The notes under the pieces are model-generated. The model was not told the DNA's origin and ran no database searches. It was given only the letters and a program-made list of their open reading frames with translations. Below, one piece after another: positions 1 to 62,074 of a DNA stretch of 62,074 nt (positions are counted from its first letter, which is position 1; each line of letters begins with the position of its first letter). Origin of the DNA: Candidatus Hadarchaeota archaeon (GTDB lineage: Archaea; CAYQAE01; CAYVLA01); assembly GCA_964621445.1 (NCBI GenBank), contig CAZUNO010000017.1, positions 1 through 62,074 of the forward strand. Reading direction: 5' to 3'. Made by a program: the position numbers and the translations under genes.

Positions 1-71
1 ACCTGGGATACGATATCGAAGAGGTTTTCGATGCCGTGAAAAAGGAGTTGGAGGCAAGGAATAAAGATTAA
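1..71 (+). CDS. 3' end of an upstream gene (partial, unknown product)
   Basis: Frame open from the window edge: LGYDIEEVFDAVKKELEARNKD-stop (TAA 69-71), converging on the next gene's stop. Confidence 0.4.
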   Translation, partial: LGYDIEEVFDAVKKELEARNKD

Positions 72-1417
72 GCTTCTACAGGGGTTCCATTTTGATCTTT
101 TCGACCTTTCACTGACATTTCTGGACTCCAGGACCAGTTTTCTCTACCTGGTATATCTATATTGAATACTGATCTAGTAAGTCTCTGGTTAGCCATTTTG
201 TCAATCTTGATGTTGATCTCATCCTTTATTCCGGATGAATCGGCGGTGCGTTCTGCATGAATGATTCCATCAAAGAGTTCCTCCAAGGTTGAAATCGCTC
301 CTTCATCCTTGATGTAATAGGGGTTTAAAGAAAAGAGAACCGTATATCCGCTTTTCCTGAAGTCATCGATTATCTCCATTAGATCGAGGTAAATCTTTTC
401 CACCGTCTGGAAAACCAGATAGGTTGGTAAGATATCAACAACTGCTCTCTTTGGATTTTCGATATCCTTTTCCATTCCCCTGGATATGGCGACGCTAACA
501 ACGCTCATTTCTATGGGACTAGTAATTACATTTCCACTCCTTTTGATGGTGTCGACCTCTTCTACTCTGTTTGTATAGCAGTCCACAATGGTCAAATCCC
601 TTGAAAGCTCACCAAATTGTCTTTTGATATTTTCTGGGGGCTGGGCTGAAGTGACATAGAGACAGGAGTGGTTCTTGGATAAACCAGTGCCAATAAAGGA
701 ATTCAATATAAGGTTTCTTTCATCTGAGGGCGGTCCACATATTAGGATAGCTGACTGCTTAGGATAACCTCCGTCCATCATTAAGTCGAGTTGTGATAGT
801 CCTGATGAGACCTTATGGCTGAAAATACCCTTTCCTAATCGATCGAGTAAACCGTACTTGATGAGGATCTCCTTATTTTTATTGATGATTTGTCCAACTC
901 TATTCCTAATAATAAGGTCCGTTTCCTTTTTGCTAGTTCTTCCGGCAATGGAGACGCTTTCCTTTACCAGAAAATCAACGAGATCGACAAAGCCTTGTTT
1001 TGTAGACTCGGAAACCTGAAAAATTGGCACAACACGATGGTCTATGTGAAAACTTCCATCATTTTTTTGCTCTAGGTAATTGAAGAGCTCCTCCTTCTCG
1101 GAAATTTCGGAGATTTTTTGGTTTATTTTGCGGGAGCCCTGTACAGCAACGACAGGCCTGGCAAGTTCTTGAATCATTTGTCCTAACACGCCCAAAAGCC
1201 TGTATGAGTCTGATGGCATAGGCAAACCCAATTCGAATTCTGCAGTGCTTGATATTTTCTCCATCCTTCTCGTGAAAATTTCGGACCATAAAATCAAAGG
1301 AGGAAAGACTAGTGATAGAACTAGGTAGAATTTAGCTCCTACATCAACTGAAAAGGTACTTTGTAACATGTAATACAGAAGACCGAATGAAAGGATTCCC
1401 GAAAGGTTAATTGGCAC
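68..1417 (-). CDS. Membrane-anchored KaiC/RAD55-like ATPase with degenerate Walker A (probably the C-terminal part of a frameshifted gene)
   Basis: SSGLSQLDLMMDGGYP, ICGPPSDERN (GKT lost), AVVDIL, LEELFDGII, IDKM; hydrophobic N-terminus; frame stays open upstream to 1555. Confidence 0.75.
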   Translation of the reverse strand: MPINLSGILSFGLLYYMLQSTFSVDVGAKFYLVLSLVFPPLILWSEIFTRRMEKISSTAEFELGLPMPSDSYRLLGVLGQMIQELARPVVAVQGSRKINQKISEISEKEELFNYLEQKNDGSFHIDHRVVPIFQVSESTKQGFVDLVDFLVKESVSIAGRTSKKETDLIIRNRVGQIINKNKEILIKYGLLDRLGKGIFSHKVSSGLSQLDLMMDGGYPKQSAILICGPPSDERNLILNSFIGTGLSKNHSCLYVTSAQPPENIKRQFGELSRDLTIVDCYTNRVEEVDTIKRSGNVITSPIEMSVVSVAISRGMEKDIENPKRAVVDILPTYLVFQTVEKIYLDLMEIIDDFRKSGYTVLFSLNPYYIKDEGAISTLEELFDGIIHAERTADSSGIKDEINIKIDKMANQRLTRSVFNIDIPGRENWSWSPEMSVKGRKDQNGTPVEA

Positions 1418-1521
1418 GTGAAGAAGATGGAGTCTATTATTTGTCTTCTTCCAAACAGTAAGGGCCTGGATTATGCCGGCCGAGCATACAATAGCAGTTC
1501 CAGCACCTAGGATTAGAGGGG

Positions 1522-1905
1522 CTATTTGGATTTTATTCCCCTCCTTGAAATGTATCTAAATAAAAGAGAGGAAGACCCAATTAGAAAAACAATTCCAGAA
1601 AGGAGCAGTATTGAGCCCGCATAGACCGAAGTAAGGTTTGGTTGAATAAAACCCCAGCAAGTCAATATATTACCAAAAGCCAAAATGCAAAGACCTATAC
1701 TGTAACCATTTCTTATTTTTGGCAGTCCTCCCATCATGGCATCATTCTTTCTATACAAGACAACCGAATAGAAAGGGCTTATTGTTGCGATTCCTGCCAA
1801 TATTACAAGGGGAATTTCTGGGCTGCCTAGAAATAGCCAAGTGAAACAAGCGCCTAAGATTCCCAATATGATTAAGCCGGGGGCCTTAATTATAGATAAA
1901 TCCAA
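1522..1905 (-). CDS. Multi-pass membrane protein (probably the N-terminal part of the 68-1417 gene)
   Basis: 127 aa with about four hydrophobic segments; its end overlaps the open frame of the downstream ORF. Confidence 0.65.
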   Translation of the reverse strand: MDLSIIKAPGLIILGILGACFTWLFLGSPEIPLVILAGIATISPFYSVVLYRKNDAMMGGLPKIRNGYSIGLCILAFGNILTCWGFIQPNLTSVYAGSILLLSGIVFLIGSSSLLFRYISRRGIKSK

Positions 1906-2326
1906 ATTTTTGCACCTTTATCAAAGCTTAACAAGATTAATACTATAATAATAGTGATATTTTCATATTTATATGTTTCGATTGCATATTTATTCTTTTG
2001 ATCTCGATTTGGTGCAAAGTATTTGATAGATGGATGTTTAAATAATTACTCGTCTTTAATATCTTCCATAGATTGAAATTCTGGTAAGAATTTGCCTATC
2101 TTGAAGCATAAGAAATGATTAATGGCCAACAAATATCGGATGATAGTTTTGAAAATGAGAAAATGCTGAAAAAAGGGGGAATTGATAAAAAAATGAACAT
2201 TTCCTTCCTTGTATTTATCAGCAATATATGAAATCATGGATATTTTTTGAAAATAATACCATATACAGTATAATTTTTCTTTTCAGAAATATTTATATTA
2301 TATCATTTAATTTTAATTAGGGATCT

Positions 2327-3211
2327 ATGGACACCGTTTCGGTGGGTTTTTCATCAACATTGGGGGCGCTATTTTCCCTAGCTCTGGATAGGTTGAGATA
2401 TAGCCATATGTATAGCACAATGGGCTTATTGGGTATACTAATTTCCATGAAAGGTCCCGGATTCGCTATTCTAAAAGTTTTGAATGTGGTTCCCATTACA
2501 ATAGTAACCACTGGTTTGTATATTCTTAATGATGTGTATGATTTGGAAATTGATAGAATTTCTCATCCTGAAAGAGCACTGCCCAGCGGAGATATTTCCC
2601 AGAAGGCGGCTAAGATTGCCTCAAGCGTGCTGATGATTGGGGGAACTGGTACGGCATTTGCCATAAATCCTAATTCTGGAATATTAATCGGAACGATTGC
2701 CATATTTGGTGTTTTGTATTCCGTTCCCCCGATTAGATTAAGGCGATTCCCAGTTGTGCCTAGTATGATTATAGGGTTTTTCGTTTTCCTCTCTTTCCTT
2801 GCGGGATATACTTCTCTAGGGGCCCCCATCGAAGCAGAAATCATTCTTGGGGGCATGTTGCTGTGGGCTATGTTCATTGGGTGTAGTTTGGCTAAGGATT
2901 TGGGAGATGTTCAGGGTGATAAAAGTGCGGGAGTTAATACATTGCCAACTCTGCTTGGTTTTGACAAAGGATTCAGAATAACTTCGATAATGGTCTATAG
3001 CGCCTTTGCATTTCCAATTATCTTAATTTTTGTATTGGATTTGCCACTTTTCTTTATACCATTAATTGCATTCCTGTTACTCGTGGAAATATTCGTTTTG
3101 GAAAGATTTCGAAATACTAGAGGCGAACCAGAATCGGATAGATGGTATGGGTTAGCATTCGCTCAATTTGTTCTCGTTCAGATATCCTTAATTTTTGCTG
3201 CTTTAGTATAG
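2327..3211 (+). CDS. UbiA-family prenyltransferase
   Basis: NDVYDLEIDR..HPERALPSG and KDLGDVQGD aspartate-rich motifs; multiple TM helices. Confidence 0.9.
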   Translation: MDTVSVGFSSTLGALFSLALDRLRYSHMYSTMGLLGILISMKGPGFAILKVLNVVPITIVTTGLYILNDVYDLEIDRISHPERALPSGDISQKAAKIASSVLMIGGTGTAFAINPNSGILIGTIAIFGVLYSVPPIRLRRFPVVPSMIIGFFVFLSFLAGYTSLGAPIEAEIILGGMLLWAMFIGCSLAKDLGDVQGDKSAGVNTLPTLLGFDKGFRITSIMVYSAFAFPIILIFVLDLPLFFIPLIAFLLLVEIFVLERFRNTRGEPESDRWYGLAFAQFVLVQISLIFAALV

Positions 3212-3224
3212 ATAAGATCGAATT

Positions 3225-3686
3225 TCATACGGCCCTTCTTATCCCCTTCCCCTTAGCAACCTCGTCGAAAACCTCGAATTCGGCCTTCTTAACCCCAGAC
3301 CTGGATTCCATCTCCGAGACGAAGTCCTGCAGATCGCTCATGGACTTGAAAACGCAAATCAGGGCCATCTCCCCGTCAATTATACCCACGAATTGAACCG
3401 TGGGCATGTCCCCAAGGGCCTCCGAGAGCTCGTCAATCATCTTACTCTCCATATCATCGACCAGGAACTCCTCTATCTCAAGCCTAATCAGGGAGAACAC
3501 CTGGTATCCCAACACGTCGGGGTCGAACAGGGTCGTGAACTGGCCTATTATCCCCTCGTCCATCATCTTCTCGATCCTGAACTTGATCGTGGTGACCGGA
3601 ATGTCAAGCTCCTTGCTAATGTCCGTTAAACTAATTCGGGCATCCCTATCCAAACATTTCAAAATCCTTTCGTCCCGCTCGTCCAT
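3225..3686 (-). CDS. Lrp/AsnC family transcriptional regulator
   Basis: MDERDERILKCLDRDARISLTDISKEL..RIEKMMDEGII HTH plus C-terminal RAM-like domain; start placed at ATG 3686. Confidence 0.92.
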   Translation of the reverse strand: MDERDERILKCLDRDARISLTDISKELDIPVTTIKFRIEKMMDEGIIGQFTTLFDPDVLGYQVFSLIRLEIEEFLVDDMESKMIDELSEALGDMPTVQFVGIIDGEMALICVFKSMSDLQDFVSEMESRSGVKKAEFEVFDEVAKGKGIRRAV

Positions 3687-3809
3687 GCACATCACACCCT
3701 TCAACATATTGTCTCAAATTCATATATTACTAACGGATGTTAAAGATTATGCAATGCAATTTATAAATACTGTGGCCCAACTGGGTTTGGATCTTCGGAG
3801 GACGTAAAA

Positions 3810-4529
3810 ATGGAGATAGAAAGGATTGAAACGGGGATCAAGGAGTTGGATGACCTTATAGAGGGAGGATTTCCCTCCAACTCCTCCGTTCTGGTAAGTG
3901 GTCCCTCAGGCACCGGAAAGACGATTTTTTGTATTCAATACCTTATGCATGGAGCTGAAAAAGGCGACAAATGCCTCTATGTGGCACTCGAGGAACGGCC
4001 CAGGGACGTGAGAAGGGAGATGACCCGTTTCGGATGGGATCTCTCCAAGGCCGAGGAGGAGGGCAACCTGTTCATGCTGGACGTGGCCAACCCCCGTGCC
4101 AGATTGCCTAGCAGGGAGAAATACTCCATCCAGACCGAGTTCACCGTGGAGACCTTTGCCAACAAGATTTACGAGATGATAACCGAGAACGATATCAAAA
4201 GGGTAGTCATCGATTCCCTGCCCGCCCTGACCTTCCATTTCGGGGATTTCGGGGAGATAAGGAACGCCATTCACGAGATAAACAACCTGCTATTAGAACT
4301 GGAGTGCACGGTGATCCTGGTCAGCGAGACCACCGACTTCAACAAGGGCGTGAGCCGATTCGGGGTGGAGGAGTTCGTGGCCAGCGGAGTCATAGTCATG
4401 ACCTACGCCGAGACCGGGTCCAAGATGACCAAGAACCTGATGGTGCTCAAGATGAGGGGCACCAAGCATGCGGTCAACAAGTACCCGTACCAGATTGGGG
4501 AAGATGGCATAGAGCTTCAGATAGTCTGA
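3810..4529 (+). CDS. Single-domain KaiC/GvpD/RAD55 family ATPase
   Basis: TGIKELD..GG, GPSGTGKT, LEE, VVIDS, GVEEFVASGVI, LKMRGTKH. Confidence 0.93.
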   Translation: MEIERIETGIKELDDLIEGGFPSNSSVLVSGPSGTGKTIFCIQYLMHGAEKGDKCLYVALEERPRDVRREMTRFGWDLSKAEEEGNLFMLDVANPRARLPSREKYSIQTEFTVETFANKIYEMITENDIKRVVIDSLPALTFHFGDFGEIRNAIHEINNLLLELECTVILVSETTDFNKGVSRFGVEEFVASGVIVMTYAETGSKMTKNLMVLKMRGTKHAVNKYPYQIGEDGIELQIV

Positions 4530-4538
4530 TGGGGAGTC

Positions 4539-5492
4539 ATGACCAAGATATACCTGTTCAGGGCCGATGTTGCCGCTTACTGCGACGATGCCGAGGTCCT
4601 GTTGCAGGAGATCAAAGAGGAATACCCGGAGAAGATATCTCTCCAGATCTTCGATGTAGAGAGGGACCAGCGTATAGCCAGGAAGTTTGGGGTTACCAAG
4701 GTCCCCACCCTGATCATCGATGAATCGCTACGGTTCACCAAGGTCCCCACCAGGGACGAGATTCTACACGTCATCAACGTAAAGCGGAAAAGGATACCCA
4801 CGGGCATAGGGTTCGTGGACGCCATGACCAGGGGAGGGCTGTGTCGCGGGGACAGCGTTCTGGTAGAGGGGGATGTTGGAGCCGGGAAAACCAGTTTCTG
4901 TGTCCAGGTAGCCGCCAAGGCGGTAAAGGAGGGCATGAACGCGGTCTACATCTGCACCAACGAAACCCCGGACGAGATAAGGGAGAAACTAGCCACCATC
5001 GAGGACGCCCACACGGCGGTAAAGGTGCGCATGGTTGACCTCTATTCCTGGAGGTTAGGCGAGATATACGCCGGAAAGGAGGAGTACGCCACCGAAAACA
5101 TAACCGACCTGGCCAAGCTCCTGGCGGTGATAAACAAGGCCATAAAGGAGGAGGAGCCGGGAAACTGCGTCCTGTTCCTGGACTCGGTATCCGAGCTGCT
5201 TCTGCACAACGAGCTCGAGGACGTGGTCTACTTCTGCGAGAGGCTATCGGCCAGGCTCAAGACCAACAGGACCACCGGGGTCTACATCCTGGAGGACATA
5301 CACCCCTCCGAGTATCGGGAGACCATGCGCTTCCTGGCCAACGAGATATACGAGCTCAGGCTGGAAAGGCAGGACGAGCTGCGAAGGAAATTCAGGGTCT
5401 ACAAGACCAGGCTCGGCGACCACGCCAAACACTGGGTCCTCTACCAGATAACGGGCAGGGGCCTGGTCACCGAGGAGCCCTTCCGTCGTTAG
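4539..5492 (+). CDS. Thioredoxin/KaiB-fold domain fused to a KaiC-like ATPase
   Basis: N-terminal ~80 aa with AAYC, FDVERDQRIARKFGVTKVPTLII; then PTGIGFVD..GG, GDVGAGKT, LFLDS, VYKTR. Confidence 0.85.
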   Translation: MTKIYLFRADVAAYCDDAEVLLQEIKEEYPEKISLQIFDVERDQRIARKFGVTKVPTLIIDESLRFTKVPTRDEILHVINVKRKRIPTGIGFVDAMTRGGLCRGDSVLVEGDVGAGKTSFCVQVAAKAVKEGMNAVYICTNETPDEIREKLATIEDAHTAVKVRMVDLYSWRLGEIYAGKEEYATENITDLAKLLAVINKAIKEEEPGNCVLFLDSVSELLLHNELEDVVYFCERLSARLKTNRTTGVYILEDIHPSEYRETMRFLANEIYELRLERQDELRRKFRVYKTRLGDHAKHWVLYQITGRGLVTEEPFRR

Positions 5493-5661
5493 GACAAAGA
5501 AATTAAGGACCTAGGCATAGATTTATTTGAGAAACTCGCATTGAGTTGCCCTTCAGCAGTGGGATTTTCTGATTTAAGGTGCGAAAGAGTTATTAACATC
5601 GCATATTTCTTTGCTATTAGATAACTTTTCACCGATTAACCCGATAGCCTGGTGAAACCTT

Positions 5662-6387
5662 ATGGAAAGAGTGAAGACCGGCATACCAGCACTGGACGAG
5701 ATCCTCGGAGGAGGGTTTCCCAGAAGCAGTACCATACTCATATCAGGCGACTCGGGCACCGGAAAGACCATCTTCTGCATGCAATACCTATACCATGGTG
5801 CCACCCAGGAGGACGAGCCGGGAGTGATGGTAACCTTCGAGGAGAGACCGGACGATCTCAGGCGGGAATGTAAGCAGTTCGGCTGGGACCTGGAGCCCCT
5901 GGAGGAACAGGGAAAGCTGGCCATCGTGGATGTCACCTCAACCCGGTCCGGTGCCCCCAGCCGCGAGCGTTACGTGGCTCCCAAAGATATGGGCGTGGAG
6001 TCCCTAATCACCACCGTTTACCAGATCGGGAAGGAGATCGACGCGGAGAGGGTGGGAATAGACTCCATACCGGCCCTGGGGCTGATGTACGAGGACAGGG
6101 GCGAGCTTCGTCGAAATCTGTTCAAGCTCTCCAACCTTCTGCTAGAGATGGGGGTCACCGCCCTGATGACCACCGAGAAGCCCATGGGTAACTACCTTGG
6201 AACCTATGGTTTTGAGGAGTATCTAACCCGAGGAGTGATCGCCCTCTCCATGGAGGAGCAGAACGGCAAGCTGAGGCGCAGCCTTCTAGTGCGAAAGATG
6301 CGGGAGACAAGCCACTCCATGTCCAGGTATCCCTTCGATATCACCGGGAAGGGCATAGAGATAACCCCCTCCGGAAGCCTGGTTTGA
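5662..6387 (+). CDS. Single-domain KaiC/GvpD/RAD55 family ATPase
   Basis: TGIPALD..GGG, GDSGTGKT, FEE, VGIDS, YGFEEYLTRGVI, RKMRETSH. Confidence 0.93.
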   Translation: MERVKTGIPALDEILGGGFPRSSTILISGDSGTGKTIFCMQYLYHGATQEDEPGVMVTFEERPDDLRRECKQFGWDLEPLEEQGKLAIVDVTSTRSGAPSRERYVAPKDMGVESLITTVYQIGKEIDAERVGIDSIPALGLMYEDRGELRRNLFKLSNLLLEMGVTALMTTEKPMGNYLGTYGFEEYLTRGVIALSMEEQNGKLRRSLLVRKMRETSHSMSRYPFDITGKGIEITPSGSLV

Positions 6388-6464
6388 TTTCAAAAGGTTC
6401 CGAAACCTTCCCTTTGGGAAAAATGGAAGAACACGGTTGCGGATCTAACCACTGAGCCGATAAC

Positions 6465-7184
6465 ATGAGGATGCCAAGAACCGGAATTTTATTTGCCATC
6501 GCACCCCTTTCCCTGGCATTGGACCTCCTGACGGCGTCCTGGAACCGTGCCTATGACCTGGTCGGCCACCTACCCCTGGTGGACGGTTTGGCCAGGAGCT
6601 GGATGGACTGGACCGCCGGACTGGTTACCGGGGTTGGCAAGACCAACCTACTTCTCGCCTACGGGGCCACCGTAGCGATTTTCGGCGTTACGGGCTACGT
6701 CTCGCTGAAGAAAAACCTACAAGAGGGCCATAGGAAAAAGGCCAGTGCGCATAGCAGTAAATCCCGGGATCCAGAGCCCGAGCCGGGAGGTCTAGGCGAG
6801 ATACTTGAGGGGGCTCGATTCCCCATTTCCAGCCGAAAACAGATGCTGGCGGCCCTTTCGGGCAAGAAGAGGAAGATATCGACCGATTTGGGCCCACTGC
6901 CCGCGGTGGAGATCGCGGACCGGTGCTTCTCTAGGTCTGATAGTTTCTCGAACCGGGAGCAGGTGATCCGGGCCCTGGCCACCTCAACCTGGAAGGGAGT
7001 GATCATGGACTCCATTCAGATGATGCCCTTCCCGGTAGAGGAGGATAGGGAGCTGCGAAGAAGGCTCAAGGGCAGGTTCATAAACGGACGACCCGCCGAG
7101 GAGCTGGTTGACGGTCTGGATTACCCCATTTCAAACCCCTCCCAACTCCTGATCGCCATGTCATCAGTGATGGAAGAGAAGTAA
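6465..7184 (+). CDS. Membrane-anchored hypothetical protein with tandem MTH865-like domains
   Basis: TM segment LLLAYGATVAIFGVTGYVSL; repeated FPISSRKQMLAAL / FPVEEDRELRRRL / YPISNPSQLL. Confidence 0.65.
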   Translation: MRMPRTGILFAIAPLSLALDLLTASWNRAYDLVGHLPLVDGLARSWMDWTAGLVTGVGKTNLLLAYGATVAIFGVTGYVSLKKNLQEGHRKKASAHSSKSRDPEPEPGGLGEILEGARFPISSRKQMLAALSGKKRKISTDLGPLPAVEIADRCFSRSDSFSNREQVIRALATSTWKGVIMDSIQMMPFPVEEDRELRRRLKGRFINGRPAEELVDGLDYPISNPSQLLIAMSSVMEEK

Positions 7185-7307
7185 TTCATTTGTATAAACC
7201 GGTTTAGATCCCGGCGAAGGTCATTCACTCGCTATTGAAATCTTGAATCTGAATCTCGACCAACTTTTTTAATATACGAAGTACCAGCTTCCACTCGGGA
7301 AAACTAG

Positions 7308-7859
7308 TTGTCATTTCTGAGAAGAGGAAAAGATGAGGAGGAACAGGAGAACGAGCGCCGGGAAGGGACTGTCGGAGCCCGTCTTCTGGATCCCGTGGAT
7401 GCGGAATACGCAGACATCATGCTGGAGCTTGGCGAGAAGGACAGGGTAATGGACATAGTTGATCATGCCTATCGCCGAAAATCGGAGAGGGGCGAGTCCC
7501 TTTTCTCTCCCCAGGAGCATCAGCACGTGGAGGACCTCATAGAGAGGGGGGATCATGAGAAGGCCCTCAGCATGGTTGAGGACGCGTACAAATCCAGGGC
7601 CAAGGAGGAGAGGAAGCTACTTTCGGATATAGATAGGGAGTACGTGGACCTCCTAATGGCCATGGGGGAGACGGATAAGGCAAAAAGATTTGTACAGGAT
7701 ATCTATTCCCGGAGAAAAACCAGGAAGAGGGACCACCTCCTTTCCACCGCGGAACGGGAATACGTGGAGTTCCTGATAAAGCTCGGGGAGACCGAGAGGG
7801 CCCGACTCACCGTTGAAGCCGCCTACGAGGAGACGGTGGGCTCCCGGGCAGATGAGTGA
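7308..7859 (+). CDS. Hypothetical helical-repeat protein (4 x ~39 aa)
   Basis: Four internal repeats LL(S/D)..(D/E).EYV..L...GE.(D/E)(K/R)A...V..AY. Confidence 0.8.
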   Translation: MSFLRRGKDEEEQENERREGTVGARLLDPVDAEYADIMLELGEKDRVMDIVDHAYRRKSERGESLFSPQEHQHVEDLIERGDHEKALSMVEDAYKSRAKEERKLLSDIDREYVDLLMAMGETDKAKRFVQDIYSRRKTRKRDHLLSTAEREYVEFLIKLGETERARLTVEAAYEETVGSRADE

Positions 7860-7943
7860 GGCGTCTTGTGCTAACTGGCAGAACCATGCCGGCTAACCCT
7901 ATCTATTTAAGGCATTTCCGGCCACGGTTTAAACGGTGTCTTA

Positions 7944-8684
7944 TTGGATCTTGAAATAACCGAGGAAAAGCAGCCACCCGAGAACTCCAAGGTCATAATC
8001 GGTGTGCCCGATTCGGGCCTGGTTGGACTAATCTCATCGACCTTTCTGGTCGACCAGCTTGATATGGAGGAGATAGCCTCCTTCGAGTCCGATCTCTTCC
8101 CCCCGGTGGTCGTGCTCCACGACGGGGTTCCCAAATCCCCCATGAGGGCCTACGCCAAGGACGACCTGGTGGTAGTGGTATCTGAGACGGCATTGAAGCT
8201 CGACGCGATGAGAAAGGTCATGAGACAGGTCATAGGGTGGGTTGATGATATAGAGGGCTCGACCTCGGTCGGCCTGACCGGCGCCCCGGCCCCCAACAGG
8301 GTGGATATAGACACCCCCAAGGTCTACGGGGTGACGGTCAATATGAATGACGACGACATATTCTCCAGCCTGGGAGTAGACCAGCTCCAGGAGGCAATGC
8401 TGGCCGGCCCCTACGCCATGATCCTGGAGTACTGCCGGAAGTCAAAGCTGCCCAACCTCACCCTTTTATCCCAGTCACACATGAAGTATCCCGACCCCGG
8501 TGCCTCGGCCCAGGCACTAAAGGCCGTCTCCGGCTACCTGGACCGGGAGATCGATGTGGCGCCCCTCATGGAGAAGGCAGAGGAGATCAGGGTCAAGATG
8601 AGGGACCTCATGAAAAGCACCCAGAGGGTCATGAAGGACTCGGACAAGGAGAGGGAGTACGAACTTCCATCCATGTACAGGTGA
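7944..8684 (+). CDS. Proteasome assembly chaperone, PAC2/Pba family
   Basis: IIGVPDSGLVGLI, PMRAY, YPDPGASA; C-terminal HbYX motif (MYR). Confidence 0.9.
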   Translation: MDLEITEEKQPPENSKVIIGVPDSGLVGLISSTFLVDQLDMEEIASFESDLFPPVVVLHDGVPKSPMRAYAKDDLVVVVSETALKLDAMRKVMRQVIGWVDDIEGSTSVGLTGAPAPNRVDIDTPKVYGVTVNMNDDDIFSSLGVDQLQEAMLAGPYAMILEYCRKSKLPNLTLLSQSHMKYPDPGASAQALKAVSGYLDREIDVAPLMEKAEEIRVKMRDLMKSTQRVMKDSDKEREYELPSMYR

Positions 8685-8688
8685 TAAT

Positions 8689-9120
8689 ATGGGAGAAGAC
8701 ACCTTTGACCTCATCGAGCGCCGGATGGCCAGACTCGAGAAAAAGATGGAGGAGCGGATGGAGGAGGCCTTCACCCCCTCCTGGGACGTGAAGAGCAAGT
8801 CCCTGGAACCCCTTTACGATGTCCGGGAACAGGAGGAACTGATCATAGTATCCGTGGACCTCCCCTGGGTAAGGGATAAGGAGGACCTGGAGGTACACTG
8901 CAACGGCGATGTCATCGAGCTGGAGGCCAAGCTATGCCGCCCGGTGACCTTTCACAGGTGGGGAACCCTCCAGAAGGAGACCGACTTCAGATGCTTCCGT
9001 AAGATAATCCCTCTGCCCCAAGAGGTGGACCCGGAGAAGGCGGAGGCCAAGTTCAAGGATGGCCTGCTTACCCTAAGCCTCCCCAAGAAGAGCAGGAAAC
9101 GGAAGATCAAGCTCATGTGA
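8689..9120 (+). CDS. Small heat shock protein (Hsp20)
   Basis: PLYDVRE, VDLPWV, IPLPQEVDPEKAEAKFKDGLLTLSLPK. Confidence 0.92.
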   Translation: MGEDTFDLIERRMARLEKKMEERMEEAFTPSWDVKSKSLEPLYDVREQEELIIVSVDLPWVRDKEDLEVHCNGDVIELEAKLCRPVTFHRWGTLQKETDFRCFRKIIPLPQEVDPEKAEAKFKDGLLTLSLPKKSRKRKIKLM

Positions 9121-9213
9121 CCAGGTCCCTGGATTAGCTTCCCGCGCCAGGCAAAAAAGATATATTGATAGCCTAGGCCCTAGACCCCTAGTGCTAGAAG
9201 GAGGAATATTTAT

Positions 9214-10176
9214 TTGAAGATTGGCGTACTTACCGTGCTTTTTCAGCAGATGTCTGTGGAAGAGGCCCTGGACTACGTTAAGGACGTGGGGGCCGAGGCC
9301 GTTGAGCTTGGGACCGGGAACTATCCGGGAAACGCGCACTGCGACCCCGGGAAGCTGCTCTCAGATGATGAGGAAATCAACTCTCTGAGAAAGGCAGTGG
9401 AGGACCGGGGAATGGAGATAAGCGGCCTTAGCTGCCACGGGAATCCCCTACACCCCCAGGAATCGATCGCCAAGGAACACCACCAGGTCTTCGAGGACAC
9501 GGTGCTCCTGGCCGAGAAACTGGAGGTCGACCGGGTGATAGGTTTCTCGGGCTGTCCGGGTGGCTCGGAGGACGCCAAGTTCCCCAACTGGGTGACCTGT
9601 CCCTGGCCCGACGACTTCTCGGAGATAGTGGAGTGGCAGTGGAATGAAAAGGTAATTCCCTACTGGAAGCAGGCCGCTGACCTGGCCGAGTCCCACGGGG
9701 TCAAGATATGCTTCGAGATGCACCCCGGGTTCGTGGTCTACAACACCGAGACCCTGCTAAGATTGAGGGAGGAGGTTGGAGATGTAATCGGGGCCAACTT
9801 CGACCCCAGCCACCTCTTCTGGCAGGGGATGGACCCCCTGAGATGCCTGAGAAAGCTAGGAGATGCCGTGTACCACGTGCATGCCAAGGACACCGCAGTT
9901 GATGGAGTAAACACCGAGGTCAACGGGGTCCTGGACACCAAGGCATATTCGGATGAGATCAACCGGTCATGGATATTTAGAACCGTGGGTTACGGTCATC
10001 CTCTTTCCTGGTGGAAGGACTTCGTAAGCGAGCTAAGGCTCATAGGCTACGACTACGTTCTGAGCATAGAGCACGAGGACAGCCTCATGTCCCCCGCGGA
10101 GGGCTTCAAGAAGGCCTTCCAGACCCTACAGGAGGCCATCATATCCGAGGAAGCGGGAGCCATGTGGTGGGCCTAG
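9214..10176 (+). CDS. Sugar phosphate isomerase/epimerase (xylose-isomerase-like TIM barrel)
   Basis: SCHGNPLHP, FEMHPG, NFDPSHLFWQGMD, HVHAKD, SIEHED. Confidence 0.88.
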   Translation: MKIGVLTVLFQQMSVEEALDYVKDVGAEAVELGTGNYPGNAHCDPGKLLSDDEEINSLRKAVEDRGMEISGLSCHGNPLHPQESIAKEHHQVFEDTVLLAEKLEVDRVIGFSGCPGGSEDAKFPNWVTCPWPDDFSEIVEWQWNEKVIPYWKQAADLAESHGVKICFEMHPGFVVYNTETLLRLREEVGDVIGANFDPSHLFWQGMDPLRCLRKLGDAVYHVHAKDTAVDGVNTEVNGVLDTKAYSDEINRSWIFRTVGYGHPLSWWKDFVSELRLIGYDYVLSIEHEDSLMSPAEGFKKAFQTLQEAIISEEAGAMWWA

Positions 10177-10195
10177 GCCAGATTAAAACCAGGCG

Positions 10196-11518
10196 TTGAG
10201 AGACCTGATAAGCATCCTCCATTACCATGAGCAACGATCCGAGATAGAGAGGAGAATGGAGTCCAGGGAGAGGCAGCTGGACCCCTCCCTGATCAAATCA
10301 GTGGCCAGTACGGTGGAGAAGGTGAGGGCCGGCGGGGATGAGGAGGTTTACCGGGCCACCTCCAGGTTCGACTCCGTGGAGCTGGACTCCCTGGTAGTGG
10401 GCGATGAGGAGGTTCAGAATGCCCTGGACCAGACACCCTCCCGGGTGCTCACGGCCATCGACCGTGCCGCCGACCGCATAGAGAGGGTCAATCGCAAGCT
10501 GCTACCTCTGGAGATAGATGAGTGGCAGGTGGATGAAGCGATCACCGTGGGAGAGAAACACTCGCCCCTTGATTCCGCCGCTCTCTGGGTACCTTGCCGA
10601 AAGGCCCCCCTGGCCTCCACCATGCTCATGCTGGGCGTTTCGGCCAGGGTTGCCGGGGTCGAAAATATCGTGGCGGCCACCCCTCCGCGCCCCGATGGGT
10701 CGGTGGACCCCACCACGCTATCCGCGGCCCACAGGGCAGGGGTTTCCAGGGTGGTGAAGGGTAACGGGGTTGCCCTCATATCAGCCCTCTCATTTGGAAC
10801 CCGGTCCATACCCCGGGTAGAGGCCATCTATGGACCCGGACCTCCGGCCATAATGGCCGCCCTTGGATACGTGGGCATATATGGCATCAGGACCGGGCCT
10901 CTCCTGGGACCAAGTGAGTGCATGATAGTGGCAGACCGGTCATCCGATCCGGCTCAGGCCGCCGCGGACCTTCTAAACGAGTGCGAACACGGCCCCGATT
11001 CCTCTGCCGTACTGGTCACCGATTCCCGGTCCCTGGCATCCAGGGTCAAGGACGAGATAGGTATAATGACAGGCGAGCTTCCCAAACCCAGGGACGAGTA
11101 CGTTTCCCGGGCCCTTTCCCGCACCGGAATGATCGTGTTGGTCGAGGACCTCGACCAGGCCGCGGACCTCGTTAACCGATATGCCCCCGAGCACCTGCAG
11201 ATCTCGCTCCCAGATGATCGATGCCGGGACTTCCTGTCCAGAGTACACAACGCGGGGGAGATTCTTCTCGGCCAGTCGACCCCCTTCTCGGCCGCCAACT
11301 ACGCCATGGGTATTACCGCGGTTCTACCCACGGGTGGATCGGCCAGGGCCTACTCGGGCATAACCTGCAGGGACTTCATGAAATCGAGCACCATAGGACG
11401 GGTCCGACCCCGGGCGCTCCCCGGGATATGTGATATCGTATCCGCCCTGGGCGAGGCAGAGGGCCTACCGGCCCACGTCCAGGCCTGCCTACGAAAACTG
11501 GGAGAGAAACCCGATTAA
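10196..11518 (+). CDS. Histidinol dehydrogenase-family protein with altered active-site residues
   Basis: GPSE, DLLNECEHG, YAPEHL, NAGEILLG, LPTGG, EGLPAH; canonical GDY..G.NHVLPT reads ANYAMGITAVLPT. Confidence 0.85.
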   Translation: MRDLISILHYHEQRSEIERRMESRERQLDPSLIKSVASTVEKVRAGGDEEVYRATSRFDSVELDSLVVGDEEVQNALDQTPSRVLTAIDRAADRIERVNRKLLPLEIDEWQVDEAITVGEKHSPLDSAALWVPCRKAPLASTMLMLGVSARVAGVENIVAATPPRPDGSVDPTTLSAAHRAGVSRVVKGNGVALISALSFGTRSIPRVEAIYGPGPPAIMAALGYVGIYGIRTGPLLGPSECMIVADRSSDPAQAAADLLNECEHGPDSSAVLVTDSRSLASRVKDEIGIMTGELPKPRDEYVSRALSRTGMIVLVEDLDQAADLVNRYAPEHLQISLPDDRCRDFLSRVHNAGEILLGQSTPFSAANYAMGITAVLPTGGSARAYSGITCRDFMKSSTIGRVRPRALPGICDIVSALGEAEGLPAHVQACLRKLGEKPD

Positions 11519-11555
11519 GGCAACAGATAAGAAAAAGGGTTCATATTGTAAAACT

Positions 11556-11904
11556 GGTCGGGAGGGAGAGAGCGGCCATCGGACCTTCGGGAACCGAGGA
11601 AAGTCCCCCCTCCATCCGAAAATGCGAGTGGGAGAACCCACCGAGAGAGATCTCGAGCTCTGGAACAGAAACGACACGGCCGTCGACATGGGTATGATGG
11701 GAAAAGATCCAGGGGTGACCCCGGGAAACGACCCGGACGACGTCGGCGGATTCGATGGAACGGCGAAACTTCGCAGGAGCAAGCCGAAACGAGGCCCATG
11801 AGCTTCGGACGAGGCCTGGGTACGGTGCTCAGTCAAATGCTGCAAGCCATTTCGGGGTGATCCGGAACGGGTAACAGAAGGGGGCTTACTCCTCCCACCC
11901 GACC
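11556..11904 (+). ncRNA. rnpB: Archaeal RNase P RNA
   Basis: GAGGAAAGTCC near the 5' end and AACAGAAGGGGGCTTA near the 3' end (P4); terminal P1 pairing GGTCGGG.GGGAG / CTCCC.CCCGACC. Confidence 0.93.
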
Positions 11905-11968
11905 CAAAGTTCTATTTCTCAGAGTATAGCTAACGCTAGGTGAATATTATCCTTAAAATGAAATGAAC

Positions 11969-11977
11969 AAAAAAAAG
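11969..11977 (-). terminator. Oligo-T tract, candidate terminator of the rRNA operon
   Basis: A-run on the plus strand immediately beyond the 3' arm of the 23S processing stem. Confidence 0.5.
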
Positions 11978-12029
11978 TAAGGCCCAGTTCGTCAAAGCCC
12001 TAAGAAGATCCGCTAGGTTTCGGCGCGGC

Positions 12030-15055
<3,026 letters not shown>

Positions 15056-15197
15056 CTACTAACTAGCTTTACTTCTTCGGATTACTCCGAACTGGGCCTG
15101 TGACTCACCCACATCGAACGGAACGAGCGATGAGATCTTCACTCGGGAGCTCGGCCCCGAAGGACCGATTGCTCGCGAGTTGCACCATGGACCGATA

Positions 15198-15270
15198 TGG
15201 ACCGGCCGGGACTTGAACCCGGGGCCTCAGCCTCGCAAAGGCCGTGCTCTACCAACTGAGCTACCGGCCC
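15198..15270 (-). tRNA. tRNA-Ala(TGC) in the 16S-23S spacer
   Basis: GGGCCGGTAGCTCAGTTGGTAGAGCACGGCCTTTGCGAGGCTGAGGCCCCGGGTTCAAGTCCCGGCCGGTCCA cloverleaf. Confidence 0.97.
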
Positions 15271-15333
15271 ATGGAATGGTTATGATCTCGGCCCCCTTTT
15301 GGCGGTGGAATTGGCTCCACCGAAATGGAATTA

Positions 15334-16849
<1,516 letters not shown>

Positions 16850-17060
16850 TTTTAACTGGTCACATGCTTCCTTTGCCAGGGGGCCGAGATCATGCATCAA
16901 ACCCAAAGAGCGCGTTAACACTCGGAACTTGGGTCCTCATTCCTTTATCATGACGCGGATTCAGTCCATCAATGTAGGCCATTTGGCCACCCTCCGGACC
17001 GACGCCGAAAAGAAGCGCCATGATTCCGTTAGTCTAAGTTAATATCCTAGTTACGCGCAT

Positions 17061-17080
17061 CTATCTTAAAAATATTTCTT
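17061..17080 (-). promoter_or_regulatory. Candidate BRE/TATA promoter of the rRNA operon
   Basis: AAGAAATATTTTTAAGATAG on the minus strand, about 210 nt upstream of the 16S. Confidence 0.55.
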
Positions 17081-17190
17081 AAGGCAATTTCCGTTGCCCA
17101 CAAACGCTTCATAGAGATGTATCTCAAGCTAACCTAAAAAACCTCTCTTTAGACCCCTGCCGTGACAAATGTCCGGACCCGGATCAAAAG

Positions 17191-17322
17191 CGCTTGCCGG
17201 GGAGCAAGGAAGCCCTTACTCCCACCCGGCCGGGATTTGAACCCGGGTCTTGGGAGTGACAGTCCCAGATGATTGGTCTCCCGCTTATCCAAAGCGGGAT
17301 TAGGCCACTACACTACCGGGGC
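17191..17322 (-). tRNA. tRNA-Asp(GTC) with two introns: 21/22 (17273-17300) and 70/71 (17194-17224)
   Basis: Spliced: GCCCCGGTAGTGTAGTGGCCTA^TCATCTGGGACTGTCACTCCCAAGACCCGGGTTCAAATCCCGGCCGGG^GCG; full 7-bp acceptor stem and G73 discriminator appear only after removing both. Confidence 0.92.
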
Positions 17323-17349
17323 AGAAGATCAGCGCCACCTGGCCTCATG

Positions 17350-17368
17350 TTTTAATAAATATTTTCGG
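17350..17368 (-). promoter_or_regulatory. BRE/TATA promoter of tRNA-Asp
   Basis: CCGAAAATATTTATTAAA about 30 nt upstream of G1. Confidence 0.65.
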
Positions 17369-17428
17369 CCCCGCCCTGGAAACCCCCTCTGGCCACAATT
17401 AATATGATCCAGGGTCAAGTTAGCCTCG

Positions 17429-18982
17429 TTGAGCGCCAAGGAAGAGGTCGCCAGAAGGATCATTGAGGGTATTCTTTCCGGTAGGATAGAGAACCGGGAG
17501 CAGGTCCAGAGATCCAAGCTTGACCTGGCCAGGGAGTTCGGACTCTCGGGACTTCCCTCCTCCCTTTACGTGCTGTCCAGGGCCAGATCCACGGAGAGGG
17601 AAAGGGTTCTACCATTGCTGATGAAAAAACCCACCAGGACAGCTTCCGGGGTTTCCATAATTGCCGTTCAGACCTCTCCCCTACAGAGTTGCCCCGGAAA
17701 CTGCATCTACTGTCCCAGCTTCTCAAATGCGGCCAAGAGCTACACCGGCCATGAACCCGCATCAATGAGGGCCATCCAATGTGCCTACCGCCCTGGGCGT
17801 CAGGTGTCCACCAGGCTGGAACAGCTTAGGGCCATGGGCCATGAGGTGTCGAAGATAGAGCTCATAGTCCAGGGGGCCACCTTTCCCGCCATGGACGCCT
17901 GGTACCGGAGATGGTTCGTGGCCCGCTGTCTGGATGCCATGATAGATTTTGGCAATCCGGAGAGCCGGAAAAGAACCCTTGGCCGGGCCAAGATGCTTTC
18001 CCAGGAGGCCGAGGTAAGGCCGGTGGGGATTACCTTCGAGACCAGACCCGATTTCTGCGACCTGGAATCCGCAAGGTTGATGCTTCACATGGGGGCCACC
18101 AGGGTGGAGATGGGGGTCCAGACCCTTGACGACGAAATTTATGACCGAACCCAAAGGGGGCATGCGGTAGCCGACGTCTCCCGGGCCTTCAAGGCCCTGA
18201 GATCCGGTGGACTCAAGATATGCGCCCACATGATGCTAGGACTCCCCGGTTCCAGCAGACAAACCGATATCACCTCCTTCCAAAGGCTTTTCAACGACTC
18301 CAGATTCAAGCCCGATGAGCTCAAGATCTATCCTACCCTGGTTATCATGGGCACCAGGCTCTACGAGATGTGGAGAAGCGGGGATTACACCCCGCTGACC
18401 GATGAACAGGTCATGGATAGGCTCCTCCAAATCAAGAGGGAGGTACCACCATGGGTGAGGATAAAGAGGGTCATGCGTGACATCCCGTCCCAGATGATAT
18501 CCGCCGGACCGAGAAGATCGGATATGCGGAACCTGGTGCAGAGGGCCATGGAAAAGAAAGGAACTAGATGTAGATGCATAAGGTGTCGCGAGGTAACGCG
18601 TGCCGGCGATGAGGATCACCGGTTTGAGGTCACCGAAAGGTCGTATCCCGTTCAGGGCGGCCAGGAGGTTTTCCTGTCCTTTGAGGACCCGGAATCGGAG
18701 ACCCTTGCCTCCTTCCTGAGGCTGAGCCTGGCGGGAGACGAGGCCCGCATTAGGGAGCTACACACCTACGGAAGGGTAGTGGGCGTTGGTGACTCTCCCT
18801 CCCCCTCCCAGTTCCAGCACCGGGGCATGGGCCGTGAGCTGGTCCAAAGGGCGGAGGAGATCTGCGCCGACGGGGGAAATGACCTCATCCAGGTTACCAG
18901 CGGTCTCGGGGCCAGGGAATACTACCGGGACCTGGGCTACCGTCTTAAGGAGCCCTATATGGTCAAGGAGCTCTCCGCCTGA
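17429..18982 (+). CDS. elp3: tRNA uridine(34) acetyltransferase Elp3
   Basis: KPTRTASGV, CPGNCIYCP, KSYTGHEP, ETRPD, LKIYPT, IRELH, FQHRGMG. Confidence 0.95.
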   Translation: MSAKEEVARRIIEGILSGRIENREQVQRSKLDLAREFGLSGLPSSLYVLSRARSTERERVLPLLMKKPTRTASGVSIIAVQTSPLQSCPGNCIYCPSFSNAAKSYTGHEPASMRAIQCAYRPGRQVSTRLEQLRAMGHEVSKIELIVQGATFPAMDAWYRRWFVARCLDAMIDFGNPESRKRTLGRAKMLSQEAEVRPVGITFETRPDFCDLESARLMLHMGATRVEMGVQTLDDEIYDRTQRGHAVADVSRAFKALRSGGLKICAHMMLGLPGSSRQTDITSFQRLFNDSRFKPDELKIYPTLVIMGTRLYEMWRSGDYTPLTDEQVMDRLLQIKREVPPWVRIKRVMRDIPSQMISAGPRRSDMRNLVQRAMEKKGTRCRCIRCREVTRAGDEDHRFEVTERSYPVQGGQEVFLSFEDPESETLASFLRLSLAGDEARIRELHTYGRVVGVGDSPSPSQFQHRGMGRELVQRAEEICADGGNDLIQVTSGLGAREYYRDLGYRLKEPYMVKELSA

Positions 18983-19640
18983 ATAGCTTGCACAGCATGA
19001 ACCAGATCGATCTGGAACCAAACTTGAAGGCATATGATATAGGAGGTCGGCATCCCTTGACCCGGCCATTTCCTTTGGCCACCTGGGAGATGAAGTCGTC
19101 CAGGTCATCGGCATCGGCCATGGTCCTACCCAGGCCGATCAACCGGTGGTCGTGGGCATCGCTGCCCCCGGTCCCGGGAAGGCCGTACTTGGCGGCAAAT
19201 TTGCGGGCGGCAGGATTCGGATAAAGGAGCAGGGAGGCCATCGCGTTGTAGACCTCCACCGCGAGTTCCAGTTCACGTGCCAGCCAGCTCACGGATATGG
19301 TGGACATATAGAATGGGTGGGGTGCCGATACCAGGCCGCCCTCCTCCCTGGTATCCTCAACCACCTCTTCGGGTTCTACCCCTTTCCTCCAGGTCCTTTC
19401 CACCCCTATAGCCAGAAGGTGGCCTCGGCTGGTGGAGACCTCGATGGCCGGAAAGATCAAGGGATCACCCTCACGCCTAATATTCCGGGCCTTTTGGTAA
19501 CCCCTCAAGGTGTCGTGATCGGCTATACATATGGCATCCAGGCCAACCTTGGCCGCCTTTCTCAATATCAGTTTTGGAGAACAGGTGTCAGGCGGGCATT
19601 CTCTACTATAGCTTGAGTGGATATGAGTATCGACGATCAT
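18963..19640 (-). CDS. PHP-domain phosphoesterase
   Basis: DTHIHS, ADHD, GHLL, PHPF, GGSDAH. Confidence 0.9.
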   Translation of the reverse strand: MIVDTHIHSSYSRECPPDTCSPKLILRKAAKVGLDAICIADHDTLRGYQKARNIRREGDPLIFPAIEVSTSRGHLLAIGVERTWRKGVEPEEVVEDTREEGGLVSAPHPFYMSTISVSWLARELELAVEVYNAMASLLLYPNPAARKFAAKYGLPGTGGSDAHDHRLIGLGRTMADADDLDDFISQVAKGNGRVKGCRPPISYAFKFGSRSIWFMLCKLFRRRAP

Positions 19641-19819
19641 TTATACACCTTTTAGGAGGCTCAAAAGCCTTTTTTGCGGCGAAAGGTGTCTTAGAAAGCT
19701 TTCTTTTGCGAAAAGCACTGATTAGACCACTGTGAAACATTTATTAAGTGTATCGATGAGCGCCGGAAAGGTCTAAACATCCTTTTAATGATCGTATAGA
19801 CGATCGGAGGTGCACTTGG

Positions 19820-21979
19820 TTGAGAAGGCTTACAAGTTCGGTTCTATCGATGCTAATTTTGGTAAATCTGGCTTTCATTATGGTTCCAACGGAAGCAAAG
19901 CTTTCGGACACGACATCAAATCTGAGGGTACTTGTTCTCAAGATACCGGAAACCGGGGCGGGTACCGGGCAGTACTGGACCGCTGAGGAGGCCCGGGATT
20001 TTAATAACCAAACCCGGTGGCTCCTGGATCTATATGGAATGCCCTACGACGAGGTCGAGGCCAACTCCCTGACCAGGGAGGACCTCTACGATGGCGACCA
20101 GCTCAAGTACTCGGTAGTCGTCGATAACGGAAACCAGATGGGCGAACTGGACAAGGATGATTTCCTACTGGAGGCCGTTGAGCAGGATGGATTGGGACTG
20201 GTGATGCACACCGTTTCCTCCATGTACGTGAGGGAGGCCCTGGAGATCCAGGATCGGCCTTCCCAGGGATGGAAGGATCAGCAGATCGTGGGCGAGTTCT
20301 CGATAACCAATGACCTTCACTATATAACCAGGATGTTTTATGCTCCCATCGAGCACGTTACCCATAACCTTGCCGGCCAACAGAGAACTAAGGAAAGCTA
20401 CGCCCACGGCATAAGAATTCAGAACCGCAAGGACGAGAGGTTTGCCATCGCGAACCTGGTCAAGCAGACGGGCGAGGGCTCGCAGACCGGAATCGAGAAG
20501 GGGACCCTGGCTCCCGAGCTGGTGGCCATGGATCACGGGGCCGGAAGGGTGGTGTGGTTCGGCCGCCCATACTACGTGTATGGTCAGGGTAGCTACTTCT
20601 TCGTTGAACAGGATTACAGCCTGGTGTTCCTGGTGGGAAGGGCCATAGAGTGGGCATCCCAGAACGGGGTAATGGTCTCCAAGGCCCTTTACCCCAACGG
20701 TAACTGGTTCGCCTACGCCACCATAATGGATGGCTACTATGATTATCCTCCCCCGGGATATGCCCCCAATGTGTCCGTCCCCTCGACTTTTGACCAGCTG
20801 ATTGATAACTATGCACAGGTCGAGAATGTGGTGAATGGCCTGAATATGAGCTATTCTGCAGCGGTTATTTTCAGGCAGAACTCCACCACGAGGTGGGATT
20901 CAGGGTATAACCTAACCTACTGGGAGGCCGGGAAGGAGGCTCTCCGGGCAAGGTTGAACGAGGGCAACGAGCTGGCCCTTGGTGCCTATGATTACGAGGA
21001 TTATGGAGAGATGGTCAGAAGGAGGTCAAGCCGGGTTGTTGATAACCTGGAAAAGGGCCGGGAGGCCATGGGGGAAACGTTCGGTTTGGACAATCCCTCC
21101 TACATATTCAGCTACGTTCCCGAGGAGGTAACCGTGGGCCAGGAGGTCTATCTCGCCGCATATCACGCGGGATTCGACACCATGGTGGGAGGAATATACA
21201 AGACGGACTTCCCGTACGACCTCTACGGCTCGATCTATCCAATGTACCTGAACGGTGCCTACAGGAGAACCGCTGAGGGCTATGAACCGACCAGCGTGGT
21301 AATAGAGAACAACTTCTACTTCGACGCCATAACCGAGGCAACGGACCTTTACTACTGGACCGACGTATACAAGCGGGGCGGTGCCCTGGTAACCAGGCTC
21401 AAGCCCTGGGAGATATACAACCTGCCCATAACTCTATCCAGATTTGAGAAGCTCGTAAACGAGATAAAGGACGAGTATTCCGATGTCTGGTGGACAACCG
21501 TCGACCAGCTTGGGGAGTACACCGCGCTAAGAAGCATGGTCGATATCTCCGCCGTCTCGGAGAGCGCCGGGGGAACCATAAAGGTGACCCTCAAGAACAA
21601 CGCCGAAAAGGCCATCGAGGGCTTTACGGTGAAGGTGAGGCTTGACGACCAGAGCAAGAAGGAGTACAGATACGTATCCCGCCCCATGAAGGTGAACTCG
21701 GTCAGGGAAGGAGATACCAAGCTGGAACAGGGGGACAACTGGGCGCTCAAGGACCCGGTTGCCAATAGATATGGTGCACTCCTCGTGTGGACCGACCTCG
21801 AACCCGGCCAGGAGAAGACCCTGGAAATAAGGACCGGCAGGGGCTATGTGCTGCCCTGGTCGGAGATATTGATGTTTCCCATCTTCTTCTTCGCCGTGTT
21901 CCTGGGCTGGTACCTGTTGATCAGGAACCCGCCGGGAGAAGAGGAGGAGCCCGAGGCGGAACAGGAAACTCAGGGTTAA
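19820..21979 (+). CDS. Large exported, C-terminally anchored protein with a polysaccharide-deacetylase-like barrel
   Basis: Signal peptide; YPNGNWFAYATIMDG, GNELALGAY, DVWWTTVDQLGEY pattern; C-terminal TM helix and acidic tail. Confidence 0.65.
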   Translation: MRRLTSSVLSMLILVNLAFIMVPTEAKLSDTTSNLRVLVLKIPETGAGTGQYWTAEEARDFNNQTRWLLDLYGMPYDEVEANSLTREDLYDGDQLKYSVVVDNGNQMGELDKDDFLLEAVEQDGLGLVMHTVSSMYVREALEIQDRPSQGWKDQQIVGEFSITNDLHYITRMFYAPIEHVTHNLAGQQRTKESYAHGIRIQNRKDERFAIANLVKQTGEGSQTGIEKGTLAPELVAMDHGAGRVVWFGRPYYVYGQGSYFFVEQDYSLVFLVGRAIEWASQNGVMVSKALYPNGNWFAYATIMDGYYDYPPPGYAPNVSVPSTFDQLIDNYAQVENVVNGLNMSYSAAVIFRQNSTTRWDSGYNLTYWEAGKEALRARLNEGNELALGAYDYEDYGEMVRRRSSRVVDNLEKGREAMGETFGLDNPSYIFSYVPEEVTVGQEVYLAAYHAGFDTMVGGIYKTDFPYDLYGSIYPMYLNGAYRRTAEGYEPTSVVIENNFYFDAITEATDLYYWTDVYKRGGALVTRLKPWEIYNLPITLSRFEKLVNEIKDEYSDVWWTTVDQLGEYTALRSMVDISAVSESAGGTIKVTLKNNAEKAIEGFTVKVRLDDQSKKEYRYVSRPMKVNSVREGDTKLEQGDNWALKDPVANRYGALLVWTDLEPGQEKTLEIRTGRGYVLPWSEILMFPIFFFAVFLGWYLLIRNPPGEEEEPEAEQETQG

Positions 21980-22410
21980 CCCCTTGACAACGCCCTGATT
22001 CTCATATGCCTAACCGGAATGGTTTCCATCTGCCCTATTATTCTGAATCTACCTAGGTCCTTTCTCCCCTGCGATTTGAATTTATGATCGGGGAGTAATC
22101 CGGTCTCCCGGTGGTCCGTCTGCCCCAAAACCCTCTCCCTCAGGGCCTGGTCCTGGATGACGGCCTGGACCTCCGTTCCCTGGCTGGAGATGACCATGAC
22201 CGGGGGCATGTCCAGACCATTGAACTCGACAAGTTCAATGTGCCCGCGAGTGTTGAAGAGCTGACCGCTCTTGGGATTTACGGTTTCAAGCTCCCGGACG
22301 TCGACGGATATAACTTCTCCAACCCCTACCCCCCTGGTTATCAGGAATGAGGCCAAGGCCGTGATGAGGAATACCAAACCGATGGCCATCAAAATTGGTA
22401 ACAGGTTCAC
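21976..22410 (-). CDS. Hypothetical protein with N-terminal membrane anchor
   Basis: 144-aa ORF with a hydrophobic N-terminus, filling the gap between neighbours. Confidence 0.6.
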   Translation of the reverse strand: MNLLPILMAIGLVFLITALASFLITRGVGVGEVISVDVRELETVNPKSGQLFNTRGHIELVEFNGLDMPPVMVISSQGTEVQAVIQDQALRERVLGQTDHRETGLLPDHKFKSQGRKDLGRFRIIGQMETIPVRHMRIRALSRG

Positions 22411-22507
22411 GTAAGATCTCCTACCGGGGCCAGATACGGCTTTTCTCGATTAAACTGTAACCTGGAGAAGATATAAGAACGCGAAATGCAAATTTTCCCC
22501 GGTTACC

Positions 22508-22825
22508 TTGGCCCTCATTCTCATAGCGGTACCGACCTGGTCCGAAGTCGAGGCGACGGCCATCCTGATAACCGTGGTGCTTATCGCCTTCCTGCTATTC
22601 GGCATATGGAAGGCAATACAGTCCCACCGGGAGAAGCCAACTACCGGGAGAGAGGGTATTATTGGAGAGAGGGGGGTTACGGTGACCGAACTAGACCCCC
22701 ATGGCCAGGTGGAGTTGAGGGGGGAGGTATGGAGGGCTACCTCTACCCGGGGCAAATTGGACAAGGGGCAAAGTGTAGCCGTAGTGGAGCAGAAAGGGCT
22801 AACCCTGGTGGTTGAGAGGGTCTAG
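22508..22825 (+). CDS. Short NfeD-family protein (TM plus OB fold)
   Basis: TGREGIIGERG..VTELDPHGQVELRGEVWRA. Confidence 0.85.
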   Translation: MALILIAVPTWSEVEATAILITVVLIAFLLFGIWKAIQSHREKPTTGREGIIGERGVTVTELDPHGQVELRGEVWRATSTRGKLDKGQSVAVVEQKGLTLVVERV

Positions 22826-23445
22826 GAAAAGGAATCTATGGTTTTCATCCCTTTCTCGGCGGCAATTCGTGACTCCAATTCCTCTGGCCCTCCCTTGGCA
22901 AGTCGCCCCATGAAATGGAAATCCTCCATTAATACCTCCCTCTTACTTGGATCGTATAGACATGCAGCGGGATGTATGGTAGGAAAGTACACGACTCCCT
23001 TCCTGATCTGGGGTTTACCTCTCCACTTTCCGATGGTCTTTTTGCCCAGAAGCGAGTTCAGGGCCACCCTGCCAAGGATACATACCAGGCGCGGGCGGAG
23101 AAAGTCCATCTGGGCCTCCAGGTGTTTTAGGCAGACCGATATCTCTCCCTTTCGGGGGTCTCGATTCGAGGGAGGCCTGCATTTTACCACATTGGTCACG
23201 AAAACGGAGTCCCGGTCAAGTTCCGCCGCCTCCAGAAGCCGGTCGAGGAACTTCCCGGCCGAACCGACGAAAGGACGGCCCTCGCGGTCCTCCCTGGCCC
23301 CGGGCGCTTCCCCGACCAACATTATCCATGCCGAGGACGGCCCCTCTCCCGGTACTGCCCGGTTTCTGGTGGAGTGAAGGGGGCATTCCTCACAATTCAG
23401 TATGTCCTGCCCTATGCTGTCCAGGGATCTAGCTTCATCGCTCAA
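22822..23445 (-). CDS. udg: Uracil-DNA glycosylase, family 4
   Basis: CEECPL, VGEAPG, GRPFVG, NVVKCRPP, HPAA. Confidence 0.95.
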   Translation of the reverse strand: MSDEARSLDSIGQDILNCEECPLHSTRNRAVPGEGPSSAWIMLVGEAPGAREDREGRPFVGSAGKFLDRLLEAAELDRDSVFVTNVVKCRPPSNRDPRKGEISVCLKHLEAQMDFLRPRLVCILGRVALNSLLGKKTIGKWRGKPQIRKGVVYFPTIHPAACLYDPSKREVLMEDFHFMGRLAKGGPEELESRIAAEKGMKTIDSFS

Positions 23446-23488
23446 TACGAGGGACGGGGCCTCAGGCCACCTATTAATGTGCCCCCGC

Positions 23489-24193
23489 CTAGAGGGAAAA
23501 GGTCAGTATCTCCAGTGAATCGAATACAAGAAGCAGGCCCATGAAAACCAGAAGAGATCCTGACACGCGATTAATCCTTCCCTGATTTCTCTTAACCCAG
23601 TCTAACGCGATCATGGCACGGCTGAAGAAGATGCCAGTGGCCAGGAAGGGAAGTCCAAGACCGGCCGAATACACCGACAGCAGTAGCATACCCCTGTATA
23701 GGGATTCGCTGGTGGCTGCCAAGGCCAGGATTGAGGACAGTATGGGGCCCACACAGGGAGTCCAGCCCAGGCCAAATGCCGCTCCCATTACCGCTGCCGC
23801 CAGCGGTCCCAGGGGGGATAGAAAACCCTTGCCCGGGTGGATCCTTCTTTCATGATACAGCCCAGAGATGTTTAGAAAACCAGCCACGAACAGCCCCATG
23901 AGGATGACGACCCCTCCAAGGACCAGGTTCATAGTCCTCCTGTACCTGATGAGAAAACCGCCAACGGTGGAGGCGGTGCCACCCATGATCACGAAAACGG
24001 CCGAGAACCCGGCCACGAATAACAGACACGAGGAGACAACCTTGACCTGCGAGCCCTTGCTCCCCATCTCCTCAACGGTAAGGCCGCTGACCATTGACAG
24101 ATAGGCGGGTACCAGGGGAAGTACGCAGGGTGAAAGGAAGGAAAAGACCCCGGCCATGAAGGATGCAAGGAGGGTCACCTCCTGGGCAATCAT
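23489..24193 (-). CDS. ccdA: CcdA/DsbD-type thiol-disulfide membrane transporter
   Basis: SFLSPCVLPLVPAY and GWTPCVGPIL; start placed at MIAQEV. Confidence 0.9.
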   Translation of the reverse strand: MIAQEVTLLASFMAGVFSFLSPCVLPLVPAYLSMVSGLTVEEMGSKGSQVKVVSSCLLFVAGFSAVFVIMGGTASTVGGFLIRYRRTMNLVLGGVVILMGLFVAGFLNISGLYHERRIHPGKGFLSPLGPLAAAVMGAAFGLGWTPCVGPILSSILALAATSESLYRGMLLLSVYSAGLGLPFLATGIFFSRAMIALDWVKRNQGRINRVSGSLLVFMGLLLVFDSLEILTFSL

Positions 24194-24297
24194 GGTTTCG
24201 GCTGGTTCATCGAGTTGAAATATGTCTGCCCGTACGGGTGCTAATGGACACACAAAGAGATATCAACCACACGCCCCGCTTGCATATTGGTGGTGGG

Positions 24298-24927
24298 ATG
24301 TCCGATGAGCTGCCGGCCAAGATCGAGGGTAAAACCGCAGTTGAGGTTACAGGCAATATTCTGGGGACCATAGATCAGGTGGAACCCCAGATAAGGGAGG
24401 GGAAGGTGGTGTTCAAGACCACCATGACCCCACCAGGCGATCACTTCGGCCGTAAGAGCTATGTTCCGCGAAAGGAGAAGTATCTTAATCCAGGTGATAT
24501 TCTAAGCGTGGGTAAGGACTGCGTGATAATCAGCTATGGCCAAATACCGAACCTGGAGGGGATCAGGAAACTCGTGGGGGCGGCCGAGAAGAGCAGGAAA
24601 ATTAGAGAAGACCTGGAGTCCCTCCGCGAGGAGTACCTGGAAATAGCCGAGGAGAAGGAGGAACTTGAGGAGGACCTCAAGCTTGCGGAGGAGAAGGCCG
24701 AGAGGTTTTCGCGAATGGAAGACGAGTACCAGACCTTGAAGGAGACGGTTATCGAACAGGAGGGAAAGCTGAAGATAGCTCGCGACTACGTGGGGGTGAT
24801 CGAGGAGCTGGAAAACATGATAAGGTCCCTCAGGGACGAGATCAAGGGGATGGAAGATATTGAGAAATCGGTTAGGGAAATAGTTAACGAGGAACTGGAT
24901 TCCCGGGGCCTGCGGAAGACCTACTAG
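24298..24927 (+). CDS. PRC-barrel plus coiled-coil protein
   Basis: KIEGKTAVEVTGNILGTID...ILSVGKDCVII followed by about 110 aa of charged heptads; GGTGG element before the ATG. Confidence 0.75.
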   Translation: MSDELPAKIEGKTAVEVTGNILGTIDQVEPQIREGKVVFKTTMTPPGDHFGRKSYVPRKEKYLNPGDILSVGKDCVIISYGQIPNLEGIRKLVGAAEKSRKIREDLESLREEYLEIAEEKEELEEDLKLAEEKAERFSRMEDEYQTLKETVIEQEGKLKIARDYVGVIEELENMIRSLRDEIKGMEDIEKSVREIVNEELDSRGLRKTY

Positions 24928-24928
24928 A

Positions 24929-25108
24929 TCATCCTGCCGGTTTGAACAGATGTAGAAGCGATATCAGGAAGGCTATTATCACGCAGGCAGCTATGATTAT
25001 CTGGGGGCTGAGCTTTATTCCCCGTGCCTCTTCATCGAAGAACCGAAGAAGACCAGCTCCCGTTGGTGGCATTCGCCCCTCGTTCTTCGACTTCCTAATG
25101 CGAGCCAT
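24929..25108 (-). CDS. secG: Preprotein translocase subunit Sec61beta (absent from the ORF track, 59 aa)
   Basis: Manual translation MARIRKSKNEGRMPPTGAGLLRFFDEEARGIKLSPQIIIAACVIIAFLISLLHLFKPAG; AGL.RFF.E..IK.SP motif plus TM. Confidence 0.92.
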   Translation of the reverse strand: MARIRKSKNEGRMPPTGAGLLRFFDEEARGIKLSPQIIIAACVIIAFLISLLHLFKPAG

Positions 25109-25355
25109 TACGGTGGCTTACGGCTGGACGTCTATTAACTCTTATGCGTTATGTCCCTGAATGGGGACGGTTCATCGCATGCGGGTTTCCATAGGATGTA
25201 TCCAAGAAATCAGAGCGGTAAATTAAGGGATGGATAAAGTTATTTATAACAACTATTATTTTAATAAAATAATTATTAGAAAGAATTGTCAGGAGGCCTT
25301 TCCGTATTACCCTGAGAAAGAGTTATTAGAAGATCAGATAGAGTTGGATACCGGT

Positions 25356-25444
25356 GCGGCCGTGGTCTAGTCCGGTTAGGACCTGAGCTTCCCATTCTAA
25401 AGAGGAGATAGCTTAAAGCCCGGGTTCAAATCCCGGCGGCCGCA
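25356..25444 (+). tRNA. tRNA-Gly(CCC) with canonical 37/38 intron (25395-25409, 15 nt)
   Basis: GCGGCCG acceptor, TGAGC-TT-CCC-A^intron^A-GCTTA; BHB helix TTCC/GGAG. Confidence 0.93.
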
Positions 25445-25517
25445 CCTTCGATTTCCACTCCCGTTGGAAGGATTTATCATCACAACCAAACCGCCTTTCA
25501 GTGGCGATTGGATCTTG

Positions 25518-26435
25518 ATGGATTTTGATTCCGATCAAAGGGTTTTCGAAATAGGCGAGGTTAAGGTAGGCGGACAACCCGGTGAATTGCCAACGGTACT
25601 CATCGGCAGCATATTCCACCAGGGTCACGGCATAGTTAAGGACAGGGGAAAGGGCATATTCGACCGGAAAAAGGCGGAAAAGCTGCTCAAAAAGCAGGAG
25701 AAGGTATCAAAGAGGACGGGAATCCCCTGCATGGTCGACGTGGTCGCGGAGAGCAAGGTTGCAATGGAGAGGAATCTGGAATTCGTCTCCAAGAGGACGG
25801 AGTTCCCCCTGCTAATCAACGCCACCAATGCGGAGGTCAGACTGCATGGAACTCGGGTCGCCCATGAAATGGGAATTATTGACAGGGCGGTCTATGATTC
25901 CATAAACTACAGGCTGGACGAGGAGGAGATTTCGGGTATACGGGATACGGGAGTTGAAGCTGCCGTCATCCAGGCCTTCAACCCTCGGAATCCAATGCCC
26001 AAGGGAATGGTTGATGTCATTGAAAACGATCAGGGCGGGCTTTTGCAGGGTGCCCGAGAAGCGGGCATAACCAAGCCGCTCCTATTCGCCCCCGTACTCG
26101 ACCTGCCCAGCATCGGCCTGGCGGCCAGGGGAATCAGCCTGCTAAAAGACCGCTTTGGCCTCCCCTGTGGAACCGCACCCGTAGGCGTGGTGGGCAGGGC
26201 CGAGCAGGTCAAGGCCCTGGGAAGATCGGTCAAGAGGTCCTGCAGGTCAGCAGCCCTATCCATGTGTCAGGCGGCGGGAGCCGACTATGTCATCTACGGG
26301 ACCATGGACAGGTGCAACAGGGTTATTCCCGCCGCGGCAGTGGTAGACGCGGCCATAAGCTACGGGGCAAGAACGTCCGGGACTAGACCCAAGGTCCCCG
26401 GCCCCTTGAAGGTGATGTTCGGGTCCAGGTCCTAG
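25518..26435 (+). CDS. mtrH: MtrH/MtxH-like pterin-dependent methyltransferase
   Basis: FEIGEVKVGGQPGELPTVLIGSIF..GH.IV.D..KGIFDRKKAE. Confidence 0.85.
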   Translation: MDFDSDQRVFEIGEVKVGGQPGELPTVLIGSIFHQGHGIVKDRGKGIFDRKKAEKLLKKQEKVSKRTGIPCMVDVVAESKVAMERNLEFVSKRTEFPLLINATNAEVRLHGTRVAHEMGIIDRAVYDSINYRLDEEEISGIRDTGVEAAVIQAFNPRNPMPKGMVDVIENDQGGLLQGAREAGITKPLLFAPVLDLPSIGLAARGISLLKDRFGLPCGTAPVGVVGRAEQVKALGRSVKRSCRSAALSMCQAAGADYVIYGTMDRCNRVIPAAAVVDAAISYGARTSGTRPKVPGPLKVMFGSRS

Positions 26436-27301
26436 AAGGAACCAAGAAGGAAGCCAATAAGCCCTATCAGCAGTGCCATCAAGGTAAACCTCCTCAATGG
26501 GGATGCCTCCTGGGGCTTGTTTAGCGGTATCATTCTCAGCACGCAGTAGATAAGGATGATATCGGTGATTGCCACCGGTATCAGATATGCCAGGTTGTGA
26601 TAGAAACTGCCCGCCTCCTTCACAAGGAAAGGTATTGGACTAAGCCCCACCGCAAAAAGTAGAAGCGAGGCCGAGACCCTAGTGGCGGTCCTTATCCCCC
26701 TCACCCGGGCCAGGGATCTAGAGTCACGTACCGCATCGGCCTCGTAATCCATCACGTCCTTCAATACCTCCCTACCCAGACCGGCTAAAAAGGATATCAG
26801 GGCCAGGACCACCACGGCTAGGGGCAGGCCACCTCCCACCGCCAGGGATCCAAAGATGAAGGGTATGGCCATGGTGGATGCTATGAACATGTTTCCGGGG
26901 AGGCCCATCTGTTTCATCTTTAGATTATATGCCACGGCAAGGGAGGCAAAAATGATGGCCATTAACAGGCATTCCAGGTTGATAATGGATGAGAGAAGGA
27001 GACCCAGGGGAAAGCCCAGGATGAACGTCCACTTGGCCTCATTAGCCGATATCTCTCCCCTTACCAGCGGCCGATCCTGGCGGCCACCGGTCCTATCGGC
27101 CTCCACGTCGAAGTAGTCATTCATTGCGAAGGTCGATGCTCCGAGAAAAAATGGTCCCAGAAATCCCAGGGCCATCAACCGCAGGGGTGGCAGTCCGTGG
27201 AAGGAAATTATCTCGCCGATGATGACGCCCACGCCGAGCATTATCTGATTGGGCACTATTCTGGTCAGGTCCAGGAATGCCCTTAGCCTTCTCATCCCCA
27301 T
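26432..27301 (-). CDS. Digeranylgeranylglyceryl phosphate synthase (UbiA family)
   Basis: NDYFDVEADR..DRPLVRG, REVLKDVMDYEAD; adjacent to GGGP synthase. Confidence 0.88.
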   Translation of the reverse strand: MGMRRLRAFLDLTRIVPNQIMLGVGVIIGEIISFHGLPPLRLMALGFLGPFFLGASTFAMNDYFDVEADRTGGRQDRPLVRGEISANEAKWTFILGFPLGLLLSSIINLECLLMAIIFASLAVAYNLKMKQMGLPGNMFIASTMAIPFIFGSLAVGGGLPLAVVVLALISFLAGLGREVLKDVMDYEADAVRDSRSLARVRGIRTATRVSASLLLFAVGLSPIPFLVKEAGSFYHNLAYLIPVAITDIILIYCVLRMIPLNKPQEASPLRRFTLMALLIGLIGFLLGSF

Positions 27302-27352
27302 CTCCAGGCATTGGGGAGCGATAAAATGGTTTTTGTATATATACGAAACTTC

Positions 27353-28099
27353 CTATCTCTTTATTCCCCGTATATAATCGATTACCCTGGCCACCCTCTG
27401 GCTCTTTTCCCCTTCCTCCTCGAGGGCAGTTCCCTGAACGATGATATCCGCACCCGATTCGATGACCTCCCTGGCATCCGCTACGCTCCTTATCCCGCCG
27501 CCCACTATCAGGGGTATGGATATCCGTCTCCTGGTCTCGGAGATCATATCACAGGGCACATGGCTGGAGGCACCTGACCCCGCCTCAAGGTATGCGTACT
27601 CCATCCCCAATAACTCGCCCGCCAGGGCATATGCCGCCCCCATCCGCGGTTGGTCCCGGGGAATCAGCTGGGCCTTCCCGATTCTTCCCACGGTCTGCCC
27701 GGGTTCAACCACGATATAGCCGACGGAGATGGCCTCTAAATCGAGTTCCCTAACCTGGTAGGAGCTCTGGGCGTGGGCACCGGTAATGAAGTACGGATCC
27801 GAGGAGTTTAGAAGGCTGATATAGAATATGGCGTCAGCCCTGGGACTCAGACCCTGCACTCCTCCAGGGAAGAGAATTGTGGGCAGGTCACAGGACTCCT
27901 TGACGGCCTTCAATGTCCGGTCCACCAGGGTCTGATCGGCCCCCGTGGAACCCCCGATCATTATTCCGTTGGTTCCCGACCCTTGGGCCTGCTTCGCCAT
28001 GCGGGCTGCCCTGCCTGGGTCCTGCTCATCAGGGTCTATCAAAGTTAGGTGTCCTTTACCGTTCCTGGTCAATTCATCCAGGTATTGGTGAACGTTCAT
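27353..28099 (-). CDS. Geranylgeranylglyceryl phosphate synthase
   Basis: HLTLIDPD, IMIGGS, YLEAGSGA, LIVGGGIR. Confidence 0.95.
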   Translation of the reverse strand: MNVHQYLDELTRNGKGHLTLIDPDEQDPGRAARMAKQAQGSGTNGIMIGGSTGADQTLVDRTLKAVKESCDLPTILFPGGVQGLSPRADAIFYISLLNSSDPYFITGAHAQSSYQVRELDLEAISVGYIVVEPGQTVGRIGKAQLIPRDQPRMGAAYALAGELLGMEYAYLEAGSGASSHVPCDMISETRRRISIPLIVGGGIRSVADAREVIESGADIIVQGTALEEEGEKSQRVARVIDYIRGIKR

Positions 28100-28142
28100 G
28101 GTTCTCAGGTCCTAGATCTGTTATATAAAGAACTTCCGCCTT

Positions 28143-29279
28143 CTATGCTAAAAGCTCGTAAATGGTGCTTCTTTCAACTGGTGTCCTGCCCAGCTCTCGA
28201 ACTAGCGACTCGATCCTCTGGGGTTCAAGTAGTGATCCCGGGGTTTCCCCGGCGTTTCTCGATATATTCTCCTCCATCAGGGTCCCACCGAAGTCGTTGG
28301 CCCCGCTAGTTAGACCGACCTGGGCCAGTTTCAGGCCCATCTTAACCCAGGAGACCTGGATGTTGGGTATCTCCGATGACAGGGTCAGCCTGGAAGCGGC
28401 TATGACCCTCAGGTCCTGCACACCCGATGGACCACCGTCTATGACCTTTGACAGGGGGGATTTTCCATGGACGAAAGGCAGGGGAACGAATTCCGTGAAT
28501 CCTCCCGTGTCCTCCTGGATCCCACGGATGCGAATAAGGTGCTTAGCTCTGTCACCCGGGGATTCCAGGGTACCGTACATCATGGTTGAGGTGGTTCTTA
28601 TTCCGTTTTCATGAGCGATGCGTATTATCTCCTCCCATCTACGGGAGTTAATCTTTTGAGGGCAGATTGATTTCCTTACACCGTCCACCAGGATCTCAGC
28701 CGCGGTTCCCGGCATGGTGTTGAGGCCCGAGCCCCTTAGGGTTCTCAGGACCTCCTCCACCGAAAGATCGGATTCATGGGCTACATGGTGAATCTCCATG
28801 GGGGAGAAGGCATGGATATGGACCCGGGGCATCTCATCCCTAATAGTCTCCAGGAGGTCCAGGAGATAATCCAGGTCGATCTTCTGGTTTATACCTCCCT
28901 GGGCGCAGATCTCGGTGACCCCAAACCTCTTGGCCTCCCTTACCTTCTCCCTTACCTGGTCCATGTCTAGCATGTAGGCATCCTGGTCCCCGGCATCCCG
29001 GGCAAACCCGCAGAAAGCGCACTTTGTCCTGCAGATGTTGGTGAAATTCAGGTTCCTATTCACCACGTAGGTGACCCTATCCCCCACCAGTCGTCTACGA
29101 AGGGCATCGGCAGCCAGGGTAAGCATGTGAAATTGGTTGCCGGTGGCAGTGAGCAGTTTCACCACCTCCTCCCGTTCCAGGTATTCCCCGTCGAGGGCCC
29201 TGTCTAGGACCCGGGCAAAACCGGCGTCAGTTTCCTCCAGTTCGGCGGCGTGAGTGATCGACCGGCTTCTCTCCTTCAT
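28143..29279 (-). CDS. cofH: FO synthase subunit CofH
   Basis: VTYVVNRNLNFTNICRTKCAFCGF, PGTAAEIL, QVSWVKMG, GGTLMEENISR. Confidence 0.93.
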   Translation of the reverse strand: MKERSRSITHAAELEETDAGFARVLDRALDGEYLEREEVVKLLTATGNQFHMLTLAADALRRRLVGDRVTYVVNRNLNFTNICRTKCAFCGFARDAGDQDAYMLDMDQVREKVREAKRFGVTEICAQGGINQKIDLDYLLDLLETIRDEMPRVHIHAFSPMEIHHVAHESDLSVEEVLRTLRGSGLNTMPGTAAEILVDGVRKSICPQKINSRRWEEIIRIAHENGIRTTSTMMYGTLESPGDRAKHLIRIRGIQEDTGGFTEFVPLPFVHGKSPLSKVIDGGPSGVQDLRVIAASRLTLSSEIPNIQVSWVKMGLKLAQVGLTSGANDFGGTLMEENISRNAGETPGSLLEPQRIESLVRELGRTPVERSTIYELLA

Positions 29280-30408
29280 CCATTATCTGCATCCAGTGCT
29301 TTGTCTTTTCCAGAACCCGGGGGGCAAGCATCTCCGGAGTAGCGAAGTCGGGGTATACCGGCGGCCTGGCCCGGGCTTCACGCCCGATTTTTAGGGCCTT
29401 CTTATAGATCTCTCCCTCCGAACACCAATCATGCCCGGGATTGATATAGTCCGGTGTAATGCCGGATATGCCACCCAGGTCGTTGGCACCGTGAGCTAGA
29501 AATAGTTCAAAATCAGGTTCCAGGTTTGGCGGTACCTGTAGGTTCATGGATTTTCCGAAAATTAGGCGAGCGGCCAGGAAGCAGTTCAGGGCCAAGGACC
29601 TCGGGGCCGGTGACCCATACCCCACTGTGGTTCCCCTGCTGGGCATGAATCTCTGTATTATGATCTCCTGTATGTGTCCGTATTTCCGGTGTATACTCCT
29701 GATTGCCCTCATGGATTCCAGGATCTCCTCCCTGGTTTGTCCTATGCCCAGCAGCAGGCCGGTGGTGAAAGGCACCTTAATCTCGCCCGCGTCTCTCAGA
29801 ACCTGGAGCCTTCTCTGGGGATCCTTTCCAGGCGAATTCTCATGGGGCATCCCGGGGTCACGGAGGCGGGGACTCGCATCCTCCAGCATCAGTCCCAGAC
29901 TGGCGTTGACCTCCTTCAAGGACGCAATTTCCTGGCGATCGATGAGGCCGATGTTGGTGTGGGGAAGCAGATCGGTCTCGTCCAGGGTTCTTCCACAGAG
30001 CCAGGCCACGTATTGGGGGGTGGACTCGAAACCCTCCTCTTCCAGGAATATCCCGGCGCTCCTATAGGTCTCCTCCGGCCTCTCACCGGACATGAACAAA
30101 GCCTCGCAGGTTCCTCTTTCCTGGGCCTCCATTAGAAGGGGCTTGATTTCCTTCCAGGTGAGGAACCCGCCACTGTCCCTCCGGAATGAGCAGTACGAGC
30201 ATCGATTCCTGCATAGCCTGGTAACGGGAATGGTTATGTTTCTTGAGTATGTCACCTTCTTAGGCGTTTGGCTTGCAGCGATTCTTCCTATCCGTTCTCG
30301 GCCCTTGGGACCCGCTTTCAGTACCCTGAGTGCGGTATCCGGCTCTATGGGAGGTCTTAGTCGGTCCCGGTCCCAGGGAGATTCAACTCCCGGGTTTCCT
30401 AATCTCAT
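29227..30408 (-). CDS. cofG: FO synthase subunit CofG (start uncertain)
   Basis: VTYSRN..IPVTRLCRNRCSYCSF, LPHTNIG, PFTTGLLLGIG, QVPPNL, DYINP. Confidence 0.92.
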   Translation of the reverse strand: MRLGNPGVESPWDRDRLRPPIEPDTALRVLKAGPKGRERIGRIAASQTPKKVTYSRNITIPVTRLCRNRCSYCSFRRDSGGFLTWKEIKPLLMEAQERGTCEALFMSGERPEETYRSAGIFLEEEGFESTPQYVAWLCGRTLDETDLLPHTNIGLIDRQEIASLKEVNASLGLMLEDASPRLRDPGMPHENSPGKDPQRRLQVLRDAGEIKVPFTTGLLLGIGQTREEILESMRAIRSIHRKYGHIQEIIIQRFMPSRGTTVGYGSPAPRSLALNCFLAARLIFGKSMNLQVPPNLEPDFELFLAHGANDLGGISGITPDYINPGHDWCSEGEIYKKALKIGREARARPPVYPDFATPEMLAPRVLEKTKHWMQIMDEGEKPVDHSRRRTGGN

Positions 30409-31093
30409 CCAGGACCTCCACCAACGAACATATCGAGCTCTCGAATAGCCTTTTTCCCTTCTCCTCCGAAGCCCATTTTGCACCCCCAAAGGAGCCCACC
30501 GAGGTGAAATGCTCCGATCTCCAGGCAGACATATAGGTCCTTCCTCCCTCGATATGCAGGCTTGAATCCGGTCCCAAATCGGCCCAGGGCTTGACCAGTT
30601 CGGGTCTCAGGAACTTCATTATCGAGGTCTCAAACTCCCCACCATGTTCGATTCCCAGGTCTTCCTGCTCGGTGGAGGACTCCATGAACTCCTTCATGGC
30701 CCTCCAGAAATGTATTAGATACAGGTTTCCCAGATCCATCTTCTTGACCAGGGATTCCAGGGCCGAGGAATTACCACCGTGGAAATTGACCAGGTATATC
30801 ATATCGAAACATACGTCCAGGGATAGAACAGTTTTCTCGATCAGGGATAAAAAGCCATCAAGTCCAAGATCTATGGTTCCCGGATAGGAGGAATGTTCCT
30901 TGGAGAACCCGAAACATATGGTTGGGGAGATGACGGTATCCTCCCTCCTAGCCAGTTCCTCGCATATCTCGGTGGCGATTATGGAGTCCGTTCCCAGTGG
31001 CAGATGATTCCCGTGTTGCTCGATGCTGCCGATGGGAATTAAAACCTCGGAGAATCCCTTTATCTCCTCGTAGGACATCTCGTCCAATCTCAT
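30383..31093 (-). CDS. arfB: Creatininase-family FAPy deformylase (ArfB-like)
   Basis: PIGSIEQHGNHLPLGTD, NFHGGN, HGGEFETS; located within the riboflavin cluster. Confidence 0.8.
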   Translation of the reverse strand: MRLDEMSYEEIKGFSEVLIPIGSIEQHGNHLPLGTDSIIATEICEELARREDTVISPTICFGFSKEHSSYPGTIDLGLDGFLSLIEKTVLSLDVCFDMIYLVNFHGGNSSALESLVKKMDLGNLYLIHFWRAMKEFMESSTEQEDLGIEHGGEFETSIMKFLRPELVKPWADLGPDSSLHIEGGRTYMSAWRSEHFTSVGSFGGAKWASEEKGKRLFESSICSLVEVLDEIRKPGS

Positions 31094-31749
31094 ATATTCT
31101 CATTTCCCGTTTTGTAGGTGAGTACCAGGTCCGGTCCGTACCGGTCCACACCGACCAGTTGCAGGGGTATTGCCGAGGACATGTCCCCGGCCCCCTCGCC
31201 CTCCACTAGGGTTACCGTGTTCCTGCCGCCAATTATCACCGGGGATAGGGCGACCTTAATCTCGTCCACCAGGCCCCCATTAATCATGCTCCAGTTCAGG
31301 TTACCGCCGCCCTCCAGCAGCAGTTTCTCGATGCCATCCTCGTGAAGCTTGGATAGCAGGATTCCTAGATCTACCCGGTGACCCCCGGCGGTTATGACCT
31401 CGGCCAATTCCTCCATGTTCTCCCTCCGCTCCGGTCCAGCCCTGGAGGTCGTGCCCAGATATATTTTCCCGGGGTAGGAAAAGATCCTTGCCGAGGGAGG
31501 GGTTCTCAACCTGCTATCGACCACTACTCGGGCGGGGGGAGGGCCATCCACCGGTATCTTCACCCTCAGTGAGGGGTCATCTACCAGAAGGGTGTTTATC
31601 CCGATCATGATGGCGTCCACCGAAGCCCTAATTTCCTGGACCCTTTCCATATCCTCCGGGGACGATATCTCCGCCCTTCCCGTCCTGGTCGCTATCTTCC
31701 CGTCCAGACTCATCGCGGCGTTCAGAATGACGTATGGCCGGTCAGGCAA
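31090..31749 (-). CDS. arfC: 2,5-diamino-6-(ribosylamino)-4(3H)-pyrimidinone 5'-phosphate reductase
   Basis: RPYVILNAAMSLDGKI, DDPSL, LEGGGNLNWS. Confidence 0.92.
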   Translation of the reverse strand: MPDRPYVILNAAMSLDGKIATRTGRAEISSPEDMERVQEIRASVDAIMIGINTLLVDDPSLRVKIPVDGPPPARVVVDSRLRTPPSARIFSYPGKIYLGTTSRAGPERRENMEELAEVITAGGHRVDLGILLSKLHEDGIEKLLLEGGGNLNWSMINGGLVDEIKVALSPVIIGGRNTVTLVEGEGAGDMSSAIPLQLVGVDRYGPDLVLTYKTGNENI

Positions 31750-32830
31750 GAACCTTTCCCTCCCTCATCACCATGCTCACGTCTTTCGGTCCTGCCCTTT
31801 TTACCACAGCAGCGTGGATATCGCGCGTGAATTTCAGCCCATACCCGGGTTCCAGGACCATTATATCGGCCTTCTTCCCGGTCTCTATGGTTCCCGTCTC
31901 CTCGGAAATTCCAGCCACCCTCGCTCCCCCGATGGTGGCCATCTTCAATATGTCCCTTGGGCCCACCCTGCGGCTCACCGCCAGAGCGACCTCCATCTCA
32001 CGGAACATAGTGAGCGAGTTAATCATGGCATTGTCCGTTCCCAGGCCGGTAACCACGCCCTGCTCGATTAAGTCATCTATGGGAGGCAGGCCGACACCCA
32101 GGTGGAGATTGCATCTTGGACATACCACTGCCCTTACTCCGCGGTCCGAGATCCTGGCCAAATCCTCCTTCCGGGCGTGGGTGAGGTGAATGAGAATATT
32201 GGCGGATAGTACATCAAGGGCGGTATCTATCTCTCTCCTCTTCCATCGTCCCTCTGAAACGTGAACGGCCACCATCTTGGATGAGGCGTAGGGGGCCATC
32301 AGCTCTAGCTCCCTCCTTTGGTAGGCACCGACCCGGTCCAGGCCGAATCCATGGGCCTCATTCGCGATCTCTCTTACCACCTCGGCCCCCATGCTCCCTG
32401 GTTTCGGTCTCCCCAGGGCCAGCCCCCTGATGTTTCGGAGGGCCCGTTTGAAGATCCTTATCCCCCTTAATCCCTGCTCCCTGAAATCGACAAAGGTCGT
32501 GGTCCCCGAGTTCCCCATCTCATCTTCCGCTCCACGGATACCCTCCATTAGGTCTTGATCCCCGGCACTGGACAGAAGTTGGTGCTTTAGGCCATCCGGG
32601 CTCTTAACCAGTTTATCCAGGGGAAGATCGATCCCCCGGTCCTTGAAGATATAGTCGCCTACGTGGGTGTGACAGTTTATAAAAGCGGGTAGGATAATTT
32701 TCTTGGAGTCCGCATTCTTATCATCCTCTACCTTCTCTATCCTCCCCGAATCAATTTCTAGATAACCCTTCATCGGGGTCAGGTCATCTCCGGCCAGTAT
32801 GGTTCCTCGAAGGATCAATTTAGCCCTCAC
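31742..32830 (-). CDS. Metal-dependent amidohydrolase (candidate riboflavin-pathway deaminase)
   Basis: NCHTHVGD, DFREQG, HVSE, HLTH, LGTDN; overlaps arfC. Confidence 0.85.
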   Translation of the reverse strand: MRAKLILRGTILAGDDLTPMKGYLEIDSGRIEKVEDDKNADSKKIILPAFINCHTHVGDYIFKDRGIDLPLDKLVKSPDGLKHQLLSSAGDQDLMEGIRGAEDEMGNSGTTTFVDFREQGLRGIRIFKRALRNIRGLALGRPKPGSMGAEVVREIANEAHGFGLDRVGAYQRRELELMAPYASSKMVAVHVSEGRWKRREIDTALDVLSANILIHLTHARKEDLARISDRGVRAVVCPRCNLHLGVGLPPIDDLIEQGVVTGLGTDNAMINSLTMFREMEVALAVSRRVGPRDILKMATIGGARVAGISEETGTIETGKKADIMVLEPGYGLKFTRDIHAAVVKRAGPKDVSMVMREGKVLA

Positions 32831-32842
32831 GAATCAGGAGTT

Positions 32843-33313
32843 CTACTCGATCATCAGGGGGTAATCTCCTTCGGCCTCCCGTGGGGCCTGATCCATTCTT
32901 CTCGCCATCTTCACCGCGGATTCAACGGACCTCTTGGCGTATTCATCTATTCTGGCCGTCCCCTGCTGACGGGTCATTCTAGGGCCCGCCACACCGAGGG
33001 CGACCGGCTTCTCGAATTCCAGAGATAGATCGGTTATCTTTCGGGTGCACTGGGCCGAAACCACCTTGTCATGTTCCGTTTCTCCCTCGATAACCATTCC
33101 CAGTGTGGCCACCGCGTCCACGTCATCCCGCATTAGAAGGGATCTTATGGCCAGCGGCATATCGAATGCTCCGGGCACCTTGAACACGCATGTAACCTCG
33201 GAGCCCAGAAATTTAGCATGTTCCATAGCTCTCTGGAGCATGAGGGCCGTCAGATCATAGTTGAACTCCGAGACCACCATGCCCAATCTTACCTTTTCCA
33301 TAGCATCTTTCAC
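32843..33313 (-). CDS. ribH: 6,7-dimethyl-8-ribityllumazine synthase
   Basis: VVSEFNYD, VPGAFDMPLA, LGMVIEGETEHD. Confidence 0.95.
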   Translation of the reverse strand: MKDAMEKVRLGMVVSEFNYDLTALMLQRAMEHAKFLGSEVTCVFKVPGAFDMPLAIRSLLMRDDVDAVATLGMVIEGETEHDKVVSAQCTRKITDLSLEFEKPVALGVAGPRMTRQQGTARIDEYAKRSVESAVKMARRMDQAPREAEGDYPLMIE

Positions 33314-33316
33314 CTC

Positions 33317-33781
33317 CTAGAGTCTTATGGGCCCGGCATCGGGCCCTCCCTGTCTCAAACCTTTTCCCGCCTTCTTCTCCAGGTAATCCCTGTTAAAGGC
33401 CAATTTAATGGCGTTTCTGGCGTGTTTTCTGGCCCTGTCCTCGGCCATATCGTACAGCTCCCTGTCCGATTGGGCCTCGTCCTCGTGTACAAAGACCTCA
33501 ACGATATGCTTTCCGGTCAGGGCCTGGATCATGATGAGTCCGAGCGAGGCCTGGTTGGAGCATTCCCTGTCGATATCCGCCGACCCGGGCATGCCCAGGG
33601 CGATGATCAGCTCGCATCCGTTGTCCATTAGTTTCCTACATGCAGCCGGCAGGTCCTTAACCCCGGGAACCGTGTAACGCCTGGTCCTTATAGGACGGCC
33701 GGAGTCGCGTATCTCCTGTAGCACGAACCTCGCCATATCCACCCGGGCAAAGGTGGTATCCACAATCCCGAATTCCATCAT
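33317..33781 (-). CDS. ribC: Archaeal-type riboflavin synthase
   Basis: GIVDTTFARVDM, TVPGVKDLP, HIVEVFVHEDE, GLRQG. Confidence 0.96.
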   Translation of the reverse strand: MMEFGIVDTTFARVDMARFVLQEIRDSGRPIRTRRYTVPGVKDLPAACRKLMDNGCELIIALGMPGSADIDRECSNQASLGLIMIQALTGKHIVEVFVHEDEAQSDRELYDMAEDRARKHARNAIKLAFNRDYLEKKAGKGLRQGGPDAGPIRL

Positions 33782-34452
33782 CTGGTGTCCTCCTTCAGTA
33801 TGTCGCTGGCCTGGATCATATTCATGTCATTTTGCCGTGCATATCTCTGGGCCGATTCCTTGGTGAGTGCACGATGTGTGTTACCGTCAAGCATCTCGCA
33901 GACGACGACCACCGGTACCAGCCCCGCGATCTCCGCCATCCTGACCGAGAGGTCGGTGTGTCCCATCCTTTCTTCCAGTCCCCCCGCGATCAGTAGGTGG
34001 AGATGACCGGGAGATCTAAATCGTTTAGCCAGGATACGTTTCCAGTCCTTTTCCGGATTTTCGCCCATCTCCCGCACCATATTGGCCAGTTCCCGGGCGG
34101 TCTGCGCCCGGTCCTCGTCGGTTACCCCGGTATAGTTTTCCCTGTGATTCAGGGTTATGGAGAATGCAGGTCTCCCTCCGTAGGGCATCTCAGCGGATGA
34201 AAGGAGCTGTAGGGCCGGGAAATCGGATTGTCTGTAAATTGTGTGGAGATAGGGGAGTCCAAGTTCGCCCGCGACATGCTTTGGTATGGCCGCACATATG
34301 AGTCCACCGGCCTCGTTTCGGAGCCTGGCCATGAGTCCCGGAGTCATATGCTCGGCGGCAATGATCATATCCGTTTCTCGCTCCCGGCTGTCCAAATCAT
34401 ATAAAAGGACCGGTTTTCCCGAAGATAGGTCCCTTATGGCGGGAGTGAGCAT
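33778..34452 (-). CDS. ribB: 3,4-dihydroxy-2-butanone 4-phosphate synthase
   Basis: YDLDSRERETD, GGLIC, TGVTDEDR, FRSPGH, RMGHT, CEML; start placed at MLTPAI. Confidence 0.94.
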   Translation of the reverse strand: MLTPAIRDLSSGKPVLLYDLDSRERETDMIIAAEHMTPGLMARLRNEAGGLICAAIPKHVAGELGLPYLHTIYRQSDFPALQLLSSAEMPYGGRPAFSITLNHRENYTGVTDEDRAQTARELANMVREMGENPEKDWKRILAKRFRSPGHLHLLIAGGLEERMGHTDLSVRMAEIAGLVPVVVVCEMLDGNTHRALTKESAQRYARQNDMNMIQASDILKEDTR

Positions 34453-34458
34453 GTATCT

Positions 34459-34474
34459 ATCCCATAATAGAGTA
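34459..34474. promoter_or_regulatory. Imperfect 16-bp palindrome directly upstream of ribB (candidate RbkR operator)
   Basis: ATCC-CATAATAG-AGTA; the minus strand TACTCTATTATGGGAT resembles the site at 34521. Confidence 0.45.
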
Positions 34475-34520
34475 AATAAAAATATCTTCTTTTTAAGAAA
34501 AGCATATTTCAACAAAAAAA

Positions 34521-34536
34521 TACTCAATAGTGGGTA
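34521..34536. promoter_or_regulatory. Imperfect 16-bp palindrome directly upstream of the HAD gene (candidate RbkR operator)
   Basis: TACTCA-ATAG-TGGGTA. Confidence 0.5.
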
Positions 34537-34541
34537 ATTAG

Positions 34542-35327
34542 ATGCCTTTGAACGAAATTGCCCGAGGATTTTCGGGTTTTATAGTTGACCTGGACGGCGT
34601 GATATACCTCCGCCACGAACTGGTAGATGGCGCACCCGAGTTCGTTGCCGGCTGTAGGTCAGATGGCAAAGACCTGGTCTTTCTAACCAACAATTCCAGC
34701 AGGACCAGGGATCAGTACGTTGATCGTCTGGATGGTTTTGGAATACCTGCCGCGAAGTCGAGCATAGTTACCTCTGCCTATGCTACCGCTCGTTATCTGA
34801 GAGATAGATCTCCTGGGAGCCGGGTATTCGTGGTCGGCCAGGAAGGGCTGATAGAGGAGCTTAGAAACGGGGGCATGGAGATAGTTGAAAATGGCCCCGC
34901 CGATTTCGTGGTCGCGGGCATAGATAACCGCTTCAATTATGGAAAGCTGGAGACGGCATCCACGCTCATCCGCTCGGGAGCCAGGTTTATAGCCACCAAC
35001 CCGGATGCCACCTTTCCCACCGAAAGGGGCCCCTTTCCCGGGGCAGGGAGCATAGTCAAGGCCATAGAGACGGCTTCAGGTCAGCCTCCCACGGTTATTG
35101 GAAAGCCCAACCGCTGGATCCTGGATATATCACTTGACGCCATGGACGGGTCGGCTCAGGAGGTAGCGATCATAGGGGACCGGATGGAAACCGACATCAA
35201 GGGGGGGCTGGACGCCGGTCTAAAGACCATATTGGTGCTTTCCGGGGTCACCACCAGGGAACAGGTTAGGAACAGCGATCTAAAGCCCGATCATACTCTA
35301 AACTCGATCGCGGATCTGGTTGAATAA
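34542..35327 (+). CDS. HAD-IIA (NagD-family) phosphatase
   Basis: DLDGVIY, LTNNS, IGKPN, IGDRMETDI. Confidence 0.93.
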   Translation: MPLNEIARGFSGFIVDLDGVIYLRHELVDGAPEFVAGCRSDGKDLVFLTNNSSRTRDQYVDRLDGFGIPAAKSSIVTSAYATARYLRDRSPGSRVFVVGQEGLIEELRNGGMEIVENGPADFVVAGIDNRFNYGKLETASTLIRSGARFIATNPDATFPTERGPFPGAGSIVKAIETASGQPPTVIGKPNRWILDISLDAMDGSAQEVAIIGDRMETDIKGGLDAGLKTILVLSGVTTREQVRNSDLKPDHTLNSIADLVE

Positions 35328-35390
35328 CCTCGAGAGATAGGACCTGCGCGATACTCTTTTATAGCCCCCTCGGTCTATGGATGTTAATCG

Positions 35391-36500
35391 GTGTTAAACT
35401 TGACCATAAACCTAGGCGTGGTGGGTGTGGGTTATCTCTCCTCCTGCCTTCTTAGCGGTATCTCCCTGAGCAAGAAAGGGGACGATGTCTGGACCTGCCT
35501 GAGCAACCCGGTGAGACAGGAACTGGACACCCCCATATCCGATATTGACCTTAAACTGGCCTTCGATATAGACTCAAACAAGATCGGGAGGATGGTAGGG
35601 GAGGTGGCCAGGAATTACTACCCGGCCACGGACCCCGATCAGTATGCCGACGTGGAGATACAGAGGGGGGTCTGCGTGGAGGGTGACCACGTTGTGAATA
35701 ACGTCTCCTCCATATGGGACGACATGGATCGGGGTGAGACCGAGGAGTACCTCAGAAGCAGGATGAAGGATATAGATGTCCTCCTAATCTCCTCCACCAC
35801 CGAACCCCAGGACACCCTGACCAGCGCCAAGGTCTACGCTCTATACGCCCTGCAGGAGGGCGTCAGCGTCATAAACGGCATCCCCACCGAGATAGCGGGG
35901 GATGAGGAGTATGATTACCTGGCCCGTGAAAACGAGGCGGTGCTTTTCGGCAATGACTTTGCCAGCGGTGCCACTCCCCTTACCCACGACCTACTGACCC
36001 ATCTCTCTCACCACGCAAGGATACCCATAAACATCGCCCAATGGCAGTATGCCAGCAACATGGACTTCAAGTCGCTGAGCGAGTCAAATGAGAGGGGGAG
36101 CGCCAAGAAGATATCAAAATCGAAGATAATTGAGGCGGCATTTCCCGGAATGGATATTCCCAATCACATAGGCATCCAGTTCATACCCCCGACCACTGAC
36201 GCAGAGCCCTACTCCAAGGGGATGCCCATCGCGGACCCCGATACCAAGCACATGTACCTCAATATACTATATCGAACCTTTGCCGGAACCATGAACTCCC
36301 TCACGGTCACTGCCAAGATAAGCGATAGTCCTAGCGCATCGGTACTGGCTGCCGACCTGATCAGGCTGGTTCCCCTGGCCAAGCAGAAGGGGGATTACGT
36401 GCCGCTGGCGCCAAACGGCTTCTATTTCAAGAGTCCGCCCAAGGTATTTCCAAGCAGGATAGAGGCCTTCAACACCATGCTGGAGTGGCTAAGGAGCTGA
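35391..36500 (+). CDS. ino1: myo-inositol-1-phosphate synthase
   Basis: VGVGYL, AFDIDSNKIG, FGNDFASGATP, NMDF, ISDSP, FYFKSPP. Confidence 0.85.
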   Translation: MLNLTINLGVVGVGYLSSCLLSGISLSKKGDDVWTCLSNPVRQELDTPISDIDLKLAFDIDSNKIGRMVGEVARNYYPATDPDQYADVEIQRGVCVEGDHVVNNVSSIWDDMDRGETEEYLRSRMKDIDVLLISSTTEPQDTLTSAKVYALYALQEGVSVINGIPTEIAGDEEYDYLARENEAVLFGNDFASGATPLTHDLLTHLSHHARIPINIAQWQYASNMDFKSLSESNERGSAKKISKSKIIEAAFPGMDIPNHIGIQFIPPTTDAEPYSKGMPIADPDTKHMYLNILYRTFAGTMNSLTVTAKISDSPSASVLAADLIRLVPLAKQKGDYVPLAPNGFYFKSPPKVFPSRIEAFNTMLEWLRS

Positions 36501-36504
36501 TCGG

Positions 36505-36921
36505 ATGGTTACCTATAGCCAGAAATTCGGGAAGAAGACCAAGGGCGAGCTTGATTTCATCGACATAACCCGGGATGCACAGGAAGTGGTTCGGAGCTCA
36601 AAGGTGAGGGATGGCCTTCTCACCCTGTTCGTGCCTGGGGCAACTGCAGCCATAGTGGTAAATGAGAGTGAAAAGAGTATACTCCACGATTTCAAACAGG
36701 CAATAGAACACATGGTGCCAGAATCCGACAGTTATCGGCACGGCGAGAACGCCCGAAGCCACATCAGGGCCATGGCCCTGGGCCCTAGCGAGAGCATCCC
36801 AATCCGCGATCGGGATCTGGATATGGGTACCTGGCAATCGATATTTCTGGTGGAACTGGATGTTAGACCGAGAAATAGGGAGGTCCTTGCCCGGGTCGTG
36901 GGAACTAGCGCCGTACACTGA
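36505..36921 (+). CDS. YjbQ/UPF0047 family protein
   Basis: IDIT, PGATAA, NARSHIR, GTWQSI..ELD..R.R. Confidence 0.9.
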   Translation: MVTYSQKFGKKTKGELDFIDITRDAQEVVRSSKVRDGLLTLFVPGATAAIVVNESEKSILHDFKQAIEHMVPESDSYRHGENARSHIRAMALGPSESIPIRDRDLDMGTWQSIFLVELDVRPRNREVLARVVGTSAVH

Positions 36922-36929
36922 GAGCCGGT

Positions 36930-37193
36930 TCATTCCTTCTTCTGGGGTATCTTTCTTCCGTCAACGATAACGAATTCCTTTACCACCTGGACGGCGTTAT
37001 AGGGAACGATGATGTTTCCATCATCGTCATGAAGCATGTTCTGAGTTACCTCGTCCTTGAAGGGACGAACGATCAAGGCGATCAATTCACCCGTGTTCTC
37101 GCTCATGGTGATGTCGTATAGCTCTCCAACTCTCTCGCCACCATCGGTGACGACTTCCTTGTCCCGAAGTTTGCTGGCTATGATGTTCGCCAA
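36930..37193 (-). CDS. Single PRC-barrel protein, CdpB1-like
   Basis: IIASKLRDKEVVTDGGERVGELYDITMSENTGEL..L.V.P...VPYNAVQVVKEFVIV. Confidence 0.85.
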   Translation of the reverse strand: MANIIASKLRDKEVVTDGGERVGELYDITMSENTGELIALIVRPFKDEVTQNMLHDDDGNIIVPYNAVQVVKEFVIVDGRKIPQKKE

Positions 37194-37292
37194 TTTAAGA
37201 TCTCCTCGCGGCCGGTTTCCTCCCTCAAATGCGTTTTCGGTGTTTATATCTATTTCGTGAAATACCTTGTTCGTAGGGCATGGTCCCCCTGT

Positions 37293-39572
37293 TTACCGGG
37301 TGTATTCCAGTATTTCCCTGGAATATTGCTTTCCGAACTCGCCGCCGATCCTCCGGTACATGTTCATGATATCCCTGCTCACGCTGGCCCCTATCTTCTC
37401 CAAGGCCTCATCGAAGTGCTTCTTCTCAACCTGGTTGACCTCAATGTCCTCTCTTATGGCCAGCATGGCTGCCTCCCTACAGACGCTGGCCAGGTCGGAA
37501 CCCACGTAGCCCTCCGTCTTCCCGGCAATTGCATCCAGATCGATCTTATCGGAGAGGGGCATCTTCCTGGTGTGTACCTCCAGAACCTCTCTCCTCTCGC
37601 CACGATCGGGAGCCTCTATTAGCAACTGCCTATCTATCCTCCCCGGCCTTATCAAAGCGGGGTCTATTATGTCCGGCCGGTTGGTGGCCGCTATGACCAC
37701 CACGTCCTTGAGCTCCTCCAGACCATCCAGCTCCGTTAGCAGCTGGGTTACCATCCGTTCGCTCACGTGGGAGTCGGCCGAGGCCCCCCTCTTGGGGCAT
37801 ATCGCGTCCAGTTCATCCAGAAATATGATGGAGGGAGCGGCCTGTCTGGCCTTGCGGAAGGTCTCTCTGATGGCTTTCTCCGATTCACCAACCCATTTGG
37901 AGAGCACGGACGGCCCCTTGATGGAGATGAAGTTGGCGTCGCTTTCGTTGGCCACCGCCTTGGCAACCAGGGTTTTCCCGGTTCCGGGCGGACCGTAGAG
38001 CAATACCCCCTTTGGAGGGCTGATTCCCAGTCTCTTGAAGGTTTCAGGATAGGATAGAGGCCATTCTATGGTCTCCTTCAGCTCCCTCTTGGTTTCCGAT
38101 AGACCACCGATGTCATCCCAGGTCACCTTGGGTATCTCTATGAGGACCTCTCTCAGGGCCGATGGTTCGATGCTTCTGAGCGAGAGGTCGAAGTCCTCCC
38201 TCTTCACTATGAGTTTGTCCAAGATGTTGGAGGGAATCATGTCCTCCTCCAGGTTGATTTCAGGCAGGACACGTCTGAGGGCGCTCATGGCCGCTTCCTT
38301 ACACAGAGCTTCCAGGTCCGCGCCCACGAAGCCGTGGGTCCTGTCCGCCAGGGGTTCCAGGTCCACGTCATCGTCCAGGGGCATGCCCCTGGTGTGGATG
38401 TGCAATATCTCCTTTCTGCCCTGCCTGTCGGGCACCCCGATCTCGATCTCCCGGTCAAACCTTCCGGGCCTTCTTATGGCGGGGTCCAGGGCGTTCTCCC
38501 TGTTGGTCGCGCCTATTACCACGACCTTGCCCCTGGTCTTGAGGCCATCCATCAGTGAAAGTATCTGGGCCACGACCCGCCTCTCGACCTCGCCGGTCAC
38601 CTCCTCCCTCTTAGGTGCTATGGCGTCCAGCTCATCGACGAATATCACGCTAGGTGCGTTTTGTTCGGCCTCCTTGAACAGGTTCCGAATTCTCTTCTCT
38701 GATTCCCCATAGAACTTGCTCATTATCTCGGGGCCGGTTATGGATATGAAGTAGGCGTCGGCCTCGCTGGCCACCGCTCTGGCGATCAGTGTCTTGCCCG
38801 TACCGGGGGCCCCGTAGAGGAGCACGCCCTTGGGTGGCTCGATTCCCAGTCTGCCAAAGACCTCCGGATGCCGGAGGGGGAGTTCTATCATTTCCCGAAC
38901 TCTATTGATCTCCTCCCTCAGCCCCCCGATGTCGTCATAGGTGACGACGGTCATCATGCTCTCTCCTGACTCGGCGGGTTCGGGCCGGACGTCAACTACC
39001 GTCTTGCGGGTTATCTGGATAGGCCCCTTGGGTACCGTATTCACCACCTTGAATTGAAGCTCGGAGAGCCCGTATTGCCCTCCCTCACTCCCCGTGGAGA
39101 GGTCCCCGAAAAACCAATCGAATAGATTTGGCATCTCCTTGACCGTTTCCTGTCTCCTCCTGAGGCTGACCGGGGTCAGGATATCCCCCTGGACAAGGGC
39201 CCGTCCAAGCAGGGCGTTCTTCAGGTTCTGGGTGGAGGATGGTGCCTTAATGGTTCTATCCACTGGTGCAACTATGACCTTTCTGGCCTGCTTGGGTTTT
39301 ACCTCCTGGATCTCAACGCTTTCTCCCAGACCGGCTCCAGCGTTGAACCTGGTCAGGCCATCCAGGCGTATGGTTCGAAGCTTACGGTCCGAGGGCAGGG
39401 GTTCTCCAACTATGGAGACGGTGCTCCTCTTACCGGATATCTGCACGACGCTGCCGGTGGTTAGGGACAGTTCCTTGTTGACTGCTGGGTCTATCCACAC
39501 GATGCCCTTTCCGGCATCACCGGTTTTGACCTCGGCAACCTTTAAAGTAATCTTGGGTGATTTCTCTGGCAA
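37293..39572 (-). CDS. cdc48: Cdc48/VAT AAA+ ATPase
   Basis: N domain plus two AAA modules ([12 protein letters not shown]; [12 protein letters not shown]), RPGRFDREI. Confidence 0.97.
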
Positions 39573-39715
39573 GTAGATTTACACCTCTACGGTATCTTGA
39601 CACATATTTGTTGGAGCACCTATTTATCGGTATTCACCATCAGTGGTGAATGCAACTTCCTGTCCACTGTGGAAAGCTTGATAAGTTAAATCGCTCACCC
39701 AAAAGGGTGACCGGA

Positions 39716-40906
39716 ATGAAATCAGGGGATACGAACGCGGTAATAATCGACTGTCATCACGCGGGAATAGCAGGGAACATGCTTTTGGGGGCCCTTTTGG
39801 ATATGGGAGCAGAGGAGGGGAAGGTTAGGGACGAGATCCTGAGATGTACCAGCCAGGCTGGCCAGGTTAACATGGAGGTCACGCCCGTTAGGCGGGCCTC
39901 GGTGAGCTGCTTGAAGGTAGAATTTGGCTTCAAGGCATCGGGGCATGTCCATATGGAGGAATGCCTGGAGAAGGCATCCGACCCCTGGGTCCGGGAACGG
40001 GCCATCAAGGTCTTTAACACCCTCCAGGAGGCGGAGTCAAGTGTCCATGGCAAGGAACATGGTCACCACCCACATCTTCACGAGGTGGGCCGACTGGATG
40101 CCGTGGCGGACATCGTGGGCTGTCTGACTGCATGGAAGGATCTGGGCTTGGACCGTGTTGATGGATTCTCTACCTCGGTTGCCGTTGGTGGTGGCCAGGT
40201 GAAGTTCTCACACGGGTCCTTCCCGGTGCCCGCTCCAGCCACCCTTGAGATACTGCGGGGAGTTCCCATGATAATGGGGGGAGAAAGGGAACTGGCGACT
40301 CCCACCGGTGCCTCCCTGTTGGTCAACCTGGTACAGGAGTTCAATGATTCCCTGGCCATAACACCGATCAAGATAGGTATGGGGGCCGGATCCGATATGG
40401 AGGATTTCCTGAACGCCACCCGGGTGATGACGGGCTGGGTTGACGAGAATCTGGGCGACAGGGTTGACGTCATAGAGACCAGCGTTGATGATGTGACCCC
40501 GGAACATCTCGCCTATTGTTCGCAGAAATTGATGACTGAAGGAGCTCTTGACGTTAGCATCATACCCTCAAGCATGAAAAAGGGACGTCTTGGCAATCTG
40601 GTGAAGGTGATATCGGTACCCGGGAAAACCGGAGCCCTTTGCGATCTCCTGCTGGAGGAGACGGGCTCCCTGGGAGCGCGTGTTCACAGGGACGTTGAGC
40701 GGAGAAAGCTGGAAAGGGAGATCCTGGATGTGGAAACGGAGCTTGGTGGACGTAAGTGGGAGATCAGGGTCAAGATAGGAAGAGGTAGAGGGGGACAGAT
40801 TTTGAGCGCCAAACCGGAATATGATGATGTGGCTGCTATATGCGAGGAGACGGGCCTAAGTCCGTTTCAGGTTTCGCGTGCCATTTTGAGAGAACTCGAG
40901 TTATAG
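39716..40906 (+). CDS. larC: Nickel pincer cofactor biosynthesis protein LarC
   Basis: AGIAGNMLLGALLD, HLHEVG..DAVADI, PVPAPAT, TPTGA, ETSVDD, MKKGR, KPEYDD. Confidence 0.93.
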   Translation: MKSGDTNAVIIDCHHAGIAGNMLLGALLDMGAEEGKVRDEILRCTSQAGQVNMEVTPVRRASVSCLKVEFGFKASGHVHMEECLEKASDPWVRERAIKVFNTLQEAESSVHGKEHGHHPHLHEVGRLDAVADIVGCLTAWKDLGLDRVDGFSTSVAVGGGQVKFSHGSFPVPAPATLEILRGVPMIMGGERELATPTGASLLVNLVQEFNDSLAITPIKIGMGAGSDMEDFLNATRVMTGWVDENLGDRVDVIETSVDDVTPEHLAYCSQKLMTEGALDVSIIPSSMKKGRLGNLVKVISVPGKTGALCDLLLEETGSLGARVHRDVERRKLEREILDVETELGGRKWEIRVKIGRGRGGQILSAKPEYDDVAAICEETGLSPFQVSRAILRELEL

Positions 40907-41058
40907 GGCTGGAGTTTCGGGTGCCATTGATGGGGACCGGCCAGTGGTATGAGATTATTTATTAGAAAGGCATTCATTTTTATATTGGAGTAAGTGGGGC
41001 AAACTAGTTTACGTGACCGGGTGCAGATTAGTGCCCATCCTCTAAGGAGGAGCCTAAA

Positions 41059-41661
41059 ATGGGAGATTTGAAGATCGCCTACAGAAACATAAAAAGGAGG
41101 GCATTCTCCGCAAGCCTGACCATAATTGGAGTTATGGTCGGTATAGCCTTTTTCCTATACGTAGCATACATAATAATGGGTTTTGGCGGCACCATGGCCG
41201 CCAACGCGACCACGAACCAGACCGCTGGTGCAGAAGAGGCCGGTCTACAACCCTATCATATACTTCAGATGGTGGTAATTCTCAGCGTGGCCACTGTAGG
41301 AGTGACCAGTACCATGTTCATGTCCGTCACCCAGAGGACACGTGAAATCGGAATAATGAAGGCTCTTGGCTTCTCCTCGAGATCGGTTCTCAACATATTC
41401 ATGGTGGAATCCCTTCTTTTGGGTGCCATTGGAGGCGTCATAGGATGCCTAGCTGGCTTCGTGTTAACCTGGTTCAGGAATGCCTACATACTACCGGAGA
41501 ATATGCAGGTCGCGGGATCGGCGTTAATTTCGAACTTTGCCTGGCCCCTGGTTCCCCTGGGCATTTTGTTGGCCGTAGTACTGGCCGGAATCGCAGGCTT
41601 CGTACCCTCAAGAAGAGGTGCAAATATGGACCCGGAGGTGGCACTTTACTATGAGTGGTGA
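41059..41661 (+). CDS. FtsX/MacB-type ABC permease lacking a large extracytoplasmic domain
   Basis: SVTQRTREIGIMKALG, PSRRGANMDPEVAL; AAGGAGG RBS. Confidence 0.9.
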   Translation: MGDLKIAYRNIKRRAFSASLTIIGVMVGIAFFLYVAYIIMGFGGTMAANATTNQTAGAEEAGLQPYHILQMVVILSVATVGVTSTMFMSVTQRTREIGIMKALGFSSRSVLNIFMVESLLLGAIGGVIGCLAGFVLTWFRNAYILPENMQVAGSALISNFAWPLVPLGILLAVVLAGIAGFVPSRRGANMDPEVALYYEW

Positions 41662-42511
41662 AGTAGTTAGGAGACACAAGGTTGCGACCACCAAATCTGG
41701 TGAGGAGAAGGCAGATTCGGCCCCCAGGCGAAGGCAGCATGATAGATCCAAGGACCGCAGGTTCAGGTGGGTAATCGAGGGGTACGACCTTCGCAAGATC
41801 TTCCAGATAGGTAACACTACCATAAACGCCTGTGATGGCATAAGCGTCAAACTTAGGCGTGGTGAGTTCGTGGCCATCGTAGGACCTTCAGGGTCGGGGA
41901 AGTCAACCCTGCTGAGCCTCCTGGGAGGTCTATCCCATCCCACGGAGGGTAGGGTCTTTATCGATGGAATTGACATCACAAGAGGTTTCCTGGGGAGCGA
42001 GTTCTCCATACTGCCCACCGTACGTCGTAAGAAGATAGGCTTCGTTTTCCAGTTCTTCAATCTAATACCAGTGCTTTCCGCGGTTGAGAACGTCGAGTTA
42101 CCGATGATGTTCGAGACCGTGGAGAAAATGCCCGAGATGGAGAGAAGGGAACGGGCGGTCAGCCTTTTGGAGTCCGTGGGTCTTTCCGAGAGAATGGGCC
42201 ACATCCCATCCGAGCTTAGCGGAGGCCAGAGACAGAGGGTGGCCATTGCCAGAGCTCTCGCAAACGAGCCTTCCATAGTCCTCGCCGACGAGCCAACGGG
42301 AAATCTGGATTCGGCTACGGGTCGAATGATAGTCCAGATAATGAAGAGGCTGAATGAGGAGAAGAGAGTAACCTTTCTGATAACCACTCACGACCTGAAG
42401 ATCGCCAGGTGGGCGGACAGAGTGCTCTATCTCACCGACGGCAAGATCTCGGACGAGAGGATCAGTGCCGAGGAGGTCGTGGGGAAGAGCGGCGAGAAAG
42501 ATCTTCAGTAA
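41651..42511 (+). CDS. LolD/MacB-type ABC ATP-binding protein
   Basis: GPSGSGKST, LSGGQRQRVAIARAL, LADEPTGNLD, TTHD. Confidence 0.95.
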   Translation: MSGEVVRRHKVATTKSGEEKADSAPRRRQHDRSKDRRFRWVIEGYDLRKIFQIGNTTINACDGISVKLRRGEFVAIVGPSGSGKSTLLSLLGGLSHPTEGRVFIDGIDITRGFLGSEFSILPTVRRKKIGFVFQFFNLIPVLSAVENVELPMMFETVEKMPEMERRERAVSLLESVGLSERMGHIPSELSGGQRQRVAIARALANEPSIVLADEPTGNLDSATGRMIVQIMKRLNEEKRVTFLITTHDLKIARWADRVLYLTDGKISDERISAEEVVGKSGEKDLQ

Positions 42512-42520
42512 AGTGAGAGT

Positions 42521-43030
42521 TTGAAGCCCGATTTGGCGCCTCTCTCAGGGGACAGCGGGGATATCAGGATAAGAAAGGTTCGATCCAGAGATCTACTGGA
42601 AGTCATGTCCATAAACCGAAAGTCCTTCGTTCTTCCCTATGGTTCCTCTGTTTTCCGGGAGTTCGTGAGGGAGCATAAGGATACCTTTCTGGTCGCCGAG
42701 CTGGGAGGGCAGCTAACCGGGTATTCGATGTCCAGGATAGCCAAGAAGATAGATATCCGGGGTCTGGGGATTAAAAAGATAGGCCATATCATGTCCTTTG
42801 CCGTCCACCCCGATTTCCGAAGAAGGGGTATTGGAAAGGTCCTGCTGGGGAGGACGATAGAAAATCTTGTCGACAAGGGTGTGGGCACCATACACCTGGA
42901 GGTAAGAATGAGCAACCGCTTGGCCATGAAGGTCTACCAGCAGTTTGGCTTCCGGAGGGAGAGGATACTGGAAGGTTACTATAGCGATGGGGAGGATGCA
43001 ATCCTCATGGGCAAAAAAATCGAGGGTTGA
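42521..43030 (+). CDS. rimI: RimI/Ard1-type N-terminal acetyltransferase
   Basis: GHIMSFAVHPDFRRRGIG, LEVRMSN, YYSDGEDA. Confidence 0.9.
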   Translation: MKPDLAPLSGDSGDIRIRKVRSRDLLEVMSINRKSFVLPYGSSVFREFVREHKDTFLVAELGGQLTGYSMSRIAKKIDIRGLGIKKIGHIMSFAVHPDFRRRGIGKVLLGRTIENLVDKGVGTIHLEVRMSNRLAMKVYQQFGFRRERILEGYYSDGEDAILMGKKIEG

Positions 43031-43089
43031 TGGGCCAATCCAAGAATATTTAATAGAAGAGATGGGGGCCTCATACTGGCCTGAGAATC

Positions 43090-43503
43090 TTGGCCGTGTT
43101 CAATAATGAGTACGTCTTTGCCACCAAGGGCGAGATTGACATATTGGATATAACCGATTACGTGACCTCTTCGGTAACCGAGTCCAAGCTACTGAATGGG
43201 TCCGCGACCATCTTCACGCCCGAGGAGAACTGTGCGCTTATCATAATGGAGTACGAGAGTGGGCTGGTTCAGGACCTCAAGAAGGAGATCGGAAAGCTGG
43301 TTCCGCAGGATGAGGGTTACATACATGATACCATCGATGACGATGCGCATTCACATCTACGTACTTCGCTATTGGGAAGCAGTCTTTCAATTCCCTTTAT
43401 CAATGGCAATCTTTGCCTGGGCGCCTGGCAACAGGTCCTATTCATAGAACTAGGGAAAAGACCTAACACCAGGAAGATTATAGTGCAGGTGTTGGGAGAA
43501 TAG
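43090..43503 (+). CDS. YjbQ/UPF0047 family protein (second paralog)
   Basis: LDIT, EYESGL, AHSHLR, LGAWQQV.FIEL. Confidence 0.88.
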   Translation: MAVFNNEYVFATKGEIDILDITDYVTSSVTESKLLNGSATIFTPEENCALIIMEYESGLVQDLKKEIGKLVPQDEGYIHDTIDDDAHSHLRTSLLGSSLSIPFINGNLCLGAWQQVLFIELGKRPNTRKIIVQVLGE

Positions 43504-43513
43504 GTGATACGAA

Positions 43514-43777
43514 ATGAGCGAAAAGAAGGAGAGGGTAATCAGCAAGGAGCTCCTGGACATCCTGGCCTGTCCCTTCTGCAAGGGTGACATCAGTCTGGAA
43601 GGGGAGGAGCTGGTATCGGAATGCGGACTCCGGTACAAGATAGAGGACGGGATTCCCCACATGCTATACCCCATATGCCCCGACTGCAAGATCGAAACCG
43701 AGATGGTTGAGGAAAACGACGAGTTCGAATTCGTTTGCAGGGAATGTGGGAAGAAGCTCCATGATAAGAGGGGATAG
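43514..43777 (+). CDS. Trm112-family protein with an extra C-terminal zinc ribbon
   Basis: LLDILACPFCKG...YKIEDGIPHML, then CPDC...CREC. Confidence 0.82.
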   Translation: MSEKKERVISKELLDILACPFCKGDISLEGEELVSECGLRYKIEDGIPHMLYPICPDCKIETEMVEENDEFEFVCRECGKKLHDKRG

Positions 43778-43780
43778 CTG

Positions 43781-46402
43781 CTAGTTAGTTCTCGATAGAA
43801 AACCGACCAGGGAACCCATGACCAATAGCGCGACCATAAATGACCCCATTTCCCCCACCTCAAGGGGATAATTACCGTCATCCCTGGGAATGAGCACCAC
43901 AGGTTGCAGGAAATTGGTATTGATAAGCCATGTTTCCCCGGTCCCACATCCGGGATTGGTGCTGGTCTCGTACCATGGCTTGCCATCTATGAACTTAATT
44001 CCCTGGGGAATGGCTCCGGGATGAGCCCCGCCGGGATTATCGGGGTTGGCCTTGGTGTAGGGATTGACGTTGCTATGAGCCAAGGCATAGTCATTGGCGT
44101 ACCCCGGGGGGTTACGGGTTCCTGTTCCCTCAAGCATGCAGATCCCATAGGGGTTGATTCCCAGGTGACAGCCTAGGACCCCCAGTGCATACTCCAGGTA
44201 GGGGCTATTCCCGGTATATTTATAGGCAAATAGGGCAGGGGCCGCCTCCGGACTCATCCTGGCAGTCCTGAATGTGGGTACCCCAAAGGGCCTGAGGTCA
44301 TCATCAGGCGCCAGATCACGTGATATCCTTTTCTCTGCATGGTTAACGATGTAGTCCATTATGCCTTGGGAATACTGGGTGGACGGGTTCATCTCCAGGT
44401 AGTAGCCCAGGACGCAGGGAACGAAGGGACCATAGTACCGGGAATAATCCATGGTCAGGGTGATATTACAGTAATCCTCCGCAAGTTCAAGGTAGGTTAC
44501 ATTTCCGGTCGCCCTGTGCATCTGGATACATGCCAGAAGCATTGCCGCCGTTTCGACGGAATTCCTCGGCCCTGTTGATACCCGTCGCCCATAGAGCGAA
44601 AAGCTTCTTTCAGCCGCCTGCAGGTATTTCAGGGCCTTTTGGGGATATCTCTCCTCGACCAGAGCAGAGGTCCCTGCCCAACCTGCAACCGCAAGAAGTC
44701 CGTCCCTGGTTATTGCCCATTCCCGGATGGGCCTGTCATCTTTTGTACCTATGATACCGTCGGTTATCTCGATCTTCCTCACTTCATGGTAAATTGATCC
44801 GTTATTCAGCTGCATCTTGGTGAGATAGTCACATCCCCACATGGCATGGTTCAGTATATCCGACATTCCGTCCCCGTCCCTGTCTATTTCCTGGTAGAAA
44901 GAGGGCCTCATATCCCGGGCAAATAGGAGATTGAATAGAACATATGTATGGTACCTCGAATATTTGCCACCCCATAGTCCGGCGCAGTGCCATCCTCCGG
45001 TGGCGTCGATATGGGTTCCGTTGGGCAGTACCGCGTCATCCAGGTGGCATGCCTTGGTTCTGTACCCCGGGATGGTCACCCCGCATTTCATGTAGGTTAG
45101 GAAATCGTAGATGAGTTCCCCGCATTCATCCAGCAGCACGTCGTTATCGATCTCGAATCGATATGACTCACCGTGTGCCTCGCCTATACTCACCTGTATG
45201 CTGAAATTACCCCTTCGTTCCAGTCGGGTGAAGTTCCCCTTCCAGTAGTAGGCATCCCAGTCCTCTCGATCCACACGCTGGCCCAAAACGCCCGTATACA
45301 CCTGATTTCCGGCCCCGCTGACCACCCTGAAGCTACCGGTATCCTCTAGAGGTTTGTTGCTTTGAACCATAAATGACTTGGGATGGCCGGGACTGTATCC
45401 CGCCTGATCGATTAGCACGTCGAGAAAGGTGGGGCGAATCCATTTCGATTGGCTGAGATCAAAACAGAGTGCGCCCGTGGTTTGATGATAGTACCATTCA
45501 GTGTTGCTCCTGGTTGCCCAGATCGCTCCATTCAGGACCTCCAGGTCATGTATCTTTCCAAGTTCTATTTTTCCTACATCCTCGATAACGGTCAGGTTTT
45601 CCTGCCCCTGGCTCCAAATGGCGATGCCCTTACCGGTGCCTATCCAGGCCTGTCCAAGTTCCCCGCACCAGGCGGAACAGGTTACGGATGAACTGGGTAG
45701 CTTGTCGGACCCGTAGTTAGTTATCTCGGATGAATCGAGATTCAATACCGAGAAACCGCTGGCGGTGGCGATGAAGGCATGGGTATCCGAGCAGGAAACG
45801 GAGAATACCGTGTTGGATATCAGTCCCTTATCAGTATTCCAGGACTGCCATGTTCCATCCGTTTGTCCATACCGGTTTACCCCACCTCTAATGGTTCCAA
45901 ACCATACATCCTCACCATGGAGCTCGATGTCCATTATCATGGTGTCGCTGAGGCCGTCCGATTTGCCGTATTCTCTCCATGTACCATTTTCCAGTTCGGC
46001 GGCTCCACCGGGAGTGCCAACCCAGAGTGATTCCTCATTCCCTTCCAGGCAGTTAATCCTTGTCGAGGGTAGATTTTCCGTATCGACCTCGCTCCATGAT
46101 AGTTGACCGGCCTCCGAATAGAAGAGGCCGTCCTCGCTGCCCAGCCAGACCCTTCCCAGGGCCTGGACGCCGCAGGTAATCTTATTGGTGGGAAGTTCCG
46201 TGGGGGCAACTAGGTGTTCCTTGGTCCCATGGGAGGGGGAGACGGTGAATGATCCCTGGTCCTTGGTAGTAAACCACAGGGAATCCCCGTCGGCAAAGAC
46301 CTGAAAGACACCCTGATCTATCTGGATCGGTTCAATTCCCTGTACCAGGGGCAAAATCATCAAAAGGGCGAGTAATGGGATTATTTTGAAAGTTCTCAAC
46401 AT
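43781..46402 (-). CDS. Exported beta-propeller plus GH9-like (Ig + alpha/alpha barrel) protein, C-terminally anchored
   Basis: GL..N.(I/V)..I....(L/V)W.GT repeats; DQAGYSP, HLDDA, DATGGWH, WGCDYLTKMQ, LGINPYG.CM..G.G; C-terminal TM. Confidence 0.8.
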   Translation of the reverse strand: MLRTFKIIPLLALLMILPLVQGIEPIQIDQGVFQVFADGDSLWFTTKDQGSFTVSPSHGTKEHLVAPTELPTNKITCGVQALGRVWLGSEDGLFYSEAGQLSWSEVDTENLPSTRINCLEGNEESLWVGTPGGAAELENGTWREYGKSDGLSDTMIMDIELHGEDVWFGTIRGGVNRYGQTDGTWQSWNTDKGLISNTVFSVSCSDTHAFIATASGFSVLNLDSSEITNYGSDKLPSSSVTCSAWCGELGQAWIGTGKGIAIWSQGQENLTVIEDVGKIELGKIHDLEVLNGAIWATRSNTEWYYHQTTGALCFDLSQSKWIRPTFLDVLIDQAGYSPGHPKSFMVQSNKPLEDTGSFRVVSGAGNQVYTGVLGQRVDREDWDAYYWKGNFTRLERRGNFSIQVSIGEAHGESYRFEIDNDVLLDECGELIYDFLTYMKCGVTIPGYRTKACHLDDAVLPNGTHIDATGGWHCAGLWGGKYSRYHTYVLFNLLFARDMRPSFYQEIDRDGDGMSDILNHAMWGCDYLTKMQLNNGSIYHEVRKIEITDGIIGTKDDRPIREWAITRDGLLAVAGWAGTSALVEERYPQKALKYLQAAERSFSLYGRRVSTGPRNSVETAAMLLACIQMHRATGNVTYLELAEDYCNITLTMDYSRYYGPFVPCVLGYYLEMNPSTQYSQGIMDYIVNHAEKRISRDLAPDDDLRPFGVPTFRTARMSPEAAPALFAYKYTGNSPYLEYALGVLGCHLGINPYGICMLEGTGTRNPPGYANDYALAHSNVNPYTKANPDNPGGAHPGAIPQGIKFIDGKPWYETSTNPGCGTGETWLINTNFLQPVVLIPRDDGNYPLEVGEMGSFMVALLVMGSLVGFLSRTN

Positions 46403-46501
46403 ATTAATTGGTCAATTTAGCATCTTAAAACTCTTCCATGATCCAAACGTTTAGGATAACAGGCTTCCGGTACAAATGGATTAAGAATATCTAACAATCC
46501 A

Positions 46502-46711
46502 GTGATTCACATGAAGGAAGAGGAACGCAGGGTGGCCGAGGCCGTCGATAATGCCATCAAGGAGATTCTAAAGCTAATCAAGCTCCTGGAGGGGGAGTAC
46601 TACCTGAAACCATGCGATTTGGAGGATATGCTGGAGGACCTGAGGACCAACCTCAGATCGGATCCGGTGTTGTATAGGCGACTGGTCCTGGAACACATAG
46701 GCGAGAGCTAG
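46502..46711 (+). CDS. Small hypothetical protein
   Basis: 69-aa charged helical ORF with host-like codon usage in an intergenic gap. Confidence 0.6.
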   Translation: MIHMKEEERRVAEAVDNAIKEILKLIKLLEGEYYLKPCDLEDMLEDLRTNLRSDPVLYRRLVLEHIGES

Positions 46712-46763
46712 CACGGATCATCCTCGGTGACATTTTTCAAATTGTCACCCTTAACGGAGGGCG

Positions 46764-47426
46764 ATGATCAGGTTTTCCCTATTCCCGGTGATTATCCTAA
46801 TTCTTCTGGCTGGATCCTGCCTGGGTCAGGATTATTACTATGAGTCAGTTACCTATCAGATCGAGCCCTCCTCCTCCCGCATCCTTTACCAGTGTTCCAT
46901 GAGTATGGCCTCCCTGAATTCCAACCTTACACAACTGGAGATTGGCATGCCGTTTAAGCTCTCCCAGCTCACATCGGTTCCCAAGGTTCTGGTGGGGAAG
47001 AGCGTGGTTGAGCCCCAGGTTATTACCGGGGAGGATAACACCACCCTTCTGATAGGCTTGCCGGGCATGAAGGTTGGGGATATGAACACGGTTGTAATAC
47101 AGTTCTCCACAACCCAGGGGGTGGAGCCCGAGCCCGGGTCAGGTGTTCCCATAAGAACCCTGGATCTTGGAGGCGAGGTCACCAGTCAGATTTTGAGCCT
47201 GGATCTCCCTTCGAGCCTGACGGTGGATAAGGTGGAGGTGCCCAACGGAACCATAAAGCCCGGTTCATCAAGCGGCGTCCAGCTTCCGGTCGGCGGAGAG
47301 GCAGCCGAGTTGGTATTTGTACTCAGGAAGAAGACCATGCTGGATAACAGGTACTTCAGGTGGAGCCTAATCGTGGCTGCCATCGCGATACCCAGCGGGT
47401 ATATAATACATCGGCGCTATCGTTAG
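46764..47426 (+). CDS. Hypothetical exported beta-rich protein with C-terminal TM
   Basis: Signal peptide, GGAGG RBS, C-terminal TM plus basic tail. Confidence 0.7.
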   Translation: MIRFSLFPVIILILLAGSCLGQDYYYESVTYQIEPSSSRILYQCSMSMASLNSNLTQLEIGMPFKLSQLTSVPKVLVGKSVVEPQVITGEDNTTLLIGLPGMKVGDMNTVVIQFSTTQGVEPEPGSGVPIRTLDLGGEVTSQILSLDLPSSLTVDKVEVPNGTIKPGSSSGVQLPVGGEAAELVFVLRKKTMLDNRYFRWSLIVAAIAIPSGYIIHRRYR

Positions 47427-47473
47427 ATCTTGAAATACTTCAAGCAGAGTCATCCAGCATTCCTGTTGAGGGA

Positions 47474-48247
47474 TCAGGAAATTTTAGGTATTTCTGGCTG
47501 GCGACCACACTGATAGATCTTAGCGATTTTTTCGAGAATGGGATATTTCCTGAGAATTGATTGAATATGAGGCTTGTGCTCCGGTTTCCTCCATTTATCG
47601 AAGGGTGCTGTATCCAAGGGTCGAAGGGGCATGTTGAATTGGTCCTTTTTTGGGGACCTATTGTGATATTCTCTAAAAGGATGATCTACGTCAATACCCA
47701 GCCCCTCTGTGGTTTTTTGAACGCTTTCTGGGTTCTCGACTAGCTGCTTAAATTTTATTATCTTGAAATCGGGATCATCCTTGCGCCTGACGATTTCCTT
47801 ATACCATTGGAGATAGTCTCGTGGTGTTATCCAATATTTCCCGTGTAACCTAGAAGCAAGTGCTTCTCTTGGGTCTCGCCAAGTTGCGATAAATTGAACG
47901 TTATGGAGGACTTCCTTGATTCTATCGGCCACTAACAAATCGTTTGGGTCCTTGGATATTATCCATTTTCCTTTTGCCTTTATTACCTGTGGTGTTAGTG
48001 CACACATTTCCTTGGGCCAGGTTACGGTTTTGGCAGTGCAGTATATGAACATCCTGTATAGCAGAGTCGTTCCCGACCTTGGAATACCGCAAATCACGAG
48101 GTGCCTTTTCATGCTTCGCATGTTAAGATGGTATTTGACTATTCGCTCTAACTGTAGCAACCATCCCTTGAGTCGTACCTTTCTTTTCCCGCTTTTTTTC
48201 CAAAGATAGATATGGTTCTTTATCTGTTGCATCTGATTCTCCATCAT
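47474..48247 (-). CDS. Sulfotransferase-family protein in a low-GC islet (true start may be MKRHLV)
   Basis: GIPRSGTTLL (5'-PSB loop) and RDPREALAS (3'-PB motif). Confidence 0.82.
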   Translation of the reverse strand: MMENQMQQIKNHIYLWKKSGKRKVRLKGWLLQLERIVKYHLNMRSMKRHLVICGIPRSGTTLLYRMFIYCTAKTVTWPKEMCALTPQVIKAKGKWIISKDPNDLLVADRIKEVLHNVQFIATWRDPREALASRLHGKYWITPRDYLQWYKEIVRRKDDPDFKIIKFKQLVENPESVQKTTEGLGIDVDHPFREYHNRSPKKDQFNMPLRPLDTAPFDKWRKPEHKPHIQSILRKYPILEKIAKIYQCGRQPEIPKIS

Positions 48248-48518
48248 CTAATTATACAAGTGGTGAATTCCTCCCCGGAATCACGTCTGTATTCATACCA
48301 TTATTTCTTCCATATCATTCTTAATTCTTTTTGAATAAGATTTTGGCATCTTGAAAATCTTGTTCATCTTCATCTAATCAGGATGATTATAAGAAAAGCG
48401 GCAATTGGCGCAATAGGTTATTATAGAACCGCTAATATTTCAAGAAACCAGAACTAATTCTCAACATTTCTCTTTTGCTGAATACATATTAAAACGGAAG
48501 GTGATACCTCCTTTTAGC

Positions 48519-48638
48519 GGCCGTGGTGGTGTAGCCTGGCATTAGCCGATGCAAATCGGTTACCAGAGGCACAAAGGACTGTGGATCCTTTAGCCCGAGA
48601 CGTCTTATGACGCGGGAATTCAAATCTCGGCCACGGCC
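48519..48638 (+). tRNA. tRNA-His(GTG), G-1 encoded, introns at 21/22 (48542-48568) and 53/54 (48600-48618)
   Basis: Spliced: GGCCGTGGTGGTGTAGCCTGGCA^GCACAAAGGACTGTGGATCCTTTAGCCCGAG^TTCAAATCTCGGCCACGGCC. Confidence 0.93.
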
Positions 48639-48646
48639 CTCCCACA

Positions 48647-49759
48647 CTAGCTTGCTTCTCTTCTCAGAGTCTTGATCGCCGCGTCGAGCTCCTCCTTCAT
48701 CTTCTTCCCCTTATCAACTTCGAAAATATAGTCGCTTCTAGCGGCCAGAGATATTTTTGCTGCCAGGATACTCGCCGCCTTACCCCTGATGGATTTTGGG
48801 GAGTTCCTAACGTAGGGGTGCTGGAATATTGTGCCGTGTTTTGGTGGCTTGGCTCCCTTGGTTAAATGTCGAAACAGTGCCTTTTCAGCTCCCAAGGTCT
48901 GAACAGAACTGGAGGGCATCAGGGCCAGCTTTTTCAGACTACCGGCCTTCGCGATGAGCCTTGCACCAACCCCGGCTTCGCCCACCCGGGTAAGGGTCGG
49001 AGCGTGATCGCACATCAATCTTTCCAGATATCCATCAAGTGTCTCCCGTCTCTGGCTCAAGTACAGGATTGAACGGGCGAGTTCCCTTATTGCCTCCAAA
49101 TCGGTCTCGCCCAGGGTGGTTCCCACCGAGTTCTCGGCCTCCTTCTGGATTCGCTTAATTTTTTTCTCCGAGATATCCAGATTTTCGGACACAGAGTCCC
49201 TGGGATCACCTTGGAGAATTGCCTGGGAGTAGGTCGTCTGGTTTCTCAGTATTCTTTCGAGTTCGGGGAAATGAATCGAATACCACTCTCGGCATAGACC
49301 ATAGAGATTTGCCGCGTCCTTGTCAAGCTCCTCCATGGCTCCCACTGCATGAACCACAAGCTGATCCCATTTCTTGTAGGATGAACGCATCTTTTGGGAG
49401 CTGATCTCCTCGCCCAGCTCACGGGAGTCCCTCAGGTAGTCCCCAGAAGCTGCCAGGGACCTTCTAACCTTTCTTCCGCCCGGTGAGGGGAATTCGATCT
49501 CAACTCCAGCAACGAGCCCGTTAATTGCCTCTCTGAGATTTTCGTTTTCCACTACCAAGGTGCTAGTTTCGAGATCTTCCAGGGACTGCTGCAGTTCGGG
49601 TATGCTTTCTCCCCGCTGCAGTGACATGAATCTATCGGCCCTGTCCATGGGGTCCTGGGGAAGATCAACCATTCTCACGGTTTCAAGTTCAGGGCCCAGG
49701 ATCAAGATTCCATTTGCGGTTACAACGAGATAGTGCTTGGTCAAATCATCCTGCCTCAC
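48647..49759 (-). CDS. nop5: C/D box sRNP protein Nop5 (Nop56/58)
   Basis: REWYSIHFPEL, QTLGAEKALFRHL, PPKHGTIF. Confidence 0.95.
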   Translation of the reverse strand: MRQDDLTKHYLVVTANGILILGPELETVRMVDLPQDPMDRADRFMSLQRGESIPELQQSLEDLETSTLVVENENLREAINGLVAGVEIEFPSPGGRKVRRSLAASGDYLRDSRELGEEISSQKMRSSYKKWDQLVVHAVGAMEELDKDAANLYGLCREWYSIHFPELERILRNQTTYSQAILQGDPRDSVSENLDISEKKIKRIQKEAENSVGTTLGETDLEAIRELARSILYLSQRRETLDGYLERLMCDHAPTLTRVGEAGVGARLIAKAGSLKKLALMPSSSVQTLGAEKALFRHLTKGAKPPKHGTIFQHPYVRNSPKSIRGKAASILAAKISLAARSDYIFEVDKGKKMKEELDAAIKTLRREAS

Positions 49760-49858
49760 AAGGGGCCATGCAACCCTGTAGGGTGCACATCATTAATAAT
49801 TCTCCGGTGTCAACCAAGTACCTCAGTAGCGGAATTAAATCTTTCTTGGGTAATATAG

Positions 49859-50890
49859 TTGAGCGAAATCATATTGCTAACCTCCGGAGAGCACCCCAAT
49901 CTTCCATTCAAGGAGGCCGTCCACCTTTTCCATGCCTTCGATGAACGAGCCTCCATACGGAGATTGCATGACCGCTACCTGATCGTTAACACCCGCCTGG
50001 AAAAGAAAGAGGCCAATGAGCTGTGCCTTCGTTTGGCTCTGACCACCCAGGCATGGGAGGTAGTGGGCAAGTTTCAAAGTCTTTCTGGATTTGAGGATAG
50101 GTTTAAGGACCTGCTGGATTTTCTGGATCAACAAAACTTTGCGGTAAGGACGGACGAATCGATTTCCGATAGCGATATGGAGGGCAAGCTGGGGAAGAGG
50201 GTCCTCGATATTACCGAACGCAGGGGTATTGAGACCTCGGTCTCTCTGGATGATCCCGACGTGGCCCTAATGGCCTCTAAAAATGGGAACCGCTTCCTTC
50301 TCTCCAGATCCTTGAATAAGCCCTCGCGGGCTAGATATCAGAGGAGATCGCTAAATAGGCCTTTCAAGAGGCCAATATCCCTGAATCCAGTTCTGGCCCG
50401 AGCAATGGTAAATATCTCCGGCGTAAGGCCCGGGGAAACCCTTCTCGATCCCTTCTGCGGAACCGGCAACATCATTATAGAGGGGGGCATGGTGGGGGCC
50501 AGGATTTTCGGCCTGGATGTGAGCACCGAGATGATACACGGAGCCCGGAGGAACCTGAAAAGGGTCCAGTCCCAGAGACCCCAACTTGTGAAGGGAGATG
50601 CCACCCGGGCCTCGTTGCTTTTCGATACAAAATTCGATCACCTGGTAACCGACCCTCCCTATGGCCGGGCCTCCCTGACAACGGGGAACACTGAGCGCCT
50701 TCTATTCGATTTTATCGGTGAGTGTCCGGATATACTAAAACCTGGCGGCTCCATCTGCATTACCTGCCCCTCTATCTATGATCTATCTGAGAGATTAAGA
50801 GAAGTAGGACTCAATTTAGAGGAGTTCGCCTATCAAAGGGTTCACAGAAGCCTGGGGAGACATCTATATCTGGCCAAAACACCGGGCTGA
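49859..50890 (+). CDS. trmG10: tRNA (guanine(10)-N2) methyltransferase (THUMP plus MTase)
   Basis: SGEHPNLP, RPF.RPISL.P.LARAMVN, LDPFCGTG, TDPPYG, VHRSL.R. Confidence 0.9.
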   Translation: MSEIILLTSGEHPNLPFKEAVHLFHAFDERASIRRLHDRYLIVNTRLEKKEANELCLRLALTTQAWEVVGKFQSLSGFEDRFKDLLDFLDQQNFAVRTDESISDSDMEGKLGKRVLDITERRGIETSVSLDDPDVALMASKNGNRFLLSRSLNKPSRARYQRRSLNRPFKRPISLNPVLARAMVNISGVRPGETLLDPFCGTGNIIIEGGMVGARIFGLDVSTEMIHGARRNLKRVQSQRPQLVKGDATRASLLFDTKFDHLVTDPPYGRASLTTGNTERLLFDFIGECPDILKPGGSICITCPSIYDLSERLREVGLNLEEFAYQRVHRSLGRHLYLAKTPG

Positions 50891-50900
50891 GGGATAATCC

Positions 50901-52640
50901 TTGTTCGAGATGAATTCACGGGATGCATTTGGCAGGATAGGAAGCCTGACAACCGCTCACGGAGATATAATAACACCAACCATACTCCCGGTGGTTGATC
51001 CCATTCAACAGGAGATCCCACCCGCTCGGATATTGGAGGAGACCGATGCCTGCGCCCTGATAACCAACGCTTTTCTGCTTTATAGGGATGAAAAGTCACG
51101 GAAAAAGGTCCTTGAAACCGGAATACATGACTTCCTGGGAGTGGACTGTCCCGTGGCAACTGACTCGGGAGGATACCAGATTTACCGGGGGAGGAGGGTC
51201 GGAGTTTCGCCCGATAAGATTCACATGTTCCAGGCCGATATCGGGTCGGACCTTGCCGTTGTCCTTGATATGCCACCCAGAGACGATATGGACCTCCAGC
51301 AAGCTAGCATATGTATAGATACCTCGATCGACAGGAGTCGAGAGCTGATGGGCTCGGCGCCCGAGGGCCCGCTTTGGTACGGGGTGGTGCATCTGACGCC
51401 ACACGACAGGCTGAGGGATAGGGAGATCAAGGCCATCTCCGGCATGGATTTCGACGTATTCGCCCTGGGCAGCTGCGTGGGGTCCCTGATCGAGTACAGG
51501 TTCGAATCCCACCTTGACCGCCTGATGAAAACGGCCCGTCAACTTGATCCCAGCGTTCCCAGACACGTGTTTGGAGCCGGGCATCCCATGTTCCTGGCCA
51601 TATCGGCCGCCTTTGGTGGCGACCTTTTCGACTCCGCCATGTATACCCTTGCTGCCAGCGACGGGAGATACCTGACCGAAAACGGTACCCGTAGGGTGGA
51701 CGATATGCTCGAACTCCCGTGTGATTGTCCTGCATGCAGGGACTCAGATCCAGAGGACATGGTTCAAGGTGCCAGAGGGAGGAAGCTTCTCTCGCTTCAC
51801 AATCTCCATAACACCTTTCGGGAGCTTAGAAAGACCCGTGAGGCCATAAGGTCAAACTCCCTGTGGGAATTGGTCCAGACCAGATGCAGGTCCCACCCCC
51901 GTCTCCTGGGTGCCGTTGCTGGTGCGCTGGAAGGACACGGCGATTTCCTGCAGACCGTTGACCCCCTTTACAAGAAATCCGCACTTTTCCATCTTGGCCC
52001 AGAGACCTCCCAAAGGCCGGAGGTCAAAAGGGCTGCCAGAAGAGCCAGGGAGCGGTTGCCGGACTCAAATGTCCACCATCACCCTCTTTATGGGGACATA
52101 CCGTGGGCGGTTTCCCTATGTTATCCCTTTGGACAAACCGTGCTTCCCTCGGAGTTGGAGGGAGATTTCCAGGAGGTAGAGGAACGAACTGGCTCCCAGG
52201 AGATTGTTGAGGGCTCGATAGATTATCAGCTGGGTCCTGGATGCGGGAGGTGCCTACGTCCATATGATATATTCAGATCTCCTAGGACCAATAGAATCCG
52301 GGGGATTGAAAGGGAGGGAGATCAGCTGGGGGTTTTCAGGGCAAATGATTTCGCCTTTCTGCCCAGCATGTTGGGGGCTTCCATCCTGAAGGAATATTTG
52401 CCCTGGCCCTCCCTCAGGGTAGCGGTGTCCGAGGAGGCCGTTCCCTTCGTGTCAAAGGGGCGCTCCGCGTTTGCCAAGTTCGTTGATGACTGTGACCCCG
52501 AACTGATTCCCGGTCAACAGGTTTTCCTGGTTGATGGTGAGGATGAGCTCCTGGCCACCGGCACGGCCAATATGAATGCCAGGGAGATGGAATGTTTCGA
52601 TGTCGGGGTCGCGGTAAGGGTCAGGCACTCCCTGCGATGA
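50901..52640 (+). CDS. tgtA: Archaeosine tRNA-guanine(15) transglycosylase
   Basis: TDSGGYQ, HVFGAGHP, DLFDSA, CDCPAC, C-terminal PUA. Confidence 0.95.
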   Translation: MFEMNSRDAFGRIGSLTTAHGDIITPTILPVVDPIQQEIPPARILEETDACALITNAFLLYRDEKSRKKVLETGIHDFLGVDCPVATDSGGYQIYRGRRVGVSPDKIHMFQADIGSDLAVVLDMPPRDDMDLQQASICIDTSIDRSRELMGSAPEGPLWYGVVHLTPHDRLRDREIKAISGMDFDVFALGSCVGSLIEYRFESHLDRLMKTARQLDPSVPRHVFGAGHPMFLAISAAFGGDLFDSAMYTLAASDGRYLTENGTRRVDDMLELPCDCPACRDSDPEDMVQGARGRKLLSLHNLHNTFRELRKTREAIRSNSLWELVQTRCRSHPRLLGAVAGALEGHGDFLQTVDPLYKKSALFHLGPETSQRPEVKRAARRARERLPDSNVHHHPLYGDIPWAVSLCYPFGQTVLPSELEGDFQEVEERTGSQEIVEGSIDYQLGPGCGRCLRPYDIFRSPRTNRIRGIEREGDQLGVFRANDFAFLPSMLGASILKEYLPWPSLRVAVSEEAVPFVSKGRSAFAKFVDDCDPELIPGQQVFLVDGEDELLATGTANMNAREMECFDVGVAVRVRHSLR

Positions 52641-54422
52641 TCAATCGTAGATGGTTCTAAGCAGAACTGCCTTGCCTCTTGTTGAGGATACCATCTCCCT
52701 CCCTGGTAGGACTGCCCTTCCCTGGGCCACCACCTTATCCTCCAGTCTCACCGCGACCTCGTCGTCGGGGCGTATCTCATCATTTGCGGAAATAACTCCC
52801 GGACAGTATATGACCTTGGTTTCCGGGTGGAAATCTATATCCACGCAGTAGCGATCGAGATCATTGAGCACATCCAGAGCCACGGGTTCCGGGGTATACA
52901 ATCCGTTATAGGGGTTTAGTCGGGCCACTGGTTCCCCCCCTGCGATCAGTCTCTTCACATTTCCTTGTGCCTTGACCTCGACGGGTCGATCGGTCAGGGC
53001 CTCGGAAACCTGCCTGCCGTATTGATAGGTCAATACCTTCCTGGGTCTATCCAGACGATCCGTTTTCGGCTTTTTTCCTTCCACCCCGGATAGGGCTTTT
53101 TCAAGGAGGTTTATGCCCTCCCGGGAGGCCGGTCTGGAGGCATCGGTGTACTGGAAACTCCATCCAAGCTCCCTCTCCGCTCTCTTGCAGGCCCGGAGAT
53201 ATCCTCCGCTGACGTGTACAACTACCTGTGATTCATCCCTTGTGATCGATGGTAGCAGATCGCTTAGGGAACGAGCCGCCATTTCCACTTCCTCCTGGCT
53301 CCATTTTCCGGTCACCGGTATATCGTAGTCTCTAGGAGGTGGAACCCCCTCCAGGGCACGGGGAACGGCTCCCAGAGGACTGGTGAGTATTACCTCCTCT
53401 ATCCTGATTTGGTCCGCCATCGGTTTCAAGGCCTGTTGGAACATCCGATGGGAGGGTGACCTGGAATAGGGCTTCCTCTTGGAACATGGCAGGATGACCA
53501 CGCAATCAGCTCCTCGTGGAGTCCGGTATCTGGAGGCAATCCTTTGCCTGAATCTAACCACCTCCGGCCATTTAAGGGAGAGATCGGTGAACCTTATGGT
53601 CTTCCCGGCTCCCGGGCAAACGGTGGTATGCCTCTCCAGATAATCTCCATGCTGGGAAAGAAAGGTCCTCAGGGCCGCAAATACTTCCGGATGGCTGACC
53701 GATCGTGCTTCGGCCATCAATTTCAGTTCCTTTTGCCATATCCGGTTCCGGACATCCGACAGAACCTGCTTCATGGAAAGCCGGTTGTGTGAAATTAGAC
53801 GTGAACGGCTATCGAGGGAATTATCCGCGCAAAAGGGACAGTAGCAGTCCACCCCCTCATCATCAACGGGGGCTGAATAGGTTGGAAACACCCTCTCCTC
53901 TGATTCCATGGCCGACCAGGCATGTGAATCAGCAAAGATATCCGCTCCGGCCAAGGAAAGAAGCGGCATGGCCCATATGTCGATATCCGGGAGGAGGATT
54001 GCCACATTGGGGGAAACTCTCCTCCTCAACCCGATCACCATATCCAGAACCCGCCCTAGGTCCGTCGTCTCCCCGCATTCCAGAATGACCATCCCCCTCG
54101 CCTCTACCTCTTCCTCGTCCCCTCTTGCACGGGCGTAGAAAACACCCTGCCGCAGTTCCGGTTCATCCAGCGAGGGGCTGGCCACCAGCAGTTCATCGTC
54201 CGGACCTCCAGGAGGTAGATCATTATCCTCACGGTAAACCCCTTCCGAGGGCCCAATGGCCAGGGACAGCCTGCCTCTGGTTCCCAGTTCAAAGATCCGG
54301 AAACCCTCCCGGCAACCGGTGAAATAGGCGCCACAAGGGGTGGGAATAGTTAGGTCATCCAGCTGCAGCATACCCAGACGAGCGGGCCCATCGTGGGAAA
54401 GGATTTCGAGCTCAGTCATCAA
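52641..54422 (-). CDS. arcS: Archaeosine synthase subunit alpha
   Basis: HDGPARLG, LPCSKRKPYSRSPSH, TSPLGAVPR, YDIPVTGKW, PUA domain. Confidence 0.93.
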   Translation of the reverse strand: MMTELEILSHDGPARLGMLQLDDLTIPTPCGAYFTGCREGFRIFELGTRGRLSLAIGPSEGVYREDNDLPPGGPDDELLVASPSLDEPELRQGVFYARARGDEEEVEARGMVILECGETTDLGRVLDMVIGLRRRVSPNVAILLPDIDIWAMPLLSLAGADIFADSHAWSAMESEERVFPTYSAPVDDEGVDCYCPFCADNSLDSRSRLISHNRLSMKQVLSDVRNRIWQKELKLMAEARSVSHPEVFAALRTFLSQHGDYLERHTTVCPGAGKTIRFTDLSLKWPEVVRFRQRIASRYRTPRGADCVVILPCSKRKPYSRSPSHRMFQQALKPMADQIRIEEVILTSPLGAVPRALEGVPPPRDYDIPVTGKWSQEEVEMAARSLSDLLPSITRDESQVVVHVSGGYLRACKRAERELGWSFQYTDASRPASREGINLLEKALSGVEGKKPKTDRLDRPRKVLTYQYGRQVSEALTDRPVEVKAQGNVKRLIAGGEPVARLNPYNGLYTPEPVALDVLNDLDRYCVDIDFHPETKVIYCPGVISANDEIRPDDEVAVRLEDKVVAQGRAVLPGREMVSSTRGKAVLLRTIYD

Positions 54423-55953
54423 TAATCTCCTTCAGCTCCCCGAAAAGCAGCCTGTCCGATATGACTTTCCTGATCTTCAGTTTAACCCTCTTGGCTATCA
54501 TGGATACATCGCCCTGAAAGGTCACAATAGGACCTCCTGTAATGGGAAAGGCTATCATTTGGTTCCTCTTTACCATGTTCCTCTCAGCGACCACGGCATC
54601 CACCAGTTCCTGGACATACAAACGTTTCTTCTCCAGATTAACCTCCCTCGTCGCTTCCGAAATGATGTTACTCGCCTCATCCATCCTGCTTGGAGGCCCC
54701 GTTCCAAACTGGGCGAAGGCCGAACTGGGAAGAGGCTTGAACCTGTATGTGGTGATCTTGGAAACCAGGGGCCCAAGGGTCCGGATCAGCCCCGCGGTTT
54801 TGCGGGCTCTCTCGATCGTCTGGCCCGGAAGGCCGTGTATAAAATAGACATATGGTTTCAGCCCGTGACTTTTGGCGATCCTAACCGCCTTAAGGGTTTC
54901 GCTAGGGGTTGCAGGTCTTCCTAATTCACGAGAATGCTCGGGATCCCCGGTTTCGCAACCTATATGGACCGAGGAGCCTGGAAGATTTTTGGAGATTATA
55001 CTGGCCACCCCATTGTCGAAGAGGGAAGGCTTAACGTTTTCTATTGATATGTTCGCCTCTCCCCCTGCGGCCTGCACGGCCTTACTGAACAGGGAGTCCA
55101 GCATTCTGTAATTGGGTTTTGGTTGACGGGGGTCACGTAAGTCCTTTCCCCGTTGGTAATCCAATATATCCGGGGCGGAGAGCACGATTCTCCGAACTCC
55201 GAGTTTCACCAGTTGCTTTACCTCCAGAGCGACTGGTTCTACCTCCCTTGATTTTGGAGGACCAAAGGTGGCGGGAACAGAGCAAAAACCGCAGCCGGGA
55301 GGTATGCCCTGGGGACAGTCCGCCAGACCGCACCCCTCCGTGCAGTTTGAACACTTCCTACCGTCAGGTAGCTCAATTATGGTTCTATTGAAGTTGCTGC
55401 ATCCTCTCACCACCTCCACATAGACCCTGCTGGCAAAGTGGGTGGGATAATCCACTATCCTCTCGGTTGAGGGAAAGTATTCCCTGTACCTGCTCTCATC
55501 CAGACGATCGGGAAGGAAATATCGAAAAGCTTCTTGTTCCTTGGTCACCACTCCATCTATTTCCTCCGGGTTTTCCCCGTCCATGATGGATTCAATGGCT
55601 AGCTCCCCCTCCCCCACCACGGCAAGATCAAAGCCACTGAAATTAAGGGCACGCTTTGGGGTCAGGGCCACCGGTCCCCCCAGTATCATTTTCGAACTGG
55701 TGGCGATCCTGCGGCATTTGCGCCCTATCTTCTTCAAAGCCTTGAGATCCATGGTCATGGCGGAAACAAGGATGAGGTCAAAATCGACCTTCCTACTCCT
55801 CTTGAGGAAATCTTCCGCCAGCTGGATGCGGCATTCAACGCCCCGGGATTCTAACAAACCGCATATCAATCTGGGACCACACCCTATGACATCCCTGGTA
55901 AGCTGTCTAGTCCCCTTACCGGAACCTAGGGCGTCTATCATCAAGGCTCGCAT
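54412..55953 (-). CDS. B12-binding-like radical SAM protein with split Cys motif and C-terminal TRAM-like domain
   Basis: ILGGP, VVGEGE, EVVRGC..(insert)..GCGFCSVP, IGCETG, YFIHGLPG. Confidence 0.88.
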   Translation of the reverse strand: MRALMIDALGSGKGTRQLTRDVIGCGPRLICGLLESRGVECRIQLAEDFLKRSRKVDFDLILVSAMTMDLKALKKIGRKCRRIATSSKMILGGPVALTPKRALNFSGFDLAVVGEGELAIESIMDGENPEEIDGVVTKEQEAFRYFLPDRLDESRYREYFPSTERIVDYPTHFASRVYVEVVRGCSNFNRTIIELPDGRKCSNCTEGCGLADCPQGIPPGCGFCSVPATFGPPKSREVEPVALEVKQLVKLGVRRIVLSAPDILDYQRGKDLRDPRQPKPNYRMLDSLFSKAVQAAGGEANISIENVKPSLFDNGVASIISKNLPGSSVHIGCETGDPEHSRELGRPATPSETLKAVRIAKSHGLKPYVYFIHGLPGQTIERARKTAGLIRTLGPLVSKITTYRFKPLPSSAFAQFGTGPPSRMDEASNIISEATREVNLEKKRLYVQELVDAVVAERNMVKRNQMIAFPITGGPIVTFQGDVSMIAKRVKLKIRKVISDRLLFGELKEIIDD

Positions 55954-55992
55954 TGGTTACATTCCCTTTTCCGGACAGAGGATTTAACTTGT

Positions 55993-56883
55993 TCAGAGAA
56001 CTGGCCCTTCCGACACCTTTTTTGATACCTCTACGAAATCTGGAAATCGGAGCGGACGGCTACGTTCGATCACACAGGCGGCCAGAGCGGAACCGAAATG
56101 ACATGCCTTTATGCTATCCATACCCGATAGTCTCCGGTGCATGAAACCAGCCATGAAACAGTCCCCCGCACCCGTCCAGTCGACGGGGTCCGAAGGATAT
56201 GGGGGTATGGATATCATCTTGGGGCCGGAGTACAAAAGTGCGCCCTTGGGCCCCAAGGTGATTATGAATTCGCGCGGCTTCCCTTTCTCCCTTATTGCGC
56301 TGGTCGCCTTCTGCCATCTTTTTTTGGACCCTAGAATGGATCTGGCCTCCTCCCTGCCCATCTTGACTATGTCGACCGAGTTCATCCATTTCCGCAACTC
56401 GGTTGATAGGCCGGTTGAGTGCCTGATTTTCGCCGTTTTCCCATCGATCCGCCTGATTAAACCCTGAACATCGAGGCTACGGAGAGAAAAATCCTGGAGA
56501 TCACTTCTGATATCCGAATCCAGCTCATGCTCCACCGGTCCAAGATGGATACCACAGGAGTCCGTGGGTGCCAGGTCCAGATCCTTCCGAGTTATCTTGG
56601 AACTCCTTTTTAGAAGACGAATCGAGCGTTCAGGGCCGCGATAAGCTAGTTCAAATCGACAGTTGCTCCCTGGGCCCACATATTGGGTTTCTGCCCCAAT
56701 GGACTTGAGCTGGCGAAGCATTTCATCGTCATTGGTCTTGGTGATGGCTATCGACCGACCGCCTAGGGCCGAGAATGCTCCCGAGAAATAGTATACGGTG
56801 CCCCCTACACCGGTCCTTGTCCCCTGCTTTCCTTTCACTATGTCCTGGCACAAGCCACCTACTACCAGGCAACAGGTCTTCAT
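55993..56883 (-). CDS. PfkB/ribokinase-family kinase
   Basis: GGTVYY, ITLGPKGA, DWTGAGDCF. Confidence 0.9.
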   Translation of the reverse strand: MKTCCLVVGGLCQDIVKGKQGTRTGVGGTVYYFSGAFSALGGRSIAITKTNDDEMLRQLKSIGAETQYVGPGSNCRFELAYRGPERSIRLLKRSSKITRKDLDLAPTDSCGIHLGPVEHELDSDIRSDLQDFSLRSLDVQGLIRRIDGKTAKIRHSTGLSTELRKWMNSVDIVKMGREEARSILGSKKRWQKATSAIREKGKPREFIITLGPKGALLYSGPKMISIPPYPSDPVDWTGAGDCFMAGFMHRRLSGMDSIKACHFGSALAACVIERSRPLRFPDFVEVSKKVSEGPVL

Positions 56884-56895
56884 CCATATACCTTC

Positions 56896-57951
56896 CTAGA
56901 GAATGGAGATCCCGCTACCATGAATCAACAGCCCGACCACAACTGCGGCTAGCCCCGAGATGGCGCATATGAGCCAGTGAAGGTGGACATGCCAACTCTC
57001 CCTCTTTTGAAACAAATGCATGCCCAGGAAGTAAAGTGAACCATACTCTCCTCCCGGTGGGGGTCTTAGGGTTCCGTCCTCGTTGACCGTGGCAAACTTT
57101 GCTTCAGGGTTCCGGGAGAAGTAGCGCAACTTGGATACATACATCAGAAAGTTCACGATATGGGGGATTAGAGCCACCACGGCAATGACCTTTATCCTCC
57201 CCACCAGTGATGCTATGGCCAGGCAGGCTCCTATGGATAGAGTGCCAACATCTCCGGGAAATACACGTGCCGGCATTCGATTGTATATCAGGAAGGCGGC
57301 AAGTGCTCCAATCATAGGGGCGAGAACTATCACCGCCGACCATCTCCCGATAGCGGCGGCTGCCAGGGCGGTGAAGGAACAGGCAATAATTCCGCATCCG
57401 ATCTCAAGGCCGTTAAGCCCGGCATACATGTTGGTGAGGTTCGAGGCCGCGGTAATACCGATGGGGATAAGTACCAGGGGGTAAAGCAATCCGAGGCGAA
57501 TGTACCCGGCAATGGGTATCCAGAATCTATACCTATCCAGAAAGGCAAAGGAAAGCGGTAAAGCGGCGAAGGCGGGTAGTATGACCTTATATCTCTGAGG
57601 AATATTCAGGTAATCATCGACCAGACCGATAAACCCGACGGAGAGAACGGTGGCCATTGCCGATAACATCCAGATATACAGCTCCTCCTTCGGTGGATAC
57701 CCGGGCTCCGGCTGGTAGGAGTAACTCACGAACATGTAGCTGAAAAGGGTCAGGCTTACCACAACGGCCATCACGATGGCTATCCCCCCTGATTCTGGGA
57801 CATAGGTTTCCTTTACCTTGAGCATGTCCCGTCCTTCTATATCCTCCTCCCCCAGTCTCGATATCAATTTGGGCATGGTTAGGTATACGATTAAGAATGA
57901 TAGGGCCAGACCCGACCAGCAAAGGATCATGGAAATCATATCGGGGTTCAT
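56896..57951 (-). CDS. MraY/AglH-like UDP-GlcNAc:polyprenyl-phosphate GlcNAc-1-P transferase
   Basis: PESGG, GLVDD, NMYAGLNGLE, VFPGDVGT. Confidence 0.9.
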   Translation of the reverse strand: MNPDMISMILCWSGLALSFLIVYLTMPKLISRLGEEDIEGRDMLKVKETYVPESGGIAIVMAVVVSLTLFSYMFVSYSYQPEPGYPPKEELYIWMLSAMATVLSVGFIGLVDDYLNIPQRYKVILPAFAALPLSFAFLDRYRFWIPIAGYIRLGLLYPLVLIPIGITAASNLTNMYAGLNGLEIGCGIIACSFTALAAAAIGRWSAVIVLAPMIGALAAFLIYNRMPARVFPGDVGTLSIGACLAIASLVGRIKVIAVVALIPHIVNFLMYVSKLRYFSRNPEAKFATVNEDGTLRPPPGGEYGSLYFLGMHLFQKRESWHVHLHWLICAISGLAAVVVGLLIHGSGISIL

Positions 57952-58898
57952 GAATCCATCAGCTCCTCGATTGCAGCACAGTACTCGTCCGCCATCTTCT
58001 GTATTGAGAATGGCTTGACGCTATCTCGGCATCTTGTTGAAAGCGTGTTCCATTTGGTTGTATCCAGAGCCATCACCGCCTCCAGACTTTCAGTATATTC
58101 CTCCGGCGTTCCCTGTTTTATTGGAGTAACCACCTCATCCAGCCGAGGGTCCAGCTTTCCTGGAGATGCTACAGGCAATCCGCAGGCTAGGTACTCCAGC
58201 ATCTTAAGCGAGGCACTCTCGACAGCGGGAACCAGGCCCATACGACATCTCGAAAGCAATTCTGGCACCCTTTTGTATTTCGCGTACCCTTGAAATTTGA
58301 TATCCGCTTCCCTTTCACGGGCATACTCCCGGTAGAAATCCATATCCTCCCCTCTTCCTATGAAGAGGCATCTGGCTCCAGAAATGGCAATTCCATCTAT
58401 CATGGTTTCGAGCTTGTATTGCTTTTCGATCTTTCCCAGATAACAGGCATCGTACTGCTTCTCGATTTTGGGGTATGGCCTTAGGAGTTCCAGATCGACC
58501 CCGTTGGGAACGTATTTGATGTCGCTGAGACCCGCGTCCAGATAGTTCCGGTAACTGGCATAGTCGGCACAGATGACCAGGTCCATTTTTTGGAGATATC
58601 TCTCCTCAACCATATCCACCAAAAGCCCCTTTAACCATCTGTTATGGGTGATGGATCTCTCGGAATCCGTGATATCGACGACATTCAGCCCCCGGTTTAC
58701 TCCCAGGATTATTGGCACGTAGTATAAATTCCAAACCAGAACGGCATCCGGCCCGCTTTTCATGATTCTGGTTACTAGCTTGGCATATGTCGTTGCATAG
58801 TCCAGATAGTAGTTTACATGAAAGGAGGGATCGATGTGGTAAAACTGGTAATCGAACCTATCTTCCAGATAGGGTTTGAGTCTAAGCGGCCTTGACAT
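57948..58898 (-). CDS. GT-B (family 4-like) glycosyltransferase
   Basis: VPNGVD, YLGKI, SLKMLEYLACGLPV. Confidence 0.88.
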   Translation of the reverse strand: MSRPLRLKPYLEDRFDYQFYHIDPSFHVNYYLDYATTYAKLVTRIMKSGPDAVLVWNLYYVPIILGVNRGLNVVDITDSERSITHNRWLKGLLVDMVEERYLQKMDLVICADYASYRNYLDAGLSDIKYVPNGVDLELLRPYPKIEKQYDACYLGKIEKQYKLETMIDGIAISGARCLFIGRGEDMDFYREYAREREADIKFQGYAKYKRVPELLSRCRMGLVPAVESASLKMLEYLACGLPVASPGKLDPRLDEVVTPIKQGTPEEYTESLEAVMALDTTKWNTLSTRCRDSVKPFSIQKMADEYCAAIEELMDS

Positions 58899-58971
58899 GG
58901 GGGTATAACGATCGATTTCTCTTTGACGCGGAAAAGCGCCCAATAGTTGTCCGGGCAGGATTCTCCCTTCT

Positions 58972-59955
58972 TCAGAATTCTATTATCTTATGCTCCCTTC
59001 CTGATTCCTCGGCTAGCGTCGCTATCTCAACTGCCTTTATCCCGTCCTCTCCAGTCACCGGGGGCTCCGTTCCCTGCTCCACAGATTCCACGAATCTCTC
59101 TAGCTCTATCTTAAGCGGCTCCTTTTTCCTAATTGGTATCTTCCTCATTTCACCCTCGGTCATGCCAAGAAGTATGTCCGAGAAATCGGAGAACTCCTCC
59201 ACGTATGATATCTCGTATTTCCGTAGCTCCTGACGTATATAGTCGACCTCGAACATGGCCTCCAGCCCCTGGATTACCAGCCGCCTGGTCTTGACCGGCG
59301 TGAGCCAGTTGACATCTATCGAAGCAAGGACCTGATTCTCAAACCTGATTAGTATCTTGCCATAGTCCGTCTGATCCTGATGGATTACCCTTCCACACTC
59401 ACAGTAGAGCCTTTTTGGATCCGAATCCAGGATGTACCTCAACATGTCCACGTCATGAACTCCAAGATCCACTATGGCACTCACGTCCCTAACTCTATTT
59501 GGGAGCGGTCCAGCGCGGGTGGCAAAGGAAATTGTTGGTTTTCCAAGCTCGTTGATCATTTTCTTTAACTGGATTATGGCGGGATTGAATCGCTCTATAT
59601 GGCCCACCATGAGATTGATGTCCTCCCGCTTTGCCCTATCGACCAGTGATCTAGCTCTCTGAATATCAAAATCAATTGGCTTTTCAACCAATAGGTTAAT
59701 GCCATTATCAATGACCTTCGATGCCACCTCGTAATGATTGGCTGTGGGGACTGCTACACTCATTAAATCGAGGTCCATCTCCGAGATCATATCTTCCAGG
59801 TGATGGAAATAAGGTACCTTGTACATTTTAGCAATGTGAGAGGCCCTTTCCGAATTGGAATCGCAAATAGCTGATAGTTCGACCTCCTCGATCTCATTAT
59901 ATATTCTAGCGTGATTTCTCCCCATTTCGCCAACGCCGACTACAGCAGCCTTCAA
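58972..59955 (-). CDS. Gfo/Idh/MocA oxidoreductase (UDP-GlcNAc 3-dehydrogenase-like)
   Basis: VGVGEMGRNH, VEKPI, GHIERFNPA, DLGVHDVD, NWLTPVK. Confidence 0.9.
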   Translation of the reverse strand: MKAAVVGVGEMGRNHARIYNEIEEVELSAICDSNSERASHIAKMYKVPYFHHLEDMISEMDLDLMSVAVPTANHYEVASKVIDNGINLLVEKPIDFDIQRARSLVDRAKREDINLMVGHIERFNPAIIQLKKMINELGKPTISFATRAGPLPNRVRDVSAIVDLGVHDVDMLRYILDSDPKRLYCECGRVIHQDQTDYGKILIRFENQVLASIDVNWLTPVKTRRLVIQGLEAMFEVDYIRQELRKYEISYVEEFSDFSDILLGMTEGEMRKIPIRKKEPLKIELERFVESVEQGTEPPVTGEDGIKAVEIATLAEESGREHKIIEF

Positions 59956-60168
59956 CTTCTAGACCCTACCTCGATATCAGGATATTGTGGCTCTATTAAA
60001 TATCTTGAGCACTTAATAGGTCTCAGGGATACATTTTAGAGAAAATTGGAAAAAGCGTAGATGGTTCGGGAGAAGAAGCGCATCCTAGATTAACCATATT
60101 GTCTTCTCCATTGATCCGTGATGATTTCTATTTGCTAGTCGGGCATCTGATTCAATTGGAAAACGAGG

Positions 60169-61116
60169 TTGGGTGGAAGGTCTTTGAAACCAGGTGGAAC
60201 CAGGGATCGGCATGACAGGCTTACCTATTTGATTGAGAAGAATAGAGTCCCTGACCCGGTGGATCCCATAACGGATGATGGGGTTTTCTGGCCTGATGGT
60301 TTCAAATTTGCGGCTTGGGCAAGTCATGATGTTGATAGATTTTATACACCAAGAGTTAGAATCCACCAATCAGTTACACATCTAAGAAAAAAACGACTTA
60401 GAAAATGTGCGAAGACACTTTTGGGAAGCGATCCCTCAACGATTGGAAAGATCGTGGAACTCGATGAAAGTTTGGGTATCCGTTCTACTTTCTTTCTTTT
60501 GGCCGATAATTATGGCCACGATTTGAACGGAGTAGGAATTGGTCTTGATAAAGGATTCGAATTCGGGCTACATGCTTCCTATGATTCTCATTTATCTAGA
60601 AAGAAGCTGAAGCAAGAAAAGATGAGTCTTGAAAAAGCGATTAATGTCGAGGGTATTTTGGGAGTTCGTCATCACTATTTACGCTTTAGGAAACCTGAGA
60701 CCTGGAAAAGTCAAATGGGAATCTTCAAATATGATTCGACACTTGCCTGGCCAGATTATGTTGGGTATCGTGATGGAAAGGCAAACCCATTCCCGACGCA
60801 ATACGGCCTTTGGGAGATTCCACTCGCAGTTATGGATGTAACGGTTTTCAATGTCCAGAAAATTCGGTGGAGAGAATTAAAGAATCTCGTTGATTCTGTT
60901 TATGAAAGTGGGGGAGTATTTACCTATTTATGGCATAACGAATCTCTAGCAGAAATATCCGCAACTAGGCCATGGCGAGAAACTTATGTTAAACTCACTC
61001 ATTACTTGCAGGAGAAAGGAGCCTGGTTTGCTACTGGAAGGGAAATTATCGAATGGGCAGAAGATAACTGGCCCTTTCAACCATATGAAGTGAATAGTTC
61101 TAGTGACTTTCAATAG
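60169..61116 (+). CDS. Polysaccharide deacetylase-family protein (start uncertain)
   Basis: SHDVD, STFF, GLHASY, GVRHHYLR, YDST, LWHN. Confidence 0.85.
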   Translation: MGGRSLKPGGTRDRHDRLTYLIEKNRVPDPVDPITDDGVFWPDGFKFAAWASHDVDRFYTPRVRIHQSVTHLRKKRLRKCAKTLLGSDPSTIGKIVELDESLGIRSTFFLLADNYGHDLNGVGIGLDKGFEFGLHASYDSHLSRKKLKQEKMSLEKAINVEGILGVRHHYLRFRKPETWKSQMGIFKYDSTLAWPDYVGYRDGKANPFPTQYGLWEIPLAVMDVTVFNVQKIRWRELKNLVDSVYESGGVFTYLWHNESLAEISATRPWRETYVKLTHYLQEKGAWFATGREIIEWAEDNWPFQPYEVNSSSDFQ

Positions 61117-61199
61117 AATTTCTCACCTTCTCGGGCCCTCTTTTGATTCCGAGTCATGATTCTAGTTTTCATCAAGGAGAAGAGGACTTCGAAATAAGG

Positions 61200-62074
61200 T
61201 CAGATAATTCCAATGTTTCTCAGTATTCTTCCTAGGGCTTTTGCACCGAATAGGCATTTTCTCTTTCTACTTTTCCATTGTAATGAATAATAGGGAGTTA
61301 TTCTACCTCCAAATTTCCGAAAATACTTCTCAATATGCTGGACCATAGATCCCTCAAAATCAAATGTCGAAAGGCCAAGTTCTTCGCTCGAGTATTTTAT
61401 GGCCTCCCACATGGCCAATGCCCCGGCGCCATGATGGCTATACTTCGTATCATAACCGCCAAGCAGATAATAAGCTGTTGCTTTGTCCCAAATTATATAT
61501 ACGGCAGCAAGGGGCTGCCCATCTGAGGAAATTGCTAGAAATGATCGACATTTTTCTTCTCGTTCCAAAGCTTGGTTGATAGCATATGCCGTTTCCTTAA
61601 AATATGGATTTTTATTTTGCCTTGCATAGGTCTTTTCAACAAGATTAAAAGTGTCATCAAAATTAGTTAGGTTTTCCACTACAATATCGTCCTTTTTTGC
61701 TCGCCGGATATCTCGCCTGCGGGATGCATCCATTGAATTCCAGATATCGTCCAAATTGTCTAAGTTAAGTCTATAGGTGTAGTTTATCTTGGTTGAGAAT
61801 CCCTCCCATATGTATGGTTGAAGATCTCTTATCAAGGGAGAGAAACACAAAGCTATATCATCGAAATCCTCCTTAAGAATTCTTGCCAGCTTCCTATTGA
61901 TTTCTTTTCGATTCGATACTTTTGTCACATATTTTCCGGAACTTGATCTATATACTGGGCCAAGCCAAGGAGTAAGACTGGGTAAACCAGCACGCTTAAG
62001 GCCTAAGTATTTCTGGATCACTACCGGGAACCCGGCAAACAATTCATCTCCTTTATATAATGTGTATATCCTAA
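61200..62074 (-). CDS. GNAT/FemAB-like acyltransferase (5' end outside the window)
   Basis: LTPWLG, YTYRL, RRRDIRRA, AYYLLGG, FDFEGSM, FRKFGG; frame open to the window edge. Confidence 0.88.
   Translation of the reverse strand, partial: RIYTLYKGDELFAGFPVVIQKYLGLKRAGLPSLTPWLGPVYRSSSGKYVTKVSNRKEINRKLARILKEDFDDIALCFSPLIRDLQPYIWEGFSTKINYTYRLNLDNLDDIWNSMDASRRRDIRRAKKDDIVVENLTNFDDTFNLVEKTYARQNKNPYFKETAYAINQALEREEKCRSFLAISSDGQPLAAVYIIWDKATAYYLLGGYDTKYSHHGAGALAMWEAIKYSSEELGLSTFDFEGSMVQHIEKYFRKFGGRITPYYSLQWKSRKRKCLFGAKALGRILRNIGII

Follow-up and report, generated by a model that had tools for sequence, protein, structure and literature searches.

A candidate tRNA-Asp(GUC) gene with BHB introns at 21/22 and 70/71 and a conserved trailer complement in a Candidatus Hadarchaeota archaeon

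The locus described here lies in a stretch of 62,074 nucleotides that was analysed as a whole (the window) and is best read as a working, single-copy tRNA-Asp(GUC) gene with two BHB introns, the second of which, at position 70/71 in the 3' strand of the acceptor stem, would be spliced with the aid of a trailer element before the ends of the tRNA mature. We put the probability of this reading as a whole at about 0.8. Judged from its sequence in this genome and in relatives, the 70/71 intron is a real and conserved feature of the gene and is very probably spliced out by EndA; that the introns of this gene do undergo splicing we regard as highly probable. The positions of all features are collected in Table 1.

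Table 1. Features of the tRNA-Asp locus, its surroundings and related genes of the same genome; positions refer to the window unless a contig is named.
Feature	Position	Strand	Description
tRNA-Asp(GUC) gene	17191..17322	-	three exons and two introns, 132 nt, no encoded CCA
Exon 1	17301..17322	-	acceptor 5' strand, D-stem 5' strand, D loop to A21
Intron 1	17273..17300	-	28 nt, at 21/22 in the D arm
Exon 2	17225..17272	-	D-stem 3' strand, anticodon arm (GTC), variable loop, T arm, acceptor nucleotides 66-70
Intron 2	17194..17224	-	31 nt, at 70/71 in the 3' acceptor strand; 10-bp inner stem, GCTT loop, central-helix 3' strand CGGC, bulge AA
Exon 3	17191..17193	-	G71, C72, G73 (GCG)
Trailer element	17176..17185	-	GATCCGGGTC; 5 nt after G73; complements tRNA nucleotides 45-55
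Partner of trailer element	17240..17249	-	GACCCGGGTT; variable loop, T-stem 5' strand, T54-T55
A/T-rich box	17350..17360	-	ATTTATTAAAA; about 30 nt upstream of G1
RNase P RNA gene	11560..11900	+	in the window, beside the rRNA operon
rRNA operon	12023..16849	-	16S, tRNA-Ala, 23S
tRNA-Ala	15197..15271	-	within the rRNA operon
Elp3-like gene	17429..18982	+	radical SAM and acetyltransferase domains; divergent, adjoins tRNA-Asp
tRNA-Met(CAU) gene	contig C12, 42265..42074 (locus L035:125-316)	-	four introns
EndA, epsilon2-type	contig C9, locus L032:520-2043	+	
EndA, two-unit	contig C2, locus L031:1468-2589	-	

Read on the minus strand from 17322, the locus presents an acceptor 5' strand (GCCCCGG), an interrupted D arm, an anticodon arm with GTC and a T arm, downstream of which follow CCGGG, 31 nt (17224..17194), GCG (17193..17191) and CTTTTG. 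Unspliced, the 3' strand is unable to pair with G1-C2; once the 31 nt are excised, a 7-bp acceptor stem followed by the discriminator G73 is regained. A BHB intron at 70/71 with a last exon of 3 nt had been claimed in the first-pass annotation of this DNA, and both the sequence and the motif proved to be as drawn there. The D arm, however, contains a further intron (17300..17273) that this annotation had overlooked and without whose removal tRNA-Asp forms no cloverleaf. Excision of both introns in silico gave a tRNA of 73 nt which, scored by ARAGORN with CCA appended, folds perfectly as a cloverleaf, with all four arms and an acceptor stem of 7 bp. The anticodon GUC, G73, C38 and the G10.U25 pair, which are identity elements of tRNA-Asp, are all present in the spliced product, and two intron-less archaeal tRNA-Asp genes have the same D-stem 3' strand (TCAT), G10.U25 pair, C38 and G73.

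Three splice registers were tried for the D-arm intron, each of which led to a cloverleaf in ARAGORN. Register 21/22 was chosen because it obeys the BHB rule and agrees with the intron-less homologues; cutting by this rule leaves TCAT as the 3' strand of the D stem. The motif has bulges TA^A and AA^T (the caret marking the splice site), an inner stem of 8 bp and a central helix which is GGCC/GACC with a C.A mismatch in this genome and GGCC/GGCC in most relatives.

At 70/71 the outer helix consists of 2 bp only, C63-G73 and G64-C72, both invariant across the 12 distinct sequences compared below. In the central helix G65-C66-C67-G68 is paired with CGGC, the bulges are GG^T and AA^G, and the inner stem has 10 bp, one U.G pair among them. 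The motif is strict in this genome (GCCG/CGGC), and no alternative cut register restores the acceptor stem, the first base of the intron being T and its last A. As a chance control the 75 nt after G70 were shuffled 20000 times, a strict motif being defined by a 4-bp helix, an inner stem of at least 5 bp, an outer helix of at least 2 bp and the restoration of 7/7 acceptor pairs. A strict motif with restored acceptor stem appeared in 69/20000 shuffles and a relaxed motif in 5396/20000, so that a relaxed match by itself carries little weight. Since the motif alone is weak evidence, the case for the 70/71 intron rests on the comparison with relatives, and it is the conservation of the sequence among them that we consider decisive.

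The two-intron tRNA-Asp gene is present in all three of the other genomes of the same family with 81-83% identity. In metagenome contigs a pattern scan matched 12 loci, 10 of which were the two-intron gene and two of which were rejected as unrelated sequence. The comparison set comprised 14 loci with 12 distinct sequences, all from one small lineage, so that the counts obtained from them are not independent. Across these sequences the exons, including the terminal GCG, are invariant or nearly so (exon 1 nearly, exon 3 in 12/12), with divergence beginning directly after G73, and the intron loops and flanks are variable. The precursor structure set out above forms standard pairs in 93.5% of cells; three of its pairs are changed on both sides (6 cells), a cell count reached by 0/500 shuffles. 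Pairing in the inner stem of the 70/71 intron reaches 99.2% of cells, and three sequences show a compensatory exchange of A:U to G:C there; the bulges, spacing and inner stem obey the BHB rule in 12/12.

The weak point of the motif is the partner of G65, which is C in this genome only, U in one relative and A in the remaining 10 of the 12 distinct sequences. The central helix is completely paired in 2/12 sequences, by a G:C pair in this genome alone, and the G.A mismatch in 10/12 makes the motif a relaxed one in most relatives. An earlier description of the BHB as 'textbook' holds for this genome, where the motif is strict, but not for those 10. Contigs from two other studies contain the intron-bearing gene over 17160-17276 with three differences, one of which makes the partner of G65 an A. 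No intron-less joint was found in the DNA contigs of four runs. The phylum set comprised five genomes; in G004, which alone represents the neighbouring family, neither BLAST nor a search for the anticodon arm with 2 mismatches allowed turned up a recognisable tRNA-Asp. A pattern match in a draft of Vulcanisaeta distributa was rejected as a run of extra G with no intron. The tRNA-Glu(CUC) genes of the relatives (L060, L061 and L062, from G003, G001 and G002) resemble tRNA-Asp and are interrupted in the D arm by an intron at a comparable position; their 3' acceptor strand is uninterrupted.

A scan of 48 T-arm sites for BHB motifs starting in nucleotides 65-72 yielded one further gene whose 7/7 acceptor stem needs splicing, that of tRNA-Met(CAU). 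Its introns of 25, 55, 17 and 21 nt lie in the D loop and at 37/38, 45/46 and 68/69, respectively. The four-intron gene is kept in 3/3 family genomes, and the spliced product is a perfect cloverleaf in 3/4 genomes, namely the three that were parsed correctly, an intron border having been mis-parsed in G002.

Both genes with an intron in the 3' acceptor strand carry in their 3' trailers, starting 5 nt past the discriminator, a complement of the T-stem 5' strand. The helix so formed is 10 bp long in tRNA-Asp (17185..17176 with 17249..17240) and 11 bp in tRNA-Met, and among the helices between a trailer and its own T stem at 45 T-arm sites these are the tied second longest (10 bp) and the longest (11 bp), respectively. 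Chance pairing is raised in tRNA-Asp by the palindromic core CCCGGG; in relatives, where there is no palindrome effect, the complement reaches nucleotides 39-55 and up to 17-18 bp. Over the 12 tRNA-Asp sequences 90.4% of the cells of this helix are paired. The energy of the trailer duplex was equalled or bettered by at most 7/500 shuffled trailers in 10/12 tRNA-Asp sequences and by at most 3/500 in 4/4 tRNA-Met sequences. Of the four substitutions found in the tRNA-Met trailer among relatives, three leave the pairing intact, and the fourth (in G002) unpairs the terminal pair, shortening the helix from 11 to 10 bp.

The 70/71 BHB uses the 3' strand of the T stem and the first acceptor nucleotides (63-68) and therefore competes with both the T stem and the acceptor stem. 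In two-dimensional folding models at 37 C the precursor is predicted to keep its T arm when the trailer is left out; with the trailer included, the T stem is predicted to be open in 12/12 sequences and the trailer to be paired to nucleotides 38-55 in 11/12. In the same models addition of the trailer makes the BHB fold cheaper in both genes: its ensemble cost goes down from 2.2-6.2 to 0.9-1.8 kcal/mol in 12/12 tRNA-Asp sequences, and from 4.4-10.7 to 0.7-2.7 kcal/mol in 4/4 tRNA-Met sequences. We are inclined, by a small degree, to regard the trailer as a splicing helper. There is about an even chance that introns of the 3' acceptor strand are accompanied by a dedicated cis helper of this kind, in which the trailer would unzip the T arm and offer its 3' strand as one side of the BHB. 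That a trailer complement is conserved in both genes suggests a refolding that is encoded in the precursor and that would force splicing to come before end maturation. Splicing ahead of end maturation had already been proposed for tRNA-Asp in the first-pass annotation, and it is consistent with the anatomy of the gene, in which the outer helix uses C72-G73 and a conserved element of the trailer joins the fold.

It is possible, though unlikely, that the 70/71 intron is spliced and the trailer complement has no role in this, being instead a terminator or stability hairpin, a 3'-processing signal, a means of rRNA-promoter regulation or a remnant of the origin of the intron. In tRNA-Met a T run stands directly after the element, much as in a terminator hairpin, but the partner of the trailer is the tRNA body and no local hairpin is formed. 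After splicing in silico the trailer helix remains the predicted fold in 8/12 tRNA-Asp sequences, a persistence that sits badly with a transient helper; an acceptor stem is formed in 3/12, and only in this genome is the full cloverleaf the minimum-energy fold. Against a role unconnected with splicing stand the lowering of the cost of the BHB fold in 16/16 sequences and the distribution of the element, which at the 45 T-arm sites occurs in exactly the two genes with an intron in the 3' acceptor strand and at the same 5-nt spacing; 2/12 tRNA-Asp trailers fit such a role better, being beaten by as many as 91 and 132 of 500 shuffles.

The standing of the locus as the only tRNA-Asp gene was assessed over the whole genome, in which 999 sites were found that resemble a GUC anticodon arm, whether or not interrupted by a canonical intron. 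A loose T arm followed downstream in 29 of these, and the sole tRNA-like site of the 999 was the locus at 17322..17191, so that no other tRNA-Asp gene is recognisable by a search that required an intact anticodon arm and T arm in an assembly that is 96% complete. A second 'Asp' call by ARAGORN (contig C5, 169963..170052, +) was rejected, being really a tRNA-Val with anticodon CAC and an insert in the D arm. In raw DNA of the tRNA-Asp locus ARAGORN calls a wrong 'tRNA-Asp' of 77 nt (17223-17299) with a poor acceptor stem, and the Rfam tRNA model has no match there at gathering score or at E 0.001, bearing out the expectation of the first-pass annotation that standard tRNA finders would mis-call such a gene. 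For the whole genome, ARAGORN reports 42 tRNA genes and Rfam gives 37 matches. ARAGORN found no gene for Asn, Cys, Gln or His anywhere in the genome; hidden tRNA genes must therefore exist, and further heavily disrupted ones probably lie among them. A tRNA-Gly gene (25356..25446, +) with a 15-nt intron is given the anticodon TCC by ARAGORN without the intron option and CCC with it.

These gaps leave some room for the view that the locus is a decaying or silent pseudogene and that a functional tRNA-Asp is hidden in the 4% not assembled or has been disrupted beyond recognition, given that the assembly is 96% complete, that other tRNA genes are hidden from ARAGORN (Asn, Cys, Gln, His) and that the search demanded both arms intact. 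We nevertheless hold this to be very improbable. Neither stem-breaking exon changes nor patchy presence was found, the exons being practically invariant over 12 distinct sequences in which the intron loops and flanks change, and the gene occurring in 3/3 family genomes. Such changes as occur in stems are compensatory or preserve wobble pairs, the relatives retain the synteny and a promoter-like box, and the spliced product carries all the features of intron-less tRNA-Asp genes.

With respect to splicing and processing enzymes, the genome encodes a three-unit EndA of the epsilon2 type, which is a full-length match to the ARMAN-2 enzyme 4fz2 (E 4.6e-74), and a second, two-unit EndA of 373 residues whose C-terminal half is nearest to catalytic subunits of heterotetrameric enzymes. 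There are also genes for RtcB, for RNase Z and for a CCA-adding enzyme of the archaeal type. The 373-residue protein resembles a fused beta-alpha form. The epsilon2 enzyme of ARMAN-2 is described as cutting both strict and relaxed BHB motifs in vitro (PMC3239211). That the 31-nt insert escapes EndA, the tRNA working with an aberrant 3' end or the insert being taken off by end-processing nucleases, would be in keeping with the short outer helix and with the central-helix mismatch of most relatives, but it is scarcely credible given that the unspliced 3' strand cannot pair with G1-C2, that end processing cannot re-attach GCG, which is yet invariant exactly to G73, and that bulges, spacing and inner stem fit the BHB rule in 12/12 sequences.

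Taking the locus as a working gene with two introns and a trailer that aids splicing, the following course of events may be proposed, the order of the steps being one that we infer. The precursor would be transcribed from the gene's own promoter with both BHB introns, at 21/22 and 70/71, in place. The trailer element would pair with the T-stem 5' strand (45-55, in relatives 39-55), leaving nucleotides 63-68 free to enter the BHB. EndA would cut both 3-nt bulges of each motif, and RtcB would ligate the exons, joining the final GCG onto G70. Only after splicing would the acceptor stem and the T arm form, and RNase P, RNase Z and the CCA-adding enzyme would then finish the ends.

The A/T-rich box ATTTATTAAAA is likely, on its sequence and placement, to be the archaeal TATA box of the tRNA-Asp promoter, and similar boxes occur in relatives at an equal distance from the gene. 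In 4/4 family genomes a distance of about 275-340 nt separates the tRNA-Asp gene from the 16S rRNA gene downstream of it. Between the two, some 60-70 nt after the tRNA, there is a conserved box (17060..17090 of the window, -; GGTAAnATTTTTAA in relatives) which is probably the rRNA promoter, in which case tRNA-Asp would be a separate transcription unit. The neighbours include, in addition to the rRNA operon, a PHP-domain gene and the Elp3-like gene, the latter belonging to a family of tRNA modification enzymes. No integrase was found within about 2 kb of tRNA-Asp and no homing endonuclease adjoins it.

The introns described here have counterparts among known ones. Like the non-canonical BHB introns of tRNA genes in Thermoproteales and other archaea, they have two 3-nt bulges round a 4-bp helix, occur several to a gene and share the presumed enzymes. 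The positions reported for non-canonical archaeal tRNA introns run from 20/21 to 59/60 'etc.', with an extreme at 3/4 (Yoshihisa, 2014; PMC4090602), and the 3/4 intron with its first exon of 3 nt is a mirror image of the 3-nt last exon at 70/71 (PMC4090602). As far as those listed positions go, 70/71 differs in lying in the 3' acceptor strand and in another lineage; its BHB also borrows the T-stem 3' strand, and a trailer appears to assist it. Acceptor-stem introns as such are already a known class, being named as one in a 2025 paper (PMC12397907), and tRNAscan-SE 2.0 extends its candidates by 60 nt for introns 'near the 5' and/or 3' ends' (PMC8450103). The statement in the first-pass annotation that no known position falls in the 3' acceptor strand goes further than this literature bears out. 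No text naming 70/71 or a trailer helper was found in the literature searched, a scope that excludes the main intron catalogues and their supplements; within that literature, it is the conserved trailer complement in both genes with a 3'-acceptor intron that is without description.

ARMAN-2 is similar in that this genome has a full-length relative of its epsilon2 EndA and many disrupted tRNA genes. The introns given for ARMAN-2 are at 37/38, 53/54 and 59/60, with no acceptor-strand intron or trailer element described in the portions of PMC3239211 consulted, and the genome studied here differs in having a second, two-unit EndA. The split tRNAs of Nanoarchaeum equitans and the permuted tRNAs offer another likeness, since in them, too, sequence outside the mature tRNA builds or stabilises the splice motif (PMC4090602). 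In the account given there the flanks of split and permuted tRNAs pair with each other and are removed by the cut, whereas the trailer of tRNA-Asp acts in cis, pairs with the T-stem 5' strand and lies outside the intron.

On this reading, an intron of an archaeal tRNA can be placed as close as three nucleotides to the 3' end, and an essential, single-copy tRNA-Asp then depends on splicing before either of its ends is matured. Genes of this kind are mis-called or missed by common tRNA finders, and the tRNA inventories of uncultured archaea are distorted as a result. The trailer, if its proposed role is true, is a testable case of precursor sequence outside the tRNA steering the fold towards a splice motif, and would help to explain how an intron persists where its motif competes with the tRNA's own stems. 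It would amount to a precursor-encoded folding switch for tRNA splicing, present in two unrelated tRNA genes of the lineage. Studies of the co-evolution of splicing enzymes and introns thereby gain a further lineage, one that has been little studied and that combines an endonuclease of the epsilon2 type with heavily disrupted tRNA genes.
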